From Mustelus asterias (lineage: Eukaryota), in contig NC_135808.1 of assembly GCF_964213995.1 (NCBI RefSeq), positions 7,564,001-7,628,000 on the forward strand: DNA of 64,000 bases. The letters are read 5' to 3'. Below the pieces are notes generated by a model, which saw only the letters and a program-made list of their open reading frames with translations, was not told the origin of the DNA and ran no database searches. Positions 1 to 64,000 of the stretch are shown here, piece after piece (the stretch's first letter is position 1; every line of letters begins with the position of its first letter). The position numbers and the translations under genes were made by a program.

Positions 1-499
1 CCCGGGTCTCTGGCGTTGTGAGGCAGCGGTGCCTGCTGAGGTTGCCCCGGCGAGTTGCTGTAGTGCATCTTACAGACAGTGCACACTGCTCTCTCTCTGT
101 GCGCTGGTGGTGAAGGGAATGAATGGTTAAGGTGGTGGATGGTCGAGAAAGGACAGAATCACACTTATAACTTGTAGGTATATAACTTTGTGGATTTACT
201 CGCTGCAGAATTCCCAGCAACGAATCTACCCCTCTAGCCACTGCATTGATATGGCCAGTCCAGTTGAATGTATTTTCAATGACGGTTCCACCAGCAGGTT
301 GGTGGTTAAGGACATGATGATAGTAATGCCATTGACTATGACGTGGAGCTGGTTAGGCTCTCTTGTTGGAGTAGTTATTGCCTGGCACCTGGCATGAACG
401 TTACTGGCCATGTGTCAGCCCAAGCCTGTGTGTCGTCCTTGTTTTGCTGCACCTGGTCTCTGACAGCATTATTGGCTGAGGAGTTAAAAATGAAAGTGG

Positions 500-852
500 G
501 GCGGCACGGTGGCACAGTGGTTGACACTGTTGCCTCACAGCACCAGGAATCCGTTTTCGATTCTGGCCTTGGGTGACTCTCCATGTGGAGTTTGCACATT
601 CTCCCCGTGTCTGCGTGGGTTTCCTCCAGGTGCTCCGGTTTCCTCCCACCCTCCGAAGATGTGCATGTTAGATGGATTGGCCATGCTAAATTGCCCATCA
701 TTGTCTCAAGATGGGCAGGTTAAGTGGATTAGCCATGCCAGATGTGTAGGGTTATGTGTTTAGGGCGGAGGAGAGGGCTTGTTAGAGAGTTGGTGCAGAC
801 TTGCTGGGCCAAATGGCCTCTTCTGCATTATAGCGATTCTATGATTCTGTGA
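500..852 (+). mobile_element. HE1-type (V-SINE) tRNA-derived SINE
   Basis: ggcacggtggcacagtgg A-box head, V-domain gggtttcctcc.ggtgctccggtttcctccc, (ATTCTATG)n tail. Confidence 0.85.
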
Positions 853-1009
853 TACCATGAATATTGTGCAGTCAGAAAAAATACCAACTTCAGATATCTT
901 GAAACAGGGAAGGTCATTGATGGACAACGGAAGCAGGCTGAGCCTAGGGCACTGCCTTGGAAACCTTCGTTTCAAGAAAGCAGCTCACCACGACTTTCTG
1001 AAGGGCAAC

Positions 1010-1830
1010 CTATCCATATCCATTTGCAAATTCCTTATTTCATTATAGCAACCTGCTATCCTACCTACTTTAGTGCCATCTACAGACTGGCTATGGTACC
1101 TACTATCCCTGCACCAAGGTGATTAATATAGATGGTATATGGATGGGGCCTGAGGAACGAACCCTGTGACATCCCACTAGTTGCATCTTCCCAAACAGGT
1201 AAACACCCATTTATCCTGACTCTCTGTTTTCTGTTGGTTAGCCAATTCACTATCCAAGCTAATAAATTACCCCTAACCCATGTGAACTATCCTTGTGCAT
1301 TTAGCTTTTGTGTGGCACTATCTCAAGTGTCTTCTGGAAGTCCAGATCTACAAGATCGCCATTATCCGCCTTGCTTGTTACAACTTCGAATAACTCACGC
1401 AAATTAGTCAAGCATGACTTACCCTTCATAAAACCATGCTGGCTCTGATGGATTGCATTTTGACTTTCTAAATGCCCTGTTCTTATTTTTTGCGAATGGA
1501 TTCTAACAATTTCACAACGATGGAAGTTAAACTAATTGGCAATTACTTTCCTTAATATTAACATTTTTCCAATCCACTAGAACCATTCGTGCAGCCGGAG
1601 AATTTTGGAATATTGTAACCAATGGATCCACTATCTCGAACACCACTTGTCTTAAGACCCTAGAATATAGGCCATCAAGCACTGGGAACTTGCCTGCCTT
1701 CAATCCCAATAGTTTGCTCAGCACCTTTTCCCTAGTGACGATGATGCTTCTAAATTCCTCCCTTTCTACAACCAGTGCATTTTCTATTACAATTGTGATT
1801 GTGCTCATGTCACCCACTGTGAAAGCTGAT
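1010..1830 (-). mobile_element. Old CR1 ORF2 fragment
   Basis: VTREKVLSKLLGLK..DGLYSRVL..EIVDPLVTIFQNS..VDWK, a degenerate RT N-terminal region. Confidence 0.7.
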
Positions 1831-2449
1831 ATCAGAGGATATCACCAGAATGGCCTTAAATGAACAATCCATTCTTCACTTCAGGTTGAAAATGGTTAAA
1901 GAATAGCTCAGCCTTCTCTGCAGCACTTTTGTGCTTATCCATGCCATCATTCAGGATGGGGTCATCAATGGAGCCTGCAACTCCCATTAGATGTTGAATA
2001 GTTCAACACCATTCATGACTGGATAAGACAGGACTGCAATTTTATTAGATCTGATTAACTGGTTGCTTAGCTTTGATTATAACCAGTTTGCACTCCTGCA
2101 CTGTAACTGCAGTGACAATTCGTTTCCACTTTTGCCTGGGACAATTCCTGTCATGCTTTCTTACGCTCCTAATTGGGCCAGGGTTGGTTGCTTTGTGGTT
2201 ATGTTAGAGTATAAGAAAGTGCCCGAAAACAGCTGCTGATTGGCCATGGTAACTTATGGTTGCCAAGTTCTGTCCAGTTTAGCACATTGGTAGGTGGTGC
2301 CACGCAACACCATCTGTTTCATTTCAAAGACATGACTTTATATCCTCAAGGGCTTTGTGGTGGCCGTTTCTGTTAAGAATAGGTAGATTTGCAAAAGCTC
2401 GATTGGTGATGATTGCATGTGGTTAAATAGTTTCATTTTAATGAAATTA

Positions 2450-2720
2450 AATTACTGCGGATGCTGGAATCTGAAACAAACACACAAAATGCTGGAAAAT
2501 CTCAGCAGGTCTGGCAGCATCTGTGGAGAGAGAAGAGAGCCAACTTTTCCAGTCTGCATGATCCTTTGTCAGAGCTGAAGCCAATAGAAAATAGGATATT
2601 TATACTGTTAGGGTGAAGAGGGAGTGGGATTAACAAATATAACATGGACAAAAAAAACAAGGGGAATGTAAACGGTGGTGATTATGGCTCAGAATGGTGT
2701 TACTAGCGGCCATTCAGAAG
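2450..2720 (-). mobile_element. Penelope-derived pLTR fragment
   Basis: Reverse complement matches the 13520-13655 pLTR (cagatgctgccagacctgctgagattttccagcatt). Shorter relatives at ~29730-29815 and ~31330-31400. Confidence 0.6.
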
Positions 2721-3661
2721 TTTATTTTTACCTCAGCTTGGGTCTCTCACTACCAGCTGTTGGCAGATACGTCCTTCAGGACTCGGCCAAATCAGTAAGG
2801 AGTAGTGCTGCCATGTTGAAGACGTCGCCCGGAGTAAATTCTCTTCCCTTGCGACCCTCGGCGCATCTACCAAGTGATGTTCAACATGGGAGGGTACTGA
2901 CCATTGGCTAAGGGAGGATGACAGGTGATAAACAGCGGAGTTTTCTTCCTCATATTTGAGCTGAAACCATCGGACTACATGGGGTCCAAAGTCAATATTG
3001 AGGGCTCCAAAGTGTATATCCTCCCTGTCTACATCTGCACTCAACATTGACTTCGGACCTCATATAGTCCCATCTTCCATGTGTATATTTGTACCACTGT
3101 GCCACCACTTCTTGTCCACGTTTCCTGCTTGTGGGACAGAGCACTCCCAGAGGTGGTGATGGAGCAACCTGGGAGCTTGGGTGGAATTTTGATTCCGTGA
3201 GTATGGCTATGACAGACTGTTGCTTGTCTTCGCTGTGGAACTGCGCTCCCAGTTTCAACACCATTCTCCAGATGTAACTGACTAGCATTGCCGGCTAGGC
3301 TGGCTGTGCCGTTGACATGCGCAGTGCCTGGGCTGATGTCAGATGGCTAGTCCAATTGTTCCTTGTGGCGCTTTGATGCTCCACCATTTCAGAGGGGAAT
3401 TATGGGTCAACATCCACCACATTACTGTAGGCTTGAAGTCACATAATAGATCATACAGGACAAGGCTGTAAAAAATTTTACCATTATGTATCTTAATGAA
3501 CCAAATGGACTTCCATGACAATCCCGATCTTCCATTGTCACCATTGTTTTTATTCCATTTTTAAAAATTTAATTAACTGAATTCAGATTCCCCAGATACC
3601 TTGGTGATATTTCATCAGCTGTTGCATTGGCCGTAGTTCAAGCCTCAGTATTGCTAGTCCA

Positions 3662-3997
3662 CTATAGAAACCATAGAAACGCTACAGTGCAGAAGGAGGC
3701 CATTCAGCCCATCGACTCTGCACTGACAACAATCCCACCCAGGCCCTATCCCCGTAATCCCACATATTTACCCCGCTAATCACTCTTACCTACGCATGCC
3801 GGGACACAAAGGAGTAATTTAGCATGGCCAATGCACCTAACCTGCACATCGTTGGACTGTGGGAGGAAACCGGAGTACCCATGCAGACACAGGAAGAACG
3901 TGCAAACTCCACACAGACAGTGACCCAAGGTGGGCATCGAACCCACGTCCCTGGAGCTGTGAGGCAGCAGTGCTAACCACTGTGCCACCGTGCTGCC
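3662..3997 (-). mobile_element. HE1-type SINE
   Basis: Reverse complement of the same consensus with CR1/HER1-type tail. Confidence 0.85.
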
Positions 3998-6489
3998 CCG
4001 ATATAACCACTAATCTTCCATACATTACCTCATATCTGAGGGAAGAAGGATTAAAATATCCTTTAAATTTGCACAGCAAAATCTCTTCCATGAGTACTAT
4101 TCTAGCCCAACCAGGAATGAAGTGGTGCTGAATCTAGTTCAATAAAATGATGTTGGGTGTGGGAGAGCATCCAGGTAATGATGATCATAATATAATAAGG
4201 TTGCAAGTAGTTCTGGAAAGGGGTAAAATAATGCTCACAGATCAAATTACTTATTCGAAGGAAGTTAAAAGGAATCAGCCTCTCCCACCTCGGGAGAGAA
4301 GTAGAAAGTTAGAGACAAAAGAAGGCCCCAAAATTTGCCATGAGGATTTCCCCCTCTGTTATTGAATAAAGGATATTTTAGAGTCATAGAGCACGGAAGC
4401 AGGCTCAACCAGCCCATGCCGATCATGGTGCCCTCCCCAGCTAGTCCCAATTTCTCCCGTTTGGCCCATGTCCCTCTCATCCTTTCCCATCCATGCACTT
4501 ATGCAAATGCTTCTTAAACTTTGCCATTGTTCCTGCCTCAAACACTTTCTCTGGCAGTTCATTCCATATATGTACCACCCTATGCGTGAAGAAGTTGCCC
4601 CTCAGGTCCGTTTTAAATATTTCCCCTCTCACCTTAAACTTTTTTCATTTTTTACTTTTCAATTAATTGCTGTAGCCCCAGTTCTCTTGACAGAGGCAAC
4701 ATCACCCGATGACGCAGGGAAGACGTCAGTGCTTGCTGGCTCTCTGATTGGGTTGGCAGCCTGTTCGTCATCCTTCATTGGACGTCAGGCGGCCAATGAG
4801 GGGGGCGTCACTGGTAAAACTGTGGCCCCACTGCCGACAAAGGCCAAGTTGGGAGCCGTTCTCCAGTCTCATGTCAGGGCTCAGACCTCCCACCCGCTCG
4901 TAAATTTCAGCCCTCTGTTTCAGCTCCGTGACCTTCCCTGGGATTTCCTCCTGCGCTGTCCAATTCTGTGATCCAACGATTGAGAGATATGGGAGCCAGC
5001 CGGCTAAATGGAGTCAAGGAGCAGAGCATCCTTGATAGAATTGAATGATGGAACATGTTCGAAGGGCTGAATGGCTCCGATTCCTCCATAGTTCTGAAAG
5101 ATCATGAACTCTCTCTCTCCCTCTCTCACGTTTTGCACATACTGCAGCGGGTGTTGAGAGTTTCCAGAACTTTCTATTTAGTTAACTTTGCCCGATCTGC
5201 TTAGCAGAATTATCAACGTGATCCTGAGTTTATAGAATAGAATAGAATCCCTATAGTGCAGAAGAGGCCATTTGGCCCATTGAGTCTGCACCGACTCTCT
5301 GAAAGAGCATGCCAGCCAGGCCCTCTGCTCTACCCCGTGACCCCCATGCATTTAACCGTGGCCAATCCACCTATTCGAACACTAAGAGGCAATTTACCAC
5401 GGTCAATTAACCTAACCTCCACATATATAAACAGTAAGGTCCAATTAACACGGTCAATTAACCGAACACTCCACATATATTAACATGGCTAATCCATCTA
5501 ACGTCCACATCTATGGACTGTGGGAGGAAACCCACGCAGGGGAGAACGTGCATAATCCGCACAGACAGTCACCCAAGGCCGGAATTGAACCCGGGTCCCT
5601 GCCGCTGTCAGGCAGCACTGGGCCACCGTGCCGCCAGAAGTCCCCGATTTTGATTTTACAAAGCAGTCAAGGAGACATCCAGGATTTGTGGCCACAAAGC
5701 TTTGGAGCCGAACACTGAAATTAGTAAATGGTAAAGCTGTGTAGCTATGGTGGTTGTACAGTCCATATTAGACAACTCTAGTCATAAAAATGGCAAGGAC
5801 GTAAAGGCACGATTATTCTTGACCTTCTCCACCTATAGTTACACACTCTCTGTGCGAGTGCTCACACAGTTTGCAAATGAAGTAATGCAAGCAAAACCGA
5901 CAATCGGAAACGAGGGAAATATGGGGCAACCAACAGCATTTTCTGCTCGGGGAGATCAAGAAGTTGTACTCTCTATTCTAAACACGCTTCAATAATTTCA
6001 GACTCCCCCTCTCCCCCCTCCCCGTTAATTCCGCACCGCCTTCAGTGTAACAGCCAGATAGCTTGCAAGGTCACGCTGAGCTGAAACCCACAAACAGGTC
6101 ATTGGTGAGCGCAGCTCACACTATTGATCAAACTGCATAAACAACCCACACTATTGGTCAAACTGAATAAACGACTCATTGCAATTGCCTTGCAAGATGA
6201 GGGGTTTGGAGGAACAAAGCGCTATGGTGAGGGACAGAAATGAGTCATTCGGCGGATTTGATTGCTTAATTCTCTCAGACACACGCATTCCTCCAAATAT
6301 GGACAATTTCTCTCCGCTTCCTGAACATGTTTTCTTTCATCTCCTTCACCTATTCGACTTCCCTTTCGCTCTCACTCAGTCTCTTTCTCTCCCTTTCTCG
6401 CCTACTCTATCGGCCTTTCTCTTAGAATTTCTCCCTTCTCCACCCCCCCCCCTCCCCCCCCACCCCCTCCCCATCATCTCACTGTCGCC

Positions 6490-7850
6490 CACTCACTCTT
6501 TTATTGACACTAATAAACATTGCTGTCAATGCCTCACTAATGTTCAGTGTTACGCGAGTGATCCCCAAGTTATCTCCGCCAGAAGCGTTTGGGAAGTTTT
6601 GCCCACGACTTTCCCTACGAGCGCCAGTCGCCAGCAACAAAATAAAATACAGGAAAATTGGGTATCCTATTTTCAGGATGAGTTGCAGGAGCAGCGTTAA
6701 GGTCATCAGCTGATCGCCGGTTTGCACTCTACCCACCCCACCTCTTCCCCCGCCACCCCCCCCCCCCCCCCCCGCCCCTCCATCAGTTCAATGGGGGGAG
6801 GGTAAATGGGGGGAGGAGATGGTCTAGTAATATCGCTAGACTATTAATCCAGAAACTCAGCTAATGATCTAGGGACCCGCGTCCCAATCCCGCCACGGCA
6901 GATGGTGAAATTTAAATTCAAATAAAATAAATCTGGAATTAAGGATCTCCTGATGACCATGAAACCATTGTCGGAAAAAACCCATCTGGTGCACTTTAGG
7001 GAAGGAACTGTCGTCGTTACCTGGTCTGGCCTACATGTGACTCCAGAGCCACAGCAATGTGGTTGACTCTCAACTGCCCTCAGGCAACGAGGGACGGGCA
7101 ATAAATGCAGGCCAGCCAGTGACGCCCATGCCCCATGAATGAATTTTTAAAAACTTTCTCTCAGAATTCCGTCCGTCCCCCCTCTACACACACACACACA
7201 CACACTCGCCCACACGTTCTTTTATTGACACTAATAAACACTGCGGCCACTGCCTCACTAATGTTTCGTCTAACACGAGTGATCCCCAGGTTCTCTCCGC
7301 CAGCAGTGTTTGGGATGTTTTGCCCACGACTATCCATCCCTACGCAAGCCGGTCACCAACATCAAATAGAAACAAAGCAGGAAAATTGGGTATCCCATTG
7401 TCAGAATGAGTTGCAGGACCAACGTTAAGCTCACCAGCCGAGCGGGAGAACCACCGGATCGCCAGTGTGCACCCTACCCCCACCCCTCCGACCAATCACT
7501 TCAATAGAGGGGTAAAATAGTGGGGGGGGGGGGGGGGGGAGCTGCTGGCCTAGTGGTATTAATTCAGAAACTCAGTTAATGTTCTGGGGACTCGGGTTCG
7601 AAACCAACCACGGCAGATGGTGGAATTTGAACTTAATACAAAAAATCTGGAATTAAGAATCTACTGATGGCCATTGTCAGGGAAAAAAAACGTCTGGTTC
7701 ACTAATATCATTTAAGGAAGGAAATGTCGTCCTTACCTTGTCAGAGCCACAGCAATGATTCTAAGCTGTCCTCTAAGGGCAACTACGCTTGGTAATAACT
7801 GCTGGCCAGACAGCGACCCCCATGTCCCATGAATGAATTTTTTAAAATGT
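6490..7850. repeat. Diverged tandem duplication (~720-bp unit: unique ~270-bp segment + SINE)
   Basis: 6495-6740 aligns with 7217-7480 (ttttattgacactaataaaca...gagtgatcccca...ttttgcccacgact...caggaaaattgggtatcc...gagttgcagga). Each copy is followed by a G-run and a tRNA-derived SINE. Confidence 0.85.
6815..7151 (+). mobile_element. Second tRNA-derived SINE family (L2-like tail)
   Basis: Head tggtctagtaatatcgctagact..cccgccacggcagatgg; core gaccatgaaaccattgtc..ggtctggcctacatgtgactccagagccacagcaatgtgg. Family name not assigned. Confidence 0.75.
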
Positions 7851-8469
7851 GACTCCAGAGTCACAGCAATGTGGGTGACCCACAACTACCCTCCAAGGGC
7901 AATTCTGGATGGGTCAGTCAGCGACGCCCCATGTCCCACGAATGAATAACAAAATAGGATGTGACCCCAGCGGGGAATCCGATCTGGTTAGATTTACTAT
8001 GGAGGGAGTGAGCTTCAAGTTGTCCCAAGTTTGTCTATTAACGCTGATTGTCCCTATTAACTGTTCTCTTCCAGTAGTCATGGTCGCACACTTCCTGGAG
8101 GAGGCCCTTGACTTGATACCCCATCTCTTTCTTACCGTGCATTCTGTTTCTAAACTGGGTTTACACCACATATTTGGGGCGTTACACTTCTCAAAGTGTA
8201 CACATATAGCTTGTTTTAGTGCAATTCCCGGAGGGATGGAACCACCGAGCAAATGGCTCATGTTTCTTCAAAATCGTGGGGTGCGATGGCAAAAGTGGAA
8301 CATATAATGAAAGGCAATGTTCTATGATCTATATAATGAAAGGCAACGATTAATAGTCATGTTCGTGTGTTTATTTGTCATTTTTTAACTGATAATCAAA
8401 AGACTGCCCATTTTGCCCAGAGTTCCTGCGAATGTGGCCCACACATTTTCCCACCTAGTATAAAGGCAG

Positions 8470-8877
8470 CTAAGTTTAGGAGGATGAGGAGGGATCTTAT
8501 TGAAACTTACAGGATATTACGATGCCTGGGTAGAGTGGACGTGGAGAAGATGTTTCCACTAGCAGGAACAACGAGAACCAGAGGGCACAACCTCAGGCTA
8601 AAGGGACGATCCTTTAAAACAGAGATGAGGAGGAATTTCTTCAGCCAGAGAGTGGTGAATCTGTGGAACTCTTTGCCGCAGAAGCTGTGGAGGCCAGGCC
8701 ATTGAGTGTCTTTAAGACAAAGATAGATAGGCTCTTGATTAATAAGGAGGTCAGGGGTTATGGGGAAAAGGCAGGAGAATGGGGATGAGAAAGATATCAG
8801 CCATGACTGAATGACGGAGCAGACTCGATGGGCCGAGTGGCCTACTCCTGCTCCTATCTTATTGTCTTATGGTCTTA
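8470..8877 (+). mobile_element. CR1/HER1-type 3' fragment
   Basis: FRRMRRDLIETYRIL..TRGHNLRL..RRNFFSQRVVNLWNSLP; (GTCTTAT)n tail. Confidence 0.85.
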
Positions 8878-9680
8878 CACTTGTTAAATGCTGGTGAATA
8901 ATTCTGTTTTGATCTTCATGTGTTGATCTGACTGTTGTTGCGTTTGGGTTTGGTGTTAATGGGGAATTCTGATCAGGGGTCTTGTAAAAGCCTCATCAGG
9001 TGGATGTGGAGCAAAAAATGTCCAACAAACACCCTCTGACACACATCCACAGCACCCATTCCGCGCACTCGTTGGACCTTTCGCAACATTGCACGGCGGT
9101 TAAGATGGGCGAGTGAGCTTTGTTCCTCTGGCCATGTGCCCGGCTTAAAATAAAACAAACATCTGCAGTAGCCAGCGCGTCAGAGTTTCCATCAAACTTT
9201 TACTGAGAAAGGCTGGGGCCATAAGGGTGTCTGGTGTTGCGCAAATAGAGAGAGGCTACTGCAAGAGCAGCAGGAACGGTGAGAGGCAAAGCATGAAACC
9301 AAACCAAATTCTCCGTTCTCGCCGGCAGCGGCGTCGGTGAGACCGGGAAATTGTGGAATCAGCGGTTTGCCTCGTGTCTGGTGATTTACTGTTCGAAATG
9401 AAACAGCTTATTAAATTCCAATTTGCAACCATTTTACTATCCCTTCTCATTCTCATTTGATTTGTGTAAATAATGAATACAACGAGGCAAGCGGAAAAGG
9501 TGATGGAATTCTGTTCCGGGTATGATGTGTAACCCCCCTGTCATGATTTACCTGGCTGCACATGTAAAGTAGTGAAACAATATAGAAAAAAAAGAAATAA
9601 TTTCTACTCTATCGCAAATACGTGGGGATGACTGAGAAACTTAAATAAGTGTCTGTCTGAGCAGTCCTGTGTTCTTGTGG

Positions 9681-9812
9681 TTAGGGTCTTGCTCCCTGGG
9701 GGCGGCTGTCATGGACGTAATCCGGGCAGGCCATCGTGGGGAGCTCTTTCACCTTCCTTTTCTTCTTCTTCTTCCCTTCCTGGCCGGAGCTCGAAGCACT
9801 TCCCTCTCGGCG
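9681..9812 (-). CDS. NCR3-like receptor, exon 7 (terminal coding exon RREGSASSSGQEGKKKKKRKVKELPTMACPDYVHDSRPQGARP*)
   Basis: Acceptor attctttattttcaaag|, phase 0, 44 codons ending TAA at 9683-9681. Non-repetitive GC-rich island. The seven exons sum to 732 nt = 243 aa + stop. Confidence 0.65.
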   Translation of the reverse strand, partial: RREGSASSSGQEGKKKKKRKVKELPTMACPDYVHDSRPQGARP

Positions 9813-10751
9813 CTTTGAAAATAAAGAATACAGTGAACCTTCAGCGTCCTCTTGGGCAGTTCCAGTTATTCAGATAAATTGTTCTTCCGTTCCCGCCGAC
9901 GGCGCGCCCCGAGTTTCCCGGCGGCACGGGGTGGATTCAATTAGAAATCCCCTTGACAGCGGCGGGAAGAAAAGTTCCCGCCGCTGGCTAATGGTAGGCT
10001 GCCTCCCGCCGCCGAGAAACACGCCGCAGGGAGCCCAGGGAATATCGCCCAAAGAAAATAAATCAGAAAGACACAGAGGTAGATACAAAGACAAATAGGT
10101 TAATAGATAGAGGCTATTTGACGGCCTCGCTCGGGCGAGGCTCGTAAAATCCTGCACGAGGCAAACGGAGAATACCGTTCTACAGCCTCGCCCGAATTAT
10201 GTACACAGTAATAGACAATGCAACTCGCGAAGAACTCATACTAGTATTATTTGTTTAGCTTAAGTGCAAGGGAACTAATTATTTGCAACGTACAAGACGT
10301 CTCACAACCACAGTAACCATGTTACCAACCAGACACGTCTAAGCGGTATTTGCAAACTCACTGTAACAGGATAAAGGAAATTGGTCTCACCTCTCATTTA
10401 TCAGATAATTATGTTCAGGAATACAGTATAAATTCACATGTTGCTTTAAGTGATATAAAAATTATGTGCGTTGCACAGTATAATGAGTTGCTAGGTCAAA
10501 AATGTACTAAACCATGAGGAGGGTATTAACGACCTATACATGAACGTAACCTGTTATTGACTGCAGAGAGTCTCAAGAAATGCACATTGGTAGGAAAAGA
10601 AAAGAGAGGCAATATGAACTAAACAGTGCAATTTTAAAAAGGGTACAGTCGTGGCCGTGTGCACACACGAATGTTTGCAAATGGCATAACAGGTTAAGAA
10701 GGGATCATTTCGCTTCATTAACAAAGTACAAAGGAAGGAAGTTGTGCTAAA

Positions 10752-11053
10752 ACTTTAAGTTTATTTATTAGTGTCTATTAGTTATTGTAGGCTGACATTA
10801 ATACTGCAGTGGAATTATGGTGAAAATCCCTTAGTCACCACAATGCTGTTTGGGTACACTGATGGCAAATTTTGCAATGGCCAATGCACATCTTTTGGAC
10901 TGCAGGAGGAAACCGGAGAACCCGGAGGAAACCTACGCAGACACAGGGAGTACATGGAGGCTCTGCACAGACAGTGACCAAAGCAGGAATTGAACCTGGG
11001 TCCCTGCCACTGTGAGGCAGCAGTGCTAACCACTGTGCAACCGTGCCACCCGC
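10752..11053 (-). mobile_element. HE1-type SINE, alternative-tail variant
   Basis: HE1 head and V domain followed by ..cagtgtaccc..gactaagggattttcac..aataaataaact tail. Confidence 0.8.
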
Positions 11054-12709
11054 CAACTTTTATATAACAGTGGTTAGGTCTGAGCTGGGGCACTGCAATC
11101 AATTCAGGACACCAGACTTTAGGGAGGTGATACAAATGCGCAGTTTTAAGAGATTGCCATGTTTTGCAACCAGATAAAATGGATGAATGAAAAGGGTAAT
11201 GTAACATGTTCTGAATTCTGCTGACAACACACCTGGGTGGTTTGGCTGTTCAATATTGAAGGGTTGTCTTACTGGGAAGAAGGTGCATGTTCTGGACACC
11301 TGTAGACAATAGATGAAGCATGTGTGCTTGTAGTGGACCGACTCTTCATAGATGCTGGAAGATTTTAGAAATGCCAGGTTTGTACATTATTGTACATTGA
11401 CTGCATATTCAATGTCAAGAAAGAATGAAGTAGGGAGGCTAGAGGGTAACTAATTGACTACCTGGATATGAGACCTGTGTGATTCACCTTTGCCTGCAGA
11501 AAGGTTTTTTGAAGGTACTGTCCATGGGAAAATATTGTAGTATCAACTTACAGGGTTTTATTTATCTGAATTATTTTCCTCACAAAGGTATCTGAAACCT
11601 TGAAGCCATCTTCCTCAAACTGCAGTGGAAACATAGTTTTTGAATATTTTAAAGGCAGAAGTAGATTGATTCTTGAAAAGCAAGGAGGTGAACGATTATA
11701 GGGGTAGAAATGAAGGTGGAGAGATCAGATCAGCCAGGATGTTCTTGAATGGCAGAGCAGTTAGGTCAGTCTGAAGGGACACCAGAGCCAGAGGTTGGGG
11801 TGTATTTCACCACACAAGTAACTTGGGCCCAGATTTAAAAGAAACCAAAATCGTCACATTTACACAAGACTGCAAGATTCACATAACTTGAGCTAGAGAG
11901 AGAATTTCCTGGGAAACGCTCAGAATGTACAACATATCTTGGAGTAAACGTTAGCACGTTGAGAAATGAAAAGAACAAAAGTAACCCTTCATCTCCTCAC
12001 TCATTTCCCCTCCCCCACCTATGGATAAAAGCCTCGCCCTATCCAACCTTTCCTTTTAAGACAACCCGCCTATTCCAAGTATTGATCTAGTAAATCTAGA
12101 AATCATGGAAATCATAGAAACCCTACAGTACAGAAAGAGGCCATTCGGCCCATCGAGTCTGTACCGACCACAATCCCACCCAGGCCCTACCTCCATATCC
12201 CTACATATTTTACCCACTAATCCCTCTAACCTACGCATCTCAGGACACGAAGGGCAATTTTTTTTAACATGGCCAGTTAGCCAATCAACCTAACCCGCAC
12301 ATTTTTGGACCTACTCTGAACTGCTTCCAACAAATTTACACCCTTCCTTAAATAGGATGACTCATGCTGCACACAATACTCCAGATGTGGTCTCCCCAAA
12401 GCCCTGTACAACGTTTATGTTCAATTCCGCTCACAATACACGATAACACTCATGGGATTTGTTGAAATGTTCTCCAACATTTATTTCCCTACACTTCTTA
12501 GTATTCTTCTATTCGATGTGCAATCCTTTGCCTGTTAGGAATTCAGGGAGATCTGAATCAATTAGACACTTTCTCACATGTATAATCTAGAATAGTACTG
12601 AAACACATATATTGTTTGCCGAAGGTATTAACCACTGCGCTGCTGAGACTCAAGTCAACAATTCAATGCATAGATGAACGGTAGGAAATTCTATCAAGGT
12701 TCTGCTTAC

Positions 12710-12744
12710 CTTATGATGCCCTTTGGGCTTTAATGGGAGAGATT
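12710..12744 (-). CDS. NCR3-like receptor, exon 6 (35 nt, ESLPLKPKGHHK)
   Basis: Acceptor ttatttatttccaatag|, donor AAG|GTAAGC; phase 1->0, open frame. Confidence 0.7.
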
Positions 12745-12868
12745 CTATTGGAAATAAATAATATTTTGGTTGGCAAAAAAAAAACATTTCACAAGAAGTT
12801 CAAAATTCAGAATATCACAAATATAAACAATATATCCATTGTTGCAATTAACATTTAATGTTAGTCTG

Positions 12869-13311
12869 AAACCAAAAAGAAAATNNNNNNNNNNNNNNNN
12901 NNNNNNNNNNNNNNNNNNNNNNNNNNNNNNNNNNNNNNNNNNNNNNNNNNNNNNNNNNNNNNNNNNNNNNNNNNNNNNNNNNNNNNNNNNNNNNNNNNNN
13001 NNNNNNNNNNNNNNNNNNNNNNNNNNNNNNNNNNNNNNNNNNNNNNNNNNNNNNNNNNNNNNNNNNNNNNNNNNNNNNNNNNNNGGGTGTTAAAAATGGC
13101 TAGCAACCGAAGGTCAGGGTCTGATTGTGCACAGACCGAAGGTGCTCAGCAAAGTGATCAACTAATCTATATTTGGTCTCTCCGATATAGAGGAGACCAC
13201 ATTGGGAGCAATGAATGCAGTGGACCAAATTGAAAGTGGTGCAAGTGTAACGCTGCTTAACCTGGAACCCCTTTCCCCTTTTTCTAACTTTTTACCTCTC
13301 TCCCACCTATT

Positions 13312-13345
<34 letters not shown>

Positions 13346-13659
13346 ACATTTTCATCAGTCACAGTTTACCCTCTGATTTCAGCTTCTCTGCCGTTTGGCC
13401 ATTCACACCCTTTATTCTCTCTGTGGACAGCTATTATCAGTCTTTTCCCCTGGTTTCTGTGGCTATGATTCATCTTTCATTCCTTCACCCTGCAGTATAA
13501 ATATTTCCCACTTTCAATGCCTTTTAGCTTTGACAAAGGGTCATCTGTTCTCGAAACGTCAGTTCTTTTCTCTCCTTGCAGATGCTGCCAGACCTGCTGA
13601 GATTTTCCAGCATTTTCTTTTTGGTTTCAGATGCCAGCATCCGCAGTAATTTGCCTCAG
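12869..13659 (-). mobile_element. Penelope-like element with inverted pLTR spanning the assembly gap
   Basis: Minus-strand GIY-YIG remnant FQVKQRYTCTTFNLVHCIHCSQCGLLYIGETKYRLVDHFAEHLRS (13268-13085). Plus-strand pLTR 13269-13659, whose end is mirrored at 12865-12884. Direct repeat TTAATGTTAGTCTG at 12855-12868 and 13660-13673. Confidence 0.8.
12885..13084. other. Assembly gap (~200 N)
   Basis: Run of N; the round length suggests a placeholder of unknown true size. Confidence 0.98.
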
Positions 13660-13847
13660 TTAATGTTAGTCTGCCTGACTGACTGTTCGAACCTGTAGCT
13701 AAAATCAATCATTCTTACATTGCTCACAGTGACCAAGTAAACTGTCAGAACAATGTTTGTTACCAGGCTCTCAGAAACACGATGTCATTTATGTTCAATT
13801 CGTACTATGCCACAGATTCTTTGCACTGATATGTTGATATGATGATG

Positions 13848-14654
13848 GGTCAGTGGTTAGCACTGCTGCGTCACAGCTCCAGGGACCCGGGTTCAATTCT
13901 GGGTTCAATTCCAGCCATGGGTAACTGTCTGCATGGAGTTTGCATGTTCTCCCCCTGTCTGCGTGGGTTTCCTTTGAGTGCTCTGGTTTCCTACCGTAGT
14001 CCAAAGATATGCAGATTAGGTGGATTGGCCATGCTAAATTGCCCCTTAGTATCCCATTAGCGGGGCCAAAATGTGGGGTTACATGGATAGGGTTTGGGTG
14101 GGATGCTCTGTTGGAGAGTCAGTGCAGACTTGATGGGCTGAACGCCTGCTTCTGCGCTTAAGGGATTCCATGACTCTTAGATTGTTGGAAGCGCGAGTAG
14201 GGAGGGAGGGAATGGTTCCTGCGGGATATCGAAGGGGGCAGGATGGTGGGTGAACATGTCAGTTGCTATCATCGTGCTCAAGTAGGTGGAAATGGTGGAG
14301 GATGGAGAAGAGGCGAGGCGGTGGCACAGTGGTTAGCACTGCTGCCACACAGCACCAGGGATCTGGGTTCGATACCAGCATTGGGTGACTGTGTGGAGTT
14401 TGCACGTTCTCAGCGTGTCTGTGTGGTTTCCTCTGAGTACTCTGCTTTCCTCCCACATTTCAAAGATGTGCATGTTAAGTGGATTGCACATGCTAAATTG
14501 TCCCCTAGTGTCCCAAGATGTGTATGTTAGAAGACTTAGTAGGTTAAATACGTGGAGTTACGGGAATAGGGCCATGGTGGGATGCTCTGTCGGAGAGTCG
14601 GTACAGACATGATGGGCCAAATGACCTCCTTCTGCACTGCAGGGATTCTATGAT
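13848..14654 (+). mobile_element. Two HE1-type SINEs (13848-14177, 14318-14654)
   Basis: Consensus head, V domain and tail in both copies. Confidence 0.8.
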
Positions 14655-14865
14655 CTTTTGCATGCAGAAGGTAATGGTGAAAAGTGAGGAAAAGAAGGAA
14701 CATATCATTTTTCTGGGAGGGAGAGAAGTACAGATGCAGCAGAGACAGAGAAACTGGGATAGTGGGGACGTCTCAAATCATGAGATAGAATGAGATGAAG
14801 GGACTTCTCATTCAAATCCAGGTGTGATCGCCTGAATTCCCTTCTACAAGTTAGAATTCAGTTAC

Positions 14866-14900
14866 CTGTTGACTTTTCTGTGATGTATGCCACAAACTGC
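14866..14900 (-). CDS. NCR3-like receptor, exon 5 (35 nt, R-QFVAYITEKST)
   Basis: Acceptor gctttcatctccatag|, donor CAG|GTAACT; phase 2->1, open frame. Confidence 0.7.
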
Positions 14901-15721
14901 CTATGGAGATGAAAGCACATGGTTAGAAACATAGAACCATAGAAACTAGAAGCAGAAGTAGGCCATTCATACCTTCAAGCCTGCTCCACCATTCATTTTG
15001 ATCATGGCTGATCATCAAATTCAATATCCTGAGCCCACCTTTCCCCCATATCCCTTGATCCCTTTAGCCCCAAGAGCTATATCTAATTTCTTCTTGAAAT
15101 CACACAACGTTTTGGCCTCCATACATTCACCATTCTCTGGGTGAAGAAATTTCTCCTCAACCCAGTTCTAAATGGTTTACCCCTTATCTTCAGACTAGGA
15201 CCTAGAGTCCTGGACTCCCCCACCGTCGGGAACATTCGTGACAGCTTTTCATTCCAGTGCAGGTAGGAATCAGTTGTGGCTTAGTGGTAACGTTACTGGG
15301 TTGGTAATCCAGTGGCCAAGTCAGATGCTCTAAAATTCAAATTGCAACATGGCATTTAATTTAAATGTTCTATTTCGATATGGAAATAAGGGCAGCTTCT
15401 GCCATGGTGACCATGAAACTCTCATCAGTTGTCGTATTCTCTGATGACCTTTCATGATAGAAATCTGCCATCCTTACCCAGACTGGCCGACATGTGACTC
15501 CAGATCCATAGCAATGGGCTTGAGTATTAAATGCACTCTGAAATGACGTAATAATAAGCCATTGAGTTCAAGGGCATCTAGGGGTGGGCAACAAATGCTG
15601 GCCTTGCCAACAACACTTATGCTCCATCAAAGCATAAAGGAATGAAAAAGAACTTAGGGGAAATTGAGTGAGATGGACCAGCTACAGTTCAGGAGGAAGC
15701 AGAAAGCTAAGTTACACATGG

Positions 15722-16088
15722 GGTGGCACGGTGGCACAGTGGTTAACACTGCCGCCTCACAGCGCCAGGGACCCAAATCCACCCGTTCAACTCTGGTCCT
15801 GGGTGACTGCCTGTGTGTAGTTTGCACGTTCTCCCTGTGTCTGCATGGGTTTCCTCCGGGTGCTCCGGTTTCCTCCCACACTCCAAAGATGTGTAGATTA
15901 GGTGGATTGGCATGCTAAATTGCTCCTTAATGTCCTAAAATGTGTACTTTAGAGAGATTAACGGGGTCAGTATGTGCGGATACGTGGATAGGGTCAGGGT
16001 GGGAGGGTCAGGGTGGGATGGTCTATCAGAGAGTCAGTGCAGACTTAATGGGCTGAACGGTCTGCACTGTGGGGATTCTATGATTCTC
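15722..16088 (+). mobile_element. HE1-type SINE ending ~20 bp from the exon-4 donor
   Basis: Consensus head, V domain and tail. Confidence 0.85.
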
Positions 16089-16107
16089 GAAGTAATATAT
16101 GACTTAC

Positions 16108-16126
16108 CTCTGAAGGGCAATACAAG
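16108..16126 (-). CDS. NCR3-like receptor, exon 4 (19-nt cytoplasmic micro-exon, ACIALQ-R)
   Basis: Strong acceptor gttttgttcctctttgcag| and donor GAG|GTAAGT; phase 1->2 fits the neighbouring exons. Confidence 0.7.
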
Positions 16127-16477
16127 CTGCAAAGAGGAACAAAACACATTCAATCATAAACTGATTAAATTAAATCTGAATATTTAATTTACAATTTAAA
16201 ACCAGATCATTTATATCTATGTGTAATTGAGTATCAGCAATAGATATTAACATGTCGTGTCCAGGCAAACATGTAACTTTGCTAAATACTGACTCTTGTG
16301 CAAATGTGGCTCAATTTAATGAACAAATTATAAGTTGAACTTCATGACTCAGTAACTGAATGATTACACCGCCCCGCCCCCCCCCCTTTTTTTAACGTTC
16401 CTTTGACTTTTCAGCTACTACCTGAAATTGGTAATGAATATAAAAAATTTCCTAATTCTAAAACATGTTTGGGAATC

Positions 16478-17276
16478 GTGACAATAATGTGTCTTTAAAA
16501 ATGTATTTGAGCCACCTGCTTGTGCAAGATCTGTTGTAACTGTTTTATGCACTCGGAGCCATTCTGTCTACTGGCATTCTGTATTGTTGCTATAGCAGCA
16601 TAACTGCTTCTAATGTTGGTTTTAATCTGAACTAATGCTATTCTCCTGTTCTCCCCTGGGATTTTGCAGAATGGGGATTGATTGGGATGCTTGGCAGGTG
16701 TGGTCATGTGACGGGGTAGTTGGAATACACAGGATATTCAAGCTGAGGTGCTGTTTTGGAATTGGGAGAGAGCAGTGTCTTTCTTTCCCCCTCTCTAAAG
16801 TTGGAGACTGGAATCTGCCAGGAGATAAATTTCTGTCTTGGGGATTCGGCTGTAGGAGAGTTGATTCTTTCTCTGAGAGTTGCTCTTTTGGAAACTTGTC
16901 TGCATCTCTGTCCAGAAATGTTAAAAGCTGAAAATCCAGAATCACGTGAGCATACTTGTTTTTTGTGCTAACTAATTCCAAAGAAGGGTATATGTCCATC
17001 TTTTAAATTGGAACAACCAAGATAGCTAGCTGTTAAAGATTAAACTTTGTCATGTCTAAGTATTTTAATTGCTAAACGTGATGCTAATTTTTTTGTTATA
17101 TTATATCTCTGCTCTTAAATAAAATTTGTTTTGATAAAAGCTTCCTGGTGGATCACTTGAATCATACGTGCAATGAAACACTTCATGCTCACCCTAATGC
17201 CAAAATCAAATATAAACAATTAGGGTCTCGGCTAACTTCATAAAACACCCTGGAGTTTCTGGTATGGGCCTTAACA
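16478..17276 (+). mobile_element. Solo-LTR-like repeat in NCR3-like intron 3
   Basis: Ends ..ggctaacttcataaaacaccctggagtttctgg..gggccttaaCA. Homologous ends at ~45910-46638 (+) and 46766-47599 (-). Confidence 0.5.
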
Positions 17277-17299
17277 AAATAATAATCTTTTAATACATT

Positions 17300-17890
17300 A
17301 ACAGCAGGTCAAAGGCTAGGAATCCTGTGGTGAATAACTCATCTCCTCTCTCCCCAAAAGCTATCCATCACTTACAAGGCACAAGTCAGGAGTGTGATGG
17401 AATACTCTCCACTTGCCTGGGTGAGTGCAGCTCCAATAGCACTCAAGATGCTTGGCACCATCCAAGACAAGGTAGCCCACTTGATTGGTACCCCATCCAC
17501 AAAATTCATTTCCTCCACCACTGACGCACAATGACAGCAGTGTGTACCATCTACAACATGCACTGCAGCAACTCACCAAGGTTCCTTAGGCCGCACCTTA
17601 CAAACCCATGACCACTACCATCTAGAGGGACAAAGGCAGCAAATATCTGTGAACACCACCACCTGGAGGTTCCCCTCCAAGCCACTCATCGTCCTGACTT
17701 GGAAATAGATCGTTGTTCCTTCACTGTGGCTGGGTCAAAATCCTGGAACTCCTTCACGAACAGCACTGCGGGAGTACCTATGGGTATTAGTGGTTCAAGG
17801 AGGCAGCTCACCACCACCTTCTCAGGGGCAATTCGATATGTGCAGTAAATGCTGGCCTAGCCAGCGATGTCCACATTCCCTGACTCATGA
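17300..17890 (+). mobile_element. L2/Crack-like non-LTR retrotransposon, 3' fragment
   Basis: Degenerate YKAQVRSVMEYSPLAW..DTIQDKA..AVCTIY; the 3' tail (aatgctggcctagccagcga..) is shared with the second SINE family. Clade assignment tentative. Confidence 0.65.
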
Positions 17891-18335
17891 AACATATAGT
17901 CGTACTCTTAAACATGATTGGAATTATTTTTAATTATTGTTGCTTTAATTCATGAAAAGAAAGCCTGTCACTTTGGTATAACAAATTATTTTTATCTATT
18001 CTTGGGGTAGTGTTAAAGGTAAGGTCGCCATGGCCCCAGATGACCACAGGCTGCTCTCCCCTTTGAAGGGGAGAGTTGACTGGTGGTGATGTAACATGAG
18101 GATCATCACATCTAATGCGAGGTTGAGAAGGCAGGACCTTCATGAATAACTTCAGCCGGTATTGGATGCGTATATCACTGGCAAAGCAATATCAATTGCT
18201 CGTTCCTCGTTGTCAATGTGAATATGAGAATGATAGCGGTGTGGGTAAGTAATTAAATAGCGGTTATATTTCAGAAAAAAAACTGAGATTGGATTTGGAA
18301 TTCCACAAAATTTAAGTAGAAAATATAGAGAAAAG

Positions 18336-18670
18336 GGGCGGCAGTGGCGTAGTGGTATCGTCACTGGACTCGAAATCCAGGGCAAGATCTAGAGATCCAG
18401 GTTCAAATCCCGCCACGGCAGATGGTGAAATTTAAGTTTAATAAAAATCTGGAATTAAAAATCGACGGATGACCATGAAACCATTGTCGATTCTTGTAAA
18501 AACTCATCTGGTTCAGTAATATCTTTTAGGGAAGGAAATCTGTCGTCCTTAACTGATCTGGCCGACATGTGACTCCAGACCCACAGTAATGTGGTTGATT
18601 CTCCAATGTTAGGGATGGGCAATAAACGCTCGGCGGCCAGCGATGCTCCCATCTCATAAAACGAATAAAG
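18336..18670 (+). mobile_element. Second-family tRNA-derived SINE
   Basis: A box gtggcgtagtgg, B box ggttcaaatcc, same core and tail. Confidence 0.8.
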
Positions 18671-18673
18671 GAT

Positions 18674-19050
18674 AACATAAGAACATTCAATAAGATCATG
18701 GCTGATCTGATAGTGGTTTAGTTCCACGTACCCGCCCGCTCCCCATAACCCTTAATTCCCCTATTGATCAGAAATCTATCTACCTGTGACTTAAACATAT
18801 TTAACGAGGTAGCCTCCACTGCTTCAATGGGCAGAGAATTCCAGCGATTCACTACCCTCTGAGAGAAGAAGTTCCTCCTCAACTCTGTCCTAAACTGACT
18901 CCCCCTTATTTTGAGGCTGTGTCCTTTAGTTCTTGTTTCCTTTCTAAGTGGAAGGAATCTCTCTGCCTCTACCCTGTCGAGCACCTTCATTATCTTATAT
19001 GTCTCTATAAAATTTCCCCTCAGCCTTCTAAACTCCAACGAGTACAGGCC
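18674..19050 (-). mobile_element. CR1/HER1-type 3' fragment in NCR3-like intron 3
   Basis: EFRRLRGNFIETYKIM..RRNFFSQRVVNRWNSLP. Confidence 0.85.
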
Positions 19051-19157
19051 CTAACAATGAAGAACATGAAACGAGTGTATTGAAAATGTAAGTCGGACGA
19101 TAGGGCCACCGTCATAGTAATAGCAATAATAGTAATCGATTAAATGCATGAAAATAC

Positions 19158-19280
19158 CTTTATTTCTCTGCTGGAGACGCAGTAACACTATAATTAGTGA
19201 AATACAAAGCAATCCTATCACTCCAGCCGACACTCCAATAAGCACATAATTAATCGAGCATTTTACTTTTTGTGTAACAC
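19158..19280 (-). CDS. NCR3-like receptor, exon 3 (stalk + transmembrane)
   Basis: 123 nt, phase 1-1, acceptor atcattttag|, donor AAG|GTATTT. Translates RVTQKVKCSINYVLIGVSAGVIGLLCISLIIVLLRLQQRNK (~22-aa hydrophobic span followed by basic residues). Confidence 0.85.
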
Positions 19281-19684
19281 CTAAAATGATAGTGGGAAGA
19301 TAAGTTAGACAAGCATTGGCACCTCAACAAAAGAATAGCAATTTTTCCCGTTAATATTTAATGTAGTTGTTTCACACTAAGTGATGGCGGTCTCAGCAAC
19401 AGTCCTCCTTGGTGCATACATGCACATTCCCTGCAACATTCACAGACACACACAAACAGTGACAGACACGCGTGCACACTCTCACAGACACACATCTACT
19501 GACATATTTTGGCAGTCACACTCTCAGGTAGGCTGAGGCAAACACGTTATCACCGAAAGGCATATGCATACTCCCAGAGACATATACACATATCCCACCT
19601 ACACAGACATACATACAAACAGTCCCACACAGGCACATATTCTCATGCAGACATATGCACTCGCTCTCATATGCTTTGTATAGA

Positions 19685-20497
19685 TTGCTTGTGAGGCCAG
19701 ACCTGGAGTATTGTGTGTAGTTTTGGTCTCCTTGTCTGAAAAAGGGGTCCTCAGAGGAGTGCGGCAAAGGTTGATTCCTGGGTTGGCAGGTCTGTCATAT
19801 GAGAAGAGACTAATTTGGTTAGGATTATATTCATTGGAGTTTAAAAGAGTGAGAGGGGACCTCATAGAAACTTATAAAATTCCAACAGGATAAGACAGGG
19901 TAGATTCTGAAAGAATGTTCCTGATGGTGGGGGAGTCCAGAACGACTGATGACCATGAAACCATTGTCAATTGTTGGAAAAACATATCTGGTTCATGAAT
20001 GTAATTTAGGAAAGGAGATCTGCCGTCCTTGCTTGGTCTGGCCTACATGTGACTCCAGAGCCGCAGCAATGTGGTTGACCCTCAACTGCCCTCTGAAATG
20101 GCCGAGCAAGTCAGTTTCAAGGACAACTCGGGATGGGAAATAAATAAATGCTGGCCAGCCAGTGACGCCTATGTCCTATGAGTAAACAATAAAAATAGTA
20201 AGAGTCATAATTTGAGGATAAGGAGTAAATCTGTTAGGACTGAGGTGAGGAGACATTTCTTCACCCAGAGTGTAGTGAATGCGTGGAATTCACTACCACA
20301 GAAAATAGCTGAGGCCAAAACATTGTCTGGTTTCAAGAAGAAATTAGATATAGCTCTAGGGGCTAAAGGGATCAACGGATATGGGGGAATGGGGCAATCA
20401 GGATATTGAATTTGATGATCAGCCATAATCAAAATGAATGACGGAGGAGGCTCGAAGGGCTGAAAAGCTTACTCCTGCTTCCATTTTCTATGTTTCT
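19685..20497 (+). mobile_element. CR1 3' fragment interrupted by a SINE piece (~19945-20197)
   Basis: RLIPGLAGLSYEKRL..GLYSLEF..RGDLIETYK, continuing after the SINE as RRHFFTQSVVNAWNSLP. Confidence 0.8.
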
Positions 20498-21271
20498 ATC
20501 CACACACACCAATGCACACGCACACAGATACACCCTTTTACAGAGACACAGCCACGCACACATACTCACACTGTGGTACACAGAGACACACATAAACTCT
20601 CACAGGTGCAGACACACATATTTATGTGGGATTGTCTGTTTGAGAATGCATGTGTATGTGTGTGTCACACACATACATTCTTACACAGACCTGCATAATC
20701 GCAACACAAATATATCTGAACGCTCACAAATTAAGACCAAATACATAGGAACATAGAAACTAGAAGCAGGAGTAGTCCATTTGGCCCTTTGAGCCTGCCC
20801 TGCCATTCCTTTTGATCACGGCTGATCATCAAATTCAATATCCTGATTCCACCCATATCACTTGATCCCTTTAGCCCCAAGAGCAATGTCAAACTTCTTC
20901 TTGAAATCACACAACGTTTTGGCCTCGTAAGCACATGTGCATTCTCACTGAGACAGACCCACATGCATATTAATGTCCTTCAGGGAAGGAAATCTGCCAT
21001 CCTTACCTGGTCTGGCTAACATGTGACTCCAGAGCCACAGCAATGTGGTTGATTCTCAACTGCCCTCCAAGGGCAACTAGGGATGGGCAATAAGTGCTTG
21101 CCAGCCAACGACGTCTAAGTCCCACGAATGAATAATAAAACAACCACAGATATACCTCCACTCACCCTCGCACAGACGCTCACATGCATACACTTACACA
21201 GCGAAATTTTCACGAACCCAGGCAGGTACACAAAGCCACACACAGAATCAAAATTAGCACAATGTGCTTAC

Positions 21272-21598
21272 GGGTTACGGTTAGGGTGGTGCCTGCACCC
21301 TTTGTTATTTGGCCCACGTTGTTCACTCTGCAATAGTACGTTCCCGAATCGCATTCTGTGACATTTCTAATCTCTAGGCTTGTCAATATCACGTTAGGAT
21401 CTTTGGAAGTTCCCTTCTCTTCAGTTACTCTTTTCGTGTACGCCGAGATAGCCTGCCGTGCTTCCAGATCATTTTTTAGCCATGTGTAAACTTTAGGCCC
21501 AGCGATATTGATGATACAATTCATAGTAACGGAATGGCCTTCAGTCAGACTCATTGACCTAGGTGTCTGCTGTACATTTGGCTTAGCTGAGTGAACTC
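21272..21598 (-). CDS. NCR3/NKp30-like receptor, exon 2 (single VJ-type IgV domain)
   Basis: 327 nt, phase 1-1, acceptor cccgatag|, donor C|GTAAGC. Translates VQQTPRSMSLTEGHSVTMNC...YTW...LEIRNVTECDSGTYYC...KGAGTTLTVT: B-strand Cys, C-strand Trp, DSGTYYC and a J-like GxGTxLxV in one exon. The NCR3-like call rests on domain type plus adjacency to AIF1 and is not database-verified. Confidence 0.9.
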
Positions 21599-22424
21599 CT
21601 ATCGGGAATAAAGCCTCCAGTTAGTCATCACTCGTTATTCTTCCTTGCTGCTTCGATACATTAGTTAACTTGACCACAATTTGAGTTTCCTTTCCTTGAA
21701 CTTCCTCTCCGGAAGGAATTGAATCAAAGTGAATGTATTAGCTTCTCCCTATTTGCAAGCGTATTCGCTCCCTATTGTGTGGACCGCTAGTTTTCAAAAC
21801 CTTACTGGGGAGTGTGGGGCGGGGGGGGGGGGGGGGGAGAGAGAAGGATCCTGAACAGAACTGGACATGCCTTATATACCTTTCCCGGGGGCAAATATTG
21901 TTGGGCAGACGGAGGAGAAGCAAAAAAGGGGATAGTGTCGCATCAGCCGCCGCCGCGCTCGATATTATCCCCATGCAATAGCGCGAGTCTCCCGCCATCA
22001 CAGAGGGGCTGCAAATCAATCAGCTCCAGTCCCCCGCCGCCTCCCCCCGCCCCGCCCCCCGCCCTCCAGCACAACCGGAGGGGTTCAAGCCCCGCCGCGA
22101 GAACGGAAAATTTAGCGCATCAGCCAAATCTCCGTTCACTGGAGCGGGACCAGAGAATCCCTGCTGCGGGCGAGGTTGGAGAATCCGGCAGTATGGGGTT
22201 GGGGAGGGGTGAGTTTGGAACTCCACTAAAAAGGATAACGTAACACCCCCTCCCCACCTTTCCCCAAACACACACACACCCACACCTCGACCCCCACTTT
22301 CCTTTCTAAGGAGTGCACAGTTTACATACATTTAAGAGATTCACTTCAGAACGCGCCCAGCCACCCCACACAGTTAATTCTACCCAGTTTAGCAGACCTC
22401 CTCAGAACAGGAGCATTGACTTAC

Positions 22425-22485
22425 CTGTGGCGAAGAGACAGGAGGTCAGAATAAAGGCAGGCAGAGGAGACAGATTAATTGGCAT
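22425..22485 (-). CDS. NCR3/NKp30-like IgV receptor, exon 1 (signal peptide MPINLSPLPAFILTSCLFAT-G)
   Basis: ATG at 22485, 61 nt, hydrophobic leader, canonical donor AG|GTAAGT, phase 1 matching the IgV exon. Confidence 0.85.
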
Positions 22486-22539
22486 TTTCCGGTCAGTGGG
22501 GGAAAGTGCTCTCACTGGAGCGATCGCAGGACCGCCGAG

Positions 22540-22735
22540 ATCCGGCTATATTTACCAGCCCGAGTGTGGGACACTCGGATCACTGCGCACTGACTGCCAA
22601 TGCTGACAGGCAGACGCCGCTGTCTGCAAATCAGGACGAGACGGATGACAGGGTGTGAGTGAAGTGGAGTGGCACATTATTCCGCCTACAGGGCAAAGCT
22701 TCAAAACAACTCCCTTCCGCCGACCCCGCCCCCAA
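22540..22735 (-). promoter_or_regulatory. Putative proximal promoter of the NCR3-like gene
   Basis: TATA-like TAAATATA (22554-22547) ~60 nt upstream of the ATG, GC box CCCCGCCCC near 22724-22732, CpG-rich non-repetitive sequence. Confidence 0.4.
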
Positions 22736-22819
22736 CATACACACACAGCACCTGCCCCCAACCTCCCCTTCCCTCTCCTTCCGAAACTTCACTTCAGATA
22801 GGTCGTCACAGTTAGGAGG

Positions 22820-23557
22820 AGTCACAGTTAGGAGGAGTAAAGGGCAGAAGGGTAAAGTACAAGGGAGGTCTCCAGAGGTGTCTCAAAATAGGAAGGGCTT
22901 GGTGACAGGTGTGAGAGGGGAGGGGAGTGGACAGTTAGAAGAAGGGTCACCTGTGGTTGTCCCACTCCAAAACAGGTACATTGTTTTAGATAGTGTGGAG
23001 GAGTGTGCCTCTCCAGGGGTAAGACACAGTGACCAGGTCACTGGCACACAGTCAGGCTCTGTGGCCCGGAAAGGGAAGAGAGGGGTTAGGAGAGCGATAG
23101 TGGTGGGGGATGCGTCAGTTAGAGGGACAGACAGGCGATTCTGTGGGGGCGAACGGGACTCCAGGATGGTAGTCTGCCTACCTGGTGCTGGGGTCACGGA
23201 TGTCTCCGAGCGGATAGGAGGCATTTTAAAAGGGGAAGATAAAGAAACGGATGTCATTATACACATTGGTGGAAATGACGTAGATAGGAAGAGTAGGGGG
23301 GTCCTAAGAGAGCAATTCAGGGAGTTGGGAAATAGGTTAAAAAGTAGGGTCACTAGGATAAGAATAGGGAGTTGGTTCAAATGAATGCCTGGCTAAAGGA
23401 CTGGTCCAGGAGGGAGGGCTTTATTTTCATAGACCAATGGGAGGTTTTCAGGAGAGGATGGCACCTGTACAAGAGGGAGGGGTCACAACTAAGTTGGAAG
23501 GGCACAAATATCCTGGCTGGGAGCTTTGCTAATGCAGTTCGGGGGGGTTTAAACTAA
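22820..23557 (+). pseudogene. CR1 ORF1 remnant (SGNH/GDSL esterase-like), frameshifted
   Basis: AIVVGDASVRG...VCLPGAGVTDV...IHIGGND in one frame. The C-terminal NAWLKDWS...GGLN* is in another frame after a deletion near 23355-23370 (the VVISGLLPVP block seen in the second CR1 is missing). Confidence 0.85.
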
Positions 23558-25570
23558 TATGGCAGGGGGGTGGGGATCAAACTATTAGGTCTATAAGTGT
23601 GGTGGCTGGGGACGAGCTTGGGGCTGGGACAAGGCTGGCAAAGAAGAAGAGCACTCTGGGGGAGGACGACCTCACTGAGCCTGGGGGTCTGGAGTGCTTA
23701 TACTTAAATGCAAGGAGCGTAGCAGGTAAAACAGATGAACTTGGGGCCTTAATGCGCACGAGGAATTTGGATGTGGTTGCGGTGACAGAGACTTGGTTGA
23801 AAGAGGGACAGGACTGGCAGCTGAATATTCCAGGGTACAAGTGTTTTAGGCGAGACAGAGGAGGGGCCAAAAGAGGTGGGGGAGTAGCGGTATTGGTTGG
23901 AGAGCATATTACAGCGGTGCAGAGGGAGGACAATTCGGAGGAGTCGTGTAGCGAGTCACTCTGGGTGGAGCTTAGAAACAGGAAAGGCGCAGTCACTATG
24001 TTGGGGGTGTACTACAGGCCCCCCAACAGCCCAAGGGAAGTGGAAGAATGGATATGTCAGGAGATACTGGATAGGTGCAGGAAATATAGGGTTGTTGTAG
24101 TGGGAGACTTCAATTTCCCTGGTATAGACTGGAAATCGCTGAGGGCAGGGACTCTGGATGGTGAGGCATTTGTAAAATGTGTACAGGAGGGTTCGTTGGA
24201 ACAATATGTGGACAGCCCAACTAGAGAGGGGGCTATACTGGACCTGGTGCTGGGGAATGAGCCCGGTCAGGTCTTCAAAGTTTTGGTTGGGGAACATGTG
24301 GCAAATAGTGACCACAATTCTGTTAGCTTTAGGATAGTGATGGAAAAGGATGAGTGGTGTCCCAAGGGTAAGGTGTTGGATTGGGGGAAGGCTAACTTTA
24401 TTGGGATCAGGCAGAAATTGGCAGCTCTTGATTGGGAGAGGCTGTTTGAGGGTAAATCCACATCTGGTATGTGGCAGTCTTTTAAGGAACGGTTGTTAGG
24501 GCTACAGGACAAGCATGTGCCTGTAAAAAAGAAGGATAGGAAGGGTAGGATTAGAGAACCGTGGATAACCAGGGAAATTGAGGGACTGGTCAAAAGGAAA
24601 AGAGAGGCGTATGTTAGGTCCAAGCAGCTAAAAACGGAGGGAGCTCTGGAGGAGTATAATGAAAGTAGGAAAATACTCAAACGGGGAATTAGAAGAGCAA
24701 AAAGGGGTCACGAAATGTTCTTGGCAGACAGGATTAAGGAGAATCCCAAGGCATTTTATTCATACGTTAGGAACAAAAGGGTTGTTAGGGAAAAAATCGG
24801 ACCTCTCAGGGACAAAAGTGGGGACTTATGCTTGGAGCCCAAAGAGGTAGGGGAGATCCTAAATGAATACTTTGCGTCGGTATTCACTAAGGAGAGGGAT
24901 GTGTTGACTGGGAGTGTCTCGGAGGGGAGTGTTGAACCGTTGGAGAAAATCTCCATTACAAAGGAGGAAGTGTTAGGTTTGTTAGAGAATATAAAGACTG
25001 ACAAATCCCCAGGGCCTGATGGAATCTATCCAAGGCTGCTCAGGGAGACGAGAGGTGAAATCGTTGGGCCTCTGACGCAAATCTTTGTCTCGTCACTGGA
25101 CACAGGTGAGGTCCCAGAGGATTGGAGGATAGCCAATGTGGTCCCGTTATTTAAGAAGGGTAGGAAGGATAACCCGGGTAATTATAGGCCGGTGAGCTTG
25201 ACGTCCGTGGTGGGGAAGTTGTTGGAGAAGATTCTTAAAGATAGGATGTATGCGCATTTAGAAAGGAATAAACTCATTAACGATAGTCAACATGGTTTTG
25301 TGAGAGGGAGGTCATGCCTCACGAACCTGGTGGTGTTTTTTGAAGAAGTGACCAAAATGGTTGACGAAGGAAGGGCCGTGGATGTTGTCTATATGGACTT
25401 TAGTAAAGCATTTGACAAAGTCCCTCATGGTAGGCTAGTGAAAAAGGTTGGATCCCATGGGATAAAGGGGGAGGTGGCTAGATGGGTGGAGAACTGGCTT
25501 GGTCATAGAAGACAGAGGGTGGTAGTGGAAGGGTCTTTTTCCGGCTGGAGGCCTGTGACTAGTGGTGTAC
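23548..25570 (+). pseudogene. CR1 ORF2, 5' part (AP endonuclease + N-terminal RT)
   Basis: CLYLNARS, VTETWL, GDFN, SDH, NYRPVSLTS, QHGF, YMDFSKAFD motifs. No stops until the insertion at SGV|PQG. Confidence 0.92.
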
Positions 25571-26445
25571 ACAGTAAGAAGTTTAACAACACCAGGTTAA
25601 AGTCCAACAGGTTTATTTGGTAGCAAAAGCCACACAAGCTTTCGAGGCTCTGAGCCCCTTCTTCAGGTGAGTAGGAATTCTGTTCACAAACAGAACTTAT
25701 AAGACACAGACTCAATTTACATGAATAATGGTTGGAATGCGAATACTTACAACTAATCCAGTCTTTAAGAAACAAAACAATGGGAGTGGAGAGAGCATCA
25801 AGACAGGCTAAAAAGATGTGTATTGTCTCCAGACAAGACAGCCAGTGAAACTCTGCAGGTCCACGCAACTGTGGGAGTTACAAATAGTGTGACATAAATT
25901 CTGATTCTAGGATCGCATGATAAAGACTCAGGAGGAAAAAAGCAGAAATATTTATGTGAAATAGTGTGACATAAACCCAATATCCCGGTTGAGGCCGTCC
26001 TTGTGTGTGCGGAACCTGGCTATCAGTTTCTGCTCCGCGACTCTGCGCTGTCGTGTGTCGCGAAGGCCGCCTTGGAGAACGCTTACCCGAATATCAGAGG
26101 CCGAATGCCCATGACCGCTGAAGTGCTCCCCAACAGGAAGAGAACAGTCTTGCCTGGTGATTGTCGAGCGGTGTTCATTCATCCGTTGTCGCAGCGTCTG
26201 CATAGTTTCCCCAATGTACCATGCCTCGGGACATCCTTTCTTGCAGCGTATCAGGTAGACAACGTTGGCCGAGTTGCAAGAGTATGTACCGTGTACCTGG
26301 TGGATGGTGTTCTCACGTGAGATGATGGCATCTGTGTCGATGATCCGGCACGTCTTGCAGAGGTTGCTGTGGCAGGGTTGTGTGGTGTCTTGGTCACTGT
26401 TCTCCTGAAGGCTGGGTAGTTTGCTGCGGACAATGGTCTGTTTGA
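25571..26445 (-). mobile_element. Penelope-like element (Neptune type), 5'-truncated, with 7-bp TSD GGTGTAC
   Basis: Open frame KQTIVRSKL...PCHSNLCKTC...CNSANVVYLIRCKKGCPEAWYIGETMQTLRQRMNEH...VGEHF...GLNRD (Cys-rich linker + GIY-YIG endonuclease), stop at 25952. TSD at 25564-25570 and 26446-26452. Confidence 0.92.
25631..25672 (-). ncRNA. Minimal hammerhead ribozyme motif in the Penelope pLTR
   Basis: Minus strand cacCUGAAGA-aggggcucagagccuc-GAAA-gcuu-gug: core boxes CUGANGA/GAAA, stem II, palindromic AGCU in place of stem III, CAC/GUG stem I. Followed by AATAAA. Confidence 0.65.
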
Positions 26446-26452
26446 GGTGTAC

Positions 26453-27363
26453 CGCAGGGCTCTGTATTGGGACCTCTGCTGTTTGTGATTTATATAAATG
26501 ATCTGGAAGAAGGAGTAACTGGGGTGATCAGTAAGTTTGCGGACGACACAAAACTGGCAGGACTTGCAGATAGTGAGGAACATTGTCAGAGGCTACAGAA
26601 GGATATAGATAGGCTGGAAATTTGGGCAAGGAAATGGCAGATGGAGTTCAATCCTGATAAATGCGAAGTGATGCATTTTGGTGGGAATAATGTAGGGAGG
26701 AGCTACACGATAAATGGAAGAACCATAAAGGGTGTAGAGACGCAGAGGGACCTGGGTGTGCAAGTCCACAGATCTTTGAAGGTGACGTCACAGGTGGAGA
26801 AGGTGGTGAAGAAGGCATATGGCATGCTTGCCTTTATAGGACGGGGCATAGAGTATAAAAGTTGGGGTCTGATGTTGCAGATGTATAGAACGTTGGTTCG
26901 GCCGCATTTGGAATACTGCGTCCAGTTCTGGTCGCCACACTACCAGAAGGACGTGGAGGCTTTGGAGAGAGTACAGAGGAGGTTTACCAGGATGTTGCCT
27001 GGTATGGAGGGGCTTGGTTATGAGGAGAGATTGGGGGAACTGGGGTTGTTCTCCTTGGAAAGACGGAGGATGAGGGGAGACTTAATAGAGGTGTATAAAA
27101 TTATGAAAGGCATAGATAGGGTGAACGGTGGGAAGCTTTTCCCCGGGTCGGTGGTGACGTTCACGAGGGGTCATAGGTTCAAGGTGAAGGGGGGGAGGTT
27201 TAACACAGATATCAGAAGGACATATTTCACACAGAGGGTCGTGGGGGCCTGGAATGTGTTGCCGGGCAAGGTGGTGGAGGCGGACACACTGGGAACGTTT
27301 AAGACTTATCTAGACAGCTATATGAACGGAGTGGGAATGGAGGGATACAAAAGAGTGGTCTAG
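26453..27363 (+). pseudogene. CR1 ORF2, 3' part (RT, FADD motif, C-terminal domain)
   Basis: Resumes [11 protein letters not shown]...KFADDTK...YRTLVRPHLEYC...RGH. Joins the 5' part in frame once the insert and one TSD copy are removed (978 codons counted from 23548). Confidence 0.92.
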
Positions 27364-28012
27364 TTTGGACCAGAGAGCGGCGCGGGCTAATTGTTCCTGG
27401 TTTCTTGTTTCAAGGCTTCATTCTATGATCATCTTGCTGGTGCCAGTACAGAGTGAGACTGCGGATAGTTGGGAACCTGTCTCGGGGGCAGGGAATTCAT
27501 ATGGTGTTCGTGGAAGTGGAAATGACTAGGGTTGGGAAGCATTTTCCGATCGGGGCCATTGTGATCTCCTGGACTCGTTTCGATCGCCTCAGGGAGTCGG
27601 AGAGGAATTTCCCAGATTTTTTTTCCCCATATTGGCCCTGGGGTTTTTCACTCTGGGTTTTCGCCTCTCCCTGGAGATCACATGGTCTGGAATGGGGGGG
27701 TGGGGGTATGTTAATAGGTTGTAATGAACAAAGCATCGTAGCTGTGAGGGACAGCTCGGTGGATAGGATATTGGTATGTAGATAGGCTGGAAAATTGGGC
27801 GGGGATCCTGGATTCAGGATTCAATCCTGGACCGGGGAGCGGCGCGGGCTTGGAGGGCCGAAGGGCCTGTTCCTGTGCTGTATTGTTCTTTGTTCTTTGT
27901 CTTTCAAGCTGGTGCCGTTTTTACTGAGTTGAAATTCAGTTCATCTGAAGCTCTACGTCGATGTATCTCCAGGTTGAAGTTTATGTATTTATTTATATTA
28001 TATTGTACTGTT

Positions 28013-29583
28013 TAAAGTTTTATTTATTAGTGTCACAAGTTGGCTTACATTAACACTGCAATGAATCTGCTGTGAAAATTCCCAAGTCACCACACTTCGG
28101 CACCTGTTTGGGTACACTGAGAGGCAATTCAGCATGGGCTATGAACCTAAGGGGCACGTCTTTCAGACTGTGGGAGGAAACAGGAGCACCCGGAGGAAAC
28201 CCACGCAGACACGAGGGAGAACATGCAGACTCCGCACAGACAGTGACCCGAGCCAGGAATCGAACCCAGGTCACTGGCGCTGTGGTGCAGCAGTGCTAAC
28301 CACTGTGCCACCGTGTTGCCCGTTATAATTTTGGCACAGCTCCTCTGCAGCCCTCATTCTCAGAAGCAGAAGAAAGCAATGTCATCTGCTGCTTCTCCCA
28401 TGCCTTGTGCACCAGTCCTATGTGTCAACACATCCTGTCTCTGCCACTTTCTTGCCCACTTGCTTCGCCTACTTAAGTCCCGTCGCATGGCTGTTCACTT
28501 CCTGCTCACGACGTGCTTTCCCACTGAGCTGTGTGTCTCTCTGCTAAACTCTGCTCACTCCCAGCCCCTTCATCCAGGTTGTAGATAGCTGCAGTGGTAA
28601 CACCGGCGTCTGGCAATGCCTCGTGTGACCTATTTTTCACATAGCCTTCTTAATATATTACTCCTGACTCCATGCACCCATATCTGGTGCAACAATATGG
28701 ATCTTTATCGAATGTCTTCAGAAAATCAAAACACGCAGAGGGTGGCACAGTGACACAGTTGTTAGCACTGCTGCATCACAGCTCCAAGGACCTGGTTTCG
28801 ATTCCAGGCTTGGGTCACTGTCTGTGCCAGTCTGCACATTCTCCCCATGTCTTCATGGGTTTCCTCCGGGTGCTCTGGTTTCTTGCCACAGTCCAAAAGA
28901 CATGCTGGTTAGGTGCATTGGCCGTGCTAAATTCTCCCTCAGTGTACCCAAACAGGCGCTGGAGTGTGGCAACTCGGGGATTTTCACAATAACTTCATTG
29001 CAGTGTCAATGTAAGCCTACCTGTGACACGAATAAATAAACTTTAAACTACCCTGCTAATTACGAAATAATTCTAATGCGTTTGTCAAACACAATTCCCC
29101 TATCACGACACCTCTAATGAGGAAAGGTTAGACAGACTGAGCTTGTATCCACTGGCGCTTAGACGAGTGAGGAATGACTTGATTGAACTATATAAGATCC
29201 TGAACGGTCTTGGCAAGGAGGGCGTAGAATGTTTCCCCTTGTGGGTGAGTCTAGAACAAAGGGGCACAGTTTTAAAATTAGGGCCCTCCCTTTGAGTTTA
29301 AGTTTTAAGTTTATTCATTAGTGTTACAAGTAGGCTTACATTAACACTGCAATGAAGTTACTGTGAAAAGCCCCTAGTCACCACACTTCGGCACCCGTTC
29401 GGGGACACTGAGGGAGAATTTAGCATGGTCAATGCACCTAACCAGCACGTCTTTTGGACTGTGGGAGGAAACTAGAGCACCCGGAGGAAACCCACGCAGA
29501 CACGGGGAGAACGTGCAGACTCGCACAGAGAGTGACCCAAGCTGGGATTCGAACCCTGGCGCTGTGAGGCAGCAGTGCTAACC
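28013..29583. mobile_element. Cluster of alternative-tail HE1-type SINEs (28013-28320 -, 28740-29048 +, 29296-29583 - inside a CR1 fragment)
   Basis: Each has the HE1 head/V domain plus the aacttcattgcagtgttaatgtaagcctac tail. Confidence 0.8.
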
Positions 29584-30676
29584 AAAGGACAGAGATTAGT
29601 AGATTTTTGTTTCTCTGAGGGTCATGTGTCTTTGGAATATTCTGCCTCAGAAGGTGTTCGAGGCGGGGTCACTGAATATTTCTAAGGTGGAGGGGGTGTA
29701 GATAGATTCGGCAAGGCAATCAAAGGGTACACAAACAAAAAATGCTGGAGAAATTCAACAGGTCTGACAGCATCTGTGGAGAGAGAACAGAGTTAACGTT
29801 TCGAGTCTAGCTGAGTCCAAAGATGTGCACGTTATTGATTGGCCATGCTAAATTGTCCCTTAGTGTCCTGGGATGTGTAGTTAGAGAGATTAGCGGGGTA
29901 AATGTGTGGGGTGACGGGGATAGCGCCTGGGTGGGATTGTTGTCGATGCAGACTCGATGGGCTGAATAGCCTCCTTCTGCACTGTAGGGTTTCTATGATT
30001 CATCAGGGTTTTGATTCAGATTTCAGCATCCACAGTATTTTGCCTTTATCTTAGGATTCAAAGTTTGCCCAGGGTAGATGGGGAACAATGAATTAAAAAC
30101 ACAAACAGATCAGCCACCATCTGACTGACTGGCAGAGGAGGCTGAAGGGCCGAATGGCCTACTTCTGCTCCTATCTGGTATCCTCTGAGGTAAACATCGA
30201 TATGATTTTCCAAGGTCCCTGTCATCATGTCCTGATCTCGGATTCCAGCATTTTTCCGGTGAAGGATGCCATGTTGACTGCAACATATCCCTGTTTTCTC
30301 CCTCTCCCCCCTCCTTTCCTAAATAGTGGGTGTCACGTCTGCTCCTTTCCAAATGGGACAGTCTCAGAGTGGTAGAATATCACACTTCTATAGATCACAT
30401 GTGAATTGTAACGTGCCTGGAATGCATCCGGATGACTGGAGCCGCTGGGTTTAAGCCCCACACAGACAGCAAAGCATTTGAATGCAGTACTGAGGGCGTG
30501 CTGCACTGTCAGGCGAGCCCCCGTCAGACTTTAATCGGATTGCTCCATCTGACGGGGAAAATGAACCCAAGTCATCCTCCTAGCATTCCTGACCTGTAAT
30601 CCAAGAAATATATGACCTAATCATTCCCAATAGGAATGCCAGGTTTGGCAGCATGACTCAGAAGTGAGACATGAAT

Positions 30677-30875
30677 GGGCGGGATTCTCCATCCTCGCTG
30701 GCGGCTGGGATTCTCCGGTCCCCGCTGCAGTGAATAGACTCCGGGGATTCTTCAGTCTCGCAGGCCCCCGCAACCGCTGCCAGCGGGAAAGAAGAATTCG
30801 GCGCTCAGCCAAATCTCCCTCGGCAGCAGCGGGACCGGAGAATTCCAGCCGCCGTCGAGGACGGAGAATCTTACC
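30677..30875. mobile_element. GC-rich palindromic MITE-like element
   Basis: ~45-bp inverted arms GATTCTCC..GCGGCTGGGATTCTCCGGTCCC(C)GCTGC / GCAGCGGGACCGGAGAATTCCAGCCGC..GGAGAATC. Relatives at ~9880-10050, 22050-22190, 52146-52262 and 56458-56597. Confidence 0.6.
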
Positions 30876-31544
30876 GAAATTGAACTAAGCAGCAATTCGT
30901 GCCTTTACAAGATCTGAGAATTCCGATGGATTTTGGAACTCGCTGAGGGTGTGTGTGTGGTGTGGGGATGGGAGTTGGGAGGCGGGAGGAGCTACGCATC
31001 GTTCAGGCTCAGATAAAGTGCAAGTTCTTCCTAATTGTTAGCATTTCACATGCAATGCCGTCGCGGTTACAGCAGAGCTGTATCACCCGCTCTCTGGTTT
31101 CGTGGGGGTGCATATCCTGTTTTACAGTCAGCCCATTCTCGCTGCCAGCATCTCGCCAAGAGCGAAACATGCACCGACCTTTAAGGATGTCTTGATTCTC
31201 AAACCTGTTTACCTTTTGCAAACTGACCTAGTCCCCATTTCAGTTTGAAGACTGTGGGATGTTAATGATTCGTCCATTGACACAGTCAGAGCAGCTAGTT
31301 CGCTCAGCAAGCTATTGTAGCTTGAATCAAAGTCAGAAAATGTTGGATAAACTCAGCAGGTCTGGAACCTTCTGTGGAAAGAGGGAGACAGAGTCAACGG
31401 TATGAGAGAAACGCATATTGTTTTAAATGAGGTTTTACAGTGGTTTGCATGTCTCTTTAACGGATGTGGGGGTTCGGGGGGGGTGGGTTCGGGATAGGTT
31501 TATGCAGATGTGTCTTCCAAGAGCTGTGAGTCACACACTCCAGA

Positions 31545-32585
31545 AGGAGAGGGCTGGCGGGGGAGGGAGAGTGGGGAAGAGAGATAACGGAGAGGGGATG
31601 GGTGAATCAGAGAAGAGGAGGGGAGAGGTGAGGAGGGGGGTCATGAGGGGAGAGGGGAATGAGGCGAGAGAAATGGGACGGAGAGTGTTGGGGGGGAGAC
31701 GGGAGAGGAGTTGGGAGGGGAGGGAGAGTGTGGGGCCAAAGGTGGGAGGGCGGGAATAGAGGAGGAGGGGAGGGAGTGAGTGGAGGAAGAGGGGAGAGGA
31801 TTAAAAGGGGAGAGACAGTAGGGGGAAGGGAAGGGGTGATGGAGAGGGGATGGGATGAGAAGGGCGGAAGGGGGAGGGGGAAGGGGATGTGGAGGGGTGG
31901 CAGGGATGGGGTGATGGATAAGGCGAGGGAGGGGAAGGGGAGGAGGAAGGGACAGATGGAGAGAGCGGAGGGAGCGGGCAGGAGAGAAATGGAGGAAGGG
32001 GAGAGGCATGGGATGGAGGGGAGAGGGGTGGAGCGAGCGAGGAAAGAGGGGAGGAAGGGGGAAAGTGGGAAGACGTGGAGGGAGGAGGAGAGGGGAGAGA
32101 GAGGGAGAGAGGGGAGAGAGGAAGGGCGGGGAAGGAGAGGGAGGGAGGAGGGGGGGAGGGAGGAGAGGGGGAGGGAGGAGGCGGGAGAGAGGGAGGGAAG
32201 AGGAGAGAGATGGAATGGAGGGGAGAGGGGATGGAGGGGAGACGGGAGGGAGGGTTGGGAGGGAGGGGACACGGTGAGAGGGAGAGGAGAGGGAGGGAAA
32301 GGGGTGGGAGAGAGAGAGGGGAGAGGGAAGGGGGAGGGAGTGAAGAAGGGACGGGAAGGGAGTGGAGGGGCCGATTGGAAGGAGAAAGGATGGGGAGGCG
32401 GGAGGGGAGAGGGAAGAGAGGAAAGGGCGGAGAAGGAGGAGAAAGGGAATGCGTGGAGGGGCAGAACAGGAAGGGAGTCAGGGGAGGGCGGAGGGTGGGG
32501 AAGAGATGGAAGGAGCGGGGGAAGGAAGAGATGATTGGAAGGGCAGTGGGGAGACTGCAGAACGGGGAGAGAGGGAGAGAGAGAA
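31545..32585. repeat. ~1-kb polypurine (G/A) low-complexity tract
   Basis: Almost exclusively G and A on the + strand; the overlapping ORFs are compositional artefacts. Confidence 0.95.
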
Positions 32586-33361
32586 TGACATTTTACCTTG
32601 ATTAGCATGCCTGCAGTGAAATGCACCTCATCCACCTCAGTTAATAAACTACAGACAAACGGTGCAAGAATTGTTCCCGCTTCTTTGTGGGGCAGCACTG
32701 GGGTTGTGCCCAGGGAGATTCCTTCTGCATTCTCCAGAAATTCTAAACGTATTCATGAAGAAAGAACAAGAATAAGGAATGAAAATGTACTCAAACTGAT
32801 TGACACAGTCACCTGGAGTGAAACAAATTAAATGAATAATCTCTGTAGACCCACCTTTGATACTTCAAGCTCCCAATCCTACCATACAAACAAACGCACA
32901 GTGACCTCAATCCCGATAACAATGATTTAATACATGATAATTTGGAGATAGAGTATAGGGTGGGTGGGGGGAGAGACTAATTGGAGAGTTCTCATTCAGA
33001 TTACTTTTCTGTTGTAAGGTCTGTGTTACAGAGGCGAAGCCGCTTTGTACACGGGAGGGGGTGCATCTGGCTTTGAATTGAACAATACATCAGTCACACT
33101 TTCTGTTGCGAAATTTTATTTGCGAAATATTCACAACTCCCGTGACCTTACAGTGCAAACAAGCAGGCGAAGGTGATATTTTCCGCCACCCCCGTTGTTG
33201 CTGTGTGTTTTTTTTTTTGCAGAGTGCAGTTCAGAAGAAAATAGTTCTTTTCTCTTTCAGCTGGTTCGAGAATTGCAAAGCGCTCAGCCCACTGCTCCCC
33301 GTTCTGGAAAGGCAAAATAGCGCATTCAGCGCTCACTGCGGCACTGAGCCTCCAGAGGCAA

Positions 33362-33629
33362 CACGGTGGCACAGTGCTTAGCACTGCTGCCTCACAGAAC
33401 TAGGGACACGGGTTCGATTCCCAGCTTGGGTCTCTGTGTGGAGTCGGCACATTCTCCCCGTGCCTGTGTGGGTTTGCTCCGGTTTCCTCCCACAGAAATA
33501 TGTGCTTGTTAGGTGCATTGGCCATGCTGAATTCTCCATCAGTGTATCATAACAGGCGCCGGAGTGTGGCGACTAGGGGATTTTCGCAGTAATTAGGGGA
33601 CTTTCACAGTAACTTTATTGCAGTGTAAG
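33362..33629 (+). mobile_element. Alternative-tail HE1-type SINE hosting the hAT MITE
   Basis: Tail ..ttgcagtgtaag| resumes as |agtgtaagcctacctg at 38284. Confidence 0.8.
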
Positions 33630-34021
33630 TAGGATTTAGGCAGAAGCCAAACAAGCTACAGCTTGGGGCCTCACAAAATTTCAGCATTTTTTTTGAGGTG
33701 TTTTAAAATTACACGTGGCTTTTTATGTGTTCTGTAATTTTTGAAATGGCTTGTGTAGCAAATTTTTATGTGTAATTTTAAAATGGCAAAATGATAAATA
33801 TGTAAACAGTAAATGCATTCATTTGAAAATAATTTGTATTTTTCACTTTAAATACCTTGCTATTAAATAATTAAAAGGCATAATTATGTTGTCAATTTTT
33901 TTGTGGCGACCCAAGGTCCTGTTTTGGTACGCACCTTTATAGAACATAGAACATAGAAAGCCACAGCACAAACAGGCCCTTCGGCCCACAGGTTGCGCCG
34001 ATCACATCCCCACCTCTAGGC

Positions 34022-36934
34022 CTATCTATAGCCCTCAATCCCATTAAATCCCATGTACTCATCCAGAAGTCTCTTAAAAGACCCCAACGAGTTTGCCTCC
34101 ACCACCACCGACGTCAGCCGATTCCACTCACTCACCACCCTCTGAGTGAAAAACTTACCCCTGACATCTCCTCTGTACCTACCCCCCAGCACCTTAAACC
34201 TGTGTCCTCTCGTAGCAACCATTTCAGCCCTTGGAAATAGCCTCTGAGAGTCTACCCTATCCAGACCTCTCAACATCTTGTAAACCTCTATCAGGTCACC
34301 TCTCATCCTTCGTCTCTCCAGGGAGAAGAGACCAAGCTCCCTCAACCTATCCTCATAAGGCATGCCCCCCAATCCAGGCAACATCCTTGTAAATCTCCTC
34401 TGCACCCTTTCAATGGCTTCAACATCTTTCCTGTAATGAGGTGACCAGAACTGCGCGCAGTACTCCAAGTGGGGTCTAACCAGGGTCCTATAAAGCTGCA
34501 GCATTATCTCCCGACTCCTAAACTCAATCCCTCGATTAATGAAGGCCAGTACGCCGTACGCCTTCTTGACCGCATCCTCCACCTGCGAGGCCGATTTAAG
34601 AGTCCTATGGACCCGGACCCCAAGGTCCTTCTGATCCTCTACACTGCTAAGAATGGTACCCTTCATATTATATTGCTGCTTCATCCCATTGGATCTGCCA
34701 AAATGGATCACTACACACTTATCCGGGTTGAAGTCCATCTGCCACTTCTCCGCCCAGTCTTGCATTCTATCTATGTCTCGCTGCAACTTCTGACATCCCT
34801 CCAAACTATCCACAACACCACCTACCTTGGTGTCGTCAGCAAACTTACCAACCCATCCCTCCACTTCCTCATCCAGGTCATTTATGAAAATGACAAACAG
34901 CAAGGGTCCCAGAACAGATCCCTGGGGCACTCCACTGGTCACTGACCGCCATGCAGAGAAAGACCCCTCCACAGCCACTCTCTGCCTTCTGCAGGCAAGC
35001 CAGTTCTGGATCCACAAGGCAACAGCCCCTTGGATCCCATGCCCTCTCACTTTCTCAAGAAGTCTTGCATGGGGGACCTTATCGAACGCCTTGCTGAAGT
35101 CCATATAGACCACATCCACCGCTCTTCCTTCGTCAATGTGTTTGGTCACATTTTCAAAGAACTCAACCAGGCTCGTAAGGCACGACCTGCCCTTGACAAA
35201 GCCGTGCTGACTACTTTTGATCATACTAAACTTCTCTAGATGATCATAAATCCTGTCTCTCAGGATCCTCTCCATCAACTTACCAACCACTGAGGTTAGA
35301 CTCACCGGTCGGTAATTTCCCGGGCTGTCCCTGTTCCCTTTCTTGAGTATAGGGACCACATCTGCAATCCTCCAATCCTCCGGAACCTCTCCCGTCTCCA
35401 TCGACGATGCAAAGATCATCGCCAAAGGCTCCGCAATCTCCTCCCTCGCCTCCCACAGTAACCTGGGGTACATCCCATCCGGTCCCGGCGACTTACCAAC
35501 CTTGATGCCATTCAATAGTTCCAACACATCCTCTTTCTTTATGTCCACATGCTCGATCCTTTCTGTCCACCGCAAACCAGCAGTACAACCACCCAGATCC
35601 CTTTCCACCGTGAATACCGAGGTATAGTATTCATTAAGCAGCTCCGCCATTTCTAACGGTTCCGCACAAACTTTTCCCCCTTCACCTTTTAAGGGTCCTA
35701 TGCCTTCACATCTCATCCTTTTACTCTTGACATATTTGTAGAAAGCCTTGGGGTTCTCCTTAATCTTACCCGCCAAGGCCTTCTCATGACCCCTTCTCGC
35801 TCTCCTAATTTCCTTCTTAAGCTCCTTCCTACATCCCGTATACTCCTCTAAATCCTTAACACCTCCTAGCTCTCTGAACCTTCTGTACGCCTCTCTTTTC
35901 TTATTCACCAGGTTCATCACAACCTTCGTGCACCACGGTTCCCGTACCCTACCAACACCCCCCTGTCTCATCGGAACGTTGTCATGCAGAGCTCCAGACA
36001 AACATTCCTTGAAAATCCTCCACTTTCCTTCGGTACTTTTCCCCAAGAATGCCTCCTTCCAATTTACCCGTCTAATTTCCTCCCTGATGACACTGTATTT
36101 CCCTTTACTCCAGAGAAACACTTTCCTAGCCTGCCTGATCCTATCTCTTTCCAATGCTATCGTGAAGGAGATAGAATTATGATCGCTATCCCCAAGATGC
36201 TCACCCACCGAGAGATCCTCCACCTGTCCAGGTTCATTAGCCAGCACCAGATCAAGTACAGCCTCTCCTCTAGTAGGCTTATCCACATACTGTGTCAGGA
36301 AACTCTCCTGGACACACCTAACAAACTCCTCTCCATCCAAACCCCTAGCCCTAGGGATATTCCAATCTATGTTTGGGAAATTAAAATCTCCCATCACGAC
36401 AACTCTGTTATTCCTACATCTCTCCAGGATCTGTTTCCCCATCTGCTCCTCAACATCTCTGTTACTATTGGGCGGCCTATAGAAAACACCCAGCAACGTT
36501 ACCGACCCCTTCCTGTTCCTAACCTCCACCCACAGAGACTCCGTCGTCAATCCCTCCACGGCGTCCACCTTCTCTACAGCCGTGACACTATCCCTGATCA
36601 ACAGTGCCACTCCCCCCCCTCTCTTGCCTCCCTCCCTGTCCTTCCTGAAACATCTAAAACCCGGCACCTGAAGCACCCAGTCCTGTCCCTGAGACATCCA
36701 AGTCTCCGTAATGGCCACCACATCACAATTCGAAGCAGCAATCCACGCTCTAAGCTCATCCACTTTATTCACTACACTCCTGGCATTAAAATAGACACAT
36801 CTCAGACCTTCAGCCTGAGCACTTCCCTTCTCCATCACTCGTCTAACCTCCCTCTTACCCTGTTTACATTCCTTATCTATTTGCGAGCTAACCTCCTCAC
36901 TCTCAGTCCCCTCATTTCGATTCCCTCCCCCCAA
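34022..36934 (-). CDS. CR1 ORF2p (AP endonuclease + reverse transcriptase), intact
   Basis: 970-aa uninterrupted ORF (frame open back to the slippery site at 36949) with [56 protein letters not shown]. Confidence 0.93.
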   Translation of the reverse strand: MGGGNRNEGTESEEVSSQIDKECKQGKREVRRVMEKGSAQAEGLRCVYFNARSVVNKVDELRAWIAASNCDVVAITETWMSQGQDWVLQVPGFRCFRKDREGGKRGGGVALLIRDSVTAVEKVDAVEGLTTESLWVEVRNRKGSVTLLGVFYRPPNSNRDVEEQMGKQILERCRNNRVVVMGDFNFPNIDWNIPRARGLDGEEFVRCVQESFLTQYVDKPTRGEAVLDLVLANEPGQVEDLSVGEHLGDSDHNSISFTIALERDRIRQARKVFLWSKGKYSVIREEIRRVNWKEAFLGKSTEGKWRIFKECLSGALHDNVPMRQGGVGRVREPWCTKVVMNLVNKKREAYRRFRELGGVKDLEEYTGCRKELKKEIRRARRGHEKALAGKIKENPKAFYKYVKSKRMRCEGIGPLKGEGGKVCAEPLEMAELLNEYYTSVFTVERDLGGCTAGLRWTERIEHVDIKKEDVLELLNGIKVGKSPGPDGMYPRLLWEAREEIAEPLAMIFASSMETGEVPEDWRIADVVPILKKGNRDSPGNYRPVSLTSVVGKLMERILRDRIYDHLEKFSMIKSSQHGFVKGRSCLTSLVEFFENVTKHIDEGRAVDVVYMDFSKAFDKVPHARLLEKVRGHGIQGAVALWIQNWLACRRQRVAVEGSFSAWRSVTSGVPQGSVLGPLLFVIFINDLDEEVEGWVGKFADDTKVGGVVDSLEGCQKLQRDIDRMQDWAEKWQMDFNPDKCVVIHFGRSNGMKQQYNMKGTILSSVEDQKDLGVRVHRTLKSASQVEDAVKKAYGVLAFINRGIEFRSREIMLQLYRTLVRPHLEYCAQFWSPHYRKDVEAIERVQRRFTRMLPGLGGMPYEDRLRELGLFSLERRRMRGDLIEVYKMLRGLDRVDSQRLFPRAEMVATRGHRFKVLGGRYRGDVRGKFFTQRVVSEWNRLTSVVVEANSLGSFKRLLDEYMGFNGIEGYR

Positions 36935-36939
36935 CCTTT

Positions 36940-37846
36940 CTAGTTTAAAGTCTCTCCAGTAGCCTTAGCCAACCTTCCCGCCAGGATAGTGGTCCCCTTG
37001 GGATTCAAGTGCCACCCGTCTTTTTTAAACAGGTCACACCTGCCCCAAAAGAGGTCCCAATGATCCAAGTACCCAAATCCTTGTCCCTTGCTCCAGTCCC
37101 TCAGCCACGCATTCATTCTCCACCGATTCCTGTTCTCACTCTCCCGCGGCACAGGCAGCAATCCCGAGATTACTACCTTTGCATTCCTCTTTCTCAGCTG
37201 TCTACCTAACTCCCTATATTCTCTTTTCATGACCCCTTCCCTCTTCCTACCTATGTCAGCAGTACCTATATGCATCACGACCTTCGGCTCCTCTCCCTCC
37301 CCCTTCAGGATTTCTGGGACTCGACCAGAGACATCCCGGACCCCTGCACCAGGGAGGCAAACCACCATCCGAGAGTCCCGTCTTTGTCCGCAAAAACGCC
37401 TATCTGACCCCCTCACCGTAGAGTCCCCAATTAGCACTACCCTCCTTTCCTTACCCTTTTGCACTACTGGGCCAGGCTCAGCTCCAGAGACACTGCCACC
37501 GCTGCTTCCCCCAGGTGGGCTGTCCACCCCAGTTGTACTCAGACAGGAGTACTTATTATTAAGGGGCACATCCACCGGGGTGCTCACCATCAACTGAGTT
37601 TTCTCCTTCCTCATTGTTACCCAGTTACCCTCCTCCCGGTGTGACCACCTGCCGATAGCTCCTGTCAATGACCTCCTCACTATCCCTAACCCGGCGAAGG
37701 TCCTCGAGCTGCAATTCCAGTTCCCTAACATGGTCCCTTAGGAACCGCAGCTCAACACACCCAGCACAGATATGGTCCTCCGGGAGGCTAGGAGCCTCCA
37801 GGACCTCCCACATCCTACATTGGGGACAACATACTGGCCTCACACT
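36940..37846 (-). pseudogene. CR1 ORF1 (CCxxC zinc-knuckle/coiled coil + SGNH esterase) with one frameshift
   Basis: MSVRPVCCPQCRMWE...CAGCVELRFLRDHVRELELQLEDL in one frame; LIGDSTVRG...CLPGA...HIGTAD...DGWHLN...TLN* in another; break near 37625-37645. Confidence 0.85.
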
Positions 37847-39039
37847 CATAATTGCCCCTTTAAACACACAGGGAAAAAAAAAGTGAATGAAAATTTTAAA
37901 CTTACCTTTCCTCCTCCTGTTTTCTCCAAAGCCCTGCTCTCACTGGGTCTTTTTTTTTAGGTTAGAGGAGGAGGGAGGGTGGGATACTCTACAAGTGTAG
38001 AGTATCGGGATTCCTATCTGTTCCAATTTATTGGGGAAAAAAAAATCTCTCTCTCCCAGACCTCCCTGCGCGACCACTTCCGGGTTTAGATATTTTTAAA
38101 GAAAAAACCCGCGAAAAAGTAAGTTAAAAATAACAGCGCTTACCCGCAGCACTCCTCTCGCGAATCTCTCCCTCTCTGCTGCACTTCCAAGACGCAATGT
38201 GAGACCTTTTGGTGTAACTTTTTAACAAGGGGCCTCGAAGCTTTATATAGTTTAGGGCCTCACCAAGTCTAAATCCGGCACTGAGTGTAAGCCTACCTGC
38301 AACCCCACGTGTTTACCCTGATAATCCCCCTGACACTAAGGGGCAATTTAGCATGGCCAATCTACCTAACCCGCACATCTGTGGAGTCATTACCTGCATA
38401 AGAGAACATTTTAACAAGGACTTACCAGTTTCAGAACCTGCATGTTCCTGGCTGAAAGACTTGTTGATGGGTTGAATGTAATCCCATCACTAGCATGACG
38501 GTGATGCGCTGCCTTAGACAACGAAGGTTACTTCATGTTGATATTAATTCCTCAGCAACTCCGTGTAGCCTGCAAGACCACATCCTGCTTTTGTTATTTT
38601 CTATAGTATCCGAGACCATGACTTTAACCCTCGCTCTCATTTCAGTGCCGCTTTGTAAAGGGGTTCTTTATTTTTGTGAATCAGTTTCGATTTCTCTTGT
38701 AATGGATTTTGTGGGGGGGGCGGGGGGGGGGGTTTATCCACCTTCTCCATCGCGGTATTTTGTAACAAGTAGCCGCCCTCGTTTCTTAGGAGAGAGGCTG
38801 AGACGAAGGCGAGTTTGACTTTGCACTTAACTTCGGAAATAATGCAGACTGTAATTTTTAAAAGACAATTATCACTGAACTGGTTATGTTTCCTATTCGT
38901 TGCTGAGACTGCCCCCCTCCCCACTCCCCACTCCCCCTCCCCCGCCATGGATAGGAAAGGTACGATTGGAAATGATACCTGGCTGTCCTCGTGCTGAATG
39001 GATAAGGTGGGCCGAATGGCCTCTTTCTGTGCTGGAACG

Positions 39040-39830
39040 TTTTGATTAGATTTCTGATTTTGATTTGATTTATTATAGTCACATGTATTGGGATACAGTG
39101 AAAAGTATTGTTTCTTGCACGCTATACAGACAGAGCATACCATTCATAGAAAAGGAAAGCAGAGGGTGCAGAATGTAATGTTACAGTCGTAGCTCGGATG
39201 TAGAGAAAACCAACTAATATGAGATAGGTCCATTCAAAAGTCTAATGGCAGCAGGGAAGAAGTTGTTCTTGAGTCAGTTGGTACGTGACTTCAGACTTGT
39301 GTATCTTTTTTCCAATGGAAGAAGTTGGAAGAGAGTAGGTCCGGGGTGAGTGGGGTCGTTGATTATGCTGGCTGCTTTTCCGAGGCAGCGGGAAGTGTAG
39401 ACAGAGTCATTGGATGGGAGGCTAGTTTGTGTGATGGACTGGGCTTCGTTCATGACCCTTTGTAGCTTCTTGAGATCTTGCACAGAGCAGGAGCCATACC
39501 AAACTGTGATACAACCAGAAAGAATGTTTTCTATGGTGCATTTGTAAAACATGGTGAGAGTCGTGGTGGAGATTCCAAATTTCCTTAGCCTCCTGAGAAA
39601 GTAGAGGCGTTGGTGAGCTTTCTTAACTATAGCGTCAGTATGCGGGGAACAGGACAGGTTGTTGGTGATCTGGACACCTCGAAACTTGAAGCTCTTGGCC
39701 ATTTCCACTTCATCCCCGTTGATGTAAACATGGACATGTCCTCCAGTATGCTTCCTAAGACAATGACTATCTCCTTTGTTTTGCTGACACTGAGGGAGAG
39801 ATGATTGTCATCGCACCAGTTCACTAGATT
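39040..39830 (-). mobile_element. Rex1/Babar-like non-LTR retrotransposon, 3' fragment
   Basis: WCDDNHLSLSVSKTKEIV, GVQITNNLS..KKAHQRLYFLRRLRKFG..YKCTIENILSGCITVWYG; (ATCAA)n tail. Confidence 0.85.
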
Positions 39831-39907
39831 TCTATGGTTGTATGGAACTCCTTGGTTGGTGATGTCCCAATTCTTTCGCCCTTGTCAATTTTGAGTATGA
39901 TGCCAAG

Positions 39908-40270
39908 AGATGATGGCCTAGTGGTATTATCGCCAGACAATTAATCCAGAAACTCATCTAATGTTCTGGGGACCCGGTTTCGAATCCCACCACGGCAGAT
40001 GGTTGAACCTGAATTCAATAAAAGAAATCTGGAATTAAGAACCTACCAATTACCATGAAACCATGGTCGATTGTCAGAAAAACCCATCTGGCTCACTAAT
40101 GTCCTTTAGGGAAGGACATCTGCTGTGCTTACCTGGTCTGGCCTACATGTGACTCCAGGGCCACAGCAATGTGTTTGACTCCCAACTGTCCTCTGAATAA
40201 GGGCAACTAAGGATGGACAATAAATGCTGGCCAGTCAGCGATGCCCATGTCCCACAAATAAATAAAAAAA
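39908..40270 (+). mobile_element. Second-family tRNA-derived SINE
   Basis: Full-length copy. Further copies on the minus strand at 43500-43846, 44443-44788 and 55386-55670. Confidence 0.8.
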
Positions 40271-40485
40271 GACCCAGTCATGTGATGAGTGTGTGTCCCA
40301 GAATTCAGTATAAAACCATATTGTATTGACATAGGTTGTGCTTTAATTAAAATAAAATTAATTATTGAACATCAGCTTCCCTACTTTGAGGCTGAGATTG
40401 CCTGGGCATTTAATGCCCCACATAGTAACCCTTCCGCTTTTTGTCAAATGTATTGCATTGTGTTTTCTCCTATAAATATGTGTAC

Positions 40486-41388
40486 AAAGAACAAAGAATA
40501 ATACAGCACAGGAACAGGCCCTTCAGCCCTCCAAGCCCGCGCCGCTCCCTGGTCCAAACTAGACCATTATTTTGTATCCCTCCATTCCCAGTCCGTTCAT
40601 GTAGCTATCTAGATAAGTCTTAAACGTTCCCAGCGTGTCCGTCTCCACCACCTTGCCCGGCAGCGCATTCCAGGCCCCCACCACCCTCTGTGTAAAATAC
40701 GTCCTTCTGATATCCGTGTTAAACCTCCCCCCCCCTCCTCCCCCTCACTTTGAACCTATGATCCCTCCTGAAGGTCACCACCGACCTGGGAAAACCCTTC
40801 CCACCGTTCATCCTATCTATGCCTTTCATAATTTTATACACCTCTGTTAGGTCTCCCCTCATCCTCCGTCTTTCCAGTGAGAACAACCCCAGTTTACCCA
40901 ATCTCTCCTCATAACTAAGCCCTTCCATACCAGGCAACATCCTGGTAAACGTCCTCTGCACTGTCTCTAAAGCCTCCACGTCCTTCTGGTAGTGTGGCGA
41001 CCAGAACTGGGCGCAGTATTCCAAATACGGCCGAGCCAACATTCTATACAACTGCAACATCAGACCCCAACTTTTATACTCTATGCCCTGTCCTATAAAG
41101 GCAAGCATGCCATATGCCTTATTCACTACCTTCTCCACCTGTGACGTCACCTTCAAGGATCCGTGGACTTGCACTCCCAGGTCCCTCTGCATATCTACAC
41201 CCTTTATGGTTCTGCCATTTATCGTATAGCTCCCCCCTACGTTAGTTCTACCAAAATGCATCACTTCGCATTTATCTGGATTGAACTCCATCTGCCATTT
41301 CTTTGCCCAAATCTCCAGCCTATTTATATCCTTCTGTAGCCTCTGACAATGTTCCTCACTATCTGCAAGTCCAGCCATTTTCGTGTCG
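40486..41388 (-). mobile_element. CR1 3' fragment, same family as the 22805-27900 element
   Basis: DTKMAGLADSEEHCQRLQKD...; near-identical 3' end but with a short 3' UTR. Confidence 0.9.
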
Positions 41389-44300
41389 TAAATGCATTGC
41401 CAGTTTCCTTGCAACTCATAAACCATTTACGCATCCTATCATTTTTAAAATATGAAATTTGACCATTTGCTATGCTATTAAACTCGTCCATTGATTCCCA
41501 TGTGGTTTAAATGTCATTCCAACGTCTGAGTCATGTATAAAAAGGTTTCAGTTACTGTAAGGTAGGATCCCCCTTGCCTTATGATTATTGATCATTTTGT
41601 TAGTTTTCTGTAACCCTTGAGTGAGGATCTGTGCACTAAGAAAATTAAATTCCATTATATTCTATATTCGATTGTAACTTGCATGTGATCCATGGATGAT
41701 GCCAAATTAGATTGATGTTCCTTCCTCTCTGACACTTTCAGACAACCTCACTCAATATAATTTCAAAACAACATCATGTATGGACTTAAAATAGTCTCCA
41801 GTTCTCCATTCATCTGTACCCATCTTGGGGGTACTCCTCACCAGAACCACTTGCCACCAGGCCTTTAATTGTTCTCCTCCAAATTATTTACTCATTCACT
41901 TTAAATTGCTCATTTTAACAGTTAACAGGGTGTTTAAGACTATCCCAATTGTTTTAAAATTGGTTTCTCTATGGCATATGTGTCAGTGCCTTGATCATTT
42001 TTGTTTCACTCTTTTGGCGCCATTAATCATTCAATGGCATGTTCTTTGTCAAGTAGCGTATATGCTTGAGACCTGCTCTTCAATGCAATTATTGCAAGTA
42101 CCTTGAATGGTTCCATTTTGAATTGATTTCCCTGTACATTCTTTACTTCATGTAAGTGATCTGCACATTTACACAGTGTTGCAGGCTTTGATGTCAGCTT
42201 TTTAATTGATCACAAACCCTTCAAGTAACCAGACCAAGTCACGGAGTTCTCTTAAACAGCTGTTTTAACCAAGGTAGATATCTTGGACCCTGCAAAGTCA
42301 CTGATCACAGGATGTAACTCGCCAGGACACAGAATTCAGAAATGCACAAGCAATTATAGCTTCACATTCAATTACAAGTAATTAGCCTGTACCAATCATG
42401 GCATAGGAGTTATCTCGATCCACTCAGAGTTACTGATTAAGGTTACATCATTCAGATATTAAAGCAATTACAATTGCCTTACACTTGCTTAATTATAATA
42501 TCCAATTAGCGTGAAGATTTAATCATGTTACAAGTTATCACGGTCCCAACTCGTGCCTGAATCTGTGCATATCAACACCCTTTTCCGGTTCCAGATTTCT
42601 AATTGAATGAATCTTTGTGGGCAAATGGCCTTGGTGCTTATCTGTGAAGACTTTTGCAAGAAGACCTTTTTTTCATAGCGGCCTTTATAATTTTTAAACT
42701 GATGTGATTATTAACCCTTTCACACAGTGTCCTTAATGTCAAGCCACACCTTCTTGAATTTTTTGTGATCTTATCAAACGATCTCAGAATTATTGTTCAT
42801 TTTTCCATATCTTTCCAGATGTCTCATGTAGGGACCAGAATATCAATTTTTTTTCTCTTCATAAAAACATAGACAAGGACATAAATGCCTTCAAGAGAAA
42901 CTTGTCAACCCTTGAAACAACACTGCAGCACACTGAACCTTCTGTGCTTAGACACTTGACTGGTGTTGGTCAGAGTCTTTTCAAATCAAGCTGTGTTTGT
43001 GGAGTTGAGAGATGGTAGCTGACTTAGCCAGCCAGCTGGTGACCTCTGCAGTTGATGTTAAAACAGCAGTTTCAGTTCCCAAAGACATATAGAGATTTCA
43101 AAACGGTCACTCGAGTTATCTGACTTTCTGTGACTTGGTTCTGCTAACTTCTGGCAAACCATACATGATTGGGACAATTGGTTGTTTATACAAGCAGTTG
43201 TAAGGAGAGCCTGCCTTTCTTTTTAATTCATTTGCAGAATGTGGGCGTCGCTGGCAAGGTCAGCATTTATTGCTCATCCCTAGTTGCCCTCGAGAAGATG
43301 CTGGTGAGCTGCCTTCTTCAACCACTGCAGTCCATGTGGCGTGGGCACACTTAGGGTGCTGTTGGGGAAGAAGTCCCAGGATTTTGACCCAGCGACAGTG
43401 AAGGAATAGCGGTCTGCTTTGTCCTGGATGGTGTCGAGCTTCATGAACATTGTTGGAGCTGCACTCATCCAGGCAAGTGGAGACTTAGACAACCTAAGAT
43501 TCTTTATTTTATTCATTCGTGGCACATGGGTATCGCTGGCTGGCCAGCATTTATTGCCCATCCCTTGTTGCCCAGGGGCAGTTGATGTGCCTCTGGAGTC
43601 ACATGTAGACCAGCCCAAGTAAGGATGGCAGATTTCCTTCTCTAAATTACATTAGTGAACCAGATGGGTTTTTCCAACAATCGACAATGGTTTCGTGGTC
43701 ATTAGTAGATTCGTAATTCCTGATTTTTGTTTTAGTGAATTCAAATTCCTTCAGCTGTCATAGTGGGATTCGAATCCAGGTCCCAGAACATTAGCTGAGT
43801 TTTCTGGATGAATAGTCTAGCAATAAAACCACTAGGCATCGCCTCTCCCTTCTCTGCTAATTATGCTGTTTCAGCTCTTTAGATGTACATCTTGTCACAT
43901 AGACCCTTCATTACTCATTTCCATTCTTATCACATGGTGACCAGGTCTCTTCTATTTCTTCATCATTTATTTGTCATTTTTACATAGATTCAGGTATTGG
44001 CTCATTGCTTTCCACCTATGTCTGAAGATAACCCAGGGAATCTTCTATTCTAAGCCTCTTTTGCCCCTGCAGTGTTATATGTCTTGGCTGATATCCAAAC
44101 AGTTGCTTGTCTCAGTTCCTCATACTTTGTTCCTCACGAGATTTAATTTCCGATTCCTGATGATCTGCAGTTTCTGTTGCCATTTATATGACCTTTTATT
44201 TGCACCCTCTGCTGACCTATCTTTGTATATTTCTTGCTTAAACTGAAGCACTGCTGCACTTTGCTATAATTCTTTCATTACATTATCTTAATAAAGCTAA

Positions 44301-45909
44301 AGCTATCCCTTTTAGTCCTTTTGAATTTCAAAGGGGCCTTTCAGCCAGTGCCTGAAACTAGCTTTGACTTCAGGCCTCTGTTCAAGAAAGAAGCAGAGAG
44401 GCACTACTACATCATTGTCGGAGATAGAGGTGTAGCAAGATGTTTTTTTGATCCATTCGTGGGACATGGGCCAGCATTTATTGCCCATCCTTAGTTGTCC
44501 GAGGGCAGTTGAGAGTCAACTACATTGCTGTGGCTCTGGAGTCACATGTAGGTCAGACCAGGTAAGGAGGGCGGATTTCCTTCCCAAAGGGGCATTAGTG
44601 ATCCAGATGGGTTTTTCCTGACAATCAACAGTGGTTTCCTGGTCATCAGTAGATTCTTAATTCCAGATTTTTTCAAATGGAATTCAAATTCCACTATCTG
44701 CCGTGGTGGGATTCGAACTCAGGTCTCCAAAACGTTAGCTGAGTTTCTGGAAAGTCTAGCAATAATACCACTAGGCCATCGCCTCCCCAGGTTACAACTA
44801 GATGAGGAAAGGGGGAACTGGCTCCCCTCTATCTATCATCCTCTATTGGTCACAACAAAGTGTTAAGTTTCTTTTTCATGAAGACATGCTCTTTTCTGAA
44901 TCCAGCTACAAGCAGAGAGCAATAAGGAGTTAGAGGAAGAGAAAATTTATTAAGGATTAAACGACCCCCGTGAAAATGTTTTAAAATAATATAGGGTTAA
45001 GTGTCATTTGATTGTCTTTGAGGCACAGACTTTCTATCATTGCAGCTTATCTGGATTAGCTAGTTTCATTGATGTAGAAGATGTTGAAATTATTATGAGA
45101 TCTCAGTTTTCTTGTTAGATTTCTAGTGAAGTTGGCTTCAAAACTGGGTAATACACTTGTTTCGAAAGGGAGAGAGGGAGACAGCCGAGCTTCCAGCCTG
45201 TTTCCTCTGCTGACAACATTCTTGCAATCTCTCCATGCAGTGGCTCAAAGTCTTGCCCTGAAATACTTCACCCATTGTGTATTTCCAAGGGAGTTTGGGG
45301 TGGGTCTTTCTATAGCAACTGTTGTTTCAATACGCAGTACCTTGGATTTTAATGTCTCTACCTTAACAGTAGCAAGCTTTGATAGGTCCCTGAATTGTAG
45401 AAAATACCTCTCGCTTCAACTCCCTCGAGGGTGATTTTATTTTGCTTTTCATCTTCACATTGGAAGGTGGTTTGGCATTTGTAAGTTGTTTGTCCTGTCT
45501 CACTTCAAATCAGTAAATTTTCAGTGGGTTGAAAGCTGAAAAATCATGATTTCAAAATAAAAAGGGTCATGGTCCCATGGTAATATCCATAGCGAAGACA
45601 AGGCTGTTAAGATCAAGAAACTGGAAATTTTGAAATGTTGTAGGGGTCCACAGAATCATGAGTGTAGGTGAGAAAACAAGATAGGAAGAAATCAGTTCAG
45701 TAGGGCTCGGACAGGTTAAAGCGATGGGTCACCCAGGACAATTATGTTTGTGGGATTTAGAAAGGAGATGGAAGTCGGGTCTATGCAGTAGGAGACTATT
45801 GATGGAAAACGAGGACTATAGCAATCTTGGGAACAATGGCTTAATGTTTGGTGGTGGGATCATTGTCCAGGAGGAGGAGGTAGGAAGAAATGTCTGGGTG
45901 TTGGCCTAT

Positions 45910-46638
45910 CATGAAAATGTGCAAATGATATGTGTGTGTGTTTTTTATGTTTCAGGTTATGTTTTAAAGTTCAGCTTTTTCTACTGCTAGTCAATATGTC
46001 TGGAGTGAATGTAGCTCACATGATGGAAGAGCAGAATGATTACTCATTTCAACATTGCAAGTGATTATGTTAATTTGAGCAAATGGACTTTTGTTTACAT
46101 ATGTTCTCCTGGGATTTCATATTAGAGCGATTGATAGGGTCATGTGATGGCTTGTGTGCAGTCCTGCATCTGCAGCAGAAAAGGAAAGGGACTTTTGCTG
46201 AAAGGATTTGGAGTTTGGTCGTTCTTGTTGATGTTAGGAGAGTTTTGCAGGGTTCTGAAAGCTCTGTATCTCTCTGAAAACTCCAAGGCTGTCCACACTC
46301 ACTATAGCAAGTATATTTGTGATTGCTAACTTAATGTAAAGTGGGTTTTAAGTCTGTAAGAAAATGCTGCCTATTTGGAACTGAAATAGTAACAAGTTCG
46401 AAGTTAGAGTTGTTTCTTTTCATGTTTAAGGATTGTTAACTGTTACGAGTTAAGCTGCTTCATTTTGTAAAACTGTGTTATGAATAAAGCTTGTTTTGAT
46501 AAAAGATTTCTAATTTGTCAGTGGAATTACAACTTGAGCAAAGCATCCTTTCCTCACATTCATTCTAAAATAGAAAAATTGTTGGGGCCTAGACTAGCTT
46601 CACAATACACCTTGCACTTCTGGTCCAGGGCCCTAACA
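45910..46638 (+). mobile_element. Solo-LTR-like repeat
   Basis: AATAAA, ttgttttgataaaag and terminal ..ctggtccagggccctaaCA resembling 17100-17276. Confidence 0.45.
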
Positions 46639-46765
46639 GCGCTCAACCTCTGCAACTTAGAGGTTAGAACTCCAGACAACAGCACAACCCTTGTCAGCTG
46701 ATTTGATAACAATGTCAGGGTTGGAACATTTTTTAAATTCATCCACTGGATGTAGACATCGCTGA

Positions 46766-47599
46766 CTAGAAACTCCAAGGTGTTTTATGAAGTCAGCCTA
46801 GATCATATTTGCACTTTGAAGTTTTGACATGGGTAAGCATAAGATGTTTCACACCAGGTATGATTCAAATGACCTACTAGGGAGCTTTTATCAAACAACG
46901 TTTGTTTAATAATACAGTTAAGACATAGAAAGAAGATTAGCAAGAACTTTCACCAATTATAATCAAGAAAACAAACAGCCACGATATTCTATAAACCTTA
47001 ACAGCTCAATGTACTGTTCCCACCAAACAAACCTTCTTACAAACATATGGCACAGAAAATAAGAATGCTCACGTGGTACTGGATTTTCTAGCTCTGCAAT
47101 ACCTGCTTAGTCCTTTGGATGGATAATTAAAACTCTGACTTCCCAGCCCTGGAACTTCCAGCAGACCTCGAAGGTAGAGATAGAGCCACTGCTTGCCTCG
47201 AGCTAGCAAACCACCAACAGTAAAATCTTCACTCCAGAAAACGAAGAAAGACTGCTTCCAACTAGCCAGCAGTATTTCTCATACCAGGGACAGAGACAAG
47301 CACACTACATCCAGCCTGGAGTCCAAACACCTCCGAACTAGCCAGCAACCAAAATTGAAAGTACGAACTCTTGTGAGAGAGAAAAAGAAACTATTCCACC
47401 TGACCTATCAATCATTCTTCCCCCCAACAATTCAAAAGGGTCATAAAACAAGGGCAGTGCATTAGGCTCAAATTAAACTCTAACAACAATAAAAGGACGT
47501 CAACTCAGACAGATCGGCAACAAGCACAAAAGGCCTTCTTAAAAGAACTGCAGAAAAACATGATTAAACCACATTTCTTAAAGGCACAGTCGCATCACA
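46766..47599 (-). mobile_element. Solo-LTR-like repeat inserted in an L2-like tail
   Basis: Minus strand starts TGTGATGCGACTGTGCCTTTAAGAAATG; its 3' part matches 17150-17260. The L2-like tail continues on both sides. Confidence 0.5.
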
Positions 47600-48822
47600 T
47601 TAAGTGCCCTTGGGAAGGTGATGGTGGGCCACCTTCTTGAACTGCTGAAATGAATGGGAGCTTCAGGATTTCGATGTAGTAACAGTGAAGTATATAGCTC
47701 CAAGCCAGGAGGTTTTGGGGCTTGGAGGGGAACTTGAAGGTGGTGGTGCTTCCATGCCTCTGCTAGCCATGTCCTTTGAGGCTGGAGAGGTCATGGGTTT
47801 GGAAGGTGCTGCCAATGGAACCTTGGCGAGTTACTGCAGGGCATCTCGTAGATGATACACACTGTGCATCAGTGACAGTGGGAGTGGATGTTGAGGGTAA
47901 TTTAGCAGGCTACTTTGTCCTGGATTGTGTTGAGTTCCTTGAGTGCTGTTGGAGATGCACTCGTCCAAGCAAGTGGAGAGTATTCCATCACACGCTCGAC
48001 TTGTGCCTTGCGGATGGTAGATAGGCTTTGCGAAGTCAGAAGGTGAGTTCCCCACTGTAGAATTCCCAGCCTCTGACCTGCTCTTCCAGCCACACTAACA
48101 AACCAGAGCCTGTATCAGCATCTCACCTATCTAGATAAAGAAAAGAAATCCCAGAGAGAGAGGAATACCAGGATTAACCAAAAGATGCCAGACCTGGTCT
48201 AACAGTGTACACTTTTGCAAAAACGATACAAGAAACAGAACAGTCTAACATCATGAGCACCAGGACACTTCTCCCTCAGGGGAGCCCAAACCTCAAGAAG
48301 GAGGACTGTGTGGAAGTCCCTATATAAGACCACTTGGAGGAGGGTGACTTACTCCTCCAACCGCTAATCGTCAACTGAAGAACGACCCTAACAACGTTGA
48401 ATCAAAGCACTCAGACTCACACCCAAGCCCTCCAGCCAACAAGATATTATATCCCCAGGGGAACCAATTCTCAAGAAGGAGAGTAGTCCAGAAGCCACAA
48501 AAAGGGGACGTGTCAGAGGAAGATGACATAATCCCCCACCCAACGTCCCCCCCCCACCCCCCCCCCCAACCCCCGACCCGCATAAACGCAGTTACTATCG
48601 TCCTAACCTATTCAATTGAGCTGAACTCGGATCAATGACACAACGAAATAAGGGCTGACAAGCCAAGAATACTTATCACTCTTATACATAGATCAAAGGA
48701 TATGTGAAGGTGTGCTATAGAACTTTCTCTGTGCATCCCAGAGGTGCCAATTAGGTACTGCCATCGTCGAGATTCCACCCATTTCCTTGAATCAAAGAAA
48801 TCCTAACAAGAGGATGATATGT

Positions 48823-49121
48823 TGTTATGTTGTAGCAATCTAGTGTCGCCAAGAGATTGCAGGCTGCGTTAAGAACAAAAAGTATTTATTGGTAAGTGAA
48901 ATTGGAAGAGAAGGTTTGCAGCTCGAGGCTGCAATGAAGCAGAGCTCCAATTATTATAATGTTAGCACCATGACTGCCAGAAGATTCTCTCCTGAGAGAG
49001 GACTCCACTGTCTGGGGTGATCACTCACCCTCAGTTTCTATTCGTCCCTCAAGTCAAGTGAGACTTCTGATGTACTGTCTTAAAGGACAGACGCCACTAC
49101 ATAACATCCCTCCGCCTTTAA
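48823..49121 (-). mobile_element. 3' LTR of an LTR retrotransposon (Gypsy-like) with polypurine tract
   Basis: 284-bp LTR bounded by inverted TGTTATGT...ACATAACA (48823-49106), immediately preceded on the minus strand by PPT AAAGGCGGAGGGA; internal AATAAA. Confidence 0.7.
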
Positions 49122-50215
49122 CTTTCTTAGACAATCTAACTGCAATTTCTTCGCCACTTGTTGGTAAATGTTTCCTACTGGCTACTTCCACCTTTTTCAT
49201 GGTGCTTTATTTTAGCTTTGATGTAACTGGGCCCCTTCTAATTTAGATCAGGGTCACAAACCATTACCTCATTTTCTATTTGCTGTAGTCTTCGGTGAAG
49301 TCTATACAACTCATTTTTTCTTCACTATTACTTTTTCTTCTTCTGTGGCTTGTCTTACTTTCTGATTGATTGCAGCTTTATCGTTTGCTTGTAGTTTATT
49401 GCTAAAACTTTCAAGGAACTTCCCATTACAGTATTAAAGGATGGGACACAACTGAGTCTTGCTTCGGCTCTTCATTCAGTCATTTAGGGTCTTTCACTGC
49501 CCTCTTTCTGGGGCCCATCGATGCCCTCCTTCTGGAAAGTTTTTCACTGCCTACTCTGACCCTGGCATTGCCTCCCGCTTGAGGGCTTATTACCTCCTCT
49601 GAGCTTCAGCATTGGCTCTTTCTTGAGGTCTGAATTTCCTCCTTGGAGGTTATTGCATTGCTTATAGATTCCCTTTTTAACGTTGATCTCTATCTGGGAT
49701 CTTCTCAGATTTTTCTGTCTCTTGTCCTTCGTTCCTTCCTGTGGTTGTTTCATTATAAGTTGTACACCTTTAAATGCATGACCGCTTTAATTCTGTCTGT
49801 TTTTTGGGCTACCACAGCTGCTGTTTCTTTCTGTTTGTGTCTGTGCTTTTCCCGCGCTTTTGGAGTTTTGGCGGGAACCCGCAGCTCCTTCTGTTGCATC
49901 CTTTTTAAACTATTGGACTTCTCTTTCTCGCTGGTGAAAGAATTCTTCAATGATTTCTGCAGATTTTCTCATTCCTTTTGGCTGGCTGGAGATAAATGTA
50001 CCGTTCTTTTTGTCAATTTCGCTCATTGAGATCAGCGCTGTCCTTTCAGCACCATTATCTTATTATATCGTTAACGTTTTCCTTTTTTTGTAGCTAAAAG
50101 ACTTCTTTTGTTCCAAAACTGCCAACCTTCTCTGCTTGTAGCCCCTTAGTGCAGGGGCTGTCCCCTGCAGGCTCTGAGATCTGCAATCTCGGTTTTTCCA
50201 GCCCAATCTCTCTGA

Positions 50216-50900
50216 CTATTTTTTATTCATTTGTGGGACATGGGCGTCGCTGGCTAGGCCAGCATTTATTGCCCATCCCTTGTTGCCCCTTGAGAAGGTG
50301 GTGGTGAGCTGCCTTTTTGAATCACTGCAGCCCACGTGATGTTGGAATGCCATTAGGGAGGGAATTCCAGGATTTTGACCCAGCGACTGCGAAGGAACGG
50401 CGATATATTTCAAAAATCAGGATGGTGAGTGGCTTGGAGGGGAACTTGCAGGTGGTGGTGTTCCCATGTATCTGCTGGCTTTGGCCTTCTAGATGGAAGT
50501 GGTCGTGAGTTTGGAAGGTGCTGTCTAAGGACCTTTGGTGAATTGCTGCAGTGGATCTTGTAGATAGTACACACTGCTGCTACTGAGCATTGGTGGTGGA
50601 GAGATTGGATGTTTGTGGATGTGGTGCCAATTAAGCGGGGCTGCTTTGCCCTGGATGGTGTCAAGCCTTTTGAGTGTTGTTGGAGTTGCACTCATCCAGG
50701 CAAGTGGGGAGTATTTCATCACACTCCTGATTTGTGCCTTGTCGATGGTGGATAGACTTTGGGGAGTCAGGAGGTAGGTCTGCTGCTGGTGGTGGCCCAC
50801 ATGGATGTGCAGTGTTGTGTTGCTAGATCTGTTTGAAACCTATTCCATTTCACATGGTGGTAATGCCACACAACACGATGAAGATTACCCTCAATGTAAA
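50216..50900 (-). mobile_element. L2/Crack-like LINE 3' fragment
   Basis: LLTPQSLSTIDKAQIRSVMKYSPLAW..SLHHQCSVAAVCTIYKIHCSNSP. Further copies at ~47600-48095, ~43220-43480 and older pieces in 40-3350. Confidence 0.65.
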
Positions 50901-51199
50901 GACTTAGTTCTTTAAGCTGGCCTCTCCTGCCAGTCGGATCTCGCTCAGGATGGCAATGTTACTGCTGAGGGACCAGAGTCCCCAGCTATGATGGCAGTGT
51001 GATGTTCAGGTCTATTGCTCTTGGAACTGCCCATCAGGTCCAGAAGTTTCAGATCCCTAAATTCACTTGGGTGGGTGAGCTCTGGGTGGATGGTGCCTTC
51101 ATATGGAGCAGTGGGGGTGTGGGGAGCCAGAGGAGCAACAGCGGGGGGAGAGGAGCAGCAGCGGGGAGAGAGGGACAGCAGCGGGGGGAGAGGATTTGC

Positions 51200-51833
51200 T
51201 TTTGTTTGATTTGATTTATTATTGTCACATATTAGTATACAGTGAAAAGTATTGTTCCTTGCGCACTATGCCAACAAGGCATACCGTTCATAGAGAAGGA
51301 AAGGAGAGAGTGCAGAATGTAGTATTACAGTCATAGTGAGGGTGTAGAGAAAGATCAACTTAGTGCATGGTAAGTCCATTCAAAAGTCTGACAGCAGCAG
51401 GGAAGAAGCTGTTCTTGAGTCGGTTGGTACGTGACCACAAACTTTTGTATCTTTTTCCCGACAGAAGAAGGTGGAAGAGAGAATGTCCGGGGTGCGTGGG
51501 GTCTTTAATTATGCTGGCTGCTTTGCCGAGGCAGCAGGAAGTGTAGACAGAGTCAATGGATAGGAGGCTGGTTTGTGTGATGAATTGGGCTACATTCATG
51601 AGCTTTTGTAGTTCCTTGCGGTCTTGGGCAGAGCAGGAGCCATACCAAGCTGTGATACAACCAGAAAGAATGCTTTCTATGGTGCATCTGTAAAGGTTGG
51701 TGAGAGTCGTAGCTGACATACCAAATTTTCTTAGTCTTCTGAGAAAGTAGAGGCATTGGTGGGCTTTCTTAATTATAGTGTCGGAATGGGGGGACCAGGA
51801 CAGGTTGTTGGTGATCTGGACCTCCAAAAATCT
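51200..51833 (-). mobile_element. Rex1/Babar-like non-LTR retrotransposon, 3' fragment
   Basis: Close sibling of 39040-39830: YRCTIESILSGCITAWYG...RTNRLKNSFFPAAVRLLN. Confidence 0.85.
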
Positions 51834-52844
51834 GAAGCATCATCGGGGGTGGGGGGGGGGGGGGGAGTTGAGCAGCAGCAGGAGGAGAGGGGCAGCAGCG
51901 GGGGGAGGAGGGGGAGAGAGAGAGGCAGCAGCGGAGGCGAGAGGAGCAGCGTAAGCAGAGGCAGGACTACACGGAACCAGGGAGTAAATAATCTCTTTCC
52001 CCCAGAGCGACGTAGACTCAGCTAGACGTTTCACGATTATGCGACCTTTGTAATCCTTCTTGAAGTCCTCCAGGCTTTGTGGAGTGAACCAATTCAGGTT
52101 AAGCTTCCATATCCTCCCACCAACATTTGGACGCACATATTAGAAGGCGGGATTTTCCGACCACGCTCACCCCAAAACCGTAAAATCTCGCCGGAGGTCA
52201 AGCGACCTTTGCATGGTCCACGCCCCCCAGGAATCGTAGCGGGCGGGACAGGAAAATTCCCCCATTGTCTTTTTCCATCAGGCGTCCAGTCATAGTGTCC
52301 AGCAAGCCATCGGCTGTCCAATCCTATCGACAGAGGTGAACGCCACCACCTACCCGGAGCAGCCTGGACATTGTCAATTCATTCTTAAAAAAGGACTCTG
52401 TTGCTCCACTCAGAATCCGCTGCTGCTCTGACACATCCATTCTTGGCCGGTGTTGTCCTAGAGATAACCCATTGTAGCCTGGAGCACTCACTTCCTGAAA
52501 AGGAAATTAACCCAATGACCAGTCTCGAGTTTCAAACGATGCAACCCCACCCTCTGTTGGGCACTGCAAGTACTACACCAATGGAGAGAAAAGTCACCAG
52601 CGATTTATTGGCCTTGATGCAACAACCTACCATGCGGTACCTTGTCAAAGGCCTTGCTAAAGCCCATGTAGATAACATCAACTGCACTGCTCTCATCTAC
52701 CTTCTTGGTTACCCCTTCAAAAAACTCAATCAAATTCGCAAGACATGAGGGCTGAGGGCTACAATGCATTCATGAAAGGATAGAGTTTGTGTTCACAGTG
52801 GGTGTAATTGTTGCAAAGAGAGCCCTTTCCAAACCTCAGACGTG

Positions 52845-53161
52845 AGGGCGGCACAGTGATTAGCACTGCTGCCTCACAGCGCCAGGGACCCGTGTTCAAA
52901 TCAGCTTTGGGTCACTGTCTGTGTGGAGTTTGCACGTTCTCCCCGTGTCTGCGTGGGTTCCCTCCGGGTGCTCTGGTTTCCTCCCACAGTCCAAAGACTT
53001 GATTGGCCATGCTAAATTGTCCTTTAGTGTTGGGGGATTTGCAGGGTAAATACGGGGCGTTATGGGGTTACGGGGTCGGGCCTGGGTGGGGTTGCTGTTG
53101 GTGCAGGCTTGATGGGCCGAATGGCCTTCTCCTGCACTGTGGGGATCCTTTGATTCTATGA
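52845..53161 (+). mobile_element. HE1-type SINE
   Basis: Consensus match. Confidence 0.85.
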
Positions 53162-53444
53162 AACCGGGAGAGAGAGAGGGGGGGAGGCAAGAGGAAAAGA
53201 GCTTCGCTTGTTGAAGCAATGGTGGCTCCCAAACTCCTACATGGTGGAGAAATTAGTCTTTCTATAACACAGTCTACATTTCACTCTGTGAAAATCCAGC
53301 GCACATGCAAACTGTCACAATGCACATTAAGCGACCTTTTATTTTTAACAATTCCACAAGTAGAGCTCTCAATTTTCCAGGTTCAAATCAGGAGCCAAAG
53401 TCGCTCCTCATATCCATCGATCCTTTCGGGTGACTTTAATCACA

Positions 53445-53878
53445 CAATCCCGGGAATAAAAAGCTTAACATATGAGGAGCGTTTGAGGACTCTGGGTCTG
53501 TACTCAGTGGAGTTTAGAAGGATGAGGGGGAATCTCATTGAAAATTACAGAATACTGAAAGGCCTGGATAGAATGGAGAGACTGGGATCCAAGGGCACAG
53601 CCTCAGAGTAAAGGGACGACCCTTTAGAACTGAGATGGGGAGGAATTTCTTCAGCCAGAGGCTGGTAAATCTGTGGAATTCATTGCCACTGAAGGCCGTG
53701 GAGACCATTGAGTGTATTTAAGACAGAGATAGATAGGTTCTTGATTAGTAAGGGGATCAAAGGTTACGGGGAAAAGGCAGGAAAATGGGGTTGAGAAACT
53801 TAGCAGCTATGACCGAATGGCGGAGCAGACTCAATGGGCCAAATGGCCTAATTCTGCTCCTATATCTTATGGTCTTAT
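53445..53878 (+). mobile_element. CR1/HER1-type 3' fragment
   Basis: IPGIKSLTYEERLRTLGLYSVEFRRMRGNLIE; tail ..cttatggtcttat. Confidence 0.8.
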
Positions 53879-54397
53879 AATCGTGGCTGGCAGATAGAGG
53901 CAAAGAGTCATTTGGGGCTCCAATAGAGTCCATTCAGCCCAATTGGCTCTGTACTGGCTCTCCACAGAGAAATCCAGCCAGTCCCATTCTCCTGCTTGCT
54001 TCCCATCATCCCACAAGTTTGTTCCTTTTGAGTTCCCATCCAGCTTCCTCGGGAAATTGTTGATTGTTTCCTCATCCTCGTGGGCGGTGAGTTCCAGTTT
54101 ATTACCACTCACTCTGTAAGAAAGTGCTTCCTTAATATTTCCCCTATATCTCTTGCCCAGTTCCTTAATTCCCAGCCACCACTCCCTCTGCTCTCTTCCA
54201 TAGTCCTTGTACCATCGGCTAGTGGGAATAGTTTTTCCTTGACTACTCATCCAAACCTGCCGTAATCTTGTACACATCTGCCAAACCTCCCCTCAATCTC
54301 CAATGTTCCAAGGAGAACAACCTAGCCTTGCACATAAATTCCCATCCTTAGAATCGTTCCTGTAAATCTCCTCTCCACCCTCAACAGGCCCCACAGG

Positions 54398-55030
54398 TCG
54401 CACAATGGTTAGCACTGCTGCCTCACAGCACCAGGGACCCGGGTTCGATTCCCGGCTTGGGTCACTGTCTGTGTGGAGTTTGCACATTCTCCCCATGTCT
54501 CCAGGTGCTCCGGTTTCCTCCCACACTCCAAAGATGTGCCGGTTAAGTGGTTTGGCATGGTAAATTACCCCTTGGTGTCCCAAGATTTGTAGTTTAGGAG
54601 GATTGGGCGGCACGGTGGTACAGTGGTTAGCACTGTTGCCTCACACCACCAGGAACCCAGGTTCAATTCCAGCCTCAGGTCACTGTCTGTGTGGAGTCTG
54701 CGCGTTCTCCCCATGTCTGGGTGGGTTTCTTCCGGGTGCTCTGGTTTCCTCCCACAGTCCAAAGATGTGTGGGTTAGGTTGATTGGCCATGCTAAATTGA
54801 CTAGTGTCAGGGGGATTAACAGGGTAAATATGTGGGGATATGGGAATAGGGCCTGAGTGTGATTGTGGTCGGTACAGACTTGATGGGCTGAATGGCCTCT
54901 TTCTGTGCTGTAGGGATTCTATGATCATTTCATTCTGTGATTAGCGCAGTAAATATGGGGTGATGCGGATAGGGCCTGGGTAAATGTGCTCTGCCGGAGA
55001 GTCGGTGCAGACTCAATGGGCCATTTGGTT
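54398..55030 (+). mobile_element. Nested HE1-type SINEs (54605-54925 inside an older copy)
   Basis: The outer copy's tail resumes after the inner copy (gattagcgcagtaaat..). Confidence 0.75.
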
Positions 55031-55867
55031 CCTTCTGTAGGAATTCTATGAACCAGCCTTTCAAGTGGTACTTTGTTGAAAGCTCTCTAAAAATCCATAT
55101 AGAAGAAGATCCACCCCATTCCTTTCATTAACCTTCTCTGTTACTTCACCTAAAACTTCAATTAGATTAGTGAAGCATAGTCTATCTTTTACAAATCCTT
55201 GCTGGCTCTCCTTAATTAACTCAAACCTCTCTAAGTGCTTGTTGATTTGTTCCTCTTGAATATTGTTTCTAAAACTTTACCCCCTGTTGATGTTTAACTG
55301 ACCGATCTGCAGCTGCCAGGACTGGTGTTACACTCTTTCTTGACTAATGGTGTCACATTTGCCACCCTCCAACCCTCTGGCACCCTTTTTCTTTATTCAT
55401 TCATGGGACATGGGCATCACTCACTGGGCCAGCATTTGATGCCCATCCTTAATTGCCCTTGAATTGAGTGGCTTGCTAGGCCATTTCGGATGGCAGCTGA
55501 GAGTGTCAACCGCATTGCTGCGGCTCTCGAGTCATATGTAGGCCAGACCAGGTAAAGGCGGTAGATTTCCTTCCCTAAATGGACATTAGTGAACAAGATG
55601 GGTTTTTCCTTCAATCGACAATGCTTTCATAGTCATTAGTAGATTCTTAGTCCCAGATATTTTTTACTGAACCCCCCCTCTTACAACATTGCAATCTCTA
55701 CCATTCCCTATGTCATGATTGGCTGTTCTCTACCCACCAGCTGGGGGTCAGGGGGTCACGGTCATCTCCAGCCTCAGCATAGCTGCAGCTTGAACAGCCA
55801 GTAACCCCCCCCCCCCGCCCCCCACAAAGTTAGGGCAGAGTTCTGCCTGCACTTCTTAAAGGGACCA

Positions 55868-56178
55868 AAACTAGGGAGTCATCATTTGAGGATAAGGGGT
55901 AAAGATTTTAGGACTCAGGTGAGGAAAAGTTTCTTCACCCAGAGGGTGGTGAATGTATGGAATTCACTATCACAGAAAGTAGTTGAGGCCAAAATGTTGT
56001 GTGATTTCGAGAAGGAATTAGATGTAACTCCTGGGGCTAAAGGGATCAAGGGATATGGGGGGAAGGGGGGAATCAGGATATTGAATTTAATGAACAGCCA
56101 TGATCAAAATGAATGGTGGAGCAGGCTCGAAGGGCCAAATAGCCTACTCCTGCTTCTATTTTCTACGTTTCTATGACT
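55868..56178 (+). mobile_element. CR1 3' fragment
   Basis: RKSFFTQRVVNVWNSL; the same 3' UTR occurs at ~14925-15235 and ~20745-20925 (minus strand). Confidence 0.75.
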
Positions 56179-56728
56179 ATGCTCCAGAACAGTAACAAAT
56201 TCTTAAAGGGACCACGTATCAATAGAACTGTCCCAACTTCTTAAAAGGACTCTAAACCATCAGGACTGTCCAACTAGTTAAAGGGGCCCTTACATTGAGT
56301 CCTTTAACAAGAGTTTGAACAAGGATGGGAAAAAAATGAACAACAATGCTTCCAACATTCTTTTATTCCGCAACTGTCCAGTCTCATTTTCTAGTAACTG
56401 ACGAGCTTAGACAGGAAATTACTGGATAGGGATTTGCAGAGGTGATCAGATACGGATAGTGGGATCCTCCGGCCGCGCTCACCTGAAAACCAGAGATTCC
56501 CGCCCGACTTCAATGGACCTTTTCATGGTCTGCCTCCTGCCCGCCAGAATTCCAGTGGTGGGCGGGATGGGAGGATTCCAGCCATGGAAATCTCTCCCAT
56601 ATGAATATAATTTGCGTTTCAACACATCAGAAAGAAATATCAGCACCGATTGAGACCTCAGGATGTTCCAAAGAGCTTCAAAGCGAATGAAATGACTGCT
56701 GTAATGCAAAACACGGTAGTCAATTTAT

Positions 56729-57057
56729 AGAATCATAAATCATAGAATCCTACAGTGCAGAAGGAGGCCATTCAGGCCATCGAGTCTGCACCAACCACAA
56801 TCCCACTCAAGACCCGATGCCCATTGCATTTACCCTAGCTAGTCCCCCTGACACTAAGGGGCAATTTAGCATGGCCAATCCACCTGACCTACACATCTTT
56901 GGAATGTGGGAGGAAACAGGAGCATCCGGAGGAAACCCACGCAGACACGAGCAGAGTGTGCAGACTCCACACATACAGTCACCCAAGCCAGGGATCGAAC
57001 CCAGATCCCTGGCACTGTGAGGCAGCAGTGCTGACCACTGTGCCACCATGCCGTGCC
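56729..57057 (-). mobile_element. HE1-type SINE
   Basis: Consensus match. Confidence 0.85.
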
Positions 57058-57109
57058 AGCGAGCTCCCATAAACAGGTCATGACCAGATCATCAGCTTTT
57101 ATTCATGTT

Positions 57110-58330
57110 GATCCAGGGCTGCTTCCACCACCTTCTCTGGCATTGCGTTCCAGACACCCATCACTCTCTGCATGAAAAACGTCCCCCGCACATCTCCCTT
57201 AAACTTTCCCCCTCTCACCTTGAATTTGTGCCCCCTTGTTGCCGTTTTTAGGGAACGGTGGACCTGCACGTCCCGGTCCCTCTGTATGTTAATCTTCCTA
57301 AGGGTTCTGCCATTTACAGTATAATTCACACCTAAATTTGATCCTCCAAAATTCATTACCTCACATTTGTCCAGATTAAACTCCATCTGCCATTTCTGTG
57401 CCAAAGTCTCCAATCTATCTATATCCTGTTGTATCCTCTGTCAATCCTCAGCACGATCAGCAACTCCACCAATCTTTGTGTCATTGCAAACTTACGAATC
57501 AGACCACCCACATTACCCGCCAAATCATTTATATACACTACAAATAACAGAGGTCCCAGCACTGATCCTTGCGGAACACCGCTAACTACAGATCTCTATT
57601 CTGAAAAACATCCTTCCACCACTACTCTCTTCTTCTATAACCAAACCAGTTCTGTATCCATCCAGTCAGCCCACCCGGAACCCCATATGATTTTAGCTTT
57701 TGTACCAATCTGCCATGTGCGACCTTGTCAAATGCCTTATAACATCCATATAAACTACATCCACAGCCCTTCCCTCATGAATCATCTTTGTCACCTCTTC
57801 AAAAAACTCAATCAAGTTAGTGAGACATGACCTTCCTCGTACAAAACCATGCGACCTGTCACTAACTAGTCAATTTTCTTCCAAATGTACATATATCCTG
57901 TCCCTCAGTATCTTCTCTAATAGTTTCCCCACCACTGACGTCAGGCTCACCGGCCTATAATTTGCTGGATTATTCTTTCCTCCTTTCTGAAAGAAGAGAA
58001 CAACATTGGCTATTCTCCAGTCCTCTGGAACCTCGCCTGTGGTCAAGGAGGATGACCATAGGCGAGGATCAAAAAGAGGATCTAAAGATATCTGTTAAGG
58101 TCCCAGCTACTTCTCCCCTTGCCTCCCACAGTAACCTGGGATAGATTCCATCCAGCCCCGGGGACTTGTCTACCTTAATGCAATTTCAGATGCTCGACAC
58201 TTCCTCCTTCGATATATAGAAATTAGAGCGTTCACACGTCAATCCCTCACTGCAACATCCGTCAAGTCCTTCTCCTTGGTGAATACCAATACAGAGTATT
58301 CATTAAGGATTTCACCCACTTCCTCTTGCT
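57110..58330 (-). mobile_element. Degenerate CR1 ORF2 fragment with internal deletion
   Basis: QKWQMEFNLDKCEVM fused directly to TRGHKFKV; upstream RT remnants to ~58330. Confidence 0.8.
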
Positions 58331-58517
58331 CCTAATATCTGCATAAAAATGGTATTGAAGCTACTGTACATAGTTCAAATTATAAAGTTAAAGACATTAT
58401 GACAATGGGCATGTGGAAGATTTTAATCACACTGTTCATGTATCACATCATTTAATGTTTTAAATGAAATATCAATTATGTTTAATTTATTTTAAAATAT
58501 TGATCTTGGACTATTAG

Positions 58518-58832
58518 GCGGGCAGCACGGTGGCACAGTGATTAGTACTGCTGTCTCACAGCGCCAGGAAGGCAGGATTCCGGACTTGGGTGACTGTCCG
58601 TGCAGACTCTGCATGTTCTCCCCGTGTCGGAATGGGTTCCCTCCGGGTGCTCCGGTTTCCTCCCACAGTCCAACGATGCGTGGGTTAGCTGGATTGGCCA
58701 TGCTAAATTGCCCCTTAATGTCAAGGATTGAGCAAGGTAATTATGTGGGGATCGAGCCTGGGTGGAACTGTTGTCGGTGCAGACTCGATGGGCCGAATGG
58801 CCTCCTTCTGCACTGTCGGGACTCTAATATCT
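58518..58832 (+). mobile_element. HE1-type SINE
   Basis: Consensus match. Confidence 0.85.
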
Positions 58833-58980
58833 AAGAACAGGTGAAGTTCCAGAGGGAGGATCAGGACATTAAAAATTAGGGCAATGCCCAACTAGGCGCC
58901 AGTGTAGGTCAGTGAGCAGAGCAGGGCAGTGGTAGATGGGACATGGAGAAAGGTAGCAGAAGAGATTTAGATGGGTCGGA

Positions 58981-59878
58981 ATGGACAGTGAGGAAGGTTA
59001 TCTCCAATTGCAGCGGGATCTTGATCAATTGGGCCAGTGGGCTGACAAATGGCAGATGGAGTTTAATTTAGACAAATGCGATGTAATGCATTTTGGTAGA
59101 TTGAACCAGGGCAGGACTTACTCAGTTAATGGTAGGGTGTTGGGGAGAGTTACAGAACAAAGAGGTCGAGGGGTACATGTTCATAGCTTCTTGAAAGTGG
59201 AGTCACAGGTGAAACTAGTGGTGAAGAAGGCATTCGGCATGCTTGGTTTCATCGGTCAGAACATTGAATACAGAAGTTTGGTCGTCTTGTTGAAGTTGTA
59301 CAAGACATAAGTAAGGCCACACTTGGAATACTGTGTGCAATTCTGGTCACCCTATTATAGAAAGGATATTATTAAACTAAAGAGTGCAGGATGCTACCAG
59401 GACTTGATGGATTGTGTTATAAGGAGAGGCTGAATAGACTGGGACATTTTTCTCTGGAGCGTAGGAGGCTGAGGGGTGACCTTATAGAGGTCTATAAAAT
59501 AATGAGGGGCATAGACAAGGTAGATAGTCAATATCTTTTCCCAAAGGTAGGGGAGTCTAAAACCCAGAGGGCATAGGTTTAAGGTGAGAGGGGAGAGATA
59601 CAAAAGTGTCCAGAGGGGCAATTTTTTCAACCAGAGGATGGTGAGCGTCTGGAACAAGCTGCCAGAGGTAGTAGTAGAGGTGGGTACAATTTTATCTTTT
59701 AAAAAGCATTTAGATAGTTACATGGGTACGATGGGTATAGAGGGATATGGGCCAAATGCAGGCAATTGGGATTAGCTTAGGGGTTTTTTAAAAATATAAG
59801 GGCGGCATGGACAGGTTGGGCTGGAGGGCCTGTTTCCATGCTGTAAACCTCTATGACTCTATGATTCTATGATTCTAT
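58981..59878 (+). mobile_element. CR1 3' fragment just downstream of the AIF1 stop codon
   Basis: LQRDLDQLGQWADKWQMEFN...LERRRLRGDLIEVYKIM; (CTATGA/T)n tail at ~59850-59878. Confidence 0.9.
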
Positions 59879-59940
59879 AATGAAGGGCGTGTGTGGGTCA
59901 GACGCCCCATCTTCAGGTCAACGCTGGCAAAACAAGAGGA

Positions 59941-60025
59941 TTATGGGAGGTCGCTGAAGGTTTTCTTCGTCGGGAGGCCGGTGGGCTTCTCGGAGTCCTT
60001 TGCTTTCTCTTCGTACAACAAAATT
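59941..60025 (-). CDS. AIF1: AIF1 last coding exon (IILLYEEKAKDSEKPTGLPTKKTFSDLP*)
   Basis: Acceptor tctctccgcacag|, stop TAA 59943-59941. The C-terminus resembles AIF1 (ILMYEEKA..EKPTG...ELP) more than AIF1L, as recalled from the human sequences. Confidence 0.92.
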
Positions 60026-60192
60026 CTGTGCGGAGAGAATCAGAAACAATGTCATCATCTTCGCTTAATCCGGCACCTACTGAATCTCAAATACACGTCT
60101 TCACTTCACCCACTGACAGTGAGAATGTATTATTCCGACAAAGTGAGAAGAGATTTTATCTTCTGAATAACTTATTTCAACATCAAACATTC

Positions 60193-61141
60193 TTCCAGGA
60201 CAGATACAGCAAGGGGTTAGATACAGAGTAAAGCTCCCTCTACACTGTCCCCATCAAACACACCCAGGACAAGTACAGCACGGGGTTAGATATAGAGTAA
60301 AGCTCCCTCTACAATGTCCAATCAAACACTCCCAGGACAGGTACAGCACGGGGTTAGATACAGAGTAAAGCTCCCTCTACACTGTCCCCATCAAACACTC
60401 CCAGGACAGATACAGCAAGGGGTTAGATACAGAGTAAAGCTCCCTCTACACTGTCCCCATCAAACACACCCAGGACAGGTACGGGGTTAGATATAGAGTA
60501 AAGCTCCCTCTACACTGTCCCCATCAAACACTCTCAGGACAGGTACAGCACAGGGTTAAATACAGAGTAAAGCTCCCTCTACACTGTCCCATCAAACACT
60601 CCCAGGACAGGTACAGCACGGGGTTAGATATAGAGTAAAGCTCCCTCTACACTGTCCCCATCAAACACACCCAGGACAGGCACAGCACGGGGTTAGATAT
60701 AGAGTCACGCTGTCTCTACATTGTCCCCATCAAACACTCCCAGGACAGGCACAGCACAGGGTTAGATACAGAGTAAAGCTCCCTCTACACTGTCCCATCA
60801 AACACTCCCAGGACAGGTACAGCACAGGGTTAGATATAGAGTAAAGCTGTCTCTGCATTGTCCCCATTACACACTCCCAGGACAGGTACAGCATGGGATT
60901 AGATACTGAGTATAGTTCCCTCCACACTGTCCCCATCAAACACTCCCAGGACAGGTACAGCACGGGGTTAGATACAGAGTAAAGCTTCCTTTACACTGTC
61001 CCCATCAAACACTCCCAGGACAGGTACGGCACAGGGTTAGATACAGAGTAAAGCTCCCTCTACACTGTCCCATCAACACTCCCAGAACAGGTACAGCACG
61101 GGGTTAGACACTGAGTATAGTTCCCTCTACACTGTCCCCAA
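60193..61141. repeat. Minisatellite, ~69-bp unit x ~14, in the last AIF1 intron
   Basis: Unit CAGAGTAAAGCTCCCTCTACACTGTCCCCATCAAACACTCCCAGGACAGGTACAGCACGGGGTTAGATA with small variants. Confidence 0.95.
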
Positions 61142-61444
61142 CAATCACCCCCAGACGGTTACAACACTCCAAGTGAAAGAATTCCCTCTTAACTCCCTCT
61201 TAACTGGGAAGCCCTAAATTTTAAACCATGTCCTCTAGTTTCTAGACTGCCGGTGGAAGGAAATAGCATCCACCCTCTCGAGCCCCCTCAGAATCTTCGA
61301 TGTTTCAATAAGATCACCTCTTATTCTGCGAAACTCCAATGAGTACAGGCCCAACCTGCTCAACCTGTCCTCCTAAGACAAACCCCCTTCATCCCAGGAA
61401 TCGGCCGACTGCACGTCCTCTGAATTGCTGGAAGAGGGACTTAC

Positions 61445-61607
61445 ATCTTGGCAATGGCAGACCGTTTTCCCAGCATCATCTTCACAAAGTCCAAGTACGA
61501 GATGGTCTCGCCCATCTCTCCCGCCACCTCCTTGATCATCTTCTTCAGTTCCAGGTGGGTCTTGGCTGCTCCCAGTTTTTCCAGCATCCTCTTCAGCCCC
61601 ATGATAT
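61445..61607 (-). CDS. AIF1: AIF1 exon ([54 protein letters not shown])
   Basis: 163 nt, phase 1->2, acceptor ctctcactcag|, donor AT|GTAAGT; contains [17 protein letters not shown] and MMLGKRSAI motifs. Confidence 0.95.
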
Positions 61608-62082
61608 CTGAGTGAGAGGAGGAGAGAAAAGGTTTTGACACTGTGCCAAAGAACAAAGAAAATTACAGCACAGGAACAGGCCCTTCGGCCCTCCAAGCCT
61701 GCACCAGCCATGCTGCCCGACTGAACTAAAACTCCCTACCCTTCCGGGGACCATATCCCTCTATTCCCATCCTGTTCATGTATTTGTCAAGACTTAAAAG
61801 TCACCATCGTATCTGCTTCCACTCCTCCCCCGGCAGTGGGTTCCAGGCACCCACCACCCTCTGTGTAAAATACTTGCCTTGTACATCTTTAATCCTTGCC
61901 CCTCGCACCTTAAACTTATGCCCCCTAGTAATTGACTCTTCCACCCTGGGAAAAATCTTCTGACTATGTGTCATGTGTCGACGTGACACAGCCTAGCTGA
62001 CATCTGACACCCGTCCCTTGACCCCTCGGCATCTGCAGCCACTCCCAGTCCTCTTCCTCGGAAATTCCCATCGGAATCCCAT

Positions 62083-62445
62083 GGTGGCACGGTGGCACAA
62101 TGGTTAGCACTGCTGTCTCACAGCTCCAGGGACCTGGGTTAGGTGCATTGGCCATGCTGAATTCTCCCGCAGTGTACCCAAACAGGTGCCAGAGTGCGGC
62201 AACTAGAGGATTTTCACAGTATCTTCATTGCAGTGTTAATGTAAGCCTACTTGTAACACTAATAAATTAACTTTGAAAAATTTAAATTGCCCGATAATAT
62301 CCAAAGGTTAGGTTGATTAGCCATGGTAAACGCATGGGATTAAGATGATGGGAAGAGGACCTAGATAAGATACTCTTTCAGAGAGTCGGTGCAAACTCGA
62401 TGGGCCAAATGGCCTCCTTCTGCACTGTTGGTATTCTATGGTTCT
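62083..62445 (+). mobile_element. Composite HE1-type SINE (alternative tail followed by standard tail) in an AIF1 intron
   Basis: Deleted head, alternative tail, then taaattgcccgataatatcc and the standard gatgggcc.aatggcctccttctgcactg tail. Confidence 0.75.
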
Positions 62446-62536
62446 ATGGTAATGGGAGCAGAACGTAGGGTAATGGGAGAGGAATCACAAAACACTTTCA
62501 CCATGTCCGGCGACCACCGAGAAATGTAAAACTCAC

Positions 62537-62578
62537 CAATCTCTCCCTGGTTATTGAGGTCGAACTCCATGTACTTCT
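62537..62578 (-). CDS. AIF1: AIF1 exon (QKYMEFDLNNQGEI-D, EF-hand 1 loop)
   Basis: 42 nt, phase 1-1, acceptor ttgctttccag|, donor TG|GTGAGT; hallmark KYMEFDLN motif. Confidence 0.93.
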
Positions 62579-62727
62579 CTGGAAAGCAACAGAATAAAAG
62601 AGCATTTGCTGAGATTTGATGGGAATTAAATATAAATACAAATTCATTCATAAAAAACATTTTAAGATGCATCTTAAAAGAGGAGAAGGAATTTCGGGAA
62701 GGAATTCCGGCGCTTGTGGCCCAGGAC

Positions 62728-63046
62728 AATCATAGAATCCTGCAGTGCAGAAGGAGGCCATTCGGCCCATTGACTCTGCAGTGACCACAATCCCACCCTT
62801 CCCTCATCCCCGTAACCCCACGCATTTACCCTGCTCGTCCCCCTGACACTAAGGGACAATTTAGCACGACCAATCAACATAACCCGCACATCTTTGGACT
62901 GTGGGAGGAAACCAGAGCACCCGGAGGAAACCCACACAGACACGGAGTGAACATGCAGACTCCGCACAGCCGGTGACCCAAGCCGGGAATCAAACCCGGG
63001 TCCCTGGCACTGTGAGGCAGCAGTGCTAACCACTGTGCCACCATGC
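62728..63046 (-). mobile_element. HE1-type SINE in an AIF1 intron
   Basis: Consensus match. Confidence 0.85.
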
Positions 63047-63555
63047 AGCCCAATGAAGGAGTGGCTATCATTCGAGAAAGGATGAAAATCAGGGATGCCC
63101 AACTTGCCAGACTTGGAGGAGTGCAGAGATCCCAGAGCAATGGAGGACTGATGGCTGTTACTTGGAGAGGCTGTGGACGAGGCATTGGGAGGGATTTGAC
63201 ATTGAGGATGAGAACTCTAAAATCGAGGCATTGCTGGGATGGCGGGGGGTGGGGGGGGTGTCAATGTGGGTCGAACGGGACTTGGGTGAGCCGGTGCCTG
63301 AGTGACTTTCTTAGAGCTGTTGGGGGGGCGGGGGGGAGGGGGGGGGGGGCGCGGGGGGGGGGAAGGTAGACCCACACATGAGAATGACCATCACTCTTCG
63401 CCTGAACTTTCTGAGCAGCAATTTAGAAAGCTTTACCCCACCCCACCCTCTCCCCCGCAGCCCCCAACAACTGAACAAGCTAAAATCCACCACCCCCACA
63501 TTCAAATCTCATACTCATCAATCTGTACCAAAACAGCAGTGAACAAAAGAGTTAC

Positions 63556-63622
63556 GTTTGAATGCTTTGAGTTTATCTTCCAGGTCTTCATCAGTGCTGT
63601 ACTTCGGGTTAACCAAGAAATC
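63556..63622 (-). CDS. AIF1: Allograft inflammatory factor 1 (Iba1), internal exon (DFLVNPKYSTDEDLEDKLKAFK)
   Basis: 67 nt, acceptor gtccttttgtag|, donor C|GTAACT; matches the AIF1 FLxxPKYSxDEDL motif. Upstream exons lie beyond the window. Confidence 0.9.
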
Positions 63623-63642
63623 CTACAAAAGGACAAATTTGA

Positions 63643-64000
63643 GTTTATTTTACTGTCACAAGTAGGCTTACATTAACACTGCAATAACAGTTACTGTGGA
63701 AATCCCCTAGTCGCCACACTCCAGCACCTGTTCAGGTTCACTGAGGGAGAATTTAGCATGGCTAATGCACCTAACCAGCACATCTTTCGGTCTATTTTGG
63801 ATATTATCGGGCAATTTAAGGTTTTTAAAGTTTATCTTTTAGTGTCACAAGTAGGCTTACATTAACACTGCAATGAAGTTACTGTGAAAATCCCCTAGTC
63901 GCCACACTCCGGCGCCTGTTCAGGTACACTGAGGAAGAATTTAGCATGGCCAATGCACGTGACCAGCACATCTTTCAGACTGTGGGAGGCAACCAGAGCA
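63643..64000 (-). mobile_element. Two tandem alternative-tail HE1 SINE 3' parts
   Basis: tgtcacaagtaggcttacattaacactgcaat occurs twice. Confidence 0.8.

Follow-up and report, generated by a model that had tools for sequence, protein, structure and literature searches.

CR1 elements end in a hairpin and a short tandem repeat without poly(A). The closest described relatives of the element analyzed here are canonical vertebrate CR1 elements with an esterase ORF1, which share with it the esterase, an ORF2 that encodes an APE endonuclease and a reverse transcriptase (RT), and a short-repeat 3′ end (PMC13343379, PMC4120745, PMC3905857). PMC4120745 places these elements in CR1 subgroup 7, with an ORF1 of type IVB. 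The mode of ORF2 translation in LINEs has been called unclear (PMC3708506), and the other LINE cases known so far point to reinitiation. SART1, which uses UAAUG coupling, and LINE-1, which initiates ORF2 independently of AUG, resemble CR1 in their bicistronic RNA and low level of ORF2, but both yield a separate ORF2 protein, whereas CR1 lacks a conserved stop–start and possesses a slippery heptamer instead (PMC3708506, PMC5009743).

In the APE-type non-LTR elements TRE5-A and TRE3-A of Dictyostelium, translation of ORF2 requires a −1 frameshift, according to a figure legend in a review (PMC5911963). The −1 route thus has a precedent among non-LTR elements. The two elements share with CR1 the −1 route to ORF2 (proposed here for CR1) but differ in lineage and host, and the legend names neither slip site nor stimulator nor experiment. 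Coronavirus IBV (U_UUA_AAC) and HIV-1 (U_UUU_UUA) use heptamers in the same phase as CR1, likewise between a structural or capsid-like gene and the polymerase (PMC5009743). In contrast to these viral sites, which use a stem-loop or pseudoknot at the usual 5–9 nt downstream (PMC5009743), vertebrate CR1 elements show no conserved stable fold and have a stop codon next to the heptamer. The word "frameshift" does not occur in the main texts of PMC13343379, PMC4120745, and PMC3905857, and "CR1" is absent from the first 300,000 of the 449,034 characters of PMC5009743. No proposal of CR1 frameshifting was found in the literature searched, which included PMC2734521, PMC4255032, PMC7175516, and PMC5006619; original CR1 papers and Repbase entries lie outside it and may mention the overlap. 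The comparison of CR1 junctions reported here argues for programmed −1 ribosomal frameshifting, which would produce an ORF1–ORF2 (esterase–endonuclease–RT) fusion; we put the probability of this reading at roughly 80%.

The window is a 64,000-nucleotide stretch of Mustelus asterias contig NC_135808.1, and the features of its flagged CR1 copy are listed in Table 1. The element is classified as an esterase-type CR1 LINE, rather than as an L2 element, on its architecture and characteristic motifs. ORF1 of family member L003 matches Pfam PF13472 (Lipase_GDSL_2, E = 9.6e-9) and also OSK, whereas ORF2 matches PF03372, PF14529, and PF00078, i.e. an APE endonuclease and a reverse transcriptase; Pfam detected no protease domain in either ORF. 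A single-sequence PDB search gave no matches, but a profile search matched the LINE-1 endonuclease (1vyb, E = 2.4e-7), with motif I aligned to its first strand. The closest named proteins of the flagged element come from sharks, rays, and skates, and named relatives of the esterase-type element also include turtle, snake, and lizard proteins.

As for the flagged copy, it is defunct: it is 5′-truncated near 22821, has lost 40 nt of ORF1 near 23356, and carries an 875-nt GIY-YIG insertion in ORF2. Its junction reads GGT TTA AAC TAA (23546–23557), and the ORF2 frame is open from 23533 to 25623, one base behind ORF1 (FKLIWQGGG...CLYLNARS). A preliminary description of this DNA had placed here a T_TTA_AAC in X_XXY_YYZ phase on the last codons of ORF1, an ORF2 open in the −1 frame, a first in-frame ATG beyond the CLYLNARS motif, an out-of-frame ATG at 23559 that stops at 23586–23588, and a GG-CA-GGGGGG-T-GGGG tract 6 nt past the heptamer. 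All of this is borne out in this copy, where the in-frame ATG is at 23752 and the CLYLNARS motif at 23695. The family norm is TAG rather than TAA: among the best 30 of 2,271 candidates, TAG is read in 28 of the 29 copies besides this one.

The insertion contains a GIY-YIG reading frame at 25952–26527 on the minus strand. At about 535 nt, the 3′ UTR (27364–27899) is unusually long compared with the roughly 75–100 nt of several other families, and it has a repeated stretch near 27377–27390 and 27838–27850. The esterase catalytic motif of the flagged family reads EGSQL, not DGLHL (L003:795–1655; window 23390–23557), and the ORF1 protein (ORF1p) of this young, high-copy family may therefore be catalytically dead.

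Table 1. Features of the flagged CR1 copy and of a second CR1 cassette, in window positions
Feature	Position	Strand	Remark
ORF1 remnant, SGNH/GDSL esterase type	22821..23557	+	ends ...VRGGLN*; from alignment to family member L165
Overlapping slippery-pattern heptamer G_GGT_TTA	23545..23551	+	arises only after codons xxG GGT; unconserved
Slippery heptamer T_TTA_AAC	23548..23554	+	X_XXY_YYZ phase; last two ORF1 codons
5′ portion of ORF2 with linker, endonuclease, and beginning of RT	23548..25570	+	
ORF1 stop TAA	23555..23557	+	abuts the heptamer
Linker from slip site to endonuclease	23555..23694	+	open in −1 frame
Mini-ORF from out-of-frame ATG	23559..23588	+	9 codons; unconserved
Conserved G-tract (G4-5 N2 G3), candidate stimulator	23565..23574	+	begins 10 nt past the heptamer
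APE endonuclease motif I (CLYLNARS)	23695..23718	+	upstream of the first in-frame ATG
First in-frame ORF2 ATG	23752..23754	+	codon 69 counted from the heptamer
GIY-YIG-bearing insertion (Penelope-like, label inferred)	25571..26445	-	interrupts ORF2; 7-bp duplication at flanks
ORF2 3′ part: RT, C terminus	26446..27363	+	
3′ UTR: terminal hairpin and short TTCTTTG tandem repeat	27364..27899	+	no poly(A)
Second CR1 family cassette, TTTAAAC TAG	36923..36949	-	G-tract at +10

Across the genome, the junction was approached in ways that are blind to the heptamer: through ORF1 ends, through motif I loci, and through linkers and junctions anchored on protein. ORF1 ends, recognized by the motif GTNILxG with a stop-like TRR 11 codons later, gave 17,910 matches, and the exact in-phase heptamer is present in 16,922 of them (94.5%). 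Families with nonslippery leucine codons, which the preliminary description had pointed to as a counterargument, were not found; CTN leucine, the only class counted separately, occurs in 14 of the 17,910 ends, spread over families as if decayed. The entire cassette (heptamer, stop, N7, GGRR, N3, GGR) has 24,475 occurrences compared with 35 for the reversed control, and patterns one codon out of register, used only as a control, have 120 and 16 matches. The endonuclease motif I pattern matches at 18,889 loci. Among the first 30 of these, TTTAAAC lies upstream in 24 (22 in ORF2 phase), one locus shows it with a single substitution, and five end before the junction.

With only protein motifs as anchors for ORF1 and ORF2, 70 distinct junctions were obtained, and in 62 of them (two of the 62 being spurious pairings) ORF2 is in the −1 phase, as first described for the single copy, rather than in 0 or +1. 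Of the eight remaining junctions, seven differ by 1–4 nt from the spacing of a −1 family, and in one the G-tract is partly lost. The linkers differ in length and sequence between families, yet the reading frame is kept: despite spacings from 176 to 374 nt, nine of the ten spacing classes that are present in at least two copies are −1. The linker is therefore under reading-frame selection from the end of ORF1 onward.

Constraint at the nucleotide level was assessed with 23 vertebrate lineage representatives, 19 from this genome and four bird-type. Because the set was anchored on the heptamer, it is circular with respect to the heptamer as such. Leucine is preceded by a codon for Gly, Ser, Asp, Ala, Thr, Arg, Cys, or Asn, and the third base of this codon is T in 23 of 23. 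From codon usage, this T together with TTA and AAC would be expected in 1.4% per lineage, odds that cannot be multiplied over lineages that are related and unsaturated at synonymous sites. Indeed, Phe −9 is TTT in 15 of 15 cases, and the lineages are therefore not independent. Upstream, synonymous variation is seen in several neighboring columns of conserved Gly, Leu, Asn, or Asp, and TTA accounts for 17% of the leucine codons in ORF1. The stop codon that adjoins the heptamer in all 23 representatives is TAG in 17, TAA in five, and TGA in one. After seven variable nucleotides, a G follows at +10 past the heptamer in 23 of 23 lineages. This first G of the tract is the third base of CAG, TTG, AAG, or GGG, and GGG is the codon for the glycines of the tract (19 of 21 and 20 of 22, compared with 36% in ORF2). 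In contigs of other families from related samples, homology stops at 23574, which is the end of the G-tract (67 contigs, one run). On this comparison of related lineages, we judge the cassette to be conserved beyond protein coding.

Upstream of motif I, 14 of 24 lineages possess no in-frame AUG. In the remaining ten, such an AUG is present at positions that are not conserved, in three lineages at codon 5 directly past the stop, and neither a conserved AUG nor a stop–start pentamer was found at the junction across the 24. In one abundant family, the first methionine is codon 126, beyond even the ETW glutamate. The out-of-frame ATG seen at 23559 recurs at this offset in five of 23 vertebrate lineages. 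Given the in-frame AUGs, three of them directly after the stop, reinitiation may run alongside frameshifting in those lineages.

More distant relatives were sought in metagenome contigs, which gave at least 33 loci. Certain of these copies we take to be bird-type or invertebrate-like, labels assigned here from characteristic motifs and base composition. Among the matches listed, nine are bird-type copies that combine the heptamer and stop with the −1 phase; two have decayed, 12 break off within the linker, and two are unreadable. The same matches include six AT-rich relatives with esterase-type ORF1 ends that carry a phased TTTAAAC (three), TTTTTTA (two), or AAAAAAG (one); the endonucleases of the AT-rich distant relatives are 27–54% identical to those of the vertebrate families. 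Junctions in relatives, a comparison proposed in the preliminary description, have either kept the heptamer or exchanged it for another slippery class. The adjacent stop, also part of that description, holds for the 23 heptamer-anchored vertebrate representatives but is not universal, as it is absent from two TTTAAAC relatives (L077 and L082), in which ORF1 continues beyond the heptamer. Two other listed matches, the CR1-like elements L083 and L101, lack a phased heptamer, and their ORF1 is not of the esterase type. In L101, ORF2 is in the −1 phase, with neither an AUG ahead of motif I nor a canonical heptamer; AUG-less ORF2s therefore exist without the cassette, and L101 appears to use a different expression route.

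The C termini of ORF1 proteins were examined in 175 homologues, 123 of which end near the last helix. A dipeptide that can be encoded by X_XXY_YYZ is found at the end of 85 of the 123 (background 6.7%) and is missing from 38. The end is xLN in 72 of 123, and a residue without an NNT codon precedes LN in only one of the 72, compared with 15% expected (p = 1e-4). The last residues are ALN or TLN in ORF1s of turtle, snake, and lizard, xGN ends are QGN in nine of ten cases, and KN is preceded by Ser in two of two. The xLN, QGN, and SKN ends fit U_UUA_AAC, G_GGA_AAC, and A_AAA_AAC, the last two as judged from protein only; all three are among the four heptamers described as the most shifty (PMC5009743). 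Ends in FL come from DNA-verified relatives and those in GN or KN from proteins; DNA of QGN-type elements was not found in viral or prokaryotic collections, where the endonuclease pattern found none either. Fused ORF1–ORF2 proteins were not seen among the longer database entries, which weighs little, as gene callers would not join frames. One shark-type CR1 ORF1 (P0007), on a contig of 4 kb, has been entered as an SGNH hydrolase of Pseudomonas aeruginosa and is probably a contamination.

Under the proposed mechanism, the majority of ribosomes would terminate at the stop codon of ORF1 and release ORF1p. A minority, paused by the adjacent stop and the G-tract at +10, would undergo tandem tRNA slippage by −1 on U_UUA_AAC and read through the linker into the endonuclease and the RT. 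The predicted transframe junction is ...GGLN/LIWQGG for the flagged copy and GGLN/LVWQGG for the family, and the slippage would fix the ratio of ORF1p to ORF2p. The comparative support consists of the heptamer, the phase, the open −1 linker, the frequent absence of an AUG, the nucleotide-level conservation, and the turnover among slippery classes.

Ribosomes might instead terminate and restart on ORF2, with the heptamer acting as a termination or restart context. The restart could do without an AUG, as has been proposed for mammalian LINE-1, or it could use one close by, as SART1 does. Such reinitiation is established in other LINEs (PMC3708506, PMC5009743), and it accounts for the open linker and the absent AUG; the three lineages with an in-frame AUG at codon 5, the AUG-less L101, and the stop abutting the heptamer in every vertebrate representative also speak for it. 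However, it predicts neither an X_XXY_YYZ pattern with turnover among slippery classes, nor a T that is invariant under eight amino acids, nor the retention of the heptamer where ORF1 reads past it (L077 and L082), and a conserved AUG or stop–start pentamer is absent. We consider reinitiation an unlikely explanation of the cassette.

The two remaining explanations are far less probable still. If ORF1p required a C-terminal Leu-Asn and the DNA identity were simply inherited, the prevalence of xLN and the low variation of some neighboring codons would be expected, but not the fixed third base of the preceding codon, the use of a leucine codon as infrequent in ORF1 as TTA, the shift of ends to FL, GN, or KN, or the preference for GGG in the glycines of the G-tract; this explanation is largely refuted and scarcely credible. 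Alternatively, ORF2 could be brought in frame at the RNA level, by splicing into a TAG or CAG just downstream or by transcriptional slippage, which we regard as very improbable. Of the 23 lineages, 17 have TAG directly after the heptamer and 12 have CAG ahead of the G-tract, but neither AG is conserved (TAA or TGA in six, TTG or GGG in seven), and for transcriptional slippage the T3 and A3 runs are short compared with bacterial runs of nine (PMC5009743). Contigs of four runs show no indel and no joint that ends at these AGs, a weak argument in that contigs drop rare forms.

For programmed frameshifting, the preliminary description had suggested a G-quadruplex 6 nt downstream as the stimulator. 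The 6-nt spacing applies to the flagged copy, whereas the conserved tract begins at 10 nt. The quadruplex itself is not well supported: a two-tier pattern occurs in 15 of the 23 lineages (98 of 770 background windows), a three-tier pattern in two of 23, and neither in two abundant families. An intramolecular G-quadruplex was rejected as a conserved stimulator, its pattern not being universal over the 23 lineages; quadruplex energies from ViennaRNA looked unreliable and were left out of the assessment. Natural G-quadruplex stimulators of frameshifting were stated to be unknown in 2016 (PMC5009743). A local hairpin or pseudoknot was rejected for vertebrates as well, as no conserved stable fold was found in the vertebrate lineages and z scores lie near 0 (−2.7 to +1.9). 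An Rfam search of the cassette returned no matches, and long-range pairing between the G-tract and the 3′ end was discarded, since cognate partners paired no better than noncognate ones (p = 0.61; 3′ end found in 10 of 12 families). UGGGA is a calicivirus-type reinitiation motif; it was rejected here because its conservation is only partial and it does not stand on the side of the stop where such a motif belongs. Around the G-tract, a weak stem of 5 bp (67% paired versus 56% in shuffles, p = 0.001) is a lead only, as it comes from 20 of the 23 lineages (three decayed copies were dropped), which are related sequences, with the register picked post hoc. In two distant relatives, stems of 6–7 bp are predicted, in L076 at 8 nt (z −1.9) and in L086 at 6 nt (z 0.0) downstream.

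The fixed distance of 10 nt and the nucleotide-level conservation suggest, tentatively, that the G-tract could act at the mRNA entry channel in a mostly unpaired state, perhaps bound by a protein; this is the weakest step of the proposal. The protein-stimulated frameshift sites of arteriviruses and cardioviruses likewise have a longer fixed spacing, 11–14 nt compared with 10 nt in CR1, and the arterivirus signal acts through the bound proteins nsp1beta and PCBP (PMC5009743). The CR1 tract may be analogous, although its motif is G-rich and has no known binding protein. On a wider and rather speculative view, esterase-type CR1 elements, the dominant retrotransposons of most vertebrates, might have made their RT as a Gag-Pol-like fusion lacking a recognizable protease for hundreds of millions of years, and the vertebrate stimulator would be a new one, composed of the adjacent stop and the largely unstructured +10 G-tract and read by a host protein, by ORF1p, or by a two-RNA quadruplex.

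If programmed frameshifting is true, it would give a testable answer on ORF2 translation for the commonest vertebrate LINE group and would explain why many CR1 ORF2s lack a start codon. Annotated CR1 ORF2 proteins would then be mis-started, and a membrane-binding esterase and an RT would be joined in one chain. It would also provide tens of thousands of natural frameshift cassettes with a stimulator that matches no usual fold.

The second CR1 family in the window has an ORF2 that is open over 980 codons and an ORF1 with an 8-nt deletion near 37633. More truncated LINE fragments are found at 40534–41389, 39274–39807, and 51360–51839 on the minus strand and at 57342–57830 on the plus strand, and they include a third CR1 3′ piece that is about 92% identical to the flagged family. 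Positions 31600–32750 form a long low-complexity tract with purine/pyrimidine skew, which yields spurious ORFs.
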